A model generated the notes under the pieces. That model was not told the origin of the DNA, did not search any database, and saw only the letters and a list, made by a program, of their open reading frames with translations. A stretch of 64,000 bases of DNA from Leptolyngbyaceae cyanobacterium (lineage in GTDB: Bacteria; Cyanobacteriota; Cyanobacteriia; Phormidesmidales; Phormidesmidaceae), in NCBI GenBank assembly GCA_965263355.1, contig CBDHHL010000056.1, positions 1,568,001-1,632,000 of the forward strand. The letters run 5' to 3'. The translations under genes and the position numbers were made by a program. Shown here piece by piece: positions 1 through 64,000 of the stretch. Position 1 is the stretch's first letter. The number at the start of each line of letters is the position of its first letter.

Positions 1-17
1 GTAGCGAGATCAACGTA

Positions 18-332
18 ATGGCCTTAATCAAATTAAAACAGTACGAACTTAACGGCGGTGGCTGGCCCAACGGTGCTAACATTAGCTTTCGTTTCGTAAA
101 CCAACCTATCGGTCCAAATCTTGCATCTTCTCCCGTTAATCAGTGGGTTAACTGCCCAGGCAACTCACAGTTAAACTTTGTCCTGACTGGATTTCTGTGT
201 ATATACGTCAACGGTGCACATAGAGGAACCGCCGCTGGTTTTGTCGGACCTGCACCTACACCAAGACAAAATCTTCAGGCAGCTTTTAACACTATTTATG
301 GGATAGCTGATCTTAAATACGAGGTCCTCTAA
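18..332 (+). CDS. hypothetical protein (104 aa)
   Basis: ATG-initiated ORF co-oriented with the downstream exoprotein gene; no recognisable motif. Confidence 0.5.
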   Translation: MALIKLKQYELNGGGWPNGANISFRFVNQPIGPNLASSPVNQWVNCPGNSQLNFVLTGFLCIYVNGAHRGTAAGFVGPAPTPRQNLQAAFNTIYGIADLKYEVL

Positions 333-457
333 TGGTCTTCACACCAAAAAAGGGGAATGTATAGTTTTACAACCTACTGGCTACTGCCAGTTACTCGATG
401 GTGTGTCTGAGGAAAATCCTGATAGGGTAGGGAGTGTAGATGCCTTGATATGTACCT

Positions 458-2797
458 GTGCTCCCTAACCCATACGGATTGAAATACTGGCTTGCCGGTG
501 GACTTATCTTGTCTCACCTGGTACTCTCAGAGCCTGCGTCTAGTCAGATCAGACTCGATGGCACAACGCTGACAACGCTGACATCAGATCCTTTATCTTG
601 CACAAGTGCCACCTGCATCCAGGATGGTACAACAGAGCAAACGGGCACTAACCTATTCCACAGTTTTTTGGAATTCTCAGTTCCTGAGGGGGACACGGTC
701 TTTTTTGACCATGCCCCCAATATTAACAATATATTTGCTCGAGTTACTGGGAATGTACCATCTAATATTAATGGACTAATTCAGACCAACAGCTTTAGTG
801 ATGCAAATCTATTTCTGCTTAATCCCAATGGTATCTCGTTTGGGCCGAACGGCAGCTTAGATCTTGGTGGTTCATTTGTGGCCACCACAGCAGACGCCAT
901 CCAGTTTGGTGCCCAGGGAAACTTTAGTGCCCTTGATACTACCACTAATCCGGCCCTATTAACCGTTGCACCCTCCGCATTTTTGTTTGATCAGACAACA
1001 GTTGCCCCCATTGCCAATCAATCCAGTGCGTTTAGCCCAGCATCTTTTTTTCCTGGCCTAGCAGTTCGAGACAATCAGAGTTTGTTATTGGTTGGTGGCA
1101 ATATCATGTTAGAACCATCGCCAGGCAATAGATTTGGAGGAAATCTCAATGCTCCTAGTGGTCGAATTGAGCTGGGCGGCCTCAGAGGACCAGGAATCAT
1201 TGAATTGAACATAACTAGCAATGGTCTCAGTTTAGTCTATGAAGACAATGCATCACTGGCGAATGTATCCCTCAATGCAGCCAACTTGAATATATCGTCC
1301 AATGTTTTTAATGGCAACGCAGCAGGTGAAATTGTTATTACAGCCAACACTTTTTCTGCGTCAAGCAGCACTCTTGAGAGCTTTACATCTGTTGGTTTAG
1401 AAAATGCGGGTAATATTTTAATCCAAGCTAATGACGCTATCAACCTCCAACAAGGTACTACGATTTTAAGTGTTACTAAAGCTTCTGGGGCAGGGGGGAC
1501 AATAGAAATTTCTACCAGCAGTTTAACTGTAGAAGAGTCTTCTGGCCTGTCTGTAACTACATTTGGCGTAGGTAGTGCTGGACAAGTTCTAATAGACGCT
1601 GAAACAATAGCGCTTCGCGATAACAGTAATATTACCAGTGAAGCCTTATTCGGTAATCCTGGAACAATTCAAATTACCACTGATTCACTTATACTGGATG
1701 AATTTTCTCAGATATCAACACTAACCAGTGGTAATGCACTAAACGTAGATACCTCAGGTAATATAGCTATTGAAGCACGAGACTCTATTGCGTTACTCAA
1801 TAATAGTAATATTCAAAGCCAAACTCTTGGTCAGAGAAATGCTAGCCCCATTACATTAACCACCCCACAACTCACTGTCCAAGGTCTCTCTAATATCTCA
1901 GCAAGTACTAGCGGTACTGGTTCAGGTGGTCCTATCAACATCATTGCATCTGATGCAGTCACTTTGAGTAATGAAGGTGCCATCACTGCAAGCTCCACTG
2001 GCCCAGGCACTGCAGGCAATATCTCCATCCGCATCGACGGTCAACTCCGAGTAGAAGACCAAGCTCAAATCACCGTTAGCGGCACTGGCAGTGGCAATAG
2101 CGGTACCCTAAACGTAATTAGTGATCTTGTTGTCCTTAATGACGGTCAACTGCTCGCTTCTGTAGCAGCAGGCGAAGACGGCAACATCAACCTAAACATT
2201 GACGATGCCCTTATCCTCCGCAACGACAGCCTCATCTCCGCCGAAGCCAACAACAACGCCAATGGCGGTAACGTCGACATCACCTCCCCCTTTATTATTG
2301 CCCTTTTCCCCGACGGTCCCAACGGCAACGACATCAAAGCCAGTGCCGACGCAGGTAACGGCGGTCTTATCTCCATCCAGGCCAACACCCTCTTTAATCT
2401 CGCCATCAACCAGGCTATCCCAGGCAACCAAACCAACGACCTCGACGCCACCTCAGGCACCGGCATCGACGGCGACGTCATCATCACCACCCTGGACCTT
2501 GAGCCAGACCAAGGCACCAATCCATTACCCAGCGGCCTAACCGTCCCCGAAATCAGCCAGGGCTGTCAAGCAGGCAACAACGGCCAATTTGTCGCGACTG
2601 GCCAGGGTGGTCTCTCCGCCAACCCCTACGCCCCCCTCAGCAACAACGGCATCCAAGCCGACATCTACCCCGCCAATCAAACCATCGCTCATCAGCCCAC
2701 CCCCCATCTAGTCGAAGCCCAACAGTGGATCCGAAACCCCCAAGGCAATGTTGTATTACTAGCCGCAAACACTGCGTCTCACATCAGTTGTCAGTAA
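458..2797 (+). CDS. filamentous haemagglutinin N-terminal domain exoprotein (TpsA-like, beta-helix)
   Basis: Signal-peptide-like N-terminus; NLFHSF..F, NIFARVTG, NLFLLNPNGI.FG haemagglutination-domain motifs; G.(A/G)G.I.I repeats; cyanobacterial C-terminus LVEAQQW.RN.QG.VVL. Confidence 0.9.
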   Translation: MLPNPYGLKYWLAGGLILSHLVLSEPASSQIRLDGTTLTTLTSDPLSCTSATCIQDGTTEQTGTNLFHSFLEFSVPEGDTVFFDHAPNINNIFARVTGNVPSNINGLIQTNSFSDANLFLLNPNGISFGPNGSLDLGGSFVATTADAIQFGAQGNFSALDTTTNPALLTVAPSAFLFDQTTVAPIANQSSAFSPASFFPGLAVRDNQSLLLVGGNIMLEPSPGNRFGGNLNAPSGRIELGGLRGPGIIELNITSNGLSLVYEDNASLANVSLNAANLNISSNVFNGNAAGEIVITANTFSASSSTLESFTSVGLENAGNILIQANDAINLQQGTTILSVTKASGAGGTIEISTSSLTVEESSGLSVTTFGVGSAGQVLIDAETIALRDNSNITSEALFGNPGTIQITTDSLILDEFSQISTLTSGNALNVDTSGNIAIEARDSIALLNNSNIQSQTLGQRNASPITLTTPQLTVQGLSNISASTSGTGSGGPINIIASDAVTLSNEGAITASSTGPGTAGNISIRIDGQLRVEDQAQITVSGTGSGNSGTLNVISDLVVLNDGQLLASVAAGEDGNINLNIDDALILRNDSLISAEANNNANGGNVDITSPFIIALFPDGPNGNDIKASADAGNGGLISIQANTLFNLAINQAIPGNQTNDLDATSGTGIDGDVIITTLDLEPDQGTNPLPSGLTVPEISQGCQAGNNGQFVATGQGGLSANPYAPLSNNGIQADIYPANQTIAHQPTPHLVEAQQWIRNPQGNVVLLAANTASHISCQ

Positions 2798-2838
2798 ATG
2801 GTGAGTAGGAAGCTAACCTCAAAAACCTTTTCCTCAAG

Positions 2839-2983
2839 GGCTACTGTGTACACACAGCTTGAGCTGACGTTCACAAGCCTGCAATCCTGCCTGTGTCTTC
2901 CCCGAGCAGATTCGTAACCTGTTGAACTTAACTGCAGCAATGCCTTTTTGGGAAAAATCTTCCAAAATATATATGTAGTAGCC
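2839..2983. mobile_element. possible degenerate MITE (CTAC.GTGTACACACA-type ends)
   Basis: Left end ggctactgtgtacacaca resembles the terminal repeat at 17033; right end aatatatatgtagtagcc is a decayed inverse. Confidence 0.35.
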
Positions 2984-3052
2984 AAAAAGTCGGGCCTAAA
3001 TCGGTATAGTTTGTTTAAGGAAATGTCTAGACAAATGACAGCTGAGTAAACT

Positions 3053-5719
3053 ATGCAGCCCCCATTTCTCAAAAAACGCCACCGTCGCTATCTAATCCTG
3101 GTACTCGGAGCATTACTCAGCTTTATCATTGTCTTGGGTCTGCCTGCTATAGTTCACTATCCGGTAAAGGCCCAGCCCGTTACCATTGCCCAATCTAATG
3201 AGCAAACCCCACTCCACCAAGGCATCCAGGCCTACGAAGCAGGACAGTATACCGAGGCCATCCACAGTTGGGAACAAGCCCTACAAAACAACCAACGGAC
3301 CCCAGACACCCTTACCCAGGCTCTACTCCTAAGCAACCTGTCCCTGGCCCATCAACAGCTGGGCCAATGGTCTCAAGCCACTGAAACCCTCGCCAGCAGC
3401 CTGAAACTGCTGGCTACGCCTACCGACACCCCTGGTTACTCAGAAACCCTGGCCAAAGCCCTCAATACCCAGGGCCGTTTACACTGGGAACAGGGTAATA
3501 CTGAGGCTGCCCTGAATGTCTGGCGTGAAGCCACTACAGCCTACCGTCAAGCAGGCCATGACTGGGGCATTTTACTCAGCCTAATCAATCAGGCCAAGGC
3601 CCTCCAGACTTTAGGCTTCCATGTCCAAGCTAAAACCCTGCTCGAAGACGACATCGTTCAACTGCTGCAAACTGCCCCCCTGGATGACAGGGCACAAGCG
3701 ACGGGCTTCTGGTATTTAGGCAATGCCCAACGCCAGTTTGGGAACCTGAAACTATCACGTACCAACCTGGAGAGAAGCCTGGACATTGCCCAAGATGCAA
3801 ATCTTACCGACCTGATGTCTGCAGTCGGGCTGGAGCTGGGCAATACCGAACGCGCCCTATATAAACGCGCCCAGGCCATTGGTAAACGCCAGGATGCATT
3901 AACCCATAAAGACGCTGCCCTGAATGCGTATCAGACGGTGGCCATGATGCCAGTCTCTGACAACCAGCTGCAAGCAAAGCTTAACTGGCTGAGTTTTGCC
4001 ATTGACCTTGAAGACTGGTCCATGGCCCAGACAGTCTGGCCAGATCTCACGGCTACGATTACTCAACTCTCCCCTAGCCGCAGTCATATTTATGCTCAAC
4101 TAAACTTTGCAAAAAGTCTCACTAAAGTTCTGCAGGCCCCGCCAAACTGGCAGAAAAGTCAACCATCAACTCTCTCGTGGCAGGCCATTGATACCATTTT
4201 AGTCACTGCCACTCAACAGGCCCGCACCTTGGATGACACCATTGCAGAATCCTATGGTATTGGTCAACGGGGCGAACTGTATGAAATTATGCATCAATGG
4301 TCAAAGGCTGAGGCGTTTACCCAACAAGCTCTCTGGCTTACTAATGAGACTCAAGATCTAGATGGTCGCTATCGGTGGGAATGGCAACAGGGACGGTTAC
4401 TCAAAGCCCAAGGCAAACAAGCGGAGGCGATTACGGCCTACGATGCAGCTGTCAAAACCTTAGAAAAGGTGCGTAAAAATCTGCTGTTTATTGATGCCGA
4501 GGTGCAGTTTTCATTTCGGGATAACGTTGAGCCGATTTATCGGCAGCTAGTGGAGCTGATTCTCAGTAATGAAAATCCAGATGATCCCAACCAAGGGAAT
4601 TTAGATAAGGCAATCCAGCAGATTGATAGTTTACAGCTGAGTGAGCTAGAAAATTTTCTCCAGTGCGATCTCTCAAAAACAACGGCTATTAGTCAGTTTC
4701 AGGCGGATGAGAAAACGGCTATTCTCTATCCGATGATTCTTGAGGAGCAGTTGACGGTGATTTTGCAGCTGCCAAATGTAGAGAAAACATTTTCTGTGGT
4801 GGATATTCCAAAGACAGAGGTGGAAGAGACTTTAAAGGAACTGCGCAAAAATTTAAGTAAATCACAGAGCCTTACCCCTGAGGTAATTGCAGATGCTAAA
4901 AAGGTCTATAACTGGTTGATTCGTCCCTTTGAGCAACCCCTGGCGCAACAATCTGAGATTGATACCGTGGTGTTTGTCTTGGATGGGGCGCTGAGAAATG
5001 TTCCCATGGCGGTGTTGCATGATGGTGAGCAATATTTGGTTGAAAACTATGCGATCGCAATTGCCCCCGAACTCGAACTCTTTACCCCCCAACCGTTTTC
5101 CCAAGACCTCACTGTCTTTACGGGTGGGGTGGGCAGCTCACAACAAATCGAAGAACGAAATTTTCCGTCCATCGCCAAGCTAGACGACGAACTCGACGTC
5201 ATCAGTGAACTTTTTGGGCCACTGCCTCCCCTCACCGATGAACACTTTCAGCCAGCTGCTCTGGAGCAGCAGCTGAGCACTGGCCAGTTCTCTGGCATTC
5301 ATATTAAAACCCACGGTGAGTTTAGCTCAGATCCCGAGGAAACGTTTATTGTCGCTTACGAAACGCTGATCCGGGGTCAAGAACTGGGGACCCTGATCCA
5401 ATCCGCCAGTTTACAAGGCGAAACTCCGATCGAACTACTGGTTTTGAGCGCCTGTTCAACCGCAACTGGCGATAGCCGAGCCATTCTAGGCTTAGCGGGC
5501 ATTGCCGTACGGGCAGGGGCCAGAAGTACGGTTTCCACCCTCTGGGACGCCCGAGATATACCTAATACAGAACTGATGATCCGCTTTTATGAGGAGCTAA
5601 AAAAAACTGACACTAGCCGTGCCCAGGCATTACAAAAAGCGCAGCTATTTTTAATCAACCGAGGTTATAAAGCCCCCCATATTTGGGCAACGTATGTGTT
5701 GGTTGGCAATTGGCGGTAG
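3053..5719 (+). CDS. TPR + CHAT (caspase/HetF-like) domain protein
   Basis: N-terminal hydrophobic segment, TPR-like helices, CHAT dyad motifs IHIKTHG and LVLSACSTA, C-terminal HIWATYVLVGNW. Confidence 0.93.
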   Translation: MQPPFLKKRHRRYLILVLGALLSFIIVLGLPAIVHYPVKAQPVTIAQSNEQTPLHQGIQAYEAGQYTEAIHSWEQALQNNQRTPDTLTQALLLSNLSLAHQQLGQWSQATETLASSLKLLATPTDTPGYSETLAKALNTQGRLHWEQGNTEAALNVWREATTAYRQAGHDWGILLSLINQAKALQTLGFHVQAKTLLEDDIVQLLQTAPLDDRAQATGFWYLGNAQRQFGNLKLSRTNLERSLDIAQDANLTDLMSAVGLELGNTERALYKRAQAIGKRQDALTHKDAALNAYQTVAMMPVSDNQLQAKLNWLSFAIDLEDWSMAQTVWPDLTATITQLSPSRSHIYAQLNFAKSLTKVLQAPPNWQKSQPSTLSWQAIDTILVTATQQARTLDDTIAESYGIGQRGELYEIMHQWSKAEAFTQQALWLTNETQDLDGRYRWEWQQGRLLKAQGKQAEAITAYDAAVKTLEKVRKNLLFIDAEVQFSFRDNVEPIYRQLVELILSNENPDDPNQGNLDKAIQQIDSLQLSELENFLQCDLSKTTAISQFQADEKTAILYPMILEEQLTVILQLPNVEKTFSVVDIPKTEVEETLKELRKNLSKSQSLTPEVIADAKKVYNWLIRPFEQPLAQQSEIDTVVFVLDGALRNVPMAVLHDGEQYLVENYAIAIAPELELFTPQPFSQDLTVFTGGVGSSQQIEERNFPSIAKLDDELDVISELFGPLPPLTDEHFQPAALEQQLSTGQFSGIHIKTHGEFSSDPEETFIVAYETLIRGQELGTLIQSASLQGETPIELLVLSACSTATGDSRAILGLAGIAVRAGARSTVSTLWDARDIPNTELMIRFYEELKKTDTSRAQALQKAQLFLINRGYKAPHIWATYVLVGNWR

Positions 5720-5735
5720 TTTGCCCACCTTACCG

Positions 5736-6137
5736 TCAAGCAACTTGACTGGTTGTTTCTAGAGAATCATCAAAAAGTAACGGATCGATATCCTGACTTC
5801 TATCACGTTGACGAAAAACATCCAGTAGTTGAAAAAAGTGATCAAATGCGTTGACATCATCAACATATTTGAAGAGCAATATTTTGTCCCAGCTATTAGT
5901 GGTTTGGATATTGAAATATCTCTGAAGCCAAGGCTGAAATTCTTGATAAAAATCTAACTCTATTTCCGTGGGCAAAATTTTCATTTCCTGGCGGGCAAAT
6001 TTATAACCGACCAAAAAGTGACGTAATGCTGTTACCGAAGAACTCCCTATGTATAGACCTGGTTTCTGATGAATTTTTTCTAAGAGTTCAAATATGTTGT
6101 TGTTACCCATGTCCATACATCCTACCTCAATTACCAA
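5736..6137 (-). CDS. hypothetical protein, candidate immunity protein
   Basis: Overlaps the stop of the papain-fold toxin ORF; LLEKI..KPGLYIG..S...L..FL.GY pattern; start may be one of the downstream Mets. Confidence 0.65.
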   Translation of the reverse strand: MVIEVGCMDMGNNNIFELLEKIHQKPGLYIGSSSVTALRHFLVGYKFARQEMKILPTEIELDFYQEFQPWLQRYFNIQTTNSWDKILLFKYVDDVNAFDHFFQLLDVFRQRDRSQDIDPLLFDDSLETTSQVA

Positions 6138-6574
6138 CTATCCAATTCGCTCAAGAGAAATTGGCCACTATGACATTGAAAGTCTTGTATCCAACTATCC
6201 CGAGGTTGACCTTTTTCTGACAGGTTATCGAATACTTGGCCACATACTTCCACCCCAACATGTTGGCCATTGATAGTAATAGATTCGTTGATGCCAAGCT
6301 TTTCAAGGCGAGCACTGAGAATATAGTCTTCACCATATCGAGTTTTGAGCTTAAGTACCTTGCCTGAGATACCTTGCTGACGTAACCATATACGAATAGC
6401 TTTGGCACAGTCGATGCATTCTAGAATATTAAACTGACGTGTGATTTGCCCAACTTTTTGATAAATCTCCTCGTCTGTCCAATTCTTCAAAGGCTTACTA
6501 ATAGGCTCATCCCCAGATATGGTAGGCAATTCAATTATAGCGGTGGGATGGGTGAGCAGCTCTGCCCACCCCAT
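6131..6574 (-). CDS. papain-fold toxin 2 (Tox-PL-2)-like protein
   Basis: C.DCA.AI, SITING.H.GVEV and VFDN motifs give a Cys-His-Asp triad. Confidence 0.75.
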   Translation of the reverse strand: MGWAELLTHPTAIIELPTISGDEPISKPLKNWTDEEIYQKVGQITRQFNILECIDCAKAIRIWLRQQGISGKVLKLKTRYGEDYILSARLEKLGINESITINGQHVGVEVCGQVFDNLSEKGQPRDSWIQDFQCHSGQFLLSELDSW

Positions 6575-6596
6575 GGATGGATTGGTTCTTTAGCTC

Positions 6597-7409
6597 TTAC
6601 CCGTTTGTCAACATCACCGGGCCGACAACCGGTGCTTCAGTCAACTCACACAGTTCAACGGACTTTAGTAACTCAGTCCAGGTTTCTCTCAGATCATCAG
6701 AGGCCGTGACCGTTTGCAGCTGCTTAGCAACCCCATCAACCATGTCGTACCAGATCTCTGGCGATGGATAATCCTGGGGGGCTGATGCCACTCGCTCCAC
6801 CCAGCCATCAATCTCTAAATTAGATTCAGTCCCATCACTCGATACACAGGATAAGGTCAAATACCAATGATAATATTGGCCCACTTCTAGCTCTCTGGCT
6901 TCATCGGCTGGCAACGTGATACTGACAAAACCTGGTTGGTTAGGCAGGTCAAACGAGGTCTTATAAATGTGCTCATCTTCGGCCTGATTCAGGATGGAAA
7001 ATTCGCCCAGCTTTACTTCATCGGCTGTGTAGGGCATATAAAACCAAAATGTGGGATGTCCCGATAAAGTTTTACCTTGCACATTGACAGGGGTCACAGC
7101 GGTCAGATTCTGGGATTTGGCAGGGCATATAGCCAACTCTTCACTCAGCGCCCCCCCTGGCTGTCGATTGCCATCAGGGGGAGGGGTTGTGGGCTGCTCG
7201 GGAAGTGGCTCTTGCTTTAGGGTGCCCGCTGGTACTCGGGGGCCATTGTCAGGGATCGGTGTAGCGGGAGGAGCAGGGAGCGATTCCTTCTGACCACGAC
7301 CATTATTAGTCGGGTTGGGAATCGCTAACGCCAGGGGCATTAATGCCATTTGGCTGATCAATAGTGCCAACGTAAAACTGATGGGGGCTAAACGGTTTTG
7401 AGATCGCAT
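6597..7409 (-). CDS. DUF928 domain protein
   Basis: Signal peptide, Pro-rich linker, G.TLS.HPTFWFY.PY, Y.W...L.C, IWYD motifs. Confidence 0.88.
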   Translation of the reverse strand: MRSQNRLAPISFTLALLISQMALMPLALAIPNPTNNGRGQKESLPAPPATPIPDNGPRVPAGTLKQEPLPEQPTTPPPDGNRQPGGALSEELAICPAKSQNLTAVTPVNVQGKTLSGHPTFWFYMPYTADEVKLGEFSILNQAEDEHIYKTSFDLPNQPGFVSITLPADEARELEVGQYYHWYLTLSCVSSDGTESNLEIDGWVERVASAPQDYPSPEIWYDMVDGVAKQLQTVTASDDLRETWTELLKSVELCELTEAPVVGPVMLTNG

Positions 7410-7411
7410 TG

Positions 7412-9898
7412 CTAACTTCCTCTCAATTCAGAACGTTTCCAGGCCAAGCGATTTACCAGTGGTTCAGTCATAATTCGCACGTAACCATACTTATACGCTA
7501 ATAAAATTCCAACGGTTCCCACTAATGCGAGTAAGGCCGGGACAAATGGCACCCATACCCCCTGCACTAGCATCACAAGACAAATCTGACGTAGGCCCAG
7601 GATAATAACAACTCCCACACCGACAACAACAATTACTGAACGAACACGCCAGACAAGCAGCCCTCCAACCATAGCCCACCCCAATATCCATAGCATATCG
7701 CCCCATTGCCACTGACCTAATTGGGGCAATGCCGAGATCAGAGGGCGGTCGTCCAAAACAGCCCCCAGCACCTGACTGATCCCATGGGCATGAATCCATA
7801 CCCCAGGCAATTCCCCATAGGGGGTATCACGATAATCATTGCCAATGGGATCGGTAACCCCGATAAGGACAATGCGATCGCGAATAATGCCGTCGTCAAT
7901 CTGCCCTTCTAACAAGTCAGTCAGACTAATGCGCTGGGCAGGCTGGGGGGTAAAGCGATAATTCAACAGAATTTGGCTGCTTTGACCATCCAACTGTTGA
8001 TAGCCAACCGTACGTTTTGCTAGGCGATTAAACGTCACTGGGCCCAACTGCCAATTTTGCTCTGCATTACTATTGAGCGTTTGCCCCCCTTCTGCCCTGA
8101 GATACCGCAGGGCCAGATTTAAACTCAAACTGTAGGGTGTAGAACAGTCCGATGAAACAGGCCCCAAATGAGGATCGTAGGAAAGGAGATGGCGACGCAC
8201 GATGGAACGCCCCGGATGAAACCGGTCATCGGTTTCTAAATCACTAAACCCAACCTGTTGTTGCGCCTGCTCAGAAGAAAACTCAGGCGGATGTCCCAGA
8301 ATCTCTCGATCATCTTGATCAAAGGAACAAACTGTCACTATGTTGGGTGATTTCTCAAATTGCTCCAGCAGGTCTGACCGTCCTGGTGCATTCACCTGGT
8401 AGCGGTGCATATCCACCCCAATTGCTCTTGGTTGACCCTGTTGGAGTCTCTCTAAGACTTCTGCCAAGGTAGCATCCCTGATCGGATAACCATAATTATC
8501 CGTATCATCTTGACCGATTTCTACCATCAGCAAGCGCTGATCAATCTGGGGCTGTTCCCAGTTAACAGGGCGAGAACGGACTAAGTGGTCATAGTTCCGG
8601 AGTTCTGGTCCCTGTAACAGCCCTAAAGTTCTCACCCCGACAATGGAAAGAGTAACCGCCACACTTGTTATCAGCAGATGACGTAAGTTAACAATAGACG
8701 GTCGAGGAATAGGAGGCGCAGGTGGTGGTGGCACTACCGGTCGCCGTTGACCGACCACCGACAGCGGCGGTCGATGCAGCGGCTCCGATGTCTTTGCCCA
8801 TGTAATCGGAACTTCGGTTGGATTTTGAAAAATAACTGGTAACCAGCTGGCACCAGGGTATTGGCTATCTAACCCCTGAAGTTTTTCCCTGGCGGATCTG
8901 ACGGCTGTATAAAATGGCTCGCCACGGGAGAAAATCTGCAAAAAGCTCTGTAAGAAGTGATGGGCCACAGGATCCACCACCGGCTCTCTCATCACAATCA
9001 TCTGAGGAAAATTGAGCGCCGTTAAGTCCCGCGCAATTTCCATGCCATCACATGAATTAAAAATAGCGAGTTTTAAGCCTCGGTTGATCGATGCTTTGAG
9101 GGCATGTCTCAACTGATCAACCGATAATTGTTCATCCGGATTTAGAAACAGCTGCCCCCTGAGTTTTCCGCCTATGTCTACGGCCTGACTCGTACTATGC
9201 CCAGCAAAAAAGAGAATATCCCAGCCTTTTTCATCCCATAGATAACGATCTAATTCTGCACGCTTTGGTTCTTTAAGAACAACCGTTTCAGCATCTGCAT
9301 CTTCGATCATTAACCGATCGAGTTGGGTATTAATCCCCTCACTATGGCCCAAAACAACTAAAATCCGCATTGGTCCCACTGTTCTCACAGGCAATGCATG
9401 GGACCGCTCATAGTCCTGCGCACTTAGGGCCATTTCCGCTTTGGGATAATGTTCAAAAAACTGCCAAAGATGCCAGGGCAGCTTTTGTAACAGGGGATCC
9501 TCAGTTTCAATGATGACCCGAATACTCTCGTTAGGGACCAGTTGCGTACGTAACTGCTGGTCAATATTACGAAACCCGGCTGAGTTTAGCCAATGATCGA
9601 TTTCCTCTTTGAGTTGCTCACACAGCTTACGAAATTCAGCCCTGGAAATATTTGTCAGGGCATCTGTTTCAAATTCGATGGTGCTAGCCGCAGACATGCG
9701 ATAACCAAAGGGATTATTAAGGGCTTCGTACAACGATTGCCACCGTTGATAAAGCTTAACCAGTCGTTCTGCAACAGGCAACGTTCCACCATACTGGAGC
9801 GGAACTTGACTATCTTCTAGCCAAAGCCGCACAACAACATTATTTAAGCCGACCTGGCAATTTCCTGCACCTAAGTTTAAGACGACAAGTGGATTCAT
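7412..9898 (-). CDS. CHAT + CHASE2 domain membrane protein
   Basis: LFFAGHS and IFNSCDG dyad; TM helix; CHASE2 motifs PRAIGVD, IVLIG, PGVWIHAH; three C-terminal TM helices. Confidence 0.92.
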   Translation of the reverse strand: MNPLVVLNLGAGNCQVGLNNVVVRLWLEDSQVPLQYGGTLPVAERLVKLYQRWQSLYEALNNPFGYRMSAASTIEFETDALTNISRAEFRKLCEQLKEEIDHWLNSAGFRNIDQQLRTQLVPNESIRVIIETEDPLLQKLPWHLWQFFEHYPKAEMALSAQDYERSHALPVRTVGPMRILVVLGHSEGINTQLDRLMIEDADAETVVLKEPKRAELDRYLWDEKGWDILFFAGHSTSQAVDIGGKLRGQLFLNPDEQLSVDQLRHALKASINRGLKLAIFNSCDGMEIARDLTALNFPQMIVMREPVVDPVAHHFLQSFLQIFSRGEPFYTAVRSAREKLQGLDSQYPGASWLPVIFQNPTEVPITWAKTSEPLHRPPLSVVGQRRPVVPPPPAPPIPRPSIVNLRHLLITSVAVTLSIVGVRTLGLLQGPELRNYDHLVRSRPVNWEQPQIDQRLLMVEIGQDDTDNYGYPIRDATLAEVLERLQQGQPRAIGVDMHRYQVNAPGRSDLLEQFEKSPNIVTVCSFDQDDREILGHPPEFSSEQAQQQVGFSDLETDDRFHPGRSIVRRHLLSYDPHLGPVSSDCSTPYSLSLNLALRYLRAEGGQTLNSNAEQNWQLGPVTFNRLAKRTVGYQQLDGQSSQILLNYRFTPQPAQRISLTDLLEGQIDDGIIRDRIVLIGVTDPIGNDYRDTPYGELPGVWIHAHGISQVLGAVLDDRPLISALPQLGQWQWGDMLWILGWAMVGGLLVWRVRSVIVVVGVGVVIILGLRQICLVMLVQGVWVPFVPALLALVGTVGILLAYKYGYVRIMTEPLVNRLAWKRSELRGS

Positions 9899-9918
9899 GG
9901 GGGCATCTTAGAGCATCG

Positions 9919-11118
9919 TTAAACCGAGAAGGTTTCACTAAAGGTGTCATCGCTAAGGGTTATTTGCAGCCGAAACTGGGTCCCTGGAAAACACCTGAAG
10001 TGGGGCAACCGCATATAATCTTCTTGAGTACGGGCTTGAACAGACTGCAGCATTTCGTCATCTTGGGAATAAATAGAGAGGACCAGGTCAGTCGGTACAT
10101 GGTGATCCGCAACGGCGGGATGCACCTGCACACGCACACCCATACGGCCATCAGTCTCTGTATTTAGCACCATTAGTAATGCTACCGTTTGGGGCTCCAG
10201 TTCTGCATTTAATGTAATGAACTTAACCCTTGGGGCACAAAATCCTTTATCGTGCTTGGCGCGTCGTAAATTATGGGCTAAAGCTGGATGGCCAGCCCCC
10301 AGCAAAGCTTCCAGAGATTGCCATTCGTCTGCAAACAGGTCTTTAAGCCAATGACCAAGGTTGGTATTGGCCCTGGTCAGCTCAAGGCTAGACTGAGCTG
10401 GAGCCAAACGACTTTGATAAAGCTGCTGCCGCCAGTCTTCACGCTGGAGGATGGCTCCCCAACGTTCAAATGGGAGCGCTAGTCTCGGAAATACACTAGC
10501 GAGTTGAATTAACTGCTGTAGGGTCTGATCTGCCTGGGCAGCGGATAGGCTGGGTAACGGCTGAACCCTGGCCCGCGTGTCAGCATCTGGACATAATTGA
10601 TGGGTCGTCCAGAAGGCATTGAGATCACGGTTAAGGCTCTGGCCTGGTAAACAGTAGGTGCGATCGCACGGATCATAATCGGCCTGCTGTTTAAGGCACT
10701 GATGGGTGGTATACCCCCAAACCCGCAACCAGCAATTTTCTAAATCAATCTGAATCGCTAAATAATAATCGGCTGCCCACTGGGGGATATCCACCCATTC
10801 CTGGGGCACATCCAATCCATCCGTATCCAGGGTGTCCATGGGCAGGATAACCAATCGAGTAGCGTCCACCATCAGGCCGCTCCCCCCCACAATTTCCCAA
10901 ATGCTCGGTAAACTCTGCAGCTGAGGCCATGGCAATGCGGTAACGGCATATTCCTGCTGAAACCAGGGTAGAAAAACCCGCAGACACAGCAAGTTGAGAT
11001 AGACCTCCTGACGTCGCGTGGCGGTAGCCAGCGCTTGGCTCTCTTGCCAACACTGGGTTTGAATATCGGATGGGATTTCTAGCCACCATTCGGTCGGCTG
11101 AGCAAATGCGAGACTCAT
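9919..11118 (-). CDS. DUF1822 family protein
   Basis: VPQEWVDIP.WAADYYLA.Q and VWGYTTH motifs; LG.WL...F...WQ; C-terminal beta domain; follows a sigma-like gene. Confidence 0.88.
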   Translation of the reverse strand: MSLAFAQPTEWWLEIPSDIQTQCWQESQALATATRRQEVYLNLLCLRVFLPWFQQEYAVTALPWPQLQSLPSIWEIVGGSGLMVDATRLVILPMDTLDTDGLDVPQEWVDIPQWAADYYLAIQIDLENCWLRVWGYTTHQCLKQQADYDPCDRTYCLPGQSLNRDLNAFWTTHQLCPDADTRARVQPLPSLSAAQADQTLQQLIQLASVFPRLALPFERWGAILQREDWRQQLYQSRLAPAQSSLELTRANTNLGHWLKDLFADEWQSLEALLGAGHPALAHNLRRAKHDKGFCAPRVKFITLNAELEPQTVALLMVLNTETDGRMGVRVQVHPAVADHHVPTDLVLSIYSQDDEMLQSVQARTQEDYMRLPHFRCFPGTQFRLQITLSDDTFSETFSV

Positions 11119-11147
11119 AGGAGTAACTCTATTCTTAGAAACGGTAA

Positions 11148-12350
11148 TTAATTTATGTCCTGTGTATCCTGATTGCGATAGTTAACCGTCAACCATTCCT
11201 CTAGTGCAACACTCATACTGGCTATTAGGTCTGGAGACAGGGAAGTATGCATCGTTTGCATCTCGTCTGCCAAGGCAGACAGCAAACCCTCTCGGATGCG
11301 GTTTAGGCGGCGAGAAACGGTGTACTGCTTCAGGTTTAGCTGCTGGGCAATCTGTACCTGGGTAAGTCCATCATGGTAATAAAGCGACAAGATTAACCGT
11401 TTTTCAGGGGGTAATTGAGCGATCTCAGCTGCTAGCAATTCGTTGACCTGATTTTGCTGCCGTTGGCGCTGCTGGAGTTCCTCTAGCTGAATGATTGAGG
11501 CCATCAAAGATGACTGGGATGGGTCTGGCAAAAAATCCTGTAATTCGCCCATGTCACGGTTTGGCGCTGGCAAATTTAAGGAACGAACCGATGGATACAT
11601 GTATTCTCGAATCCACTCAGCACATTGGATTAAACGCTGCTTTAGGGCCTCTGGTGTCAGGGCAGGCCCTGGCTCAGAAAGTTGGGTTAAACGCTCGGTA
11701 TTGTAAAGGGTGGCGACTCGATCCCACTGCTGCTGATCCGGTGCCTTCAGTTTACGGGACGGTTTTTGGCCATAGCCATAGAGGGTTTTATAGCACAGCC
11801 AGGCCAGGCGATACTGGGCCATGGCCGTCATCGATACCCCGGCATAGCCAAGCGCCTCTACCATGCGCTGCTTACTCACCCGACGCAGTAACGTCCACCC
11901 TGAACAAATATCAACCTCGTGGTGCTGTCGCAGGATATCCCTAATTAAAGAACTATAGGCAATGCGGGCATAGCCCTTGAGGCTGGCACCCCGCTGGGGA
12001 TCATAGCCTGCCAAAATTTTTTTGTTTTCAATACTCACCAGTTGAAAACAGTCGGATAAACCGTAGGACGTATTGCTTAAAAAACCGCTTACTTTTTGCA
12101 CAGACCAGTAGCAAGCTTCCTGTAAATACGCCGATAAATGCCTCAGGGCAATAGTATCTGACTGCTTTTTCCAGCGTGTATGCCAGTAAAGCACCCAGCT
12201 ATCCTCTAACGGGGATAGCTCAGATAGATGGGCCTTGTGTAATTGCAAATTGCGACGCAGCTTATTGTCTATTATCCAACGGTTAAAGTGATCTGCTCGA
12301 AATTCAATAAATGTTGAAAAGATTTCGATCAGGCTCTGTCGAGAATACAT
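11148..12350 (-). CDS. sigma-70 family (HetZ-related) sigma factor-like protein
   Basis: R..LIEIFSTF N-terminus, HLSAYLQEACYW, C-terminal region-4 HTH LYY.DGLTQ.QIAQQL...QYTVSRRL; ATG at 12350 preferred over TTG at 12362. Confidence 0.88.
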   Translation of the reverse strand: MYSRQSLIEIFSTFIEFRADHFNRWIIDNKLRRNLQLHKAHLSELSPLEDSWVLYWHTRWKKQSDTIALRHLSAYLQEACYWSVQKVSGFLSNTSYGLSDCFQLVSIENKKILAGYDPQRGASLKGYARIAYSSLIRDILRQHHEVDICSGWTLLRRVSKQRMVEALGYAGVSMTAMAQYRLAWLCYKTLYGYGQKPSRKLKAPDQQQWDRVATLYNTERLTQLSEPGPALTPEALKQRLIQCAEWIREYMYPSVRSLNLPAPNRDMGELQDFLPDPSQSSLMASIIQLEELQQRQRQQNQVNELLAAEIAQLPPEKRLILSLYYHDGLTQVQIAQQLNLKQYTVSRRLNRIREGLLSALADEMQTMHTSLSPDLIASMSVALEEWLTVNYRNQDTQDIN

Positions 12351-12599
12351 ATATGAGTTCAAAAGGAGCCTTAAGGAACGCTGGGATCAATTATGGTAGA
12401 CCTACGCCAGAATAGATAGAGGCAGTTAACGATGTAAAATCTACAACCTATGACTTTGGGCTAAGCCATCTGCTCTAAATGCGTCACACACCCTAAGGGG
12501 TAACATAACGAACTAAGCAGGCTCTAGACAATATTCAGTTAAACTTTGCTTGAATTACTCAAATCATCCAAAATCCTGGTTAATAGCTTCAGGTATCCC

Positions 12600-12629
12600 A
12601 GGGCTGGCAAAAGGCACAGCCCCTACAAG
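12600..12629. repeat. GTAG-type REP-like element
   Basis: agggctggcaaaaggcacagcccctacaag is the near-exact reverse complement of 50596-50625. Confidence 0.7.
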
Positions 12630-12661
12630 GGGATTTATTTACCTTTCACGACTCACCCCCT

Positions 12662-15580
12662 CTAAAGTTCGGCTTCTAAATCCCGCAGAATAGTTTCCCC
12701 GCCAGACTGTTGAGGATTAAAAATTGCCTGTAACGATTGCTCTAATGTTTCTCCCATCGCAATCCGGTTTTGATAGGCCACAATCACACGAGCCAAAATC
12801 GGTAATCGATTTTGTTCCGCCTCCAGATAAAGGGGTTCAACATATAGCAATGAATCTTCGATTGGAATGACCAGTAGATTGCCTTGCTTGGCACGGGACC
12901 CCTGGGTATTCCAAAGAGAAATGCGCTGAGAGATTTCCGGGTCTTGATTAATCCGGGCTTCAATTTGCTCGGGACCATACACCAGTTCCTGTTTTGGGAA
13001 ACGATAGAGCAATATGCGGCCATATTGATTACCGTCGGAACGGGCCGCTAACCAGGCAATCAAATTGTTGCGCTGGGATGGTGTAAACGGACGTAGTAAA
13101 ACAAACTCTTCTTCATCCTCCTGGGGCAGTTTCATAATCAAATAATAGGGCTCTACCACCTGGGACTCATTGGCATAGATTTCATTGGGAGCCCGCCAGG
13201 TATCTTCTCGGTTGTAAAAAATACGAGGATCAGTCATGTGGTAGACCAACAACTGATCGGATTGCACCAGGGAGTAATCTTCGGGGTAGCGGATATGGGC
13301 AACCAGGGCCGGTGGCATGGCGTCTAAAGGTTGCAGCATGCTAGGAAATAGCTGCGCCCAGGTTTGAATAATGGGATCGGTGGCATCAGCAATGTAAAAG
13401 GAAACCGAACCGTTGTAAGCATCCACCACCACCTTGATCGAGTTACGAATGTAGTTAAACGTCTGCCCGCCAGGATCTGAGTAGGGATAGCGATCGCTAG
13501 TGGTATAGGCATCAATGATCCAGTAGAGATAGTTACCCTCTGAATCAATCGGATTAGAACTATCGGAGGCCGCTTGGGCATTAGCATCAGCTACCACTAA
13601 ATAGGGATCGCTATCAAAGCGAAGAAACGGGGCAATTTGCTTTACCCTAGCTTGAATATTTCGGCGAAATAACAATTTTGTATCCGTTGTAAAATCATTG
13701 GCAAACAACATTTGCCAGTCGCCCAGATGCTTGGCATAGAGTAATCGCTGCCATAAACTCCCCAAGCTAATGCCAGCGTTGCCAGCATAGGTGGTATACA
13801 CATTGTCATTTTCTCCCGGATAATCCAGTTCAGGCACCCGTGTACCGGTCATAATATAGTTGTTGGTTAGCTCGCCAAAATAAATGCGGGGCTGACCGAT
13901 GGGAATGCTGCGGGCAACATCTTCATTAGTGGGAAGATGGGCAATACCTTTAATAAAATAATCGGGCAGTCCACCAATGGCAGCTGTATTCACTGGGCTC
14001 ATGGTAAACCCATAGCCATGGGTATAGCTCAAATGTTTATTGACCCAGGTTTTGGCAGTATCTTCCAGTTGTTCATAGTTGAGTTCACGGGCCGAGATCA
14101 GCACCTGCCGACGTTCGGTGGTACCGTCTGCTTTAGTTAGGGTATAGCGATCCACATCGGCGTCAGCAAATTCATAGTACAGGCGAATCTGTTGCAGCTG
14201 TCGATTACTTTCCAACAGGGGGCGTGTGTCCCAAACACGGATATTGCGCACCGTCAGATCGTTATCGCTTAATTTGTCGGCTGTCAGATTATAGTTTGGG
14301 TCAAAACTCTCGTCTTGGATATCGCTCAGGTTAAACGCATCACGGGTAAATTTGATCGCTCGCTCAATGTAGGGACGCTCTCTTTGAAATTCGTTAGGTT
14401 GTACAATTAACTGCTGTACTAGCCAGGGTGCGAGGGTTTCACCGATGAGAGCAACGGTCAAATAGGTGCCAATGAGAAGCATAAATGAGGGCATGCGCAA
14501 CCGTGATTGATGTTTGCTAAACCCAAAGAGAGATCGACCAAAGGCTACAACTACCAGGCTCAGGGTGATCATACTCAGGACCGTTTGTACGGGTAAGTCC
14601 ACCATGAAATCGGTGTAGCTGGCTCCATAGGTCACCCCCTGACGAGAGTACAGTAACTCGTAACGGTTGAGCCAATGGCTCATGCTGGTGGTCAGCAGTA
14701 GCCCCCCGGAGAGAATGTAGAGGTGTCGCTGCTGTGGGGCTGAAAACCCAAGAAAACGTCCCTGACTCAGACTTTTACCGGCAAGTAAATAAACTAAAGC
14801 GACGGCTCCTAAGGTAAATAGAAATAACCCTGAGAGCCAGAATTCTGCTAACTCTAGAACGGGTAACCGGAAAATGTAAAAGCTAATGTCTTGTTGAAAC
14901 AGCGGATCAATTTGCTCAAAACTGGTGGGATTCAACGCAGGCAAGACGCGCGACCACTGAGCCCCCAATACCAGGCTAAAGCTAAGGCTCAAGATTAAGG
15001 CTGCGATCGCACTCCCCATCCCTGGATAGATCAACACCCCCAACATAATCACCAGCAGTAGGCCACCCTGCCAGGGCTGAGCGATTAGCTGCTGGACAAT
15101 GTGCCACCCTGTATCCACATTTAGCCATAGGGGCAATGTGGGCAGCGGTTCAGCTACATTCGAATGCCAACGGCTCAGGGCAAGTTGACTATGGTACAGC
15201 AACGATATGGAAACCACCGTGGCTAACCCAATGGCCAGGGGCAACAACCGCCCCAGTCCAATCCCCCGGCGGCGATTTTCAACACTGGGAACAATGCAAT
15301 AGTCATCAAAGCTCAGCTGCCTCGCTCGCCATAGGTTAATGCCAGCAAACAGCAAACTGCCCAGAAATGTAATTGCCCCGAGGCCAATCTGGGTACGTAG
15401 CCGTAGCCAGAATGCGTCAAGATAGTTGACAGACTGAAACCATAGGCCTTCCGCTGCAAAATACGTGAGGATGTCTAAACTCAGGAAAAGTGCGATCGCA
15501 ATCAGTCCCCAGGTCCAGTAAACTCCCGCAGATTTTTGTGAGCTTTTCCGTTGCTGCCCTTGCAAAATCGCCATTGCCAA
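12662..15580 (-). CDS. UPF0182 family membrane protein
   Basis: DPLF..DISFY.F.LP, NIRVWD.RPL, YTHGYG, PRIYFGE, NYIRNS.K, GNLLVIP motifs. Confidence 0.95.
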   Translation of the reverse strand: MAMAILQGQQRKSSQKSAGVYWTWGLIAIALFLSLDILTYFAAEGLWFQSVNYLDAFWLRLRTQIGLGAITFLGSLLFAGINLWRARQLSFDDYCIVPSVENRRRGIGLGRLLPLAIGLATVVSISLLYHSQLALSRWHSNVAEPLPTLPLWLNVDTGWHIVQQLIAQPWQGGLLLVIMLGVLIYPGMGSAIAALILSLSFSLVLGAQWSRVLPALNPTSFEQIDPLFQQDISFYIFRLPVLELAEFWLSGLFLFTLGAVALVYLLAGKSLSQGRFLGFSAPQQRHLYILSGGLLLTTSMSHWLNRYELLYSRQGVTYGASYTDFMVDLPVQTVLSMITLSLVVVAFGRSLFGFSKHQSRLRMPSFMLLIGTYLTVALIGETLAPWLVQQLIVQPNEFQRERPYIERAIKFTRDAFNLSDIQDESFDPNYNLTADKLSDNDLTVRNIRVWDTRPLLESNRQLQQIRLYYEFADADVDRYTLTKADGTTERRQVLISARELNYEQLEDTAKTWVNKHLSYTHGYGFTMSPVNTAAIGGLPDYFIKGIAHLPTNEDVARSIPIGQPRIYFGELTNNYIMTGTRVPELDYPGENDNVYTTYAGNAGISLGSLWQRLLYAKHLGDWQMLFANDFTTDTKLLFRRNIQARVKQIAPFLRFDSDPYLVVADANAQAASDSSNPIDSEGNYLYWIIDAYTTSDRYPYSDPGGQTFNYIRNSIKVVVDAYNGSVSFYIADATDPIIQTWAQLFPSMLQPLDAMPPALVAHIRYPEDYSLVQSDQLLVYHMTDPRIFYNREDTWRAPNEIYANESQVVEPYYLIMKLPQEDEEEFVLLRPFTPSQRNNLIAWLAARSDGNQYGRILLYRFPKQELVYGPEQIEARINQDPEISQRISLWNTQGSRAKQGNLLVIPIEDSLLYVEPLYLEAEQNRLPILARVIVAYQNRIAMGETLEQSLQAIFNPQQSGGETILRDLEAEL

Positions 15581-15700
15581 TCAAGATATGTCAGGATTCC
15601 GTCAATCTATACTAGCGTTCTGTTAAGACTAGGATTTCGACTACAACGGCGAGTTCGCCACTCACTACCCCACACGGGAATTGTTTTAGAGAGAGCTGTT

Positions 15701-16705
15701 CTAAAGCAGTTGAAATATGGTACCCATAAACCAGACATAGAGCATGATAAAGAGCCACCCTTCCCAAGTTGTAATCTTGTTATCCTGAACTACAAAGAAC
15801 ATGAGCAGCGACGCTGCCAGTAGTGTAGGCACGCTATAGGTCAAGATGGTATCCGCAACCGGTAGCGGTGAAATCATCCCTGGAATACCCACTACTACAA
15901 ATATATTAAAAATATTAGAACCAACAACATTTCCCACCGCCAGCTCTGCTTTATCCTTAAGTGCTGCATTGATAGTTACCATCAGTTCTGGCAGCGAAGT
16001 TCCAATAGCAACCGCACTGATGGCAATAATCTCTTTCCCTATATTCAGGCGGTCAGAGATTTTGATTAACGCATCAATGGTGTAGTTGGCCCCTAGAAAG
16101 ATAAAAATTCCACTCGCCAACAAGATGAGACAATACCTGACAATTTGAGCAGAACGATTAGATATCTGAGAAACTGGCTCAGTGTTATTCGACGTCTGAC
16201 TGTCTTCTTCACTGCTTTTAAGCACATAGAACAGATAGACAATATAACCAATAAAAAGGATCAGCGCCTCACCACGCGTAAACTGCTGCTTCGATGTCCC
16301 CATCAAGGCAAACAAAAACGCTGACCCAACAAACAAGGGCAAATCCACACTGACCAGGTTATACATCACCCGTAAGAGTTTCCTGCTCATAATGGCAGCC
16401 ACCCCCACCACCAAACAAATATTGGCGATATTGGAACCAATCACATTGCTGGCCACGACTTCTGAGGCACCTTGAAAAATACCAAACAGCGACGACAATA
16501 ACTCCGGCAGCGATGTGCCCATGGATACAATCGTGACGCCTACAATAAATGGCGGTAGACCAATGACCAGCCCCAGTTTTTCAGCAGCATTCGTAAAAAA
16601 ATCTGACGCAAGTATTAATGCAGTCAAGCCAACGACGAAAATTAATAGAAGGAGCGGCAAAGAATCCATAGACAAAGACGCATAAGTATTGATTGTCCGA
16701 CTCAC
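15701..16705 (-). CDS. calcium/sodium antiporter (CaCA, YrbG-like)
   Basis: Two alpha repeats GTSLPEL with GSNI.N; about 10 TM helices; start may be the Met at codon 13. Confidence 0.95.
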   Translation of the reverse strand: MSRTINTYASLSMDSLPLLLLIFVVGLTALILASDFFTNAAEKLGLVIGLPPFIVGVTIVSMGTSLPELLSSLFGIFQGASEVVASNVIGSNIANICLVVGVAAIMSRKLLRVMYNLVSVDLPLFVGSAFLFALMGTSKQQFTRGEALILFIGYIVYLFYVLKSSEEDSQTSNNTEPVSQISNRSAQIVRYCLILLASGIFIFLGANYTIDALIKISDRLNIGKEIIAISAVAIGTSLPELMVTINAALKDKAELAVGNVVGSNIFNIFVVVGIPGMISPLPVADTILTYSVPTLLAASLLMFFVVQDNKITTWEGWLFIMLYVWFMGTIFQLL

Positions 16706-17032
16706 AATCCTATCGAAGATGCCTGATGGTAACCTAAAAATGGTTCAAAATTACTAAAAAACTAGGACCGTTCTGGATAACGAAAAGTCGCGCGACAAAC
16801 CATTAAAGCCTTAGAGTTAGCGACAGTCAGAATCCTGGAAACTGGTGCAAACCTGAAGGCTGTGGGAAGCTAGGAACAGTGTCCCAGGCCCGTACATTAA
16901 GACTTTTTCGAGCAAGTTTTACAACGCCTTGAACAAATCGAACAGCAGCTTCACTCTGCCAACAGAAATCCACAATAATCTAGGGAAGCATGTCGCAGTA
17001 ATGGTGAGAGGTGTGGAGTACTCGCTTTAAAG

Positions 17033-17165
17033 CTACCGTGTATACACAACTGGAAGATTATTAGCATTGAGCATGACAAGCAGCGGTTCCCCTTGGCAGG
17101 CTATTTGAAAACCATTCAATCTTAAGAGTTTTAGCCATTCTCTCTGACTTATGTATACACCGTAG
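17033..17165. mobile_element. MITE with terminal inverted repeats and target-site duplication
   Basis: TIRs ctaccgtgtatacacaa / ttatgtatacaccgtag; gctttaaag duplicated at 17024-17032 and 17167-17175; no internal ORF. Confidence 0.75.
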
Positions 17166-17234
17166 TGCTTTAAAGGGATAACCAATTTAGGATCTTAGGT
17201 ATCTCAGTAACTTCAAGTCTCATTTTCTAAACCT

Positions 17235-17894
17235 ATGCTTGCCGCTAATCAGCGTCAGAAACTTGACGAATCGAACGATGCTTTGTTTTACGAATATCCC
17301 CGCTTTGTCAACCATGTTGATGAGCGCTTTATTGAGCAGCTAACTGAGTTATATCAGGAACGGCTTCAACCGAATAGCTGCATTTTAGACCTGATGAGCA
17401 GCTGGGTATCCCATCTACCCTCCGAGATGGACTTTGCCCGCGTGGCAGGCCATGGCATGAACGCTGAAGAACTGGCTAAAAATCCAAGGCTAGACAGTTA
17501 CGTTGTTCAAAATCTAAACGAAAACCAGGCCCTACCGTTTGCAGACCGAACCTTTGATGCTGTGCTCAACACCGTTTCTGTGCAGTACTTGCAGCAGCCT
17601 GAAGCTGTCTTTGCTGAGGTTTACCGCGTGCTGAAACCCGGTGGCATTGCCATTGTCAGCTTTTCTAATCGCATGTTTTACCAAAAAGCGATCGCAGCCT
17701 GGCGAGACAGCAGCGACGCCAATCACATCGCCCTGGTTAAACGCTACTTTGAGTCAGTCAAAGGCTTTAGCCAGCCCGAAGTCATCGCCAATCAGGGGCC
17801 ACCCATCAATCCAATTTTGCAAATGATGGGTATGGCCAGCAATGACCCGTTTTATGCCGTGATTGCAGAACGGATGGAAGTTTTGGTGGGTTAA
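17235..17894 (+). CDS. class I SAM-dependent methyltransferase
   Basis: FY..PRFV.H.D, ILDLMSSWVSHLP, RVLKPGG, SFSNR motifs. Confidence 0.92.
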   Translation: MLAANQRQKLDESNDALFYEYPRFVNHVDERFIEQLTELYQERLQPNSCILDLMSSWVSHLPSEMDFARVAGHGMNAEELAKNPRLDSYVVQNLNENQALPFADRTFDAVLNTVSVQYLQQPEAVFAEVYRVLKPGGIAIVSFSNRMFYQKAIAAWRDSSDANHIALVKRYFESVKGFSQPEVIANQGPPINPILQMMGMASNDPFYAVIAERMEVLVG

Positions 17895-17968
17895 AGTACC
17901 CACCTACGCAATTACTTCAACATACGAACTCATCAAATACGGGAATACTGGGGCGGCAAACTCCTTCT

Positions 17969-19093
17969 GTGACCTGTATGCCGTCGTCACTTTCCCTATA
18001 TTTTGATTTTGTTCGAGCTTTAGCTGCCATTATTGTGGTTCTCCATCACTATAGTCAACATCTGGTAAAAGCAGAGTTTGGTCGCGTTGTGTTTCCCCAC
18101 CTGGGCCAAGAAGCCGTCATCACCTTTTTTGTTTTATCAGGCTTTGTTATTAGCTGGGTTGTTGATACTAGACGCCCATCTATTAGTGATTTTTTGATCA
18201 AGCGATTGGCTCGTTTTTATTCAGTCATGTTGCCAGCGATTGCCGTCTTAGGCATTTGTTTTTTGGTCACGATGCAGATTGACCCTAAACTCTATCAATA
18301 TCAGGGAGATGGAGAACACTTTTGGCTAAAATCCCTATTTACCCTTGGATTTGTGAACTTTAATTCAGTGGTTTATCAGGTGAAATTACCAGGTGGCAGT
18401 CCTTTCTGGAGTTTGACCTATGAGTTTTGGTACTACATTGTCTTTGCGCTGTGGGTGTTTTCTAAACGCTGGTGGATATCCATCGTTAGTACCATCAGCA
18501 TCTTTATGTTTTTAGGATGGGATGCATTTTTACTATGGCCAGTTTGGCTCATGGGTGTAGCCATCTACTGGCTCAGCAAACGGATTACCCTGACACCCTT
18601 TAAAGCAAAGCTCCTGTTTGGTCTGAGCCTGGGCTTGATCATCAACCTATATTTCACCGGCTGGCGCTACAGTCTCCTTTCCCTTGAGACCTATTTTACT
18701 AATATCCATTTCATTGACATAGACGGCCTCCGCTATGCCAAAGCGGCCCCCTATTTTCTATGCCTTGGTTTATTGATGGGACTCAATTTCCTGGCCGTTA
18801 AAGCCTGGTCCACCAAACACTTGCTCCAAGTACCTAAAAGGCTAGAAAAGGAAATTCGTCACTTAGCTGGCGTTTCCTTTACGCTTTACCTCATACATGT
18901 ACCCATCATGCTGTTGCTCAGAGGAGTGCTAAATGGGTATGGGTTCCATTTTTTGATCCCTGCCCTCACCATTGTGATTGTGTATCTGATTGGCCGTCCC
19001 ATCGAGAACTCTAAGACCTGGTACAGAAAGCATCTGCAAATTTTGAGCCGCCAGTTGATCGCCATTACACCATTACGAGGAAATCGTGCCTAA
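17969..19093 (+). CDS. acyltransferase 3 (OafA-like) membrane protein
   Basis: D.VRALAA..VV.HH, FFVLSGFVI, WSLTYEFWYY, SFTLYLIHVP motifs. Confidence 0.92.
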   Translation: MTCMPSSLSLYFDFVRALAAIIVVLHHYSQHLVKAEFGRVVFPHLGQEAVITFFVLSGFVISWVVDTRRPSISDFLIKRLARFYSVMLPAIAVLGICFLVTMQIDPKLYQYQGDGEHFWLKSLFTLGFVNFNSVVYQVKLPGGSPFWSLTYEFWYYIVFALWVFSKRWWISIVSTISIFMFLGWDAFLLWPVWLMGVAIYWLSKRITLTPFKAKLLFGLSLGLIINLYFTGWRYSLLSLETYFTNIHFIDIDGLRYAKAAPYFLCLGLLMGLNFLAVKAWSTKHLLQVPKRLEKEIRHLAGVSFTLYLIHVPIMLLLRGVLNGYGFHFLIPALTIVIVYLIGRPIENSKTWYRKHLQILSRQLIAITPLRGNRA

Positions 19094-19168
19094 CAGGGTG
19101 GACAATGCCCACTAGCCAAAATATTTACCCACAATCCAGCAACATCCACCGTCCAAAATCGCCCACCG

Positions 19169-19801
19169 TTATCCAACACTGCTACGCTGCTTGCTACCAT
19201 AGGCCTTCCAAGCCAAATCAATCAGACCGTTCACAATTGCCACAGCGACCACGGTACTCCCCTTACGGCCACCGATACAAATGCTAGGCATCAGGCTATC
19301 TTTCAACCGGGATTTAGTCACTTCTGCTTTCAAAAAACCAGCAGGGGTGGCGATCACCAAGGCCGGTCGAATCACATCGTTTTCAATCAGCTGGACTAAA
19401 CTATCCAGGGCTGGCTGCGAATGGCCGATGACAAAAATAGCCTCTGGATAACGCTTTGCCAGGGTTTCCAGACCCCAAGCAGCTCTGGACTGATCCTTTT
19501 GCGGTCGGGTAATGGCATCCATCGCGCAATAGACCGGATTGGCAAAGGTTTCCTGGAGTCTTGGGGTAATCCCAGCTTGAGCCATGGGACCATCCACCAC
19601 CACCGTAGTCCGGGCTGCGAGCGCGGCAGCCCCAGACTGTAGAGCTTGATCTGAAAACTGGATCAGAGCCTTGTACTCATAATCTGCGGTGGCATAAATG
19701 ACCCGACGCACGATTTCATATTCAGCTGGAGCAAATGTATGCTCACCTATTTCTTGATCAATGATGCGTAAACTCTGTGCATCGGTAACATGCCATTCCA
19801 T
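19169..19801 (-). CDS. cobH: precorrin-8X methylmutase (CobH/CbiC) family protein
   Basis: RRVI.ATAD, PALVIATP.GF, GRKGST.VAVAIVN motifs; the usual catalytic His is Tyr here. Confidence 0.8.
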   Translation of the reverse strand: MEWHVTDAQSLRIIDQEIGEHTFAPAEYEIVRRVIYATADYEYKALIQFSDQALQSGAAALAARTTVVVDGPMAQAGITPRLQETFANPVYCAMDAITRPQKDQSRAAWGLETLAKRYPEAIFVIGHSQPALDSLVQLIENDVIRPALVIATPAGFLKAEVTKSRLKDSLMPSICIGGRKGSTVVAVAIVNGLIDLAWKAYGSKQRSSVG

Positions 19802-20239
19802 AAGTGCTGCCTGCAGGTTCCGCTAGTTTCGATAGACTAGCATCGTCATTATATTCTCAGGCATCCAGACTACATCAATATACAATGTTGCAATTTTTTC
19901 GTAGCCCAGCCTACGGGCCTACAGTCATCAGGCTAGTAAGTACAAATGCTTATCCTTAAGTGCCGATGAGCTAAGGCTTTAGGGGGATTTCAGGCCGCTG
20001 ATTCTACCAATTTTTTTAGCCATTTAGTGGGGTGAAGAGGCGTTGAATCCACTGCTCTGCGTGATCTACACCGTACCCTCCGTCTGATATTCTGAAGCTA
20101 TCAAAGGCGCTCATATAGTTTTAATGCCACTGTTGGTTCTAGGAACGATGCTGGGGAGTGGACTATTGCAGTGCCTCTCGCAGTCCTACAATCAGCAGTG
20201 CCGTCTTGGTAAAAGCAGGCAGTTTGGAGGAAATACGCA

Positions 20240-21277
20240 GTGGAAAGTACCCTCGGATTAGAGATTATTGAAGTTGTCGAGCAGGCTGCGATCGCATCTG
20301 CTCGCTGGATGGGTAAAGGTGAAAAGGATATTGCTGACGAAGTGGCTGTAGAAGCCATGCGTGAGCGCATGAACCAGATTCACATGCGCGGCAAGATCGT
20401 AATTGGTGAAGGTGAGCGTGATGATGCTCCCATGCTTTACATCGGTGAGGAAGTCGGTGTTTGCACCCAGCCCAATGCTGAAGAGGTTTGTAACCCCGAC
20501 GAGCTAATCGAAATCGACATTGCCGTTGACCCTTGCGAAGGGACTAACCTTTGTGCATACGGTCAGCCCGGTTCCATGGCTGTCTTAGCCATTTCCGAAA
20601 AAGGTGGTTTGTTTGCCGCTCCTGACTTCTACATGAATAAGCTAGCCGCTCCCCCGGCAGCTAAGGGCAAAGTAGACATCTCCAAGTCTCCCACTGAGAA
20701 CCTGAAGATTTTGGCTGAGTGCCTAGACCGCGCTATCGACGAGCTTGTGGTTGTGGTCATGAAGCGTTCCCGCCACGACGACCTGATTAAGGAAATCCGT
20801 GATGCGGGTGCTCGTGTTCGTCTAATTAGCGATGGTGACGTATCCGCTGCTATTTCCTGTGGTTTCTCTGGGACTAATACCCACGCTCTGATGGGCATCG
20901 GCGCGGCACCTGAGGGTGTGATTTCCGCTGCCGCTATGCGTTGCCTGGGCGGTCACTTCCAGGGTCAGCTAATTTACGACCCTGAGATCGTAAAGACTGG
21001 TCTGATTGGCGAGAGCAAGGAAGCTAACCTAGAGCGTCTGTCATCTATGGGCATCGAAGACCCCGACAAGATTTACAGTGCTGAAGAGTTAGCCTGTGGT
21101 GAGACTGTTCTATTTGCGGGCTGCGGTATTACACCGGGTCTACTAATGAACGGCGTTCGCTTCTTTAAGGGCGGTGCTCGTACCCAGTCTCTAGTAATTT
21201 CCAACCAGTCCAAGACTGCTCGCTTTGTGGACACCATCCACATGGCTAACAACCCCAGCTGGGTTTCCTTGAAGTAG
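20240..21277 (+). CDS. glpX: class II fructose-1,6-/sedoheptulose-1,7-bisphosphatase
   Basis: [35 protein letters not shown] motifs; GTG start after a GGAGG RBS. Confidence 0.97.
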
Positions 21278-21337
21278 TCCTGAGGTAAATGAGTAGGGTA
21301 CGTTACAACGCACCCTATTGAAATAATTTGTCTTAAA

Positions 21338-21375
21338 AACACTCTGGCTATTTGTCAATAGCTGGAGTGTTCTTG
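21338..21375 (+). terminator. putative intrinsic terminator after glpX
   Basis: Hairpin aacactctggctatt / aatagctggagtgtt followed by T-rich bases. Confidence 0.55.
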
Positions 21376-21665
21376 TGTCTATATGTCATTTGGTAACGGT
21401 TGGCACCAAATGATGGACTTTTGTTGAGAAACCTTGAGTTGGGGGTCGGTTTTTCTCTAACTTCAATACGTAGCGGGTCTAGTGCGGTATCGCTAGGGCG
21501 CTGATTTCATCAACTTTGAAGATAATTACGTTTACTGCGATCGTCCATTAATGGGCATGTCGGGCTTTATAATCACGTCCAGGTTGAAACCTGCAGGGCC
21601 TTCTGCAGAAAAGTGACGGTTCTGGACGTTGACAGGGTTTAAAAAGGATCTTTTTGGGAGGAAGA

Positions 21666-22955
21666 ATGAATATTGCCGTTATTGGCCTTAGCCATAAGAC
21701 TGCACCGGTAGAGGTTCGGGAAAAACTCAGCATCCCCACACCTAAAATTGAAGGTGCGATCGCAAGACTCACTAGCTATCCCCACGTCAAAGAAGTTTCC
21801 ATCCTCAGTACCTGCAACCGTCTAGAGCTACATGTAGTTTTGGATGACACCGAAAACGGCGTTCGCGAAGTCATCCAGTTTTTGGCTGAGTACAGTGACC
21901 TCCCTATCGATGAGCTTCGTCCCCACTTATTTATCCTGATCCAGCAAGATGCCATCATGCATCTGCTCCGCGTCTCTTCTGGCCTCGATAGCCTGGTATT
22001 AGGCGAAGGCCAGATTTTAGCTCAGGTGAAGCATTCTTTAGCAGAAAGCCAAAAATACAAAGGTGTAGGGCGTATCCTAAGTCGCCTGTTTAAAGACGCG
22101 ATTAAGACCGGTAAGCGGGTGCGTACCGAAACCAGCATTGGTACTGGTGCAGTTTCCGTTAGCTCTGCTGCTGCTGAGTTGGCCCAGATGAAAATTCCTG
22201 ACTTCACCAACTGCCACATCACCATTATCGGTGCCGGTAAAATGGGTCGTCTGCTAGTGAAGCACCTAGTCTCTAAGCGGGCTGTAAACATTACCCTGTT
22301 AAACCGCAGCATCAAGCGTGCCGATGATCTGGCTGCTGAGTACAGCCATGTGAACATCAAGACCGGCACCATGGATAGTATGGAAGCCGCTGTAACCAAA
22401 GCGGATGTCGTCTTCACCTGTACGTCTTCTGAAGAGCCTGTGCTGCACCGTGATAATGTTAAGCCTTGCTTAGTCGGTCGTCCTTTGAGCCTGTTTGATA
22501 TCTCTGTTCCCCGTAATGTTCACAAGAATGTTGAGGAACTAAACGGTGTTAAAGCTTACACCGTTGATGACCTCAAAGAAGTTGTCGCCAAGAATCAAGA
22601 AAGTCGTCGCAAGATGGCCCAGGAAGCTGAAGGCATTCTGGAGCAGGAATTAGCTCAATTTATGAAGTGGTTTGGTTCCCTGGATACGGTTTCCACCATC
22701 AGCAGCCTACGCACTAAGGTAGAAGCCATCCGTGAGCAGGAGCTAGAGAAAGCCTTATCTCGTCTGGGTGCTGACTTCTCCGATAAGCATCGCAACGTGG
22801 TAGAAGCCCTATCGCGCGGTATCGTCAACAAGATTTTGCACGACCCCATGACCCAGCTACGGGCCCAGGAAGACGCTGAGTCCCGTAAGCAAGCCATGGA
22901 AACCCTGCAGGTGCTGTTTAACCTGGAAGAGAAAAAGGCCGCCGCTAAGAAATAA
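21666..22955 (+). CDS. hemA: glutamyl-tRNA reductase
   Basis: [55 protein letters not shown] at 21666. Confidence 0.97.
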
Positions 22956-23000
22956 GGTACCCCAGATATCCCTTCCCTGGGAAGGGCCTTACGTCCACCC

Positions 23001-23028
23001 ATAGGGGCATTGCATGCAATGCCCCTAT
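23001..23028. repeat. perfect 28-bp palindrome (REP-like or terminator)
   Basis: ATAGGGGCATTGCATGCAATGCCCCTAT downstream of hemA. Confidence 0.7.
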
Positions 23029-23061
23029 ATTATTGTTGCAGACAATCGCTAGGGTTTTGAC

Positions 23062-23788
23062 ATGTTGCGTCGTCTGATTTTGTTATTAATTACCATCGTT
23101 TGTCTAGGGTGTACCCAGGCCAATATTGCTACCACTGATAGCATCTATAGCTACAAACAACCCAGCAGCGACGGCATCGGTAAAGTCTACATGGGTCGCG
23201 AAATTGCCCAGGTTATGGGCCACCAGGGAGCCTACTGGTTAGAACGCCCTAGCCGTGAGGCAGACGAACGACCTGATATGGCAGTGGAGGCCCTGAAACT
23301 CAAGTCAACGGATACGGTGGCCGATATTGGCGCAGGTACAGGCTATATGAGTTTTCGGATGGCGCGTCAGGTGCCTGAGGGTCAGGTACTCGCCGTAGAT
23401 TTGCAGCCAGAGATGATTGAGATTTGCAGCCTGATTGGCAGAGGGTCGTGAGCAGCAAGGTCTTACCAACGTGCAAACCATTCAGGCCGAGGAAGACAAC
23501 CCACATTTGCCATTCGAGCAAGTCGACCTGGCGCTAATGGTGGATGCATACCATGAGTTTGAGGCTCCTCGGGAGGTGATGATTGGCATAGTGGATGCGT
23601 TAAAGCCTGGTGGTCGTGTGGTGCTGGCGGAATATCGGGCAGAGAATCCGCTGATTATGATCAAGCGGCTACACAAAATGAGTGAGGCACAAGTTAAGAA
23701 AGAAATGGCCGCAGTAGGCTTGACCTGGGTAAAAACAGATGAACGATTGCCGCAGCAGCACTTGTTATTCTTTCAAAAAGCGGCCTAG
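23062..23788 (+). pseudogene. class I SAM methyltransferase with lipoprotein-like signal, split by a frameshift near 23427-23436
   Basis: ORF 23062-23451 carries ADIGAGTGY and AVDLQPEM; ORF 23435-23788 carries VDAYHE, LKPGG, LPQQH; removing 10 bp joins them in frame. Confidence 0.8.
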
Positions 23789-23834
23789 AAAGGATGGCTG
23801 CAATGCTTATTAACAAGTCTAGCCCCCATGAGTG

Positions 23835-24413
23835 CTAAGTATCATCAGCCTCAAAATTGGCTGCGTACTGACCATACCCTTCTGCGTCCAAATCAGCTAG
23901 AGGAATAAAGCGTAGGGCTGCAGAATTCATACAGTAGCGCAAACCTGTTGGTGCAGGGCCATCTTTAAAGACATGTCCCAGATGGGAATCAGCCTGACGA
24001 CTACGCACTTCAGTCCGTAACATAAAGAACGAACGGTCTTCTACCGTAACAATATTGGCCGGTTCGAGCGGTTGGAAAAAAGAAGGCCAGCCTGTCCCCG
24101 ATGCAAACTTATCTAGGGAGGAGAAAAGTGGTTCCCCCGATACCACATCGACATAGATACCTGGCTGTTTGTTGTTCCAGTAGGCATTTCTAAAGGGGGG
24201 TTCGGTGTCATCTTTTTGTGTGACAGCATACTGCTGCTCTGTCAGCATAGCCTTCAAAGCCTCTGCATCCGGCTTCTGAAACGCAACATCGTTGGTTTCC
24301 AGGGCGATACTTGGTGCCATCGACAGAGTAGCTTTTTTAGGATAGATCGGCGCAAAGAGAGTTACCCCCACTATCAGTAAACAGAACAGAATAATCCCGT
24401 AAAGTCGTTTCAT
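23835..24413 (-). CDS. msrB: peptide-methionine (R)-S-oxide reductase with N-terminal signal/anchor
   Basis: [30 protein letters not shown] motifs. Confidence 0.95.
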
Positions 24414-24457
24414 TAGCCCTTTAATAACAACAGCTTAAACAGTGAAAAACCTGGATC

Positions 24458-24664
24458 TTAACGCGCCAAGTCATGTGATGATAGCAACTCCCTCACCCAA
24501 CTGCGTAGTGACTGAATTAACTGATTCTCAGTATCCGCTAACATGGCCCGATAGGTTTGCCAGGTAATATTGGGTAAAACAACGAGTTGCGTAAGTTGCC
24601 CCTCTACGTTTTCTAGGTCTAACTCACTAACCTGAGTTGAAATCATCACCATGGCCAAGGCCAA
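24458..24664 (-). pseudogene. internally deleted Uma2-family endonuclease remnant
   Basis: Uma2-like N-terminus VVLPNITWQTYRAMLAD joined directly to a Uma2-like C-terminus ENQLIQSLRSWVRE; nuclease core absent. Confidence 0.6.
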
Positions 24665-24753
24665 ACACAGCCATAATTACCTTCTACAAGGTCTAAATAG
24701 GGAATTTACCCATGCTGATTTGAAGTGATCCTTAATTCGATTTCTTTCAATCT

Positions 24754-25218
24754 ATGGATAGTTCCTTCGAGCGTCTCTTTGACTATTTTTGGTTACTGGC
24801 CATTCTGACGAATGTCCTCAACACGATTATTATTTGGGTTAAAACGCGACCCTATGTCAAACAAAAGCCAGAGTTGGCTCCAGGGTACAGCACCCTGATT
24901 AGGGGATTTTTCTTCTGGGTCAATGTACCTTGGGTGGTTATGGGAGCTGGCTTCTTATTCGGCAAAGTTCCCAGTATTGGAGCCTTTTTTGAGCCTCAAT
25001 TACAAAATTCTTTTGTGCTGGCCTGGTGGGGAACGATGTTCCTGCTGTATGGTCTGGGCACCTACTGGATTTTGTGGAATGGTGGGGCAGAAATGCTGGT
25101 CAAACATCCAGGTTTCTTGCGGCAAACCCCATCAAATCCTAAAATTATCAAGCTATTTTGGCTGTTAGCTTTGGCAGGTGGAGTCACCGCATCAGTAATG
25201 GTCTTATCCTCCAGATGA
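24754..25218 (+). CDS. hypothetical membrane protein (about 4 TM)
   Basis: Hydrophobic helices; W..GGAE.L.KHPG segment. Confidence 0.8.
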   Translation: MDSSFERLFDYFWLLAILTNVLNTIIIWVKTRPYVKQKPELAPGYSTLIRGFFFWVNVPWVVMGAGFLFGKVPSIGAFFEPQLQNSFVLAWWGTMFLLYGLGTYWILWNGGAEMLVKHPGFLRQTPSNPKIIKLFWLLALAGGVTASVMVLSSR

Positions 25219-25643
25219 TTATCCCCGTCTATCTCTTAGACGAATTGTCTCCTCGGTACCCATAAGCACCTGTAACCGATTCCCTAACGGATTAATCAGT
25301 CGATTTCCGCCGGTTGTTGTCTCCAGACTCGCTACGACAACTACTGACTGTCCATAGGGTAATGTCTCACGTTCAAAATCCTTAAATACACTCTCCACGT
25401 CACCCCACCTGTCCAAAGGGAAAGGATAGATCTCATCTTTCGGCTCATGAACGTAACCTGGCTGACATTTTTAACAGGCTTCCTGACCTTAGTTTTCAAA
25501 TTGCCTGGGTTAAATGCAACCAATGATCCCAGAAAATCAAACTAACTTGAAATTCTTTGCTCAAGGTTAAATTTATCACTGTTGACAATGCAACACTAAT
25601 TATCCATAGTTCGCAGTGGAGCGTTGATTCTCAGAAGTTGATC

Positions 25644-26741
25644 ATGAAACGTGTTCTCGCCTGTCTGATTTTAACCATTGCCCTATGTTTAGCCGGGGCT
25701 ATGCCTGCCACTGCTGCTGCTAACAATGTTGTTGAGTTTCCGTTAGCATGGCCCAACAAAAATACAAGTGATTGTGCCAATAAAGTTGGTTCTACCCATG
25801 AAATCACCTATGACCCTAATGGCGGGGATGTCCTGTGGATAACAGGACAAAATTATGATGAAATTGCCCGTGTCACATCGGATGGAGCAGTTAATTTTTT
25901 TAATATGCCCACCAAAAGTGGTCCCCATGGCATTGAATTTGATGCCGATGGCCACCTTTGGGTCTCATTGGAATTTGCAGGCTCTGTAGTCCAAATTTCA
26001 CCAGATGGAGAAATTTTAAAAACTATTGATGTAAAACTTTATGCTGATGGAGCGAAAGATCCCATCAATACCCATCCCCATGGATTAGGCCTGGGGGTAG
26101 ATGGTCATACCCTATGGTTTACAGGCAAAAAGACTAATACATTGGGCAAAATTAACCCTGATGGCTCCGTTGAGCACTTTGAACTGCCTACGGTCGGTGC
26201 AGTGCCTATTTATCTGGCCACTGGTCCCGATGGTAACATTTGGTCCACCGAGCTTGTCGGTAACCATATTGCTCGCATCACTCCAACAGGGGATGTCAAA
26301 GAGTTTGGAATTCCCACCCACAACAGTCGACCGATCGCCATTGTTCGAGGCCCTGATGGCCAATCTATGTGGTTTAGTGAAGAAGCAGGGAATAAGGTTG
26401 CTCGCATTGACATGGATGGCCATATTACTGAATTTCCTGTGCCAATTCCCCAAGCGAATTTTATTCTTGCTGGAATGGCCTTCGATAAACAAGGAAACCT
26501 GTGGACCCATGGCTATGTGGATCAGAATGATCCATTTCCAGAAGGCCCAGACTACATTGTCAAATTTGACGCGGCTATTACCACGGCTACCCCTGGAGAC
26601 CTATCGCAAATACCCATTACCTATTACCAGGTGCCATCTCGCAAAACGATTATGCACCGCATCACTCAGGGGCCAGACGGCAACATCTGGTTTACTGAAC
26701 TAGGCATTGATAAACTTGGCAAGCTGGTTGAGAGATTGTAG
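25644..26741 (+). CDS. secreted virginiamycin B lyase (Vgb)-like beta-propeller protein
   Basis: Signal peptide MKRVLACL..AMPATAA; repeats of GPDG..WF.E..NK.ARI...G...EF.P; ATG at 25644. Confidence 0.85.
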   Translation: MKRVLACLILTIALCLAGAMPATAAANNVVEFPLAWPNKNTSDCANKVGSTHEITYDPNGGDVLWITGQNYDEIARVTSDGAVNFFNMPTKSGPHGIEFDADGHLWVSLEFAGSVVQISPDGEILKTIDVKLYADGAKDPINTHPHGLGLGVDGHTLWFTGKKTNTLGKINPDGSVEHFELPTVGAVPIYLATGPDGNIWSTELVGNHIARITPTGDVKEFGIPTHNSRPIAIVRGPDGQSMWFSEEAGNKVARIDMDGHITEFPVPIPQANFILAGMAFDKQGNLWTHGYVDQNDPFPEGPDYIVKFDAAITTATPGDLSQIPITYYQVPSRKTIMHRITQGPDGNIWFTELGIDKLGKLVERL

Positions 26742-26924
26742 GGTCAGCGTGCCCTATGGGCACGCATTAATCAAGGCCAAACTTTACCTCTAGCATCAGA
26801 AGATCTGGACGGTGGATTACCTCACTTGGCATGAACTTATCCTGTTGTCAGCCCTGCCTCATCTCTAACCCTACGGAATTTAGTACACTCTTGCCTAAGC
26901 TGTCATCGATCTTAGGTCCTGATA

Positions 26925-27926
26925 ATGAGCGAAATTCCGGCTAATCAACCAAGCTTTGGTAATCCCAAAATCATGCTAGTGGCCTCCCGTGCCCTGGCCG
27001 CATCGCGTCCATCTCTGATCGCCTTTTTAGTAGCCCAGGGGGCTGCCTTAAGCGGTGGCATTGCTGATGCAATCTCCTTTTGCAATGTGCTGTTTGTCGG
27101 CAACTTTTGTGCCTCTCTAGTGGTGGGTTTCTGGTTTGGCTTTGGCAATATTCTCAACGACTTTAAATCGCTGAAGCCCATGGCCATGGCGGGCCTGATC
27201 CTAAATGGCTGCTTAGCCACGTTACTATCTGGCTTAATTTTTACCGGGTTACAATACACTACCGTAACCAACGCTGTCTTACTAGGGCGGCTGGGTCCCG
27301 TGCTATTTGCCTTAGTGGGTGCCGTACTACTGGGTAAAAAGATCCGCAACCTTGAATGGTTGGGCTTTTCTCTTATTGTGGTTGGTGTCATCGCTACTGC
27401 CTTAAAAACTAGCAATTTTCAAGTCAATAAAGGCGATTTTTATATTTTGCTCTCAACGGTGGTATTTGCAGCAGCATCCTTAGTCAATCGCTTAATGATT
27501 GCCAAAACTGCGACCTTACCTGTGGTTGTATTTTCACGCAATTTTATATCTTCAATTTTCTTTTTCTTTATCGCCATCCGACTCTTTGGGCCAGAGCACT
27601 TTGGCGATGCCTTTAGTGGCCAGTTATGGATCATCATGGCCATCTATTCATTGATTGTGATTGTATTTGCCCAATTCCTTTGGTATGCATCCGTTGATAA
27701 GTTAGATTCTCGGACCATCGGACGTTTAACGGTGCTGTCTCCTATTTTTGGTGTTACCTATGCTTTTGTACTCAACGGAGAACGTCCCTCCTCTATTCAG
27801 GTTGTGACATTAATCATTGTGATTGTTGGGGTATTAATTGCCAGCCTCGGGGGACGGCAGCAAAAAACAACATCAACCATGGACATGATGATGGAAGAAC
27901 CTGAAAATGCGGCATCTGCACCATAG
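26925..27926 (+). CDS. DMT/EamA family transporter
   Basis: About 10 TM helices in two repeats; GLQYTTVTNA..L, L.PIFGV.....L.GE motifs. Confidence 0.9.
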   Translation: MSEIPANQPSFGNPKIMLVASRALAASRPSLIAFLVAQGAALSGGIADAISFCNVLFVGNFCASLVVGFWFGFGNILNDFKSLKPMAMAGLILNGCLATLLSGLIFTGLQYTTVTNAVLLGRLGPVLFALVGAVLLGKKIRNLEWLGFSLIVVGVIATALKTSNFQVNKGDFYILLSTVVFAAASLVNRLMIAKTATLPVVVFSRNFISSIFFFFIAIRLFGPEHFGDAFSGQLWIIMAIYSLIVIVFAQFLWYASVDKLDSRTIGRLTVLSPIFGVTYAFVLNGERPSSIQVVTLIIVIVGVLIASLGGRQQKTTSTMDMMMEEPENAASAP

Positions 27927-28054
27927 ATCCATAGTTCTCATTAGTTCTCATTTTTTTTCGAGACGTTAAGCCTGTGGTCGGAGTGTACCCAGGCTGATTT
28001 CATATTTCTAGTTTTTTATGCTGTTATGCTGCTGAAACACCTGAAGGGGTCCCT

Positions 28055-29479
28055 ATGTTTAAAGCCTCCGACTACTCTCATCTACTGCATCAGTTGGAAC
28101 AGTATTTTACGGATTCCACCAACTTTAAACCTGTGGCTAATCCGATTGCTCCAGAGCAGCTACGGGATAAGTTATGCCTGGATTTAACCGCTGATGGTAA
28201 ACCTTTAGACGAACTCAATATAGATATTGCCAATTATTTGAATCATGCTGTCAAAACAGCTCACCCCCGCTACTTTAATCAGCTGTGGGGCGGCTTTAAT
28301 GCCCCTTGTTTGATGGGGGATATGTTAACGAGTGCCACGAATACCTCCATGTATACCTACGAGGTGGCTCCTGTGGCAACGTTAATTGAGAAAACGCTGA
28401 TTGCTAAGCTAGGAGACCTGATTGGATTCTCTAACCCGGAGGGACAGTTCACTACGGGCGGCAGCAACGGCAATTTTATGGCCATGGCCATGGCCTGTTA
28501 TCGGGCCATGCCCACGCTAAAACAAACTGGTCTGGCAAATGCACCCAAGCTGGTGGCGTTTGTGTCTGAAGAAGCTCACTATTCCTTTGATAAAGCCGCG
28601 CATTTGCTAGGCTTGGGCACAGAACAGCTGTGGAAAGTCCCTGTTAATGCTGCGGGTCAAATGGTGGTGGCGGCCCTGGAGGAGCTAATTGAAAAAGCGC
28701 ATGGTCAAGGAATAAGACCGTTTTTTGTGGCTGGGACAGCCGGAACAACGGTGCGGGGAGCCTACGATCCGTTTACTGAGATTGCAGCCGTGGCCCAGCG
28801 AGAAGGATTATGGTTTCACATTGATGGAGCCTGGGGAGCGAGCGTATTGCTCAGCCCGACCCATAGATACCTGATGCAGGGTGTGGACCAAGCAGACTCG
28901 GTTGTTTGGGATGCTCACAAAATGATGGGGATGACCCTGATGTGCTCAATGCTGCTGGTAAAGCAGCGGGGCACTATGCTAAGCACGTTTTCCACCCACG
29001 GCACTGACTATCTTTTTCATGATACTGAGGAAGAGCCGACGGATTTGGGGCCTGGTACTATGCACTGTGGTCGCCGGGTGGATGCGGTCAAACTATGGCT
29101 CACCTGGAAGCACCTGGGCGATCGCGGTTGGGCAAGTCTGATTGATCGCTATTTTGATCAGGCAACCCTGGCCGAAGCTATTATCAATGCCCATCCATCG
29201 CTGACGTTGGTGACGCCACGACAGTCGCTAAATCTTTGTTTTCAATACTTGCCAAGGAACCCTCAGCAAACGGCTGATGACTTTACCCTAAAGATTCGGC
29301 AAAGACTCTGGGAAGAGGGCTTGGCCATGGTGAACTATGCCAAGGTTGATGGCAAACTCGTCTTTCGTCTGATACTTTGCAACAACCAAACTAGTCGGTC
29401 AGACATTGAGTCATTTTTTGACACCTTAACCACTATTGGTCAGCGTTTAGAACGAGAAGGCGACATTAGAATGGCTTAA
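28055..29479 (+). CDS. group II PLP-dependent decarboxylase, probable cysteine sulfinic acid decarboxylase
   Basis: HPRYFNQL, YTYEVAPV, AGTT..GAYDP, HIDGAWG, PLP lysine in DAHKMM; specificity triad W78/S98/Y100. Confidence 0.88.
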   Translation: MFKASDYSHLLHQLEQYFTDSTNFKPVANPIAPEQLRDKLCLDLTADGKPLDELNIDIANYLNHAVKTAHPRYFNQLWGGFNAPCLMGDMLTSATNTSMYTYEVAPVATLIEKTLIAKLGDLIGFSNPEGQFTTGGSNGNFMAMAMACYRAMPTLKQTGLANAPKLVAFVSEEAHYSFDKAAHLLGLGTEQLWKVPVNAAGQMVVAALEELIEKAHGQGIRPFFVAGTAGTTVRGAYDPFTEIAAVAQREGLWFHIDGAWGASVLLSPTHRYLMQGVDQADSVVWDAHKMMGMTLMCSMLLVKQRGTMLSTFSTHGTDYLFHDTEEEPTDLGPGTMHCGRRVDAVKLWLTWKHLGDRGWASLIDRYFDQATLAEAIINAHPSLTLVTPRQSLNLCFQYLPRNPQQTADDFTLKIRQRLWEEGLAMVNYAKVDGKLVFRLILCNNQTSRSDIESFFDTLTTIGQRLEREGDIRMA

Positions 29480-31196
29480 ATTCAGGTGTCACAATCTGCT
29501 CAGCATTAGCCTCAATATAGTCCCAAATTAATCGGCATACTGGCCGTTTCTGACCGATGTTGCAATTCTCATGTAAATCCACATAGGGCAAAAAGTTGTA
29601 TTCATTAAATGCGCCACCGGTCTCAGCTAAGGGTCGAGAAATATCGGTGGTGATCAGGTCAAAGCCTAGGGTAAGCGAGGAAAAGCGGCGGGAAAAGTCA
29701 ATGCAGTCTTGAATAATGCTGGCGTGCAATTGATCCGTACAGTCTACATAGTCTGATCCGGTAGATGCCGTGATTTTTTTCTGGATATAAAAGATTTCTC
29801 TCGTTGGTAAAACAGTCTCCAGGGTGTAGCCTGCCTCTCGCAAAAGAGAACGACTTGTGTCGTCAAAGACAAGTTGATGGAGCGTCGTATGGGCTTCGTA
29901 ACGGTCGGCTCGCCCTGGTTCCTGATTACGCAAATGAAACAACTCTAGAATCGTATGCTTGCCATCACCGATCACATTAGCAGGCCGTCGTTCTACACAG
30001 CCTGCATATTGATGATTGATAATGAGCACCCGATAGTCACGGCCTGAAATGTGTGACTCTAGCTTAATCACATCACCATTGGCCTCAATCACAGCAACAG
30101 CCTGTTTGAGTTGATCAACGGTTTGTAAATTTGGAAATACATTCTGACTGAGAGAGCCAAAATCTGGCTTAGCGACGATGGGATAAGACAGCTGCCCAAA
30201 GGGAATATTAACAGAAGATTTAAAGGTGCCATAGGAGATCGGGACAGCCAATCCATCCTCCCCCATCAGGGCTAATTTGCGAGATTTAGTTTGCTCGTAA
30301 TCGTAATCTTTATATTGGCTGCGAAAGGAGAAAAGACCTGGGTAAATCTTATAGATAAACCCTTTGCCATCTCGTTCAGCTCGAAATATTCTGTCTTCTA
30401 GGCTGTAAATTTTGAGTTCAAACCCACGACGCATGCCCTCTTGCATCACGGTCCAAATGCGTTTGGTCACATGGTGATAGTCAATGCCGTCACTATCAGA
30501 ATGCTCGCTCGTAACGATAGCTTTAGGGGTGATAAATGTTGCCGTATCAACTTTGGTCACGTTTGCGATCGCACCCACCTCACAGTTAATCTCTCGCACA
30601 TTTGCGGTTAGGGGAGTTTGGTATAGAAGGCATGCCAAATCAATTGAATTTCTCACCAATAAACGAGCCGCTCGATTCACCTGTACCGAATGCTTGCCCT
30701 TCGCCTCAATAAACCCTGTTTCACTGTCCATGGGCTGTAACCAAGTCACCACATTATCCGGCGGGTGGGTATAGCCCAATCGGCTAAAGGCCAAACAGGT
30801 TCTGGCAACACAGTCGCCTTCGGCATCCCCCACAATCACCATGCCAAAGACCTTGTTATAGAAAGCAGATTGCCCAGTAGTTGGGTCAATACCAGAACAA
30901 CCAGCCCCCTGTAACCGTTCAATTAGTTTCTGACATTCTGACGAATATTGCCCTCTTGATACAGGAACTCCCAAAATTAGGATATCAGCCCAGTAAATCT
31001 GTTCTAAAACTTGGTTTAATGCATCATGGGGACCTGAATTGGGCAAAATCTGAAAATCGATTAGCCGTAACTGCTGGACCTGACAGCCCTGTTGCCGATA
31101 CAAGTCAGCAACAAGGGTCCATAGAGCACCCGTATTACTGATTTCTGGAGACTGTTTGACTGTGCAATTAATAAAAAGAACTTTAGGAGAATGCAT
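29466..31196 (-). CDS. fusion of NAD(P)H-dependent flavodoxin-like domain and CphA/GshF-type ATP-grasp ligase
   Basis: N-terminal FINCT.K.SP..SNT and ADILILG.P...G..SS...KLIERL; C-terminal P.V.KP, DYRVLI, R.PANVIGDG.HTI.EL, GFDLI..DIS.PL, EYN. Confidence 0.85.
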   Translation of the reverse strand: MHSPKVLFINCTVKQSPEISNTGALWTLVADLYRQQGCQVQQLRLIDFQILPNSGPHDALNQVLEQIYWADILILGVPVSRGQYSSECQKLIERLQGAGCSGIDPTTGQSAFYNKVFGMVIVGDAEGDCVARTCLAFSRLGYTHPPDNVVTWLQPMDSETGFIEAKGKHSVQVNRAARLLVRNSIDLACLLYQTPLTANVREINCEVGAIANVTKVDTATFITPKAIVTSEHSDSDGIDYHHVTKRIWTVMQEGMRRGFELKIYSLEDRIFRAERDGKGFIYKIYPGLFSFRSQYKDYDYEQTKSRKLALMGEDGLAVPISYGTFKSSVNIPFGQLSYPIVAKPDFGSLSQNVFPNLQTVDQLKQAVAVIEANGDVIKLESHISGRDYRVLIINHQYAGCVERRPANVIGDGKHTILELFHLRNQEPGRADRYEAHTTLHQLVFDDTSRSLLREAGYTLETVLPTREIFYIQKKITASTGSDYVDCTDQLHASIIQDCIDFSRRFSSLTLGFDLITTDISRPLAETGGAFNEYNFLPYVDLHENCNIGQKRPVCRLIWDYIEANAEQIVTPEFKPF

Positions 31197-31370
31197 ATGA
31201 GCGGTACCTATATAACCATGGACATCAAACCAAGCCTAGATTAGAGCGACCTGATGCATATCTAAAAATTGTCGCCGCCGTTCCCTAGGCTCTAAGTATT
31301 CCATTAGACCTCACCCAGGTTGTCCTCAGATTGATGAGTTTTTTTTACTAAAGCATCCTTTAAGGTCACT

Positions 31371-32408
31371 ATGAAACTCTTAAGCATTTGCGATCCAACA
31401 AAATATGGCAGTCCGCCCTTGGATGTACCTACGTTTTACCAGCAACTCTCCCTTGACAAACGGGTAGATTTTTATCATATTCCCACACCTCAAGTATTTA
31501 CAGACCGTTTTCCTGGGATCCAAACGGCATTATCAGCCGCAGAATTGCCCTATGATAAGTTCCTGGCCCTAGGAGACCAGGCCCATACTTGGATGAGTTT
31601 AGAAGAGATTGACTTAGTCTTCTGCCGCACCTTAAAACCATTCCCGTCTGGTTATTTAGACACATTAGCGACTTGGGAAACAATGGCACGTTTTGTCAAT
31701 CGTCCCTCGGGTAAAAAAGAACAGATGAAATCTGAGTTTTTGCTGAGAATCGCGAAAGACTACATTCCAGATACCATCGTTACGGCTGACTGGACCGAAG
31801 CACTCGCCTTTTTTCAAACATTTCAAACCATTGTTGCCAAACAGGCGAATAGCTGTGGTGGTCGTGGTGTCTTCAAAATTTGGTATCAGAATAACGCCTT
31901 TCATGTTGATAATATTTTGACGGGAACATGTTCATTTCAACAGTTTGAGACCGTTATGGCTCAGCTGCAGGCGGGCCAAACGGAACCGCTACAGTTTTGC
32001 CGCTACCTGCAGCGTACCGATGTTGGTGATAAACGTATTGTTGTTGTGGATGGTGAAATCTATGGCAGCTATCTACGACGGTCCCAAAGTGGACATTGGG
32101 TTAACAACGTGAGTAGTGATGGCACCTGTACCCTGAGCGATATTACGGCTGATGAGCTAGAGGCCATTCAACAGACCGTCGGTCACTACCAGGCCTTGGG
32201 GTTACATACCCTGGGTTACGACTTTTTAATGGATGATGATCATACCTGGCGGATCAGTGAAGTAAATGCTGGCAATATTGGCGGCTTTGCTCGTCTAGAA
32301 CTGCTAACAGGTGAACCTGTCATGGATCGATTGATTGGCTGGCTTTTAGAGTATGCCCGACGGCCACAGCCTCAGATTGACCCGTTAGCCATGGTTGGAG
32401 TAGCCTAA
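31371..32408 (+). CDS. glutathione synthetase (GshB)/RimK-like ATP-grasp ligase
   Basis: FVN.P, P.TIVT, GGRGVFKI, GDKRIVVVDGE, GYDFL, SEVN motifs. Confidence 0.85.
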   Translation: MKLLSICDPTKYGSPPLDVPTFYQQLSLDKRVDFYHIPTPQVFTDRFPGIQTALSAAELPYDKFLALGDQAHTWMSLEEIDLVFCRTLKPFPSGYLDTLATWETMARFVNRPSGKKEQMKSEFLLRIAKDYIPDTIVTADWTEALAFFQTFQTIVAKQANSCGGRGVFKIWYQNNAFHVDNILTGTCSFQQFETVMAQLQAGQTEPLQFCRYLQRTDVGDKRIVVVDGEIYGSYLRRSQSGHWVNNVSSDGTCTLSDITADELEAIQQTVGHYQALGLHTLGYDFLMDDDHTWRISEVNAGNIGGFARLELLTGEPVMDRLIGWLLEYARRPQPQIDPLAMVGVA

Positions 32409-32941
32409 TGGCCAAACTGCTACCACTCATGCACCCTGTGTTGAATATTCGTCCCGCTGAGCCTAAAGACTATGGTGCGATCGCATCCATCTACAACGAA
32501 GCCATCGCCCACGGCGGCATCACTATGGATGGCCAACCCTATACCCCCCAGGATATTCAGACAACCCTGCAAAAAATGACTGCGCGGGAAGCCCTACTGG
32601 TAGCTGAGAGTATTAGTACCGTTGTGGGTTGGGGGGTGATTAAACGCTATAGCGATCGCATTGGCTATCAGCGCTGTTGCGAAACCTCTACCTATTTAAA
32701 GTTTTCAGAAACTGGAAAAGGGTACGGCAACACATTACAAACAGCCCTGATGACCAAGGTACGAGACTATGGCTACCATCATATTGTGGCCAAAATTGTA
32801 GCGACTAATCAGGGGAGTATTCGCTTTCATCAACGCTTTGGCTTTGAAATCGTTGGTATTCAAAAAGAAATTGGCTTTATGAATGGCACCTGGCATGACG
32901 TTGCTATCATGCAGTGTATTTTAGCCAACCCTGAGGAATAG
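32408..32941 (+). CDS. GNAT N-acetyltransferase (YncA/Pat-like)
   Basis: IR.A...D..AI..IYN, GKGYG, N.GSIRFH.RFGF..VG...EIG...G.WHDV; start overlaps the upstream stop (TAATG). Confidence 0.92.
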   Translation: MAKLLPLMHPVLNIRPAEPKDYGAIASIYNEAIAHGGITMDGQPYTPQDIQTTLQKMTAREALLVAESISTVVGWGVIKRYSDRIGYQRCCETSTYLKFSETGKGYGNTLQTALMTKVRDYGYHHIVAKIVATNQGSIRFHQRFGFEIVGIQKEIGFMNGTWHDVAIMQCILANPEE

Positions 32942-33113
32942 CTCAGCGTTTATCAGGAATTCCTAGGGCGACTTTTTAGAATACTCTCATGATTGAGTCA
33001 TCTCGGCTCGATACTATTCTCCTAGATGCAACATTGATGTCGTTGGCTCGTAGGCGAATGAACACATTTGGCATTATTCAATTCTGTTGTTAGACCGATT
33101 TGAGGTTTTTGAC

Positions 33114-33872
33114 ATGGTTCGAGCTGCACTTTCAGCGTCAACAGGAATGTCCATGGCTCACTATCCTGCTAGTTTACGCACCTTGATTGATACCCTGCAG
33201 AAAACACCTGATTTTACTCCCGAAGGTATTCAGACCCTGGTGAGAGACGCCAATATCTCAGCCAAAGATTTACTGCCATGGGCTAATTTTAATCATCCGG
33301 TCACTGATAGCTATGGTCGTCAACTGGTCTTTGAAGGTGACCATTTTGAAATCATGGTAATGTCCTGGGTCCCCGGCGATTTCAGCGCTATTCACGATCA
33401 TGGTGTGGCCCAATGGGGTGCTGTCCAGTGTTTTGGAGCAGCAGAGCACTATATCTACACATTTAAGCAAGGGGTACTCTACACCCTAACCCCGGCCTAT
33501 TATAGTCCCGGTGTAGTGCATGCCGTTGACCAGAGCCTGATTCATCACATGGGTAATTCTGGTAATGAACCATTTTTGAGCCTGCATGTATATGGTTGCC
33601 AAGGCGCTCAGGGTGCAATTACTGGTAACGCGCGGATCTTTGATTTGTTTGAAGGCAGCATTCAATATACCGATGGTGGTGCGTTCTTTGATTTACCAGC
33701 GGAGCGCATTAATCAGAAACGCTATGGTTTAGAAGCCGATCGGGAAACAACCCTGCGGCATCATCGTTTGATGTGCGATCGCATTCGCCAAATATTCAAC
33801 GCCCAACAAAATAGTGATTATTATCACAAACTCTTATTGCTACAACAACAAATTCAACACCTTAACTTGTAG
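33114..33872 (+). CDS. cysteine dioxygenase family protein (Arg-type)
   Basis: YGRQLV, W.PG..S.IHDH, H.MGN and SLHVY motifs give the 3-His Fe site and Ser-His-Tyr triad; start uncertain (33087-33153). Confidence 0.88.
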   Translation: MVRAALSASTGMSMAHYPASLRTLIDTLQKTPDFTPEGIQTLVRDANISAKDLLPWANFNHPVTDSYGRQLVFEGDHFEIMVMSWVPGDFSAIHDHGVAQWGAVQCFGAAEHYIYTFKQGVLYTLTPAYYSPGVVHAVDQSLIHHMGNSGNEPFLSLHVYGCQGAQGAITGNARIFDLFEGSIQYTDGGAFFDLPAERINQKRYGLEADRETTLRHHRLMCDRIRQIFNAQQNSDYYHKLLLLQQQIQHLNL

Positions 33873-33969
33873 AAATATCAGCGTTTCTTGATTTTTGACC
33901 CTAATTTCTTAAATTTCATCAAAACCTGTTGATTATTTCCTTAAGATTTAGTGATTTCAGGAGGTATGT

Positions 33970-34509
33970 ATGTTTGTTCTTAGTGCTCGGGAAGTTGACT
34001 TTTGCACTCTGACCAGCCGTAGGGGCGAGCAACTTGTCCAAAGACCTGGCATAGACTACCAACGTAAGCTTTACAGCAAGGGTAAAACCTATAAGTTGGA
34101 AGATAGACAAACGGCTATTCAAACGGCTCGACAAAAGGTTTTAGACCTCAAAGGTCAATCTATGATTTTGGTCGAAGAGGGGGACACGATTTCCCTCTGG
34201 TACCACGATAAAACAGTAGAAAAGGTTAACCCGCTCTTAACCCTGGATTTACAGGAGCTGGTCGCCGCCATGAGAAACGTGGGGGGTATCCAAATTAAAG
34301 CACGCCTGTATCACCTTAAGAGCTATCGGCAATGCTTTGTGGGCAGTGAGGCCGTCGATTGGCTAGTCTCCCATCTGAAGATTTCTCGACAAGATGCTGT
34401 CATCGTTGGACAACGGTTGATGGACGAAAACTGGATTCATCATGTTGTGGATGAACAAGCATTTCAGGATAAGTATTTTTTCTACCGCTTTCGCTGGGAT
34501 GAACAGTAA
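33970..34509 (+). CDS. DEP domain-containing protein
   Basis: C-terminal YRQCFVGSEAVDWL....ISRQDA..VGQ.L....IHHV.....FQD..FFYRF; GGAGG RBS. Confidence 0.88.
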   Translation: MFVLSAREVDFCTLTSRRGEQLVQRPGIDYQRKLYSKGKTYKLEDRQTAIQTARQKVLDLKGQSMILVEEGDTISLWYHDKTVEKVNPLLTLDLQELVAAMRNVGGIQIKARLYHLKSYRQCFVGSEAVDWLVSHLKISRQDAVIVGQRLMDENWIHHVVDEQAFQDKYFFYRFRWDEQ

Positions 34510-35011
34510 GGGCTTTTGAAAAATTAAGCTTATGGTTTTAGATCAGTTAATTATGAAACCGCATAGGAAAGGGAGCTTTAGAATATTGGTGGGGCGCTTA
34601 AAGATGTTGCTGGGGTCCCTCCGAGTTCCCTTTCCGGCAGCACTCAAGTTATCTCTTTATCTCTTTTAGGCAAACTGGGGTTTCCCATGGGCAGGGCCGG
34701 AACGTCGCCCTACACCTCCCGTACTGAGTTATCACTTGTATACATAAAGCTCCAATCATAACGTTGCTTCTTAACGATTCTTAAGCAATAAATTAAACTG
34801 TGCCCTAGTCCCCAGTGACATACGTTTAACTACACTGCACGTGGGTGAATTAATAGCAATCGTTGGATATATTAAGTTAAATACGGAATGGGTGTTATAT
34901 AACGTGTATTCAAGGTCTAGGCATTCTTTTGTTTAAGAGTTGCCGATTTTTTGACGTTTACCAGGAAATAGTTGTTTGCTTGAAAACAATGTAGTACTTT
35001 TTGGGGGTCAA

Positions 35012-36886
35012 ATGACTACAAGCTACAAACAGCAAAGCCTACAAGCAAAACGCCAATTCTATCAGTATAACTATACTCACATTCCCCCGGTGGCGATGGT
35101 AGATACGCTGCCAGAGGAGGAACAGTTTTCGTCTCCATGGCGCTTAATGGTCGCTAAGGTCGGTTTCCAAATCCTAGTTAATACGATCATTGTCAATCGA
35201 GGGGATCATGGCAAATTAGGCGCAGCAGACGATGTCAAAGCCTTTCTTATAGAAACGTTTAAGGAAACCTTAGTAGAACGTAATGGATTTTCTCGCCTAA
35301 AAGTTCTCTGGCAAGGGGCAAAGTTTATGCCCAAACTTCTATTTGGTCGCTTATCTACCAATGTAGAAGAGCTGGAAGCGCTGATTAAAGAGATCATCGG
35401 CAGCGTGAGTGGTGATTTTCTGCAAGACTTTGCTGCCAATGTGCAACAGAAATTAAAGCTGAATTCCCCTAAGGGCCGAGGGGATGACTGCAAAGACTTT
35501 CAGGATCTTTTCAAAACTATTGATCTGCCAGCGATTGCCTATACCTACGAAACGGATGAGGTCTTTGCCTCGCTGCGTGTGGCGGGTCCAAATCCTGTGA
35601 TGTTAGAGCGGTTGACAGGGCCTGAGCCTAATTTCCCGGTGACTGAAACCCACTATCAAGGGGTGATGGGAGACTCCGATTCCCTGGCGGAGGCCTATGG
35701 TGAGGGGCGTTTATATTGGGTTAATTATGGGGTGCTTGGTGGTGCCATCAATGGCTCATTTCCAGGGGAGCAAAAATACCTATATGCTCCGTTCGCCTTG
35801 TTTGCGGTCCCGAAAACGGGGGATCGTCGTCTGTGTTCGGTTGCCATTCAGTGTGGGCAAAACCCTGATGAGTTTCCGATACTAACGCCAAAATCTAATG
35901 CCTATGCCTGGCTCTGTGCCAAAACAATGGTGCAAATTGCTGATGCTAATTTCCATGAGGCGGTTACCCATCTAGCCCGTACCCATTTATTTATTGGGCC
36001 GTTTGCGATCGCAACCCATCGTCAACTGCCCGATGACCACCCTGTCAGCCTACTGCTGCGGCCACACTTTCAAGGCATGCTAGCCATTAATAACGCGGCC
36101 CAGGCCAAACTCATTGCTGCCGGTGGCGGTGTTAACAAAATTCTCTCATCCACCATTGACTCATCCCGCATATTTGCTGTCCTGGGAGTACAAACCTACG
36201 GGTTTAACACCGCCATGTTGCCCAAACAACTCCAACAACGGGGGGTGGACGATACCAATAGCCTGCCCATTTATCCCTACCGGGACGACAGCATCTTAAT
36301 TTGGCAGGCCATCCACGATTGGGTAAACGACTATCTAACCCTTTACTATGCCGATGATGCCGCTGTGCAGCAGGACGCCAACCTACAAGCATGGGCCCAG
36401 GAATTAATCGCCTACGATGGTGGTCGGGTGATCGACTTTGGTGAAGCTGAGGGCCGTCTCCAGACCCTTACCTATCTTACAGATGCCATTACCCTAATTA
36501 TTTTTACCGCTAGTGCCCAACATGCAGCCGTAAACTTTCCCCAAAAAGACATCATGAGCTACGCACCAGCCATGCCGACCGCTGGTTATGCTGAGCTAAA
36601 AGACTTAGGAGAACACACCACACAGGCAGATTACTTTAGTTTGTTACCCCCCCTTAACCAGGCCCAGGAGCAACTCAAACTCCTGCACTTGCTTGGTTCT
36701 GCACACTTTACTCAGTTAGGGCAATATGAGCGCCATCATTTCCAAGACAGTAATGTGCACGTTCCCTTAGAGCGATTTCAGGCTCATTTAGACAAGATCA
36801 CAGATATCATTTACGAGCGCAATCGCAATCGTCCACCCTATGACTATCTGCTCCCTAAAAACATTCCCCAGAGTATCAACATTTAG
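35012..36886 (+). CDS. lipoxygenase
   Basis: AGPNP, W..AK, HEAVTHLARTH, HP...LL.PH, YPYRDD, QHAAVNF and C-terminal PQSINI iron-ligand motifs; ATG at 35012. Confidence 0.95.
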   Translation: MTTSYKQQSLQAKRQFYQYNYTHIPPVAMVDTLPEEEQFSSPWRLMVAKVGFQILVNTIIVNRGDHGKLGAADDVKAFLIETFKETLVERNGFSRLKVLWQGAKFMPKLLFGRLSTNVEELEALIKEIIGSVSGDFLQDFAANVQQKLKLNSPKGRGDDCKDFQDLFKTIDLPAIAYTYETDEVFASLRVAGPNPVMLERLTGPEPNFPVTETHYQGVMGDSDSLAEAYGEGRLYWVNYGVLGGAINGSFPGEQKYLYAPFALFAVPKTGDRRLCSVAIQCGQNPDEFPILTPKSNAYAWLCAKTMVQIADANFHEAVTHLARTHLFIGPFAIATHRQLPDDHPVSLLLRPHFQGMLAINNAAQAKLIAAGGGVNKILSSTIDSSRIFAVLGVQTYGFNTAMLPKQLQQRGVDDTNSLPIYPYRDDSILIWQAIHDWVNDYLTLYYADDAAVQQDANLQAWAQELIAYDGGRVIDFGEAEGRLQTLTYLTDAITLIIFTASAQHAAVNFPQKDIMSYAPAMPTAGYAELKDLGEHTTQADYFSLLPPLNQAQEQLKLLHLLGSAHFTQLGQYERHHFQDSNVHVPLERFQAHLDKITDIIYERNRNRPPYDYLLPKNIPQSINI

Positions 36887-36956
36887 CAGCCTGAGAGAAT
36901 TTAAAGACTACGCCTAACGCTAAAGATCATCCCAAAGTAATCTACATCACACCATC

Positions 36957-38315
36957 ATGGACATTACTGCCCTCAAGCAAAAAGTTCTCAAAGCCCACGA
37001 TAGCCAAGTCAAACTCTCACAACGCTTAGATAAGCTCGGGTATGACAGCTTTCTTGGCAAACTCCTACGCCTGAAGTCTTACTATTTAGAAGGATTTACC
37101 ATGCTCAAAGCATGGCGTAATTTTCTCTACATTCGCAAAGAGAACATTGGCAATACGTTCTTTGCTGTTGACCACGCCATCATGCATGCCGACCACGCCC
37201 AGGTAAAAAAGCTGATGCATGTGGAACCCCAGGTCCGTGGCAATGACTTGGGTATTATTAGGATTATCGATTCCGGCTACATGCTAGGTAATCCCTTAAG
37301 CCTGGGAACCAATGGCAAAGAGCACACAGCCATACGCGCTATCTTTCATCAGGCCTTACCCGATCCCTTTGAAACCTCAGAGGAATTAGGACGTTATGTC
37401 GATGGTTTTCTATCCCAAACCACTGATCAGGGAAAATTACATATTGGCGATGATCTGCCCCGCTTTATGGTGAAAATTTTACATCACCTGGTCTTTGAGC
37501 TTGACCTCTCCGAAGACGAAGTGACCGCTTCACGGGGGTATATCACAGGTCTACCCTTAGCCTCCTTACCAGGATTTCTCACCAAAACCCTATTAGCGTC
37601 TAAGACAGGCCCCATTGCTAAACATCGCAAACAACTGGTTCAGCGATATCAAACCTCGTCAAAATGGGCGGCCTATTTAGAAACTGGCAAACAGTATGGC
37701 CTCACCCCAGACCAAATTGCCAATGGTCTGTTTGACATGATACATATTGCAGGCACTGCAGGTACCAGCGCTTTAATGGGGTCTGTGATTGGTGTTTTAT
37801 GCTTAAATGACACCCTCCGAACCGACGTGATTACAGAAATCAATCGGGTTTGGCCAGGAACAGAAGCCCCTACGGGAGATTGTCTACGTCAAGCCACCTT
37901 ACTCAGTAATGTTATTTTCGAAACTGCTCGGTTGTACCCACCTGTTCGGTTTGTCAGTCAACTGGCAACAGAATCAGGAGAGGTCGAAGTGGGTAGTCAA
38001 AAATGTCCATTCCAAAAGGGAACACGCTTACTGGGTTCGATCTTTACAGCGAATCGTGATGCTACTCGGTACAAAGAACCCGATGAGTTTTCAGTCGATC
38101 GCGACTTCTCTGACCTATTATCGTGGAATGGCGATGACCATGAGCGCGTCTGCCCTGGCAAATCATTGTCCATCGAGTTAATTAAAGTATTCTGTATGTA
38201 TCTGTTGAAGCAATACCAATGGCAACAGTCTACAGAGGTAAAATGGGACTTTGACAACGTAACAGCAGTCACCCCCAATGACTTAGAGCTTCAAGGGTTT
38301 GCCGCGAAGGTCTAG
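36957..38315 (+). CDS. cytochrome P450, atypical (candidate fatty-acid hydroperoxide-metabolising)
   Basis: ExxR in ETARLYPPV, ANRD, heme loop WNGDDHERVCPG; I-helix AGTAGT lacks the acid-alcohol pair. Confidence 0.9.
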   Translation: MDITALKQKVLKAHDSQVKLSQRLDKLGYDSFLGKLLRLKSYYLEGFTMLKAWRNFLYIRKENIGNTFFAVDHAIMHADHAQVKKLMHVEPQVRGNDLGIIRIIDSGYMLGNPLSLGTNGKEHTAIRAIFHQALPDPFETSEELGRYVDGFLSQTTDQGKLHIGDDLPRFMVKILHHLVFELDLSEDEVTASRGYITGLPLASLPGFLTKTLLASKTGPIAKHRKQLVQRYQTSSKWAAYLETGKQYGLTPDQIANGLFDMIHIAGTAGTSALMGSVIGVLCLNDTLRTDVITEINRVWPGTEAPTGDCLRQATLLSNVIFETARLYPPVRFVSQLATESGEVEVGSQKCPFQKGTRLLGSIFTANRDATRYKEPDEFSVDRDFSDLLSWNGDDHERVCPGKSLSIELIKVFCMYLLKQYQWQQSTEVKWDFDNVTAVTPNDLELQGFAAKV

Positions 38316-38349
38316 GCGTCTATAAAAATACAGTAGAGGACTAAAAATC

Positions 38350-38913
38350 ATGACAGGTTCCGTTGTCGCTCAAAAGTTTGAGAACATCGCCACGTGGATG
38401 GTTTCCACTCAACCTACCAATCTTCCTAGTGTGTTGAAAGGCGTATTTTTTATGGATGGCAATATCATGCCAGATGACTGCATCACTATGTATAACCAGG
38501 AATGGGACGATACCAAAAACTGTCTTACGTTGCCCGTTACAGGCCCTATTCAATGGACCTTTCACAGCAACCTTTTAGGCTGGGTCCTATTGCTAGGAGC
38601 AAGAATTTCTGGCTTTCGATACAAGATTCAGTTTGAAGACAGTACATTGCAAAAAGCACAAATTACACCCATTACTTTTGGTATCCCGGTACCGCGTTGG
38701 CTTGTTGATGCCACCATGTGTCAGGCTGAAGGTATTAACAATGGTGATCGTTGGGACCGTAAAAATGTTTGGTTTGGCGGCTTACCAAGGATAGGCGAAT
38801 ATACGCTACGTCGAGTTGTTGATGAAAATGGTCAGTATACTCCTGCTTTTCAGGATATGTTAACCAAGGTGGATGCTGAATGTTTGGTCGTTGCCCAGGC
38901 CTCGGATAAGTAA
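38350..38913 (+). CDS. hypothetical protein, third gene of the LOX-P450 operon
   Basis: 34 bp after the P450 stop, GAGGA RBS, 187 aa with beta-strand-like patterning. Confidence 0.82.
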   Translation: MTGSVVAQKFENIATWMVSTQPTNLPSVLKGVFFMDGNIMPDDCITMYNQEWDDTKNCLTLPVTGPIQWTFHSNLLGWVLLLGARISGFRYKIQFEDSTLQKAQITPITFGIPVPRWLVDATMCQAEGINNGDRWDRKNVWFGGLPRIGEYTLRRVVDENGQYTPAFQDMLTKVDAECLVVAQASDK

Positions 38914-38920
38914 TGTGGCG

Positions 38921-38957
38921 CTGTTGAGTAGGAGTGCGACTCACCCCTACTCAACAG
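38921..38957. terminator. hairpin between convergent genes (terminator or REP-like)
   Basis: ctgttgagtagg ... cctactcaacag inverted repeat. Confidence 0.6.
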
Positions 38958-39035
38958 TCAACAGCCAGATTTAGCAGTCCAGTGTGCCCTATTGCACAAC
39001 ACAATTGAACGTCTCTACAGACGACCTACATTTAA

Positions 39036-39509
39036 CTATCGACTACCACCACCGGGGGTTCTAATGACGGCTGTGCCTAAGGGAACTTCAGCACCTAAGT
39101 TAGGGTAAGTACCATAAACGCGATAGGGCACATCAATACCCGCATTCACAGTGCCGCGTACCCGAGAGTTTTTCATAACAATCCGAATGGTCTCGTCAGT
39201 AGGTATAGGATCGGCAAAGGTGAGTGTGAATTCTTCGAAGCCATAATTAATAGCAGGTTCAACAGACTTATCACCGACAAAAATTTCAAGACCATCCAGT
39301 TCGTGGAAGGTAATGCATTGAACCCGTACACGTTGTAAGGGATCACCTTCCACGGATACTTCAAAGTAGTGATCTTGACCGCGTCTGAGTACGCCTGCAT
39401 CGGATACGGTGGCCGCTGTAAATACGGCGTTGGCCGCTGGGGCCATTACCATTGTTGCAGTAGCCGTCATCGCCAGGGCTGCTAATCCATTAAGTAGTAA
39501 TTTTTTCAC
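39036..39509 (-). CDS. secreted hypothetical protein (DUF2808-like)
   Basis: Signal peptide ending APAANA; F..PIP....I.I, Y.VYG, LG.A pattern; AGGAG RBS. Confidence 0.75.
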   Translation of the reverse strand: MKKLLLNGLAALAMTATATMVMAPAANAVFTAATVSDAGVLRRGQDHYFEVSVEGDPLQRVRVQCITFHELDGLEIFVGDKSVEPAINYGFEEFTLTFADPIPTDETIRIVMKNSRVRGTVNAGIDVPYRVYGTYPNLGAEVPLGTAVIRTPGGGSR

Positions 39510-39940
39510 GGGGTACTCCTTTCGGACTAAGGGTTAGAAAAGCATGTCAGTGCTTTCACGGAAAACGATAGCGAGTCTGCTCAGCTGAAGTTTGAGGAAG
39601 TGCTGAGAAGTCGGTGAGTCAGCTGCAAGAATTGGCTGATCGCGTTTCGGGAGATCTTGAGACAGGCATTATGAAGGTTTCAAGTGGCGTTCAGAGAATT
39701 CAGTATGCGATTTACAAAGTGCAGCCTGATAAAATCTCTTCTTTACGTCTACCCACTGTCAACCAGCCAAAGAGCTAATCCACTGTCAGTTCCAACCTTG
39801 CCTCCAACAAACAGGGCAACATTGCTTCTCCTGTCAGCTCATCTGGCAAACTATCCGGGTAAAACATCAACACCCCCCGCCCCTGGTGCCCAGTCTCTGA
39901 CTGAGCACCGTCACCGAGCCTCTGGCTCTTTTCACAGTGT

Positions 39941-40198
39941 CTATACCCGCCGCACCAACATGCTGATCACATCGTCTGGCTCTGGCCTCAGTATCAACCG
40001 ATTGTCAGGTACTTCAATCAGGGGACTCCACTGGCTAGTTTCTACATACCGTAGATTGTGCAGTAGGTGAATGGTTTGGCGAATATGGCTGGGATGACCG
40101 AGCAGGATATGGCGGATGGAACTGCCGGGGGGCAGGCTGCTAGAAAAGTCGGCAGGCAGACTTGGCGGCACCTGGGGTGCCTGGTTTGAGAAGGTCAT
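39941..40198 (-). CDS. small hypothetical protein (85 aa)
   Basis: ATG at 40198 after AAGGA; RH.LLG.P..I..TI..LH.L.Y.E...WSP pattern; the longer 256-aa call runs through REP DNA. Confidence 0.7.
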   Translation of the reverse strand: MTFSNQAPQVPPSLPADFSSSLPPGSSIRHILLGHPSHIRQTIHLLHNLRYVETSQWSPLIEVPDNRLILRPEPDDVISMLVRRV

Positions 40199-40427
40199 AG
40201 GGGCGTTTTCCTTGGTGGGTGTTTCACCACGAGACGACAGGGAGGAAAGCCCCCAAAAAGTTAGCCACCCTGCAACTAAAATCAGGGTGGCTGTAAAATG
40301 CTCACAGCTCACCAACTGCTTGCTCCAGTTGGAGGGGTTAGCGGGGTGGTGGTGTTGGTAGCACCGCCATCTCGCGTCGCTAAATTTTTGGGTGCGAAAA
40401 ACAACTGGGGTCAGTTGCTTAATGTGT

Positions 40428-40456
40428 AGGCTATCAGGCACGGATCGATGAGTCAA
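40428..40456 (-). promoter_or_regulatory. sigma70-type promoter TTGACT-N17-TAGCCT
   Basis: Minus strand ttgact catcgatccgtgcctga tagcct, about 230 nt upstream of the 85-aa ORF. Confidence 0.55.
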
Positions 40457-40492
40457 GCAGGTGTTTCGGCGGTTTGTATTCCACCAATTTTT

Positions 40493-40605
40493 TGACTTCG
40501 TTCCACTCACTCCAAGGCTCTGCCTGGAGTGAAAAATGTGTGGCTCTGCCACTTCCAGGAGGCCGGAGCCCCAATTGGTGTGCGCAGCCAGAGGCTGGGC
40601 ACCAG
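40493..40605. repeat. REP/REPIN unit, copy 1
   Basis: ctccaaggctctgcctggag hairpin, gtggctctgccac, gaggctgggcacca; similar to the units at 41385 and 47189. Confidence 0.85.
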
Positions 40606-40713
40606 GTACCAGATCGAAGATCGATAAGTCAAGCAGGTATTTCAGCGATTTGAATCCCGCTAAATTTTTGTTGAAATGTGCCATTGATTGGCTGCCAGAA
40701 CAGTATTTCAACT

Positions 40714-40795
40714 TACTCCAAAGCTCTGTCTGGAGCGCTACTGTTCACTCGCTCTAAGGCTCTGCCTGGAGCGCCACTGCTGTGGCTCTGCCACT
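40714..40795. repeat. tandem REP palindromes downstream of RAYT
   Basis: ctccaaagctctgtctggag, ctctaaggctctgcctggag and gtggctctgccac. Confidence 0.8.
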
Positions 40796-40809
40796 ATAGA
40801 AAGCCACCG

Positions 40810-41343
40810 CTAATGTATTAGCGTCACCGGCACGATCCCTTCCTTTCCCACATAATTTCGATAACTCGAATATCGCCAATCTTCAGGACTATCCACATAC
40901 CCGCGTTTCACAGGATTATTGTGAATATAGTCCAACTTCTGTCGCAGCATTGCTTCAGAAAAGATCATCTTTGGATGACTTCCCTCTTGCCAAATTTGGT
41001 GCCTTTGTCCGGTTTTATAAGCCGCTTTAGCTTCAGCTAACCTTTTAAGCCAGTAGCTTTTGGATCGATGCTCTTTTAGCCAATCCACCATAGAACGAGC
41101 AGTAAAAGACTTAAAATTTCCGATTTCCTTCGATAATTTTTCAGCCGACGCAATCAAGTGTAAGTGGTTTTCCATAATCACATAGCTGTAGAGAGTGATC
41201 CGTTGTTGCTCTTGAAGGAACTTTAGAGAATCTAAAAGAATTTTTGCCAGGTTAGGATTGCTGAAAATAGGCATCCACGCAACAACAGTGCAGGTTAGAA
41301 AATGGGGGAATGAGTCAAGTACTTTATAGCGAGAACGACCCAT
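40810..41343 (-). mobile_element. REP-associated tyrosine transposase (RAYT, HUH/Y1 family)
   Basis: HFLTCT, YVIMENHLHLI (HUH), FKSFTA, IWQEG, KLDYIHNNPVKRG (catalytic Tyr), WRYSS; flanked by REP palindromes. Confidence 0.93.
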
Positions 41344-41467
41344 GGACAGTAGCTAGTAGTTTAAGCTAATGTGCCCACTGGCAATGACTTCGTCCCACCC
41401 GCTCCCACTCGCTCCAAGGCTCCGCCTGGAGCGAAAAATGTGTGGCTCTGCCACTTGCAGGAGGCCG
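41329..41467. repeat. 139-bp direct repeat, copy A (RAYT 5' end, upstream region and REP)
   Basis: Identical to 47133-47271 except one base (ctggagcg vs ctgaagcg), compared by eye. Confidence 0.92.
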
Positions 41468-41893
41468 AGGCTAAGCACCAGACGAAACGACGAGAATTGG
41501 TATGTAGAGACTGTGTTTACGAAAGTTTAGATTGGTCTGTATTACCTTATTTGTTACAGTCTATAAGTCTTGATGCAAGAGAAGAGATACAAATCCTCCA
41601 ACATCAGAGAACGAAAACCTTTGGGAGGTGCCCCAAAGGGCTACTTCCATCAAATACCCTGCAAGCAGTCAAGAGAATTTTAGCCTTTGAATCCCATGCT
41701 CTGATGGCTGTTCAGATGAGACCGTAGATTGTTGTGGTTAAATGCCTCCACTGGCTCAATGCATTGGACACTAACAATATCAGTGATTTCAGGTATTTTT
41801 ATTGCAAAAAAAATGTGGGCAATATTTCGAAAGATTAGCTGGGAATATTGGGTCTTGGCATATCAAGCCGCATTTACCTATTAGTATCGCTTT

Positions 41894-44800
41894 ATGAAAT
41901 TGTCTAATTCCTTGGCTACAGTCACTTCAGTAGTTGCACCACCAGATGTAGTATTCAGAAAAAATCCTATTTGCAATTCTATTGTTATTTTTGATAGTCG
42001 GGTGGATGATCTGCCCCACCTGTTGAATGGGCTGAAGCCAGGAATACGGTCCCATGTGCTTAACCCAGACCAGGATGGCGTTGAACAAATTAGTGAGCTG
42101 TTGCAACAGCAGCCGACGGCATCGCTGATGCTGGTGGGACATGGGTTTCCCGGGGGGCTCCAGCTGGGGGCTGGAACCTTAGACCTGAGCAATGTGCCAC
42201 GTTACGCCAGTCAGTTAGAGACTTGGTTTACGGATATTAAAGCGCCGCAATTAACCCTGCTGGCTTGCCATAGTGCTGCTGGGGATGGTGGAACGGAGTT
42301 TATTGAGCAGTTGGCGACACTGACAGGTGCCGAGGTGATCGCCAGTGCTAGCACTGTCGGCAATGGCCAGTGGCCCACAACGGTTGAGCAAACCTTTGAA
42401 TCGTCTGCATTAGCCTTCTACAAGGCTACACTCGGAGTGATCTTCAACACCGACTTTAAAGATGGCCGAGGCGGTATCAACGAACTGAATAATGCGAGCA
42501 GTGTTACAGTGAGTCCCGATGGCAAGCAGGTATATGTGACCAGTGCTGAGGACGATGCGCTGACAGTGTTTGACCGGGATGCGGCCACAGGAACCTTGAC
42601 CTTCAAAACCTTTTTCAAAGATGGTCGAGATGGCGTCAACCGACTGGAGGTGCCAAACAGCGTTGCAGTCAGTCCCGATAACAAGCAAGTTTTTGTGGCA
42701 GCCTCATCTGATGATTCGCTGACGGTGTTTGACCGAGATGCGGCCACAGGAACTTTGACCTTCAATACTTTTTTCCGAGATGGCCGAGACGGCGTCAACC
42801 AACTCGATGGGGCAACCAGCGTCGCAGTGAGCCCTGATGGCAAGCAGGTGTTTGTGATCAGCTTCATAGACGATTCACTGACAGTGTTTGACCGGGATGC
42901 CACCGCAGGAACCTTGACCTTCAAAACTGCCTTTAAAAATGCCCGAGGCGGTATCAACCTAATGGACCGTCCGGAGGACGTTACGGTCAGTCCCGATGGC
43001 AAGCAGGTATTTGTGGCAAGCAGTTGGAGTCATTCGTTAACAGTGTTTGACCGGAATGCGGTTTCAGGAGCTTTAACCTTCAAAACTGCCTTTAGAGATG
43101 GCCAAGGCGGCTTTAACCTACTGCGCAGTGCAACCAGCGTCGCAGTGAGTCCCGATGGCAAGCATGTGTTTGTGGCTAGCTCAGGTGACGATTCACTGAC
43201 GGTGTTTAATCGAGATGCTGATTCAGGAACCTTAACCTTCAATACCGCTTTCCAAGATGGCCAAGGCGACGTCAATCTGCTGGACCGTGCATATGACGTC
43301 ACAGTCAGTCCCAATGGCCAGTATGTATTTGTGCTCGGTCGATCGGACAATGCGCTGACGGTGTTTGACCGGGATGCGGACTCAGGAACCTTGACCTTCA
43401 AAACCTTTTTCAAAGATGGTCGAGATGGCGTTAATTTACTGGGTGGGGCAACCAGCGTCGCAGTCAGTCCCGATAGCCAGCAGGTGTTTGTAGCCAGCGT
43501 AACCGATGATTCGCTGACGGTATTTGACATTGATAACACCGCTCCCACAACTACCAGCTTCACCCGCAAAACCCCCAACGACGCCACCACCAACGCTGAT
43601 ACCCTTACCTTCCTCGCCACCTTTAACGAAGACGTCACAGGTGTTGACAACAATGATTTTGCAGTTACTGGCCTCACGGGTAGTACTCTTGTAGTCACTC
43701 AAGTTACCGCCTTGACTTACGACGTCACTATCTCCGGTGGAGATTTAGCCAGTTTCAACGGCGAGGTTGGCCTTAATTTTGTCGCTTCACCCACTATCAC
43801 TGATATTGCAGGTAATGCCTTACCCAATACCGAACCGGTCATTGATGAAACCTATACTCTTGAAAACATTGCTCCTGTTTTAAGTAGCTTCACTCGAAAA
43901 ATCCCCAACGACGCTACCACCACCTCCGACATCCTCACCTTTCTGGCCACCTTTAGCGAAGACGTTAACAACGTAGACGCTGCCGACTTCATCGTCACTG
44001 GCTCCACTGCTACCATCACGGCGGTTACCCAACTCACCCCCATCACCTACGATATTACGGTTACGGGCGGTGACCTGACTGACTTGAATGGCACGATCGG
44101 TCTGGATCTCGCAGCAGGGCAAGACATTATTGATGCTGCCAGCAATGCGCTGCCTACTGATGAACCGCTCACCGATGAAACCTATACTGTTGATAATGCT
44201 CCCCTACTCACCATCATTCGACGTAAAACGCCCAATGATGCTGCCACCAGTGCCGACAGCCTGCTCTTTCAGGTCACCTTTAACGAAGCGGTCCAAAATG
44301 TCGATGCTGCCGACTTCTTAGTCAACGGCACCACCGCCGCCACCATCACCGATGTCACCCAGATCAGCCCTGATGTCTACGACATTACCGTTTCCGGTGG
44401 CGACCTGGCCGACTTTAACGGCACCGTCGGTCTAGATCTAGCCGCGAACCAGGACATTACCGACACCGCCAGCAATGCCTTACCCGTTGGCGAGCCCTCC
44501 ACCGATGAAATCTATACCGTTAATAATGCTCCCCTGATAAACAGTATTCGCCGTAAAACCCCCAATGATGCCACCACCAGTGCCGACAGCCTGATCTTCC
44601 AAGCCACCTTTAACGAAGCGGTCCAAAATGTCGATGCTGCCGACTTCTTAGTCAACGGCTCCACCACCGCCACCATCACCGATGTTACTCAGATCAGCCC
44701 TAATGTTTACGACATTACTGTTTCCGGTGGCGACCTGGCTGACTTCAATGGCACGGTCGGTCTGGATCTCGCGGCAGGGCAAAACATTATTGATTCTGCT

Positions 44801-45736
44801 AGCAATGCGCTGTCTACTGATGAACCCGCCACCGATGAAACCTATACGCTCACCAATGTATCGGCTGAAGCACAACTCACCCCAGTGTCTGACGCAGCGG
44901 TTCTGGAGGTCACTCACCTAGGCAGTGCTGACACCATTCGCCTGGAAATAGAGCAGGTCAATATTGCTGAGGTTGGAGAGATTCTGATCTTTAGCACCGA
45001 TGCTACAGGGAGCAATCGTACCCAGATTGGAAATTTTTCGTTGCTAGAAGGGGGGCAACTGCCAGCGACTTACGTCCCTGGTTTAACTGTTGACAGCAGT
45101 GAGGTGACCGATGGCAGATACCTGCAGTTCGAGCTGATTGTCGAGGGTGTCATCCGTGTGGCTACCATGACTTCCACCAGCACTACGGAAATCTCCCTCG
45201 AATTTGGTGAGGGTACTATCTTCAAGGTTGAGCTATTCAATCAAACGACAACGACCAATCTGTTAGTCGATGATGCGATCGCTATCGATCTCACAGGTCA
45301 GGTAGGAAATGTGAATGTCAACTTTACGGTCTATCGTGAAGCCGCCATGGATAGTATGGTGGGTCTGTATACTACTGACTTTGCTGATGGTGGCATCATT
45401 ACCGATGTCCTCACTGGAACAATTCTGCGCCCTGGCGATGCAGGGTATCAGGAAGCCGCCCTGGCTAAACAACTGAATGTGCAGCTGACGGGACAAAATG
45501 GTCAGGTAAGTACTTTTGCGACCACCATTACCGGTGGTGGCTACCTGGCCACATTTCTAATTGCCGATGGCATAAGTCCAGCTGCTGACAATATCTATTT
45601 TAGCCATGCCGGGGTAAATGCCAGTAACAACGACCATGTTAAACTTCTGGGCGATAATATCTTTGGTTTTGAAGATATGAGTGGCCTTGGTGACCAAGAC
45701 TATAACGATGTTGTTGTTGAGTTTGCGATCGCCTAA
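41894..45736 (+). CDS. large surface protein: DUF4347, 7-bladed beta-propeller, about four Ig-like repeats, DUF4114-like C-terminus
   Basis: DSRV.D...L, L....DGV.QI, HG.PG.LQLG (DUF4347); seven V.VSPD.K.VFV....D.LTVFDRD repeats; RKTPNDA..F..TF.E.V.NVD..DF repeats; FGFEDM.G.GD.DYND.VV. Confidence 0.9.
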   Translation: MKLSNSLATVTSVVAPPDVVFRKNPICNSIVIFDSRVDDLPHLLNGLKPGIRSHVLNPDQDGVEQISELLQQQPTASLMLVGHGFPGGLQLGAGTLDLSNVPRYASQLETWFTDIKAPQLTLLACHSAAGDGGTEFIEQLATLTGAEVIASASTVGNGQWPTTVEQTFESSALAFYKATLGVIFNTDFKDGRGGINELNNASSVTVSPDGKQVYVTSAEDDALTVFDRDAATGTLTFKTFFKDGRDGVNRLEVPNSVAVSPDNKQVFVAASSDDSLTVFDRDAATGTLTFNTFFRDGRDGVNQLDGATSVAVSPDGKQVFVISFIDDSLTVFDRDATAGTLTFKTAFKNARGGINLMDRPEDVTVSPDGKQVFVASSWSHSLTVFDRNAVSGALTFKTAFRDGQGGFNLLRSATSVAVSPDGKHVFVASSGDDSLTVFNRDADSGTLTFNTAFQDGQGDVNLLDRAYDVTVSPNGQYVFVLGRSDNALTVFDRDADSGTLTFKTFFKDGRDGVNLLGGATSVAVSPDSQQVFVASVTDDSLTVFDIDNTAPTTTSFTRKTPNDATTNADTLTFLATFNEDVTGVDNNDFAVTGLTGSTLVVTQVTALTYDVTISGGDLASFNGEVGLNFVASPTITDIAGNALPNTEPVIDETYTLENIAPVLSSFTRKIPNDATTTSDILTFLATFSEDVNNVDAADFIVTGSTATITAVTQLTPITYDITVTGGDLTDLNGTIGLDLAAGQDIIDAASNALPTDEPLTDETYTVDNAPLLTIIRRKTPNDAATSADSLLFQVTFNEAVQNVDAADFLVNGTTAATITDVTQISPDVYDITVSGGDLADFNGTVGLDLAANQDITDTASNALPVGEPSTDEIYTVNNAPLINSIRRKTPNDATTSADSLIFQATFNEAVQNVDAADFLVNGSTTATITDVTQISPNVYDITVSGGDLADFNGTVGLDLAAGQNIIDSASNALSTDEPATDETYTLTNVSAEAQLTPVSDAAVLEVTHLGSADTIRLEIEQVNIAEVGEILIFSTDATGSNRTQIGNFSLLEGGQLPATYVPGLTVDSSEVTDGRYLQFELIVEGVIRVATMTSTSTTEISLEFGEGTIFKVELFNQTTTTNLLVDDAIAIDLTGQVGNVNVNFTVYREAAMDSMVGLYTTDFADGGIITDVLTGTILRPGDAGYQEAALAKQLNVQLTGQNGQVSTFATTITGGGYLATFLIADGISPAADNIYFSHAGVNASNNDHVKLLGDNIFGFEDMSGLGDQDYNDVVVEFAIA

Positions 45737-45947
45737 CCTTGAACTAGCTGATGCCAAACAGCCCCCTTGGATCGTACCTCAGAAAAAAGGGCTCCGCCTA
45801 GAGCAGACAATGTTTGGCCCTGCCACTCATAGGCTGAATCTAAGCGAACCATGGGATATACCTTACGCAGATTATATTTAGCTTGTTTTAATACTAAATA
45901 TAAGTATCAAAACAAGCATTGAGTACTACAAGGAACTTATAATTTCA

Positions 45948-46586
45948 TTAGTCCCAAGGAAGTCTGTCATTCTTGGCTCCTAATGCCCACTTATAGCAAC
46001 CACCGCCAGATTCACCGAGTCCACCATCGCAGCTATCCAGGGCAAAACATTCTTTCTTAGAAACATTACCTTGCGGTGCATCAACCCAGTTGAAGTTACC
46101 TGAATAATTCTCCATCCAATAGCATGCTGGTGTCCAAGGTGTTCTGTCACCTTTAGGCCCAATTGACCACTTATAGCAACCACCACCAGATTCACCGAGT
46201 CCCCCATCACAGCTATCTAGGGTATAACATTTGTTTTCAGAGACATCACCTTGCGGTGCATCAACCCAATTGAAGTTACCTGAATAATTCTCCATCCAAT
46301 AACAAGATTCCCAGGGTTGCCTTTCAGCAGTAGGCGATGATGCCCACTTGTAACAACCACCACCAGATTGACCGAGTCCCCCATCACAACTATCTAGGGC
46401 ATAACACTCATCCTTAGAAACATTACCTTGGGGTGAGTCAACCCAGTTGAAATTACCTGAATAATTCTCCATCCAGTAGCATCTGTTTGATGCAGCTAAA
46501 CTACTATCAGCTGACGTAAAAAAGGATACGACTACCATCAGGCATGACAGTACAAACACCATTAAAGGGGTTTTCAAGTTTTTCAT
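45948..46586 (-). CDS. secreted protein with three Cys/Trp-rich 59-60 aa repeats
   Basis: Signal peptide then three copies of CYWMENYSGNFNWVD.PQG.VS...C..LDSCDGGLG.SGGGCYKW; AGGAG RBS. Confidence 0.9.
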   Translation of the reverse strand: MKNLKTPLMVFVLSCLMVVVSFFTSADSSLAASNRCYWMENYSGNFNWVDSPQGNVSKDECYALDSCDGGLGQSGGGCYKWASSPTAERQPWESCYWMENYSGNFNWVDAPQGDVSENKCYTLDSCDGGLGESGGGCYKWSIGPKGDRTPWTPACYWMENYSGNFNWVDAPQGNVSKKECFALDSCDGGLGESGGGCYKWALGAKNDRLPWD

Positions 46587-47132
46587 TTTAGAATCAATCT
46601 CCTTGATGATTCATTGATTTGATTTATACAAAGATCGCCGTTTTATGGGTGCGATCGCAGATTCAGTTGCACCGCAACCATCCTCAATCAGGCTAAAATC
46701 ACTAGCATGTGAGAAATTCAGCAGAGTATTTCATGTTTTACTACTATGTAGTAAAACAATTCCATAGTAATCTTTTCAGTAGGACATAAACAAAGCCATC
46801 TTGTTAAAGATGCCCACCCGAAATATACCGGAATAAGTTTCTTTGACTGCGTACATAATCACGATAATTTCGCCTTAAAATTATTTCCCCTAAAATTAAC
46901 GGAAATTAATAAATGAGCTACTACTATTTTAGTAGTACAATCTTTGTGGTGCATCTGATGTCACTTTTTGAAGCTTTCCTAAGAAAAAAGGACTTTAGGA
47001 GGTTTGTATTATAAAGGCTGGGCAGTAATAATTTCTTGTTGTGTTTCTTCATACAACCCTACGGAACACTCCCTTTTCCGCCTTCTGCCTTCCTCCTGCT
47101 TTCTTCAGTCGCTCCTCTCACTCCTTAAACTG

Positions 47133-47312
47133 GCGAGAACGACCCATGGACAGTAGCTAGTAGTTTAAGCTAATGTGCCCACTGGCAATGACTTCGTCCC
47201 ACCCGCTCCCACTCGCTCCAAGGCTCCGCCTGAAGCGAAAAATGTGTGGCTCTGCCACTTGCAGGAGGCCGGAGCCTCAGGGTGTGTGCTCAGCCGGAGG
47301 CTGGGCACCAGA
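47133..47312. repeat. direct repeat copy B including a full REPIN unit
   Basis: Matches 41329-41467, then continues as in copy 1 (40493-40605) to ctgggcacca. Confidence 0.9.
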
Positions 47313-47403
47313 TGGAAAAAGTACCCCCCTACGGAATGCCATCCCTTTCCACCTTCCGCCTTCAGTCCTAACCAAAATTTCTCGCTCTAAGCCGACTCTC
47401 CCC

Positions 47404-49137
47404 TCACTCCTTAAACTGCTGTGCATAAAACTGCTCATACCGCCCCCCCTGCTCCAACAGCTCCACATGGGTTCCGGCCTCAGCAATCTGCCCATTCTCA
47501 ATAAACAAAATTCGATCCGCTTTGCGCACCGTACTCAATCGATGGGCAATTACAAATACTGTCCGATTCTCCATTGCCCGCTCCAACGCCTCCTGCACCA
47601 ATGCCTCCGACTCAGAGTCGAGCGCCGACGTCGCCTCATCCAAAATCAAAATACGCGGGTTCAACAAAATCGCCCGTGCAATGGCCACCCGCTGCCGCTG
47701 CCCCCCCGACAAATTAACACCCCGCTCCCCTACCCACGTGTGATACCCCTGGGAAAACTGCTTAATAAAACCATGGGCATTGGCAATCTTTGCCGCTGCC
47801 TCAATCGCCCCATAATCCAGGTTCGTCTGCCCATAGGCAATATTTTGCGCAATTGTCCCCGAAAACAAGGTTGTCTCCTGGGGAACAATCCCAATCTGCT
47901 GACGCAAACTCTTCAACGTCACATCCCGCACATCCATCCCATCTACCAAAATCTCCCCCACCTGGGGATCATAAAATCTCGCCAACAGATTTACCAACGT
48001 CGTCTTACCCGCCCCCGATGGCCCCACTAACGCCACCACATCCCCTGGTTGAACGAGTAATGAGAGATGATTAAACACCGATTGCCCCGATGCATAAGAA
48101 AACTCAATATCGCGATACTCCACCTTGCCCGTAATCGCTGGTAACACCTGCGCATCAGGCTTCTGAATCAGGTCAGGTTGTTCTGCAAAAATATCAAACA
48201 CCCGCTCCACAGATGCCTCGGTTTGCTTAAACGCATTGTAATGTTGAGTGACTAAGTTAATCGGGTCAATCAACAATGCAACTGCCACTAAAAAGCTGAC
48301 AAACTCCTGAGGTTGTAAATTTCCTAAGGCAATTTGCCAGCCCCCCAACAAAAACAAAAACATAATACTGACCGCTTCCAAGAAACCCACCACAGGGTAT
48401 TGAATCGCCGTCAAATGTTCAGTGCGATATTTTGCAACGCGATTCTCATTGGCTACCTGGCTAAAGCGACCCACCTCATAGTCATCTGCCGCAAATGCCT
48501 TGACTACCCGAATGTTGCCTAACACCTCAGTCAATAACGACGAGAGATTAGAAATCTCATTCTGGCTACGACGAGAGAGGGCCAACATACGATTACCAAA
48601 GCTGCCAATTAACCAGGCCATCAATGGTGCCATCAAAAAGCCCGCCAGGGTAAGGGGCCAATTGAGATAAAACATATAGATGGGAATCGCAATTAGCTGA
48701 AAGACGCAGGAGATAAACTGCTGCGACATTTTGTAAACCACTTCGCCAATGCGATCAATGTCCTCAGTTAGTCGATAAGAGAGATCACCAGTTTTAGCAG
48801 AGGCAAAATAATCAATGCTCAGACGATGTAAATGGGCATACACTTTTTTGCGCAGTTCCAGCACCGCCGCCAGAGACGCACGAATCGAAAAAACTTTCTC
48901 GGCGTATTGAAACAGATTCTGAACTAAGAATGCCAGAGTGGTTAACCCCAGCCACCTGGCGATGTTAGCCACCTCACCCTGGCTGATATAGTAGGTCACC
49001 TGGCCAGCTAAATAGGGCAGGGTAATTGTTGTTAGCACGTAGCAAACAATAAACAAAAACGACCAACAAAACAGAGGCCACTGGGGCTTAAGAAACGGCA
49101 GTAGTTGCCAATATGCAGATCGTTGTTTTGGGGACAT
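47404..49137 (-). CDS. ABC transporter permease/ATP-binding protein (MsbA-like)
   Basis: TM domain, Walker A GPSGAGKT, signature LSGGQRQR, Walker B ILILDEATS, AHRLST. Confidence 0.96.
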   Translation of the reverse strand: MSPKQRSAYWQLLPFLKPQWPLFCWSFLFIVCYVLTTITLPYLAGQVTYYISQGEVANIARWLGLTTLAFLVQNLFQYAEKVFSIRASLAAVLELRKKVYAHLHRLSIDYFASAKTGDLSYRLTEDIDRIGEVVYKMSQQFISCVFQLIAIPIYMFYLNWPLTLAGFLMAPLMAWLIGSFGNRMLALSRRSQNEISNLSSLLTEVLGNIRVVKAFAADDYEVGRFSQVANENRVAKYRTEHLTAIQYPVVGFLEAVSIMFLFLLGGWQIALGNLQPQEFVSFLVAVALLIDPINLVTQHYNAFKQTEASVERVFDIFAEQPDLIQKPDAQVLPAITGKVEYRDIEFSYASGQSVFNHLSLLVQPGDVVALVGPSGAGKTTLVNLLARFYDPQVGEILVDGMDVRDVTLKSLRQQIGIVPQETTLFSGTIAQNIAYGQTNLDYGAIEAAAKIANAHGFIKQFSQGYHTWVGERGVNLSGGQRQRVAIARAILLNPRILILDEATSALDSESEALVQEALERAMENRTVFVIAHRLSTVRKADRILFIENGQIAEAGTHVELLEQGGRYEQFYAQQFKE

Positions 49138-49262
49138 AGGTCGTTAGGTCAAAAAATCAAAGAATAGCCTCAAAGTCCTTCTCACTGGGGGAGAAGGATT
49201 TAGGATGAGGGCAAATCTAACCCCAGCAATACCTTATGGATAATTAATTCCACACCTCACCC

Positions 49263-50468
49263 TTACTCCTCCTTCGCATCCAGCTTTTCTAGAGTCTCTA
49301 ACACCACGTTGGCAATACGATAGGACGCCCCAAAAGGACCAAATCGTTCTTGCCCGTTGGCAACACAGGCGTCTAAATAGGCTTTATCCTGAACTACCTT
49401 GACCGCATACTGGGCCGCTTCCTGAAGAATGGCAGGGGTAGCCGGTTCTGTTCCAATGGTTTTTACCGACAGACCCAGCAGACGCTCCTGGGCTTCGGCA
49501 AAGGCATAGGTAAACTGAGGGCCTGCTCCCGGAATTTGTAAAATGGGTTTGCCAATGGCCATGGCCTGATCAACCGCTAAACCAGCCATGCCTAAGACGA
49601 GATCAGTTTTGTAAACAATGTCGCTAAAGGCATCACTAAAGCAGAGAACACTGGCTACAGGGTCACCCTGGGCTGGATAGGTGAGTTTGCCTTGGTCACA
49701 ATGCCAACCACAGTCTGCGGCAATGGTTTCCAGAGACTTGAGCAAATCGGGAACCAGGGCAGCTCGAAATTGAATCTGTGGATTAAGTTTGGCAATTTCT
49801 AACGCCAACCCCAACAGCAGTTTTAGATTGCGTAGGGCTTCGGGGATGCGCGACCCAGGGAGTAACGCCACCATCGGCTGGGTGTCATCTAGCCGTAGGT
49901 CTTTACCGGTTGGTTTTAGCCGATCAAGGGATGGAATGCCACCAAACTGGGCTTTGGCCAATCCTTGTTTTTGGTAGTCTTTGGCGGTGTAAGCATCCCG
50001 GGAAAATAGGGTGAGACAGCGGGGAGACCGGAGCACTGCCTTAAGCACCATGTCAATTTTGAGCGTGCCTTCATACATGGCAGACAGAGATGAGGTAAAC
50101 GAAATAAAGGGTTTACCGCTGAGATAGGCAAAACATTGCCCGACCACATCTCCAGTGGCAAAGACTAAATCGCAGCCAGGTGCGTACTGCCGCACGGCTT
50201 GAAGTTGACGCCAGGTACAAGTGAGTAAACCAGCGCGAATATCATTTAGCAGTCTAAGGCGATTGGTATAGGTAAATCCCCCCGATGGCAATGTCAGCGT
50301 TGGTGAAATAATTGGCACGTTAATATTGCGATAGGCGTGCCCCTGACCAACGATGGGTGCGGCGGCAATATCTAACTCTGGTGCTAATTCCCGTAGACTA
50401 CGAATAATGTGGGAGGAGTGATTATCTTCTCCGTGGCCGTTACTAATAAATAAGAGTTTATGGGGCAT
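49263..50468 (-). CDS. lipid-A-disaccharide synthase-related glycosyltransferase
   Basis: LFISNGHGED, P.VGQG.AY, PSGGF, LLPGSR.PEA, G.GPQFT..FAE.Q.RLLG; ATG at 50468. Confidence 0.9.
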   Translation of the reverse strand: MPHKLLFISNGHGEDNHSSHIIRSLRELAPELDIAAAPIVGQGHAYRNINVPIISPTLTLPSGGFTYTNRLRLLNDIRAGLLTCTWRQLQAVRQYAPGCDLVFATGDVVGQCFAYLSGKPFISFTSSLSAMYEGTLKIDMVLKAVLRSPRCLTLFSRDAYTAKDYQKQGLAKAQFGGIPSLDRLKPTGKDLRLDDTQPMVALLPGSRIPEALRNLKLLLGLALEIAKLNPQIQFRAALVPDLLKSLETIAADCGWHCDQGKLTYPAQGDPVASVLCFSDAFSDIVYKTDLVLGMAGLAVDQAMAIGKPILQIPGAGPQFTYAFAEAQERLLGLSVKTIGTEPATPAILQEAAQYAVKVVQDKAYLDACVANGQERFGPFGASYRIANVVLETLEKLDAKEE

Positions 50469-50598
50469 GGGTGGACGGCAGTGGACCAGAGCTGAGCGGC
50501 AAAGATTTTGCTGAGTCCATAGTACAGCCTGGAGACCCTCAGGCATTAGACTGGGCCTGACCCAGAGATTGTCATTGCTCGTGCTGACCGGCAATCTT

Positions 50599-50719
50599 GT
50601 AGGGGCTGTGCCTTGTGCCAGCCCTCCGAGGCCAGACGCCATTCACCAAATTTCTCTGATACTAGATCCTGGCTACCTGCGCCCGATATTGCAGGGCAAC
50701 CACAAGGGATTGCCCCTAC
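50599..50719. repeat. inverted pair of GTAG-type REP elements (REPIN-like)
   Basis: gtaggggctgtgccttgtgccagccct ... agggcaaccacaagggattgcccctac. Confidence 0.75.
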
Positions 50720-50845
50720 GAATTGATGTATTTTAATCGGTAGTAATTCAGCCAAATTGGTATGAGTCTTGCCATTAAAAAAACCGCCTGATGGCTTGAT
50801 CAGACGGTTAATGGTCGTGGTCGTTAAAGGATATGTCTAGGCTGC

Positions 50846-52426
50846 TTAAGCAGTGCGCTTACGCTTCAGGCCAAATAAAGCGGTGGCACCACTACCCAAG
50901 AGACCCAGGATAGTAGCGGGCTCAGGGACGGGCTGATACACCGAGAAGGTTTCGCTGACTTCGTTGCTAACCACAAGTAGTGGAGCACCAATGGGGCTGT
51001 CGGTTTCACTGATATACAGCAGACCTTCAGGGCTAATGTCACCCTTAGCGCTGGGCTCGTAGGTGATAAAGCTGGGGGCCGTTGGATCGGTAATGTCATA
51101 AACCATGACACCGCCGGAGCGCTCTAGACCGATAAATGCAATTACCTGGCCGTCTACGATACCGATGGTGACGCCTTCGGGTTCAGGACCTTTGTCGTCA
51201 CTGCGCTGATCAAACTCGTCGGGGTCGCCGCTGTTGATGTTAAAGAATTCAGGGAAGTCAGCTGCAATGATTTGCTCAAAGGCATCACCACTGTCATACA
51301 CCAGGTTGCCTTCGGCATCCCAAATGGAGAAGGAACGGGCACCGTAGCTATAAATTTGGTCGGTGTCGCCGTCGCCATCGGTATCGCCTAAGGCAGTTGT
51401 GGTCTTTAGACGACCTAAGTTTTCGTCTTCTTGTAGCTCATCAGCATTGGGATAAGCGGTGGGATCTAACTCTAGATCCTTAACCCGGACTTCTTCGGAG
51501 AAACCATCGTAATCACGGGCATCACCTTCATTGGCAGAAACGATATAGGTTTCGCCATCGACAGTGTAGGTTGCGATCGCATCCGGCTGATACATCCCCA
51601 ACACAGGATGCGTATCAATATTGATACCATCATCCCGATTGCTAGCATCAAAGCCATTACCATCAACGCTATGATCCTTAAACCCTAGGCTGGTTACTTC
51701 AGTAAAGGTTTCGGTGTCCAGATCTAAAATGCCAAACGCATTATTTTCCTGCAACGCCACATAAGCAGTGGCCCCATCGTCAGAAACCGCAATAAACTCA
51801 GGCTCAAGATCTTGCTCAGGCGTAGCCCCAGGGCCAAAAATACGGACCTCAGGATCAATCGGTACACCGCCAAATCCAACAGTCTTAACGCTGTTGTTAG
51901 CGATATCAATAATGCTCACCGAACCTTCAGGGTCTACGGTGTAGTCATCGTTGGGTTCCCCCTCATTGGCCACCAATACCTTGGTGCTATCGGGAGTAAA
52001 TGTGAGCATGTCAGGTAGAGCGCCGACCTCAAAGCTGATTTGAAAATCGCCATTGGCATCAAAAAAGGCGACGATACCATTGTCCTGAGCGGTTTCAGCT
52101 TCAATCGCCGCTGCCAAAATACCATTCCCAAACGCAACGCTATTAACGCCGCCGCCAGCAAACCCACCAATATTGGTCGGCTCAGTTAAATCAATAGAAC
52201 TAACAAAGCTAGGAGCAGTTGGATCAACGAGATTAAAAATCTCAATAGTGTCGCCTGTAGTGACAAACAGGTTATTGCTATCGGGGTCAAACGCTGAGAT
52301 TTCCGCACCACCCTCAACCTCTGCACCGCCCAATCGGCTAAGTGTAAACGCAGATGCAGGTGTAGCCATTGCTCCTGCCAGAACAATCGCCGGGACAAAC
52401 GCCCCCAACATATATTTAGGTGTCAT
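50846..52426 (-). CDS. choice-of-anchor I / alkaline-phosphatase-associated beta-propeller protein with PEP-CTERM sorting signal
   Basis: GAEISAFD, VGALPDML.FTPD, VANEGEP, DLEPE.I, RSDDKGPEPE, GLER.GG, SPEGL; C-terminal VPEP + TM + KRKR; ATG at 52426. Confidence 0.9.
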   Translation of the reverse strand: MTPKYMLGAFVPAIVLAGAMATPASAFTLSRLGGAEVEGGAEISAFDPDSNNLFVTTGDTIEIFNLVDPTAPSFVSSIDLTEPTNIGGFAGGGVNSVAFGNGILAAAIEAETAQDNGIVAFFDANGDFQISFEVGALPDMLTFTPDSTKVLVANEGEPNDDYTVDPEGSVSIIDIANNSVKTVGFGGVPIDPEVRIFGPGATPEQDLEPEFIAVSDDGATAYVALQENNAFGILDLDTETFTEVTSLGFKDHSVDGNGFDASNRDDGINIDTHPVLGMYQPDAIATYTVDGETYIVSANEGDARDYDGFSEEVRVKDLELDPTAYPNADELQEDENLGRLKTTTALGDTDGDGDTDQIYSYGARSFSIWDAEGNLVYDSGDAFEQIIAADFPEFFNINSGDPDEFDQRSDDKGPEPEGVTIGIVDGQVIAFIGLERSGGVMVYDITDPTAPSFITYEPSAKGDISPEGLLYISETDSPIGAPLLVVSNEVSETFSVYQPVPEPATILGLLGSGATALFGLKRKRTA

Positions 52427-52528
52427 AGTGTCGATTTCGATGTGAATTTCAGAGCTGTGAATCAGTAGTAACCCCCATCCAGCAAGAGCCACCTCGGGCG
52501 AACCGTGGCAAATACTGGACTCCTGCAT

Positions 52529-52583
52529 GATTTAATTTGAAGTTAAAATAATTTCCAAAATCAAAGGTTAAGAGAAGGTAAAA
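52529..52583 (-). promoter_or_regulatory. putative Pho box (SphR/PhoB) repeats
   Basis: Minus strand TTTTACCT-n3-CTTAACCT and TTTAACTT-n3-ATTAAATC resemble the cyanobacterial PyTTAAPyPy(T/A) repeats. Confidence 0.6.
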
Positions 52584-52813
52584 GCCCCTAGACCTTTCAA
52601 AGAGTCTTTAAGGAACCTCATCGTGGATTTATCTAGCCCATTAAAATAAACCTTGTCCATGTCCAGAATTGGAGTTTTGCCGTAGAAGAACATAAAGGTT
52701 TCAATTTGGGCGTGGTTTAGCTAGGTAGTTACTACTAATCCCCCCAACAGTCTCACTCCTCTGGCACAATGAGGTGGTCAAATGTCCCTGTTCAGTAAAG
52801 GTCTCCCAAGGTT

Positions 52814-55537
52814 TTGGTCCTAGCACCTGAAAATTTATTTCCGTTTCAGCTCGATTCGTTTCAAGTGGATGCCATTGAGGCACTTAACAAAGGACAGTCT
52901 GTAATTGTCTGTGCCCCCACTGGTTCCGGTAAAACCCTGGTGGGTGAATATGCCATTCACCGAGCCATTCACTTTAACAGACGGGTGTTTTACACCACCC
53001 CCCTAAAGGCGCTTTCCAATCAAAAACTGCGGGACTTTCGCGACCAGTTTGGCCATGACACGGTTGGTTTACTAACGGGCGACCTGTCCATCAACCGGGA
53101 TGCCCCCATTCTGGTGATGACCACAGAAATCTTTCGCAACATGCTCTATGGCACCACCATGGGAGAAGTGGGGGATGCGGTGCAGGGGGTACAAGCGGTG
53201 ATTCTAGACGAGTGTCACTATATGAACGACCGCCAACGCGGTACCGTCTGGGAAGAATCCATCATCTACTGTCCGCCAGAAATTCAGCTGGTGGGGCTGT
53301 CGGCTACGGTTGCCAATGGTGATCAGCTGACTGACTGGATTGCTAAAATCCATGGCCCCAGTCAGTTAATTTATTCGGACTTTCGCCCGGTGCCCCTGAC
53401 GATTCACTTCGCAACGGGTACGGGAATTTTCCCCCTCTTAAATGAGAAAAAAACAGCGCTCCACGACCGCTTGAAACGGCAGCGTAAGCCACCTCGCCAA
53501 CAAAAGGGCCAAAAGAAAAAATCTCCGAGCGCCAATAACGAATTTATTGTCAGCCAGCTGCAACAGAAAGACATGTTGCCCGCTATTTTCTTTATTTTTA
53601 GCCGTAAGGGGTGTGACAAGGCGGTACAAACCATTAGTAGTCTATCCCTGGTTACCCCGGCTGAGGCCCTCGACCTCAAACATCGGATTGATGAGTTTTT
53701 AAGGGCTAATCCTGAAGCGGCTCGGGCTGGTCAGGTGGATCCTCTATACCGAGGCATTGCGGCCCACCATGCTGGCCTATTACCCGCCTGGAAAGGTCTG
53801 GTGGAAGAGCTTTTCCAAGCCGGGCTGATTAAGGTTGTGTTTGCCACTGAAACCTTGGCAGCCGGTATTAATATGCCTGCGCGCACCACGGTTATTTCTA
53901 GTTTGTCAAAGCGTACCGATAGTGGTCATCGGCTCCTCCATGCCTCAGAATTTTTGCAGATGGCTGGCCGGGCAGGCCGACGAGGCATGGATATAGAAGG
54001 CCATGTGGTGACCGTAGAAACCCCCTTTGAGGGGGCTAAAGAAGCGGGGTATTTGGCGCTGGCTAAGCCGGACCCATTGGTGAGCCAATTCACGCCCAGC
54101 TATGGCATGGTGCTCAACTTACTTCAAACCCATTCCCTAGAGGAAACCCGTGCCCTAGTAGAACGTAGCTTTGGGCAATATCTTTCCACCTTGCATCTAA
54201 CGCCCCAACAACAGGCCATCAATGATGTGGAGCATAATATTGCGCTTATTCGTGAGCAGTTGGAGACCATTGGTGACGAGCAAATTGCAGAATATGCCAA
54301 GCTGCGAGAGCGATTGCGGGAAGAACGCCGTCTCCTCAAAATTTTGGACAAACAGGCCCTTGAAACCTTGACAGGGGATCAGCAAACCGTGGTTAATTTC
54401 GCCGTGGCGGGCACAGTGCTATCTCTTAAGGGGAAGCATGTTAAGGTGCATAACCCGCTACCCGCTGTTTTGGTCACTAAGGTCCAAGCCCCTGGAAAAA
54501 TCACCTATCTGATTTGTCTGACCCAGGATAATCGTTGGATTATGGCAGCGCCTCGGGATGTATTTGCCCTTTACGAAAAATATGAGCGCATTGCAGCGGT
54601 GGATCATCTGGTACCACCGGACACCCTGCCCCTGAAAGCTGGCAGTAAGTGTACTGGGGATGACACAACGGCTGAGGTGGCCAGCCTGATACCCATAGAA
54701 TTACCTTCCTTTGATGCCCTGGCTCCGGAGGTCAAGGAACAGCGCGATCGCATGCTTTCTGTTGAGGCTAAGTTAGAAAGCCATCCGCTCAATCAATTTG
54801 GCAAACCCAAATCACTGCTGAAAAAGCAGCAGCGGCTGACCATCTTGGAGACTGAGTTACGCGATCGCAAAGCTAAATATAATCAATACGCCAGCCGCTA
54901 CTGGCAAGAGTTTCTTAATCTAATGGCGATTCTTGAAAACTTTGGCGGTCTTGAGCAAAATCAACCGACGAACTTTGGCAAAATGGCCGCCGCTATCCGG
55001 GGTGAAAATGAACTGTGGCTGGCCTTGGCCTTAGGATCCGGTGAATTTGACCATCTGCTGCCCCATCAGTTCGCCGCTGCCTGTGCCGCCATTGTTACAG
55101 AAATCACCCGCCCCGACACCTGGACCCGTTATAGCACCTCCAATGCCGTGACAGAAGCCCTGGATGGGCTACGTTCAATTCGTCGGCAAGTGTTTCAGCA
55201 GCAGCGGCGTTACCAGGTGGCTTTACCCGTATGCCTGGAGTGGAATCTGATTGCCTTGGTCGAAGAATGGGCCTTAGAAGCTGAGTGGAATGAGCTGTGT
55301 CAAAATACCAGCCTGGATGAAGGGGATGTGGTGCGCATTCTTCGCCGTACCTTGGATATTTTGTCTCAAATTCCCCACGTGCCATTCCTGTCGCCTACGG
55401 TTAAGTCCACAGCCCGTCAGGCTGCTTATCTACTAAATCGTTTCCCGGTAAATGAGGCTGGCGATATAGCAAACCCGCTAAGCGAGGCATCGGAGGAAGA
55501 CATAGATGTCGACGATATTAATACCGAAGAGGAATAA
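52814..55537 (+). CDS. Ski2-like DEAD/DEAH-box RNA helicase (HelY-like, DSHCT domain)
   Basis: APTGSGKT, PLKALSNQK, DECH, LSAT, ATETLAAGINMPA, QMAGRAGRRG, DEGD.VR motifs. Confidence 0.95.
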   Translation: MVLAPENLFPFQLDSFQVDAIEALNKGQSVIVCAPTGSGKTLVGEYAIHRAIHFNRRVFYTTPLKALSNQKLRDFRDQFGHDTVGLLTGDLSINRDAPILVMTTEIFRNMLYGTTMGEVGDAVQGVQAVILDECHYMNDRQRGTVWEESIIYCPPEIQLVGLSATVANGDQLTDWIAKIHGPSQLIYSDFRPVPLTIHFATGTGIFPLLNEKKTALHDRLKRQRKPPRQQKGQKKKSPSANNEFIVSQLQQKDMLPAIFFIFSRKGCDKAVQTISSLSLVTPAEALDLKHRIDEFLRANPEAARAGQVDPLYRGIAAHHAGLLPAWKGLVEELFQAGLIKVVFATETLAAGINMPARTTVISSLSKRTDSGHRLLHASEFLQMAGRAGRRGMDIEGHVVTVETPFEGAKEAGYLALAKPDPLVSQFTPSYGMVLNLLQTHSLEETRALVERSFGQYLSTLHLTPQQQAINDVEHNIALIREQLETIGDEQIAEYAKLRERLREERRLLKILDKQALETLTGDQQTVVNFAVAGTVLSLKGKHVKVHNPLPAVLVTKVQAPGKITYLICLTQDNRWIMAAPRDVFALYEKYERIAAVDHLVPPDTLPLKAGSKCTGDDTTAEVASLIPIELPSFDALAPEVKEQRDRMLSVEAKLESHPLNQFGKPKSLLKKQQRLTILETELRDRKAKYNQYASRYWQEFLNLMAILENFGGLEQNQPTNFGKMAAAIRGENELWLALALGSGEFDHLLPHQFAAACAAIVTEITRPDTWTRYSTSNAVTEALDGLRSIRRQVFQQQRRYQVALPVCLEWNLIALVEEWALEAEWNELCQNTSLDEGDVVRILRRTLDILSQIPHVPFLSPTVKSTARQAAYLLNRFPVNEAGDIANPLSEASEEDIDVDDINTEEE

Positions 55538-55593
55538 TAATAATTGTTACGGCTCAGTCTAAGGCTATCCACTGCTTACCCTACCCGTTGTCT

Positions 55594-55992
55594 ATGACAT
55601 TGTCTTCTGCATTTATTCAACCTAAAACGCTTGCCCGTGCTCAACGCGCAGTGAGATGTGCGCCTTTTTATATGAAATTGCTGGTGGCGATGCGATCTCA
55701 AAGCGTTTCCCTACGGGCCGTTACTGACGATCGCGGTATGCTGAGCGGCTATACCCGCCAACCCCTTTCAGACGTTGCCGCCGAGCAACACCTAAGTTGG
55801 CTCATGACCGTGGGGATTGTCCGCCGGGAGGTCGATGGACAAGGCTTGACCGATAGTTTTCGTCTGACACCTATTGGTCGTCAGTTGGTAGAACAATGGG
55901 AAGCCTCAGGTCGTCCGGATTCCCTAGGTAATCCTCTGGATTATTTACTCAATGCCAGAAATCGTTGGTTGAGACTACCGACCTGGTTGTAA
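55594..55992 (+). CDS. conserved cyanobacterial winged-helix-like protein (Npun_F0494-like)
   Basis: RA.RA..C.PF, L.WL..VG..RREVDGQG.TDSFRLTP.GRQL. Confidence 0.85.
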   Translation: MTLSSAFIQPKTLARAQRAVRCAPFYMKLLVAMRSQSVSLRAVTDDRGMLSGYTRQPLSDVAAEQHLSWLMTVGIVRREVDGQGLTDSFRLTPIGRQLVEQWEASGRPDSLGNPLDYLLNARNRWLRLPTWL

Positions 55993-56327
55993 TGGCCAGG
56001 TTAATTTTGAAACCATTTTTCGATCTCAGCGGCATAGTAGCACTGACGATGTCTAAAGGATAAAGTTTGGGTAAAGTTATGCAATAGTATTTCAACTTAA
56101 ACCACGTTCAAGTTGAAACTGGTCACTTCTGCCCTAGAAAACTACAGTTCTGGACAAAGCTTAACCACCAACTCTCACCGTCAGGCTATTCCCATTGGCA
56201 TCGCTGATCTTTCTTATTTCAACTAAAGCGTAGCAAATACTCATATTGAAAATCGTTATTCCGATTCACTATTTCAACTCAATATTGCAATCACTAATAA
56301 TTCCACTAGACCGGGAGGCACTCTAGC

Positions 56328-57821
56328 ATGAAGGCCATTATGGTAGTGGGGACAACCTCCCACGCCGGTAAATCTCTAATTGTCACAGCACTTTGCCGTA
56401 TGTTGAGCCGTCGTGGCTGGCGAGTGGCTCCCTTCAAGGGTCAAAATATGGCCTCTAATACCTATGTCACCTCTAATGGGGCCGAAATAGGCTATGCACA
56501 GGCAGTCCAGGCTTGGGCAGCGGGAGTATCTCCCCAATCCGAAATGAATCCAGTACTGCTCAAAACCCAGAGCAACGGCACTTCTCAAGTCATCATCAAA
56601 GGACGCCCTGTGGGTCAGACCACATCTGACCATTACTATGAGACTTACTTTGAAACCGGCTGGCAGGCGGTGCAAGAAAGCTTGGCTCGCCTAGGACAAG
56701 AATTTGACCTGCTGCTTTGTGAAGGCGACGGCAATCCTGCCGAAATCAATATCAAGCATCGAGATCTGGCAAATATGCGGATCGCCAAAGCCCTCAATGC
56801 ACCCACCATTCTGGTGGTTGATATTGATCGAGGGGGGGCCTTTGCCCATATCGTTGGCACCCTTGAACTCCTAGAGCCCGATGAGCGAGACCTGGTTAAA
56901 GGCATCATCATCAATAAGTTTAGTGGTCAGAAAAGTGTGCTGCAGTCAGGTATTGAATGGCTAGAAAAGCGCACAGGTATTCCTGTAATGGGTGTGGTTC
57001 CTTGGATTGATAATGCTACGCCAACAGAAGGGGCGCTTTCATTGATGAATCGCCCCATGGAAAAAAAATCCGCTGAACTTAACATTGCTGTAATTCGCTT
57101 GCCACGGATTTCTAACTTTACGGACTTTGACCCCCTAGAGGCTGAACCGTCAGTCAATGTTAGATATCTCAGCCCTAAAGACGATTTGGGCCATCCTGAC
57201 GCTGTCATTTTACCTGGCACTAAAACAGCCATTGCCGATCTGCTAATTTTGCAACGTACGGGGATGGCCGAAGCTATTCAAAACTATGCTTCAGCCGGGG
57301 GAACTGTGCTCGGTATTTGCGGTGGGTTCCAACTCATGGGACAAATGCTGGCGGATCCAGAAGGCTTAGAAGGCCAAGAAGGTCGATTCAGGGGATTAAG
57401 TATCCTTCCTCTGCGCACGGTCATTACTCAAAATAAAGTTGCCCGTCAACGATCCGTTAGCTCTAAGTATCCTCAAGAAGGCCTACCCGTTAATGGATAT
57501 GAAATCCACCATGGCCGTACTCAGCTGGTAATGACCCCTGAAGGGGGAGAACCAGGGCCAAAATTTCAGCCTATTTTTGACGACCGTAGCCTGGGCATTG
57601 TGGATGAAACCGAGTCTCTGTGGGGGACTTACCTGCACGGCATTTTTGACAACGGTCCTTGGCGACGAGCTTGGTTAAATCGCCTCAGACAGCAGCGGGG
57701 GCTAGGTTCTCTACCTACAGGTATTGCTAACTATCGAGAACAGCGCGACACCATGCTCAACGATTTAGCCGATACAGTTGAAAAATACGTTAACTTGGAC
57801 CCGATTCTGAGCCAGTCCTAG
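56328..57821 (+). CDS. cobQ: cobyric acid synthase
   Basis: GTTSHAGKS, PFKGQNM, DIDRGG, ISNFTDFDPL, GICGG.Q, GYEIH.G, GTYLHG; GGAGG RBS. Confidence 0.97.
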   Translation: MKAIMVVGTTSHAGKSLIVTALCRMLSRRGWRVAPFKGQNMASNTYVTSNGAEIGYAQAVQAWAAGVSPQSEMNPVLLKTQSNGTSQVIIKGRPVGQTTSDHYYETYFETGWQAVQESLARLGQEFDLLLCEGDGNPAEINIKHRDLANMRIAKALNAPTILVVDIDRGGAFAHIVGTLELLEPDERDLVKGIIINKFSGQKSVLQSGIEWLEKRTGIPVMGVVPWIDNATPTEGALSLMNRPMEKKSAELNIAVIRLPRISNFTDFDPLEAEPSVNVRYLSPKDDLGHPDAVILPGTKTAIADLLILQRTGMAEAIQNYASAGGTVLGICGGFQLMGQMLADPEGLEGQEGRFRGLSILPLRTVITQNKVARQRSVSSKYPQEGLPVNGYEIHHGRTQLVMTPEGGEPGPKFQPIFDDRSLGIVDETESLWGTYLHGIFDNGPWRRAWLNRLRQQRGLGSLPTGIANYREQRDTMLNDLADTVEKYVNLDPILSQS

Positions 57822-57933
57822 GTCTGCCCCCCAACCAAAGTCATATATCAGCATCAGGGTCCCATAATATTCCTGGACTGACTGTAGGACCACTGTGGGA
57901 CCATATGGGCAGTCCTATCAAATCAGGTTAGTA

Positions 57934-58707
57934 ATGCCCCCTATAGATATTGGAATTTTGGCCCTGGGTGGTTTAACCGCAGGAATATTAGCAGGCTTGC
58001 TGGGCATTGGTGGCGGAGTACTAATGGTGCCATTGTTGCTAGTTTTTGGCATCAATGTGGATCAAGCTGCGGCTACGAGTTTGCTGGCGATTCTGATCAC
58101 AGCCACCACAGGCAGTTTGCAAAATTGGCGTATGGGGTACCTACAACCCAAAAACATTTTGCTCCTGGCACTACCAGCCATTGCTTTGGTAATCGTGGGC
58201 ACTGAAGTGGGTGGGCTATTGGCAGAATATTGGCGACGAACTGCGTTTGGCACCCTACTACTAGCTAATATTTATTTGGTTAGCGTTAAGAAACGTATTG
58301 CCACCACTGCTCATGTCCGTCAAATGTCACCGCTGGTGGCACGACTTATAACTGGCAGTTCCTCAGGATTTATGGCAGGGCTATTCGGCGTGGGCGGTGG
58401 CGTGATCATGGTGCCTCTGCAGATATTACTCATGCATACCAGCATGAAAAATGCGGTGCGTAATAGTCTAGCGGTGATTTCCCTGACGGCCTTAATTGCC
58501 TGCATCCACAATGGTCTGAAAGGAGATATTGTCTATGGTGCTGGCTTAATGCTGGGGTTAGGCGGCTTGGTGGGCGTACAAATCAGTACTCGATTTTTAC
58601 CCAAGCTACCTGAACGGGTAGTTAGCTGGCTATTTCGTACGTTGCTTTGCGTATTGTCAGCCTACGTATTTTGGCAAGCCTGGCAGGCATATACGAGCCA
58701 AACATAA
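57934..58707 (+). CDS. TauE/SafE (sulfite exporter) family protein
   Basis: Two G..G.GGG..MVP repeats; about 8 TM helices. Confidence 0.92.
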   Translation: MPPIDIGILALGGLTAGILAGLLGIGGGVLMVPLLLVFGINVDQAAATSLLAILITATTGSLQNWRMGYLQPKNILLLALPAIALVIVGTEVGGLLAEYWRRTAFGTLLLANIYLVSVKKRIATTAHVRQMSPLVARLITGSSSGFMAGLFGVGGGVIMVPLQILLMHTSMKNAVRNSLAVISLTALIACIHNGLKGDIVYGAGLMLGLGGLVGVQISTRFLPKLPERVVSWLFRTLLCVLSAYVFWQAWQAYTSQT

Positions 58708-58868
58708 AAATGGGTACCAAACTTAAGCTAGTACCCAGTGACTAACTTGAGCAGTTAGCATTCACATGTATTCAATTTTGGCAAAAGTCTACAGACTAAC
58801 TGCGAAGGATGCAGCGAACGTATCTATCAGCTGAGTCTTCAGATGCTTTACCAGATCTAGCTTGCCTA

Positions 58869-58964
58869 CTATTCCTTAGTTTGAATATAAAGAATAAGTA
58901 GAAATACGGTTGGAACGAATACGAACAGGATGCTGGCTACAAACCCTAGATTATTAACTTCCAT
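58869..58964 (-). CDS. psbM: photosystem II protein M (absent from the ORF track)
   Basis: Manual translation [31 protein letters not shown]. Confidence 0.96.
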
Positions 58965-59147
58965 AGGACTTAGCTACTATTCTCTTAACAACAAACCACA
59001 TGGCTAAGCATATCACCCCGCTTCAACTCAATGAACCCACTGGTGAATGAATTGCAGTTTGCAATACTCTTTGGCAACCAAAAACCTGGTAAGTCGGTAG
59101 TTATAGACAAGCAACCTCACACCAGCAAACTGTTTGCTTTAAGATTT

Positions 59148-59456
59148 TTATTTTTTCCGTTTGGGTTTAGTGACGACGCTGACCGGGCCGTTGACCAGTG
59201 TCTGACAAGCCAAGCGACAATTGTCAGAGCGTTTTTTGAGCCTTTTTTCTTCGACGGCTGTGCGGGGAGACAGGTTATCTAACCCTTCGGCAATTTCAAC
59301 AACACATAGTGCACATTGGCCATATCCGCCGCAGTTCATCATCTTGCCAGTAAATGTATAGATATCAACGCGATTATCTATCGCCTTCTGACGCAGATTT
59401 GCTCCATCCGCCGCTGTGATCTCAACATCTTCGTTAACAAACTTAATAGTTGGCAT
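59148..59456 (-). CDS. 2Fe-2S ferredoxin-like protein
   Basis: [11 protein letters not shown]...RLACQ; usual position divergent from psbB. Confidence 0.93.
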
Positions 59457-59781
59457 CGAATAGCTCCAAAGGCAATCGTTACAAAGTCGAGAACGCCGTT
59501 AACGGCTTCATCCTAAGCAATCCAACTTGCATTGGATTATGAACTCTAGTTACACTTCTTTATACACTTTAATCTTCGAATTTGAGTGTATTAGTCCGTC
59601 GGGAATCGTTTGGATTCACTACCGTGTCAGGCTATCTGTCCATTGCCTCTAGTTTGCTTTGCTCTCAAGGAAAATTCTTTGGGCGTTTGCTTTGGAGTCA
59701 ATGGGTGTATCTGGTAGCCTGTTTGTATCGGTATTTTAATGTACGGCTAACATTTCCAAACTAGGAGGAGGCGCGTAGTCA

Positions 59782-61302
59782 ATGGGACTACCCTGGTACC
59801 GGGTACATACAGTCGTTATTAACGATCCCGGACGACTGATTTCTGTACACCTAATGCATACTGCACTTGTAGCAGGTTGGGCTGGCTCTATGGCCCTGTT
59901 TGAGCTTGCTACATTTGATCCAAGTGATCCTGCCCTGAATCCCATGTGGCGTCAGGGTATGTTTGTTCTTCCCTTCATGGCTCGCCTCGGTGTAACCGGG
60001 TCTTGGGGCGGCTGGAGTGTGACTGGCGAGACAGGGGTTGATCCTGGTTTCTGGTCCTTTGAAGGTGTTGCACTCGCACATATCGTGTTATCTGGCCTAC
60101 TGTTCTTAGCAGCAGTTTGGCACTGGGTCTTCTGGGATTTGGATCTATTCCGTGACCCTCGAACTGGTGAGCCCGCATTGGACTTGCCCAAGATGTTCGG
60201 TATTCACCTGTTCTTATCTGGCTTACTTTGCTTCGGCTTTGGGGCATTTCATCTAACGGGTGTTTGGGGCCCCGGTATGTGGGTATCTGACCCCTACGCC
60301 CTGACTGGACACGTGCAGCCTGTGGCTCCCGAATGGGGTCCTGGTGGATTTAACCCTTACGACGCAGGCGGTATTGTGGCACACCATATTGCCGCTGGTA
60401 TTGTCGGTATTGTGGCTGGTCTATTCCACCTGACGGTGCGACCACCCCAGCGTCTTTACAAGGCGCTGCGTATGGGTAATATCGAAACTGTCCTATCCAG
60501 TAGTATCGCAGCTGTTTTCTTTGCGGCATTCGTTGTGGCCGGTACCATGTGGTACGGCAATGCGACGACTCCTGTTGAACTGTTTGGTCCTACTCGTTAT
60601 CAGTGGGATGCTGGCTATTACCAGCAGGAAATTGAGCGCCGTGTACAGGCTGATATGGCTGACGGTCTCAGCCGTGCAGAAGCCTATGAGAATATTCCTG
60701 AGAAACTTGCTTTCTACGACTATGTGGGTAACAGCCCTGCCAAGGGTGGTTTGTTCCGCGTAGGTCCTATGGATAGTGGTGACGGTATTGCCACTGCTTG
60801 GCTAGGTCACCCTGTATTCAAAGATGCTGAGGGTCGCGTACTTTCAGTTCGTCGTCTGCCTAACTTCTTTGAAACTTTCCCAGTTATTCTGACTGACTCT
60901 AGTGGCACAGTGCGGGCAGATATTCCTTTCCGACGCGCTGAATCCCAGTACAGCATCGAGCAAACCGGTGTAACTGTTAGCTTCTACGGTGGTGAGCTGG
61001 ATGGCCAGACCATTGAGGATCCTGCCCGTGTGAAGCGTTATGCCCGTAAGGCGCTGTTAGGTGAGCCCTTTGAGTTTGATCTTGAAACTCTGGACTCTGA
61101 CGGTGTATTCCGGTCCAGTCCCCGTGGTTGGTTTACTTTTGGCCACGCAGTCTTTGCACTGTTGTTCTTCTTTGGCCATATCTGGCACGGCTCCCGTACT
61201 CTTTACCGCGATGTATTCGCTGGTATTGATCCCGATCTCTCTCCTGAGCAGGTCGAGTGGGGCTTGTTCCAAAAGGTGGGTGACACTACTACTCGTATCT
61301 AG
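59782..61302 (+). CDS. psbB: photosystem II CP47 protein
   Basis: [18 protein letters not shown] start and continuous CP47 sequence; AGGAGG RBS. Confidence 0.99.
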
Positions 61303-61330
61303 TGCTCGTTCACAGGTTTTAGTTTAAGTA

Positions 61331-61367
61331 AAAATGGCTCAGCAAGTTTCGCTGGGCCATTTTTTTG
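61331..61367 (+). terminator. intrinsic terminator after psbB
   Basis: aaaatggctcagc...gctgggccatttttttt hairpin plus T run. Confidence 0.8.
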
Positions 61368-61443
61368 GGATAATGTTTTCACTAGCAGCCCTTGCTGGGG
61401 TCTACGGCAATGGCAATAGATGTTGATTGAGTAGGACAAAACC

Positions 61444-61542
61444 ATGGAAAGTGTTGCTTACATTCTGATTCTCGCCCTCATTCTTGGGACGCTCTTTTTT
61501 GCGATAGTATTTCGTGAGCCCCCCCGGATTAAAAAGGACTAA
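61444..61542 (+). CDS. psbT: photosystem II protein T (absent from the ORF track)
   Basis: Manual translation MESVAYILILALILGTLFFAIVFREPPRIKKD. Confidence 0.96.
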   Translation: MESVAYILILALILGTLFFAIVFREPPRIKKD

Positions 61543-61732
61543 TTCCATATTTTTTTAGCCTGGAGCTATCAATAAAGCGAAAGGTCTAAGAACCGAGCTG
61601 TTATCCCCGATGAGATGGATGACATAATAGAGGTACTAACTTCTTTGCGTTTAGCGAAGTTAGCCTCTATTTTTGTTTTAAGCGTGGTCTAATGAGCGGA
61701 CCTCACGTTACTGATTTTGGGTTTATTGGTCT

Positions 61733-62245
61733 ATGCAGTGTCCCTTCTGCCAGCATCCCAGCAATCGCGTTCTAGAGTCTAGATCGGCTGAATCCGGTCG
61801 TAGTATTCGTCGTCGTCGGGAGTGCCTAAAGTGCCATGGCCGATTTACCACCTATGAGCGCATTGAATATGTGCCCATCACTGTGATCAAGCGTAACGAT
61901 GACCGGGAACTGTTTAATCGCTCAAAGCTTTTGAGAGGGATTGTTAGAGCCTGTGAAAAAACGGGTCTTGAGCCCGCTCGCCTGGAAAATATAGTTGACA
62001 ACATTGAGGCCGATTTACAGCAACGTTCTAGCCGAGAAATTGCCAGTGCGGATATTGGGGAGCTGGTTTTGCAACAGCTTCAACCCTTAAATGAAGTTGC
62101 CTATGTCCGCTTTGCATCCGTCTATCGGCAATTTACTGGTATTCGAGATTTTGCCGACACCCTGAGTCATCTGCAATCTGCTGAAGCTGAGACCAAACCC
62201 TACATTACAAATGGCAATCGTAACGGCTCTACATTAATGGTCTAA
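61733..62245 (+). CDS. nrdR: transcriptional repressor NrdR
   Basis: [26 protein letters not shown] cone, [11 protein letters not shown]. Confidence 0.98.
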
Positions 62246-62671
62246 GGGCGTCGGCAATTAATAATCTCTACCCGATTTTTTTTTGCGTTGACACTGCACT
62301 CAATCAATCCCGTAATATTCAGTGACAGTAAACCTAAATTCACTTATCATAAATAGTCTTGCGAAGGTTTGTGTATTTTGCTAATTTTCGGTACGGATCT
62401 CCGTGTCGCACGTTTTCGTGTGTTAGTATTACTTGCTTTGCAAGACTCTAAGTCCTGATCTTTATTCAGGTTCATGTCAGCGGCTGAGGCAGCATGATGC
62501 TTTACTCAACTTGACTGACTACTCAGAGTTACTTAGTAAAAGGTTAACGGTAGTGCATTTTAGATGATGCCCTTAGCCTTGTCTGAGATAAAATCTGGAT
62601 CAATGTAGGGGCGGCACACAGACCCACAACATGTCCACTCGATTATGGAGAAACCGTAGGAAACATATAGC

Positions 62672-63676
62672 ATGGTCAATCTTGAAACGACACAAGCCGA
62701 TATTGGTTTTACTCATGAAGATTTTGAAGCGTTATTAGATCAGTACGATTATCATTTCAGTCCCGGTGATATTGTTCCAGGGACAGTTTTTAGTATCGAG
62801 CCTCGGGGCGCTCTGATTGACATTGGTGCAAAAACCGCTGCTTATTTGCCCATCCAAGAGATGTCGATTAACCGTGTCGAAGCTGCTGATGAAGTGCTTC
62901 AGTCAAATGAGACTCGTGAGTTTTTCATCTTGACAGATGAAAATGAAGATGGCCAGTTAACTCTATCTATTCGTCGTATCGAGTACATGCGCGCATGGGA
63001 GCGGGTACGCCAGCTCCAGAATGAAGACGCTACTGTTCGTTCTGATGTGTTTGCAACCAACCGTGGTGGAGCCCTGGTTAGAATTGAAGGACTACGTGGC
63101 TTTATCCCTGGTTCCCACATCAGTACGCGTAAACCTAAAGAAGACCTGGTGGGTGAGGCACTTCCCCTCAAGTTTTTAGAAGTAGACGAGGAGCGTAATC
63201 GTCTAGTGCTGAGTCACCGCCGTGCCCTGGTTGAGCGCAAGATGAATGGTCTTCAGGTAGGCGAAGTTGTGATCGGCGCGGTGCGCGGTCTCAAACCCTA
63301 TGGTGCCTTTATTGATATTGGCGGTGTTAGTGGTCTGCTTCATATTTCTGAAATCTCCCACGACCACATTGATACGCCAAACACGGTGCTCAATGTGAAC
63401 GATGAAATTAAGGTTATGATTATTGACCTGGATGCTGAACGGGGTCGAATTTCACTATCGACCAAGCAGCTTGAGCCTGAGCCCGGTGATATGGTTAAAA
63501 ATCCTGACATCGTGTTTGAGAAAGCTGAAGAGATGGCTGAGCGTTATCGTCAGCAGTTATTGAAGGCAGCTGAGGCTGAAGCTGCTGAAGCTGAAGCTGA
63601 TGGTGAGGTCGATGGTGAGGCTGGTGAAGTGATTTACGAAGAAGATGAAATGACGGCTATGGCTGTGGCCGAATAG
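62672..63676 (+). CDS. rpsA: 30S ribosomal protein S1 (cyanobacterial three-domain type)
   Basis: S1 repeats GALIDIGAK, LRGFIPGSH, YGAFIDIGGVSGLLHISEIS. Confidence 0.97.
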   Translation: MVNLETTQADIGFTHEDFEALLDQYDYHFSPGDIVPGTVFSIEPRGALIDIGAKTAAYLPIQEMSINRVEAADEVLQSNETREFFILTDENEDGQLTLSIRRIEYMRAWERVRQLQNEDATVRSDVFATNRGGALVRIEGLRGFIPGSHISTRKPKEDLVGEALPLKFLEVDEERNRLVLSHRRALVERKMNGLQVGEVVIGAVRGLKPYGAFIDIGGVSGLLHISEISHDHIDTPNTVLNVNDEIKVMIIDLDAERGRISLSTKQLEPEPGDMVKNPDIVFEKAEEMAERYRQQLLKAAEAEAAEAEADGEVDGEAGEVIYEEDEMTAMAVAE

Positions 63677-63720
63677 TCGTTTCCAGGCTTGGACGTGGGA
63701 AAGTTTAATAGGTTTTATTG

Positions 63721-63749
63721 AAATGTGGGGCCTAAACCCCACATTTTTT
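63721..63749 (+). terminator. intrinsic terminator after rpsA
   Basis: aaatgtgggg cctaaa ccccacattt followed by a T run. Confidence 0.8.
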
Positions 63750-63771
63750 ATTGGTTATTTCGTCATGGCTG

Positions 63772-64000
63772 GTGGTTACTATTGCCTGTAACGATAAATT
63801 TTTTCAGGGCGTTGATGCGGTCTTTTTAGACAAAGACGGCACCCTGGCTGATGTTGCCAATTATTTAAATCAGTTGGGATATCTCCAGGCGCAGTTGATG
63901 GAGCAAGCGCTGCCTGGAACCTATGAGTTAATTCTAAAAGCCCTAGGGGTTACTCCTGAGGGGCTGATGGCATCAGGGCTATTAGCTGTGGGCAGTCGTC
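63772..64000 (+). CDS. HAD-family hydrolase, 5' part (runs off the window)
   Basis: Manual translation from GTG: VTIACNDKFFQGVDAVFLDKDGTLAD (DxDGT motif); frame open to the end. Confidence 0.85.
   Translation, partial: MVTIACNDKFFQGVDAVFLDKDGTLADVANYLNQLGYLQAQLMEQALPGTYELILKALGVTPEGLMASGLLAVGSR

Follow-up and report, generated by a model that had tools for sequence, protein, structure and literature searches.

Bacterial cysteine dioxygenases (CDO) are usually taken to be catabolic or to catalyse the first step towards free taurine. N-acetyl dipeptides are made by a GNAT acetyltransferase coupled or fused to an ATP-grasp ligase, as exemplified by the NAGGN synthetase Ngg (TIGR03103) and by animal NAAG synthesis from NAT8L and a RimK-like ligase. 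In Synechococcus sp. PCC 7335, a CDO is paired with a characterised cysteine sulfinate decarboxylase (CSAD) that is reported to take cysteine sulfinate (CSA) to hypotaurine and hence taurine (Agnello et al. 2013, doi 10.1021/cb400335k, as cited in later papers); the citing passages describe free taurine as the end product and mention no ligase, GNAT or exporter. In the altemicidin/SB-203208 (sbz) cluster, as described in the available portions of PMC10989515 and PMC6331615, the CDO homologue SbzM feeds oxidised cysteine into a natural product and a GNAT, SbzI, is also present. A literature search, with most subscription papers outside its reach, found no pathway joining a CDO or CSAD to ATP-grasp ligases, and a search on bulgecin, ATP-grasp and taurine found nothing.

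In the 64,000-nucleotide stretch of DNA from a Leptolyngbyaceae cyanobacterium analysed here (the window), six adjacent genes form two units, a conserved four-gene core and an optional pair consisting of CSAD and a fusion gene, designated FUS:

26925-27926, + strand: EamA/DMT transporter, 333 aa (PF00892); core module
28055-29479, + strand: predicted CSAD, 474 aa (PF00282); accessory module
29466-31196, - strand: FUS, FMN_red/ATP-grasp fusion, 576 aa (PF03358 plus a CphA/GshF-type ATP-grasp domain); accessory module
31371-32408, + strand: GshB-like ATP-grasp ligase, a GshB paralogue, 345 aa (PF02955); core module
32408-32941, + strand: PAT/MAT/ArsN1-family N-acetyltransferase (GNAT), 177 aa; core module
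33087-33872, + strand: predicted Arg-type thiol (cysteine) dioxygenase, CDO (PF05995), likely start ATG at 33114; core module

All six ORFs are intact at these coordinates and free of internal stops. The six adjacent genes and families named in the preliminary description hold in every case, but the strand of FUS went unmentioned there and, as FUS lies on the minus strand, the six genes are not one operon. CSAD and FUS are convergent with a 14-nt overlap, FUS and the GshB-like gene are divergent with 174 bp between them, and the GshB-like and GNAT genes share a 1-nt overlap, an arrangement that implies at least three transcription units. Promoter and terminator counts were at chance level (16 versus 17.0 and 9 versus 10.6, respectively), and a plasmid search found no match.

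The co-occurrence of these genes elsewhere, as anticipated in the preliminary description, was borne out by neighbourhood searches. Among 78 genome loci anchored on the GshB-like ligase, 53 have a CDO, 49 an EamA transporter, 42 a GNAT and 10 a CSAD; the corresponding numbers for 65 CDO-anchored metagenome loci are 34 with EamA, 31 with the ligase and 1 with CSAD. The ligase is rare: in a sample of 351 cyanobacterial genomes it occurs in 4, the search centre included. Yet the same neighbours recur, consistent with clustering beyond chance. Within this sample the ligase and a close CDO occur in the identical four genomes, and CSAD-like matches occur in five, none of them among these four. Gene order is shuffled and the modules are often dispersed, and membership is nevertheless kept in cyanobacteria, Pirellulaceae and further lineages. 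Only 3 of 63 close loci have the full set of six in one place, with FUS truncated in one of them; the six are adjacent in the window, L021 and L035. In contrast to sbz, the conserved neighbours in loci of the window type include no adenylation enzyme, carrier protein or aldehyde dehydrogenase. The ligase clade with the R-T-L-K signature is also found in two alphaproteobacterial MAGs and in G030, incomplete genomes in which this query did not find a CDO; most surveyed genomes being MAGs, gene absences are soft.

In 21 of 43 genomes the core is kept and no decarboxylase with the CSAD motif was found. A family search of five genomes, the complete Acaryochloris marina MBIC11017 together with G001, G315, G337 and G387, found none, and the single PF00282 member of A. 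marina is without the motif. Across the 43 genomes CSAD and FUS are both present in 17 and both missing from 24, with one genome having only CSAD and one only FUS. On a quick tree each changes seven times, and no independent pair runs the other way; the phylogeny-aware test on this tree has only four independent pairs (p 0.25). Counted by name, 15 of 19 FUS carriers also carry the GshB-like ligase. PCC 7335 encodes, in addition to its CDO and a decarboxylase with the same W-X19-S-X-Y motif as in the window, homologues of FUS (S7335_3410, 65%) and of the GshB-like ligase (66%). The window CDO differs from that of the PCC 7335 route, as described in citing papers, in belonging to a core that often occurs without CSAD.

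The identification of the dioxygenase as a CDO was upheld: it is predicted to be Arg-type, with a three-histidine iron site, the SHY motif and an Arg at the Arg60 position, the features that define this type in the accessible text of PMC8050391. The Y-G-R, H-D-H...H and S-x-H-x-Y motifs align with those of Bacillus subtilis CDO, and Y-G-R, the three His and H-x-Y are invariant in 16 aligned orthologues. Matches to solved CDO/MDO structures reach only about E 1e-7, and the subfamily has a conserved C-terminal extension of ~90 aa. A W-G close to the Cys93 site and a second Arg are also invariant, so the substrate may be something other than free cysteine.

The GshB-like ligase (model pLDDT 89.7) has E. 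coli GshB (1GSA) as its best fold match, with a shared fold (TM 0.77) and shared ATP and metal residues, but with 19% identity and different substrate loops. It scores 67.9 bits against TIGR01380 (cut-off 299), and a canonical GshB above the cut-off is encoded separately in 5 of 5 carriers. Judged by alignment with canonical GshB, catalytic residues are kept (R86, K157, GDKR, R236, D284, E297 and N299) and the substrate loops are changed, with R-T-L-K-P in place of R-x-D-P-P and E-V-N-A-G-N-I-G-G in place of E-x-N-V-T-S-P-T; these we take to be the substrate loops of GshB, a literature search having found no papers on GshB substrate residues. The ligase is fused to the GNAT in other lineages (P0057, P0084 and L127-L129). 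The GNAT, which has an orthologue at >=56% (at least 56%) in 39 of 43 genomes, belongs by its PDB matches to the wider PAT/ArsN1 family and falls below the equivalog cut-offs (NF040503, E 3e-34, 118 versus 170; NF040502, 84 versus 300). Enzymes of the ArsN1/PAT type take glutamate analogues as substrates and acetylate their alpha-amine, as documented in the available part of PMC6465285, and Arg75 of ArsN1 is described, in a source likewise available in part, as contacting the substrate carboxylate. Mapped through 9IGK, the equivalent of Arg77 appears to be kept (R84) and S82 appears to lie at the Arg75 position.

The call of the decarboxylase as a CSAD also stood. It has a group II PLP fold (PF00282, E 7e-80) with PLP lysine K289, and W78-X19-S98-X-Y100 conforms to F/W-X19-S-X-Y, the CSAD substrate motif given in the accessible part of bioRxiv 10.64898/2026.08.27.747329. 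The best PDB match, aligned end to end, is human CSAD (2JIS, E 6e-96), with GADL1 and GAD scoring nearly as well; as a predicted CSAD, the enzyme would prefer CSA or cysteate to Glu and Asp.

FUS consists of a RosB-like flavodoxin domain (residues ~1-211) and an ATP-grasp domain of the CphA G-domain/GshF type (~242-569). The latter superposes on cyanophycin synthetase G and GshF ATP-grasp domains at Z 25-27 (for GshF 3LN6, Z 26.3, rmsd 3.1, 319 aligned), and the loop after its catalytic E-x-N is FLPYVDLH. It matches NF010623 (E 6e-46) below the cut-off and TIGR03103 (E 8e-24) far below it. Only this part of FUS matches cyanophycin synthetase (TIGR02068, 153 versus a cut-off of 850 bits) and GshF (NF002688, 115.8 versus 425 bits); unlike these enzymes, FUS has neither an N or M domain nor a ligase partner domain. 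RosB is the sole PDB match for the flavodoxin domain (E 3.6e-23), and the RosB-subfamily core is present (FUS 3-211 on 5MJI, Z 28.4, rmsd 1.6, 207 aligned, 29% identity). However, only RosB 2-223 aligns, alignments ending at about residue 213-224 of 257, so that the 52-residue C-terminus is missing; homologues below 40% without this terminus are not RosB according to the available text of PMC11039241. Conservation of the flavodoxin domain is low, and 4 of 18 orthologue loci have lost it. Roseoflavin-like flavin chemistry was accordingly ranked low, the domain being dispensable and the RosB C-terminus missing. As FUS tracks CSAD, a taurine-linked role is supported, in agreement with the preliminary description, and FUS is probably a hypotaurine/taurine amide ligase.

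The reading we favour, with a probability of about one half, is a two-module non-ribosomal pathway in which the core would make an N-acetylated cysteine-sulfinate conjugate and CSAD and FUS would add a hypotaurine/taurine amide. The probable role of the core is cysteine oxidation and the assembly, for export, of a small acetylated peptide that is so far undescribed. Going by family knowledge and motifs, the CDO would convert L-cysteine to CSA; the PAT-family GNAT would N-acetylate this aspartate-like acidic amino acid, and the GshB paralogue, fused or coupled to the GNAT, would use ATP to join the CSA carboxyl to a second amino acid, with the order of steps not fixed. The principle is that by which N-acetylaspartylglutamate or NAGGN is made, and the scheme differs from both in that the fusion is of GshB-like and PAT-like domains, the building block appears to be CDO-derived and the scores are far below the cut-off. 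EamA would export the product. CSAD would convert part of the CSA to hypotaurine, which would oxidise to taurine, and the CphA/GshF-type domain of FUS would attach the (hypo)taurine through an amide bond to the carboxyl of a peptide, most likely the core product, although FUS may depend on the core for its CDO alone and not for its product. The window genome would then produce the core conjugate as well as a form capped with (hypo)taurine. So close an association of the CDO with ligase, acetyltransferase and exporter genes suggests that cysteine sulfinate serves as a building block.

The preliminary description had the whole cluster make a (hypo)taurine conjugate, both ligases and the GNAT acting on (hypo)taurine. 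That FUS tracks CSAD agrees with this; for the GshB-like ligase and the GNAT it is not supported, as the core occurs in genomes in which no CSAD was found. A single six-gene pathway of this kind would require CSAD-less genomes to import taurine or to use a promiscuous decarboxylase, and we regard it as unlikely. The CSAD motif and the adjacency of all six genes in three loci fit it, and the Ser at the ArsN1 Arg75 position, in our own mapping, is compatible with a substrate without an alpha-carboxyl, but the conserved Lys79 could stand in for the lost Arg. In G337 and G387 a substitute decarboxylase is possible, since both encode a bacterial GAD and a Bacteroides GAD is reported to make hypotaurine/taurine (bioRxiv 10.1101/2024.03.02.583032, accessible in part). 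Against the six-gene pathway stand the 21 of 43 genomes that keep the core with its CDO and in which no CSAD was found, the motif-less sole PF00282 member of A. marina and the lone CSAD among the CDO-anchored loci. Unlikely, too, is ligation before oxidation, in which the GshB paralogue and GNAT would assemble an N-acetyl-cysteinyl peptide to serve as an alternative low-molecular-weight thiol, which the dioxygenase would oxidise or recycle, with CSAD and FUS as a separate taurine-amide route, for example to a gamma-Glu-Cys-taurine glutathione analogue. The structural closeness of the ligase to GshB, the FUS match to 3LN6, the unusual extension and second invariant Arg of the CDO and a membrane haem/Rieske module that accompanies the core in cyanobacteria are consistent with this order. 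However, a canonical GshB is present anyway, and the Arg60-type site and SHY motif fit free-cysteine CDOs, which bind through the free amine of the substrate (PMC8050391, in the part available).

The PAT/ArsN1 resistance family of the GNAT, the patchy distribution and the exporter within the core would also suit a Trojan-horse antimetabolite, an exported dipeptide of an oxidised-cysteine warhead and an amino acid. The GNAT would then confer self-resistance, for which tabtoxin or phosphinothricin-type clusters provide precedent. This is improbable: the ligase::GNAT fusions in several lineages fit a biosynthetic step for the GNAT, no further warhead-building enzyme is among the conserved neighbours and, to our knowledge, CSA is not a known potent antimetabolite. 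Least probable is a loose sulfur-handling island, with CDO and CSAD serving to remove excess cysteine or to supply free taurine while the ligases and the GNAT act on substrates of no relation to these. Shuffled order, dispersed modules and three transcription units would suit such an island, but membership is retained through the shuffling in several lineages, the overlap of ligase and CDO in the 351 genomes is exact and the fusions tie ligase to GNAT.

A wider form of the favoured two-module pathway is less likely than not: marine cyanobacteria, small-genome forms included, would make and export an undescribed class of sulfinate/sulfonate peptides of the type N-acetyl-cysteine-sulfinate-amino acid, with a hypotaurine/taurine cap in carriers of CSAD and FUS, FUS would be the first bacterial taurine-amide ATP-grasp ligase, and the cyanobacterial haem/Rieske module would redox-cycle the exported sulfinate. 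If so, the sulfinate would act as an antioxidant outside the cell and contribute dissolved organic sulfur from a source so far overlooked. The two-module pathway, if correct, would bring two new ligase specificities and a candidate source of the organosulfur that marine cyanobacteria exude. With four small core genes and cultured carriers both without CSAD (A. marina MBIC11017) and with CSAD and FUS (PCC 7335), what the pathway makes and what each module contributes are open to direct test.

The window itself has no haem/Rieske module, and the module shows no association with CSAD (p 0.34). Nor is it pathway-specific: it occurs in 10 of 151 Planctomycetota genomes, none of them the one that has the ligase. 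Mycosporine-taurine synthesis was set aside, there being no MAA genes among the conserved neighbours. In line with the favoured pathway, other CSADs adjoin other amine-consuming enzymes, a RimK-like ATP-grasp ligase in Moorena and G038 and an opine dehydrogenase in G377.

The conserved unit in the window is a core of four genes, independent of the cysteine sulfinate decarboxylase (CSAD), and this is the new point of the analysis. The core encodes a probable EamA exporter, a GshB-like ligase, a PAT-family GNAT and a cysteine dioxygenase (CDO); the accessory pair encodes CSAD and FUS, a flavodoxin/ATP-grasp fusion. All six ORFs of the preliminary description are intact at their assigned coordinates, and domain and profile matches agree with its family assignments. 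FUS is convergent with the decarboxylase gene and divergent from the GshB-like gene, which overlaps the GNAT gene by 1 base. Cluster GC is similar to that of the remainder of the window. The genes on either side and the names of homologues point to a cyanobacterium of Leptolyngbyaceae type, and the nearest named locus is that of Adonisia turfae (ligase 78%).

23062-23788: methyltransferase-like gene in two overlapping ORFs, possibly a frameshift
25557-26741: secreted Vgb-lyase-like beta-propeller immediately upstream of EamA, kept as a neighbour in 0 of 78 ligase-anchored loci
26925-33872: the six cluster genes, FUS on the minus strand
34611-34712: short repeated element past a DEP-domain gene, matched by contigs from elsewhere
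34976-38913: consecutive genes for a lipoxygenase, a divergent cytochrome P450 and a 187-aa protein without assigned function

The last three genes, possibly an oxylipin pathway, also adjoin the core in loci L001, L054 and L049, and partly in L053.

The preliminary description treated the six adjacent genes as one cluster; across genomes the core recurs by itself, whereas CSAD and FUS behave as a separate pair. Among 78 ligase-anchored genome loci, CDO is present in 53, EamA in 49 and GNAT in 42, with CSAD in 10, the flavodoxin part of FUS in 8 and its ligase part in 7, all lower bounds because many contigs are short. Reciprocally, 65 CDO-anchored metagenome loci contain GNAT, EamA, the ligase, CSAD and FUS in 39, 34, 31, 1 and 0 cases, respectively (23, 23, 21, 1 and 0 in the 32 loci of at least 6 kb). 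When 351 evenly sampled cyanobacterial genomes were searched, the ligase and a close CDO turned up in the same 4, one being the search centre; 3 of these carriers have genomes of 2.4-2.9 Mb and a compact operon whose last genes are EamA, a ligase::GNAT fusion and CDO. The core is found as well in Pirellulaceae (L066) and on high-GC contigs (L231). Directly after CDO, some small-genome-type operons (L128, L129, L235-L237, L240, L250, L251) have a circularly permuted ATP-grasp, which may act as another ligase or may be there by chance. Leptolyngbya PCC 7375 (L054:10001-13973) has a core that seems to be in decay, as both its ligase and its CDO are interrupted.

The decarboxylase matches human CSAD best (E 6e-96) with nearly equal GADL1 and GAD scores; its assignment as CSAD is decided by W78-X19-S98-X-Y100, an instance, in the W-S-Y form, of the CSAD substrate motif F/W-X19-S-X-Y described in bioRxiv 10.64898/2026.08.27.747329. 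Genomes of 50 of the 78 loci were searched, 43 of them in the cyanobacterial-type clade. Within these 43, a close CSAD (63-75%) occurs in 18, the FUS ligase in 18 and both in 17, and the sole CSAD-only genome carries a truncated FUS. The Fisher p of 7e-10 for this co-occurrence is inflated by kinship; on the tree there are only 4 independent pairs, with 0 in the opposite direction (p 0.25). Where CSAD and FUS lie in the window, its nearest relatives have a LysR gene and a gene for a YHS protein. Four further genomes have a 44-45% W-S-Y enzyme adjoining a different, RimK-like ATP-grasp, an arrangement seen in Moorena and G038 (L097-L100, L140); the same RimK-like family adjoins the GshB-like ligase in alphaproteobacterial MAGs (L061, L063). 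In the 351-genome sample there are five CSAD-like matches, none of them in a genome that carries the core. The sole close W-S-Y enzyme among the five (75%), in genome G377 (L183:775-3970), lies between an opine/octopine dehydrogenase and a second, small CDO, a candidate bacterial tauropine-like route; a search of G377 for FUS found none. CSAD-like decarboxylases with an F-X19-T-X-H motif occur in Symploca and Moorena (L101, L102, L141); one has a CDO paralogue and a methyltransferase nearby, and one adjoins a sulfotransferase.

The GshB-like ligase has the fold of E. coli GshB (predicted model, pLDDT 89.7, TM 0.77) and retains its ATP/metal residues, but the substrate loops differ. It forms a distinct family: scores drop steeply past ~40 clusters at 50% identity. 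Canonical GshB is encoded elsewhere in 5/5 ligase carriers tested. Distant ligases (39-42%) retain Asp at position 88 and adjoin asparaginase-family genes without core neighbours; this clade (L065, L069-L074, L078), in which the ligase gene is paired with one of the asparaginase/isoaspartyl-peptidase family and a further ATP-grasp, is a separate, uncharacterised peptide system. The GNAT groups with PAT/MAT/ArsN1 enzymes, whose members transfer an acetyl group to the amine of glutamate analogues (PMC6465285). By structural superposition, the FUS N-domain is a RosB-like flavodoxin (Z 28.4, rmsd 1.6, 207 aligned) and the C-part a CphA G-domain/GshF-type ATP-grasp (Z 25-27). Invariant positions number 10/200 in the N-domain versus 79/335 in the ligase part, and the N-domain is missing from 4/18 orthologue loci; the ligase is therefore the working part. 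In the dioxygenase, the 3-His site and SHY motif are both present, together with an Arg at the Arg60 position, and a ~90-residue extension lies past the Pfam match. Other bacteria have members of its subfamily in fusion with a SAM methyltransferase (L225:2948-4570, L226:8007-9653, L249:7971-9602, L253:7938-9617), which might convert a sulfinate into a methyl sulfone.

As established for these enzyme families, CDO produces cysteine sulfinate, from which CSAD produces hypotaurine, and ATP-grasp enzymes form amides. The analysis shows what the genes are, their motifs, folds, linkage and fusions, and the division into two modules; the chemistry of the pathway is inferred. The GNAT and GshB paralogue would make an N-acetylated sulfinate dipeptide, presumably exported through EamA, and FUS would add a hypotaurine or taurine cap to a carboxyl. 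Exact product structure aside, we give this reading of a core dipeptide and accessory cap a probability of about 0.5. An order in which ligation precedes oxidation is rather unlikely. One single taurine-based pathway, with all six genes adjoining in the window, is unlikely; the W-S-Y enzyme was not found in 21 of the 43 cyanobacterial-type genomes, and family search found none in complete Acaryochloris marina MBIC11017, in G001 or in three small genomes, two of which (G337, G387) encode a bacterial GAD. Also improbable is an antimetabolite with self-resistance, and a loose island is slightly more so.

A CDO/CSAD route is already described for Synechococcus sp. PCC 7335, and this strain also encodes both the GshB-like and FUS ligases. 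The logic of ATP-grasp, GNAT and DMT exporter is already of a known kind. No published description of the core or its product was found in the text passages searched; the 2013 PCC 7335 paper may list these neighbours.

A small membrane module, made up of a fusion protein with an MsrQ-like haem and a Rieske domain and of three unassigned proteins, adjoins the ligase in 22/78 loci and is present in 20/65 CDO loci. A search of the 64-kb window did not find it. It is present in 28 of the 43 cyanobacterial-type genomes, matches the same 4/351 genomes as the ligase and CDO, and in Planctomycetota occurs without the ligase. In our reading it would be an electron conduit of general use, coupled to this pathway in cyanobacteria.
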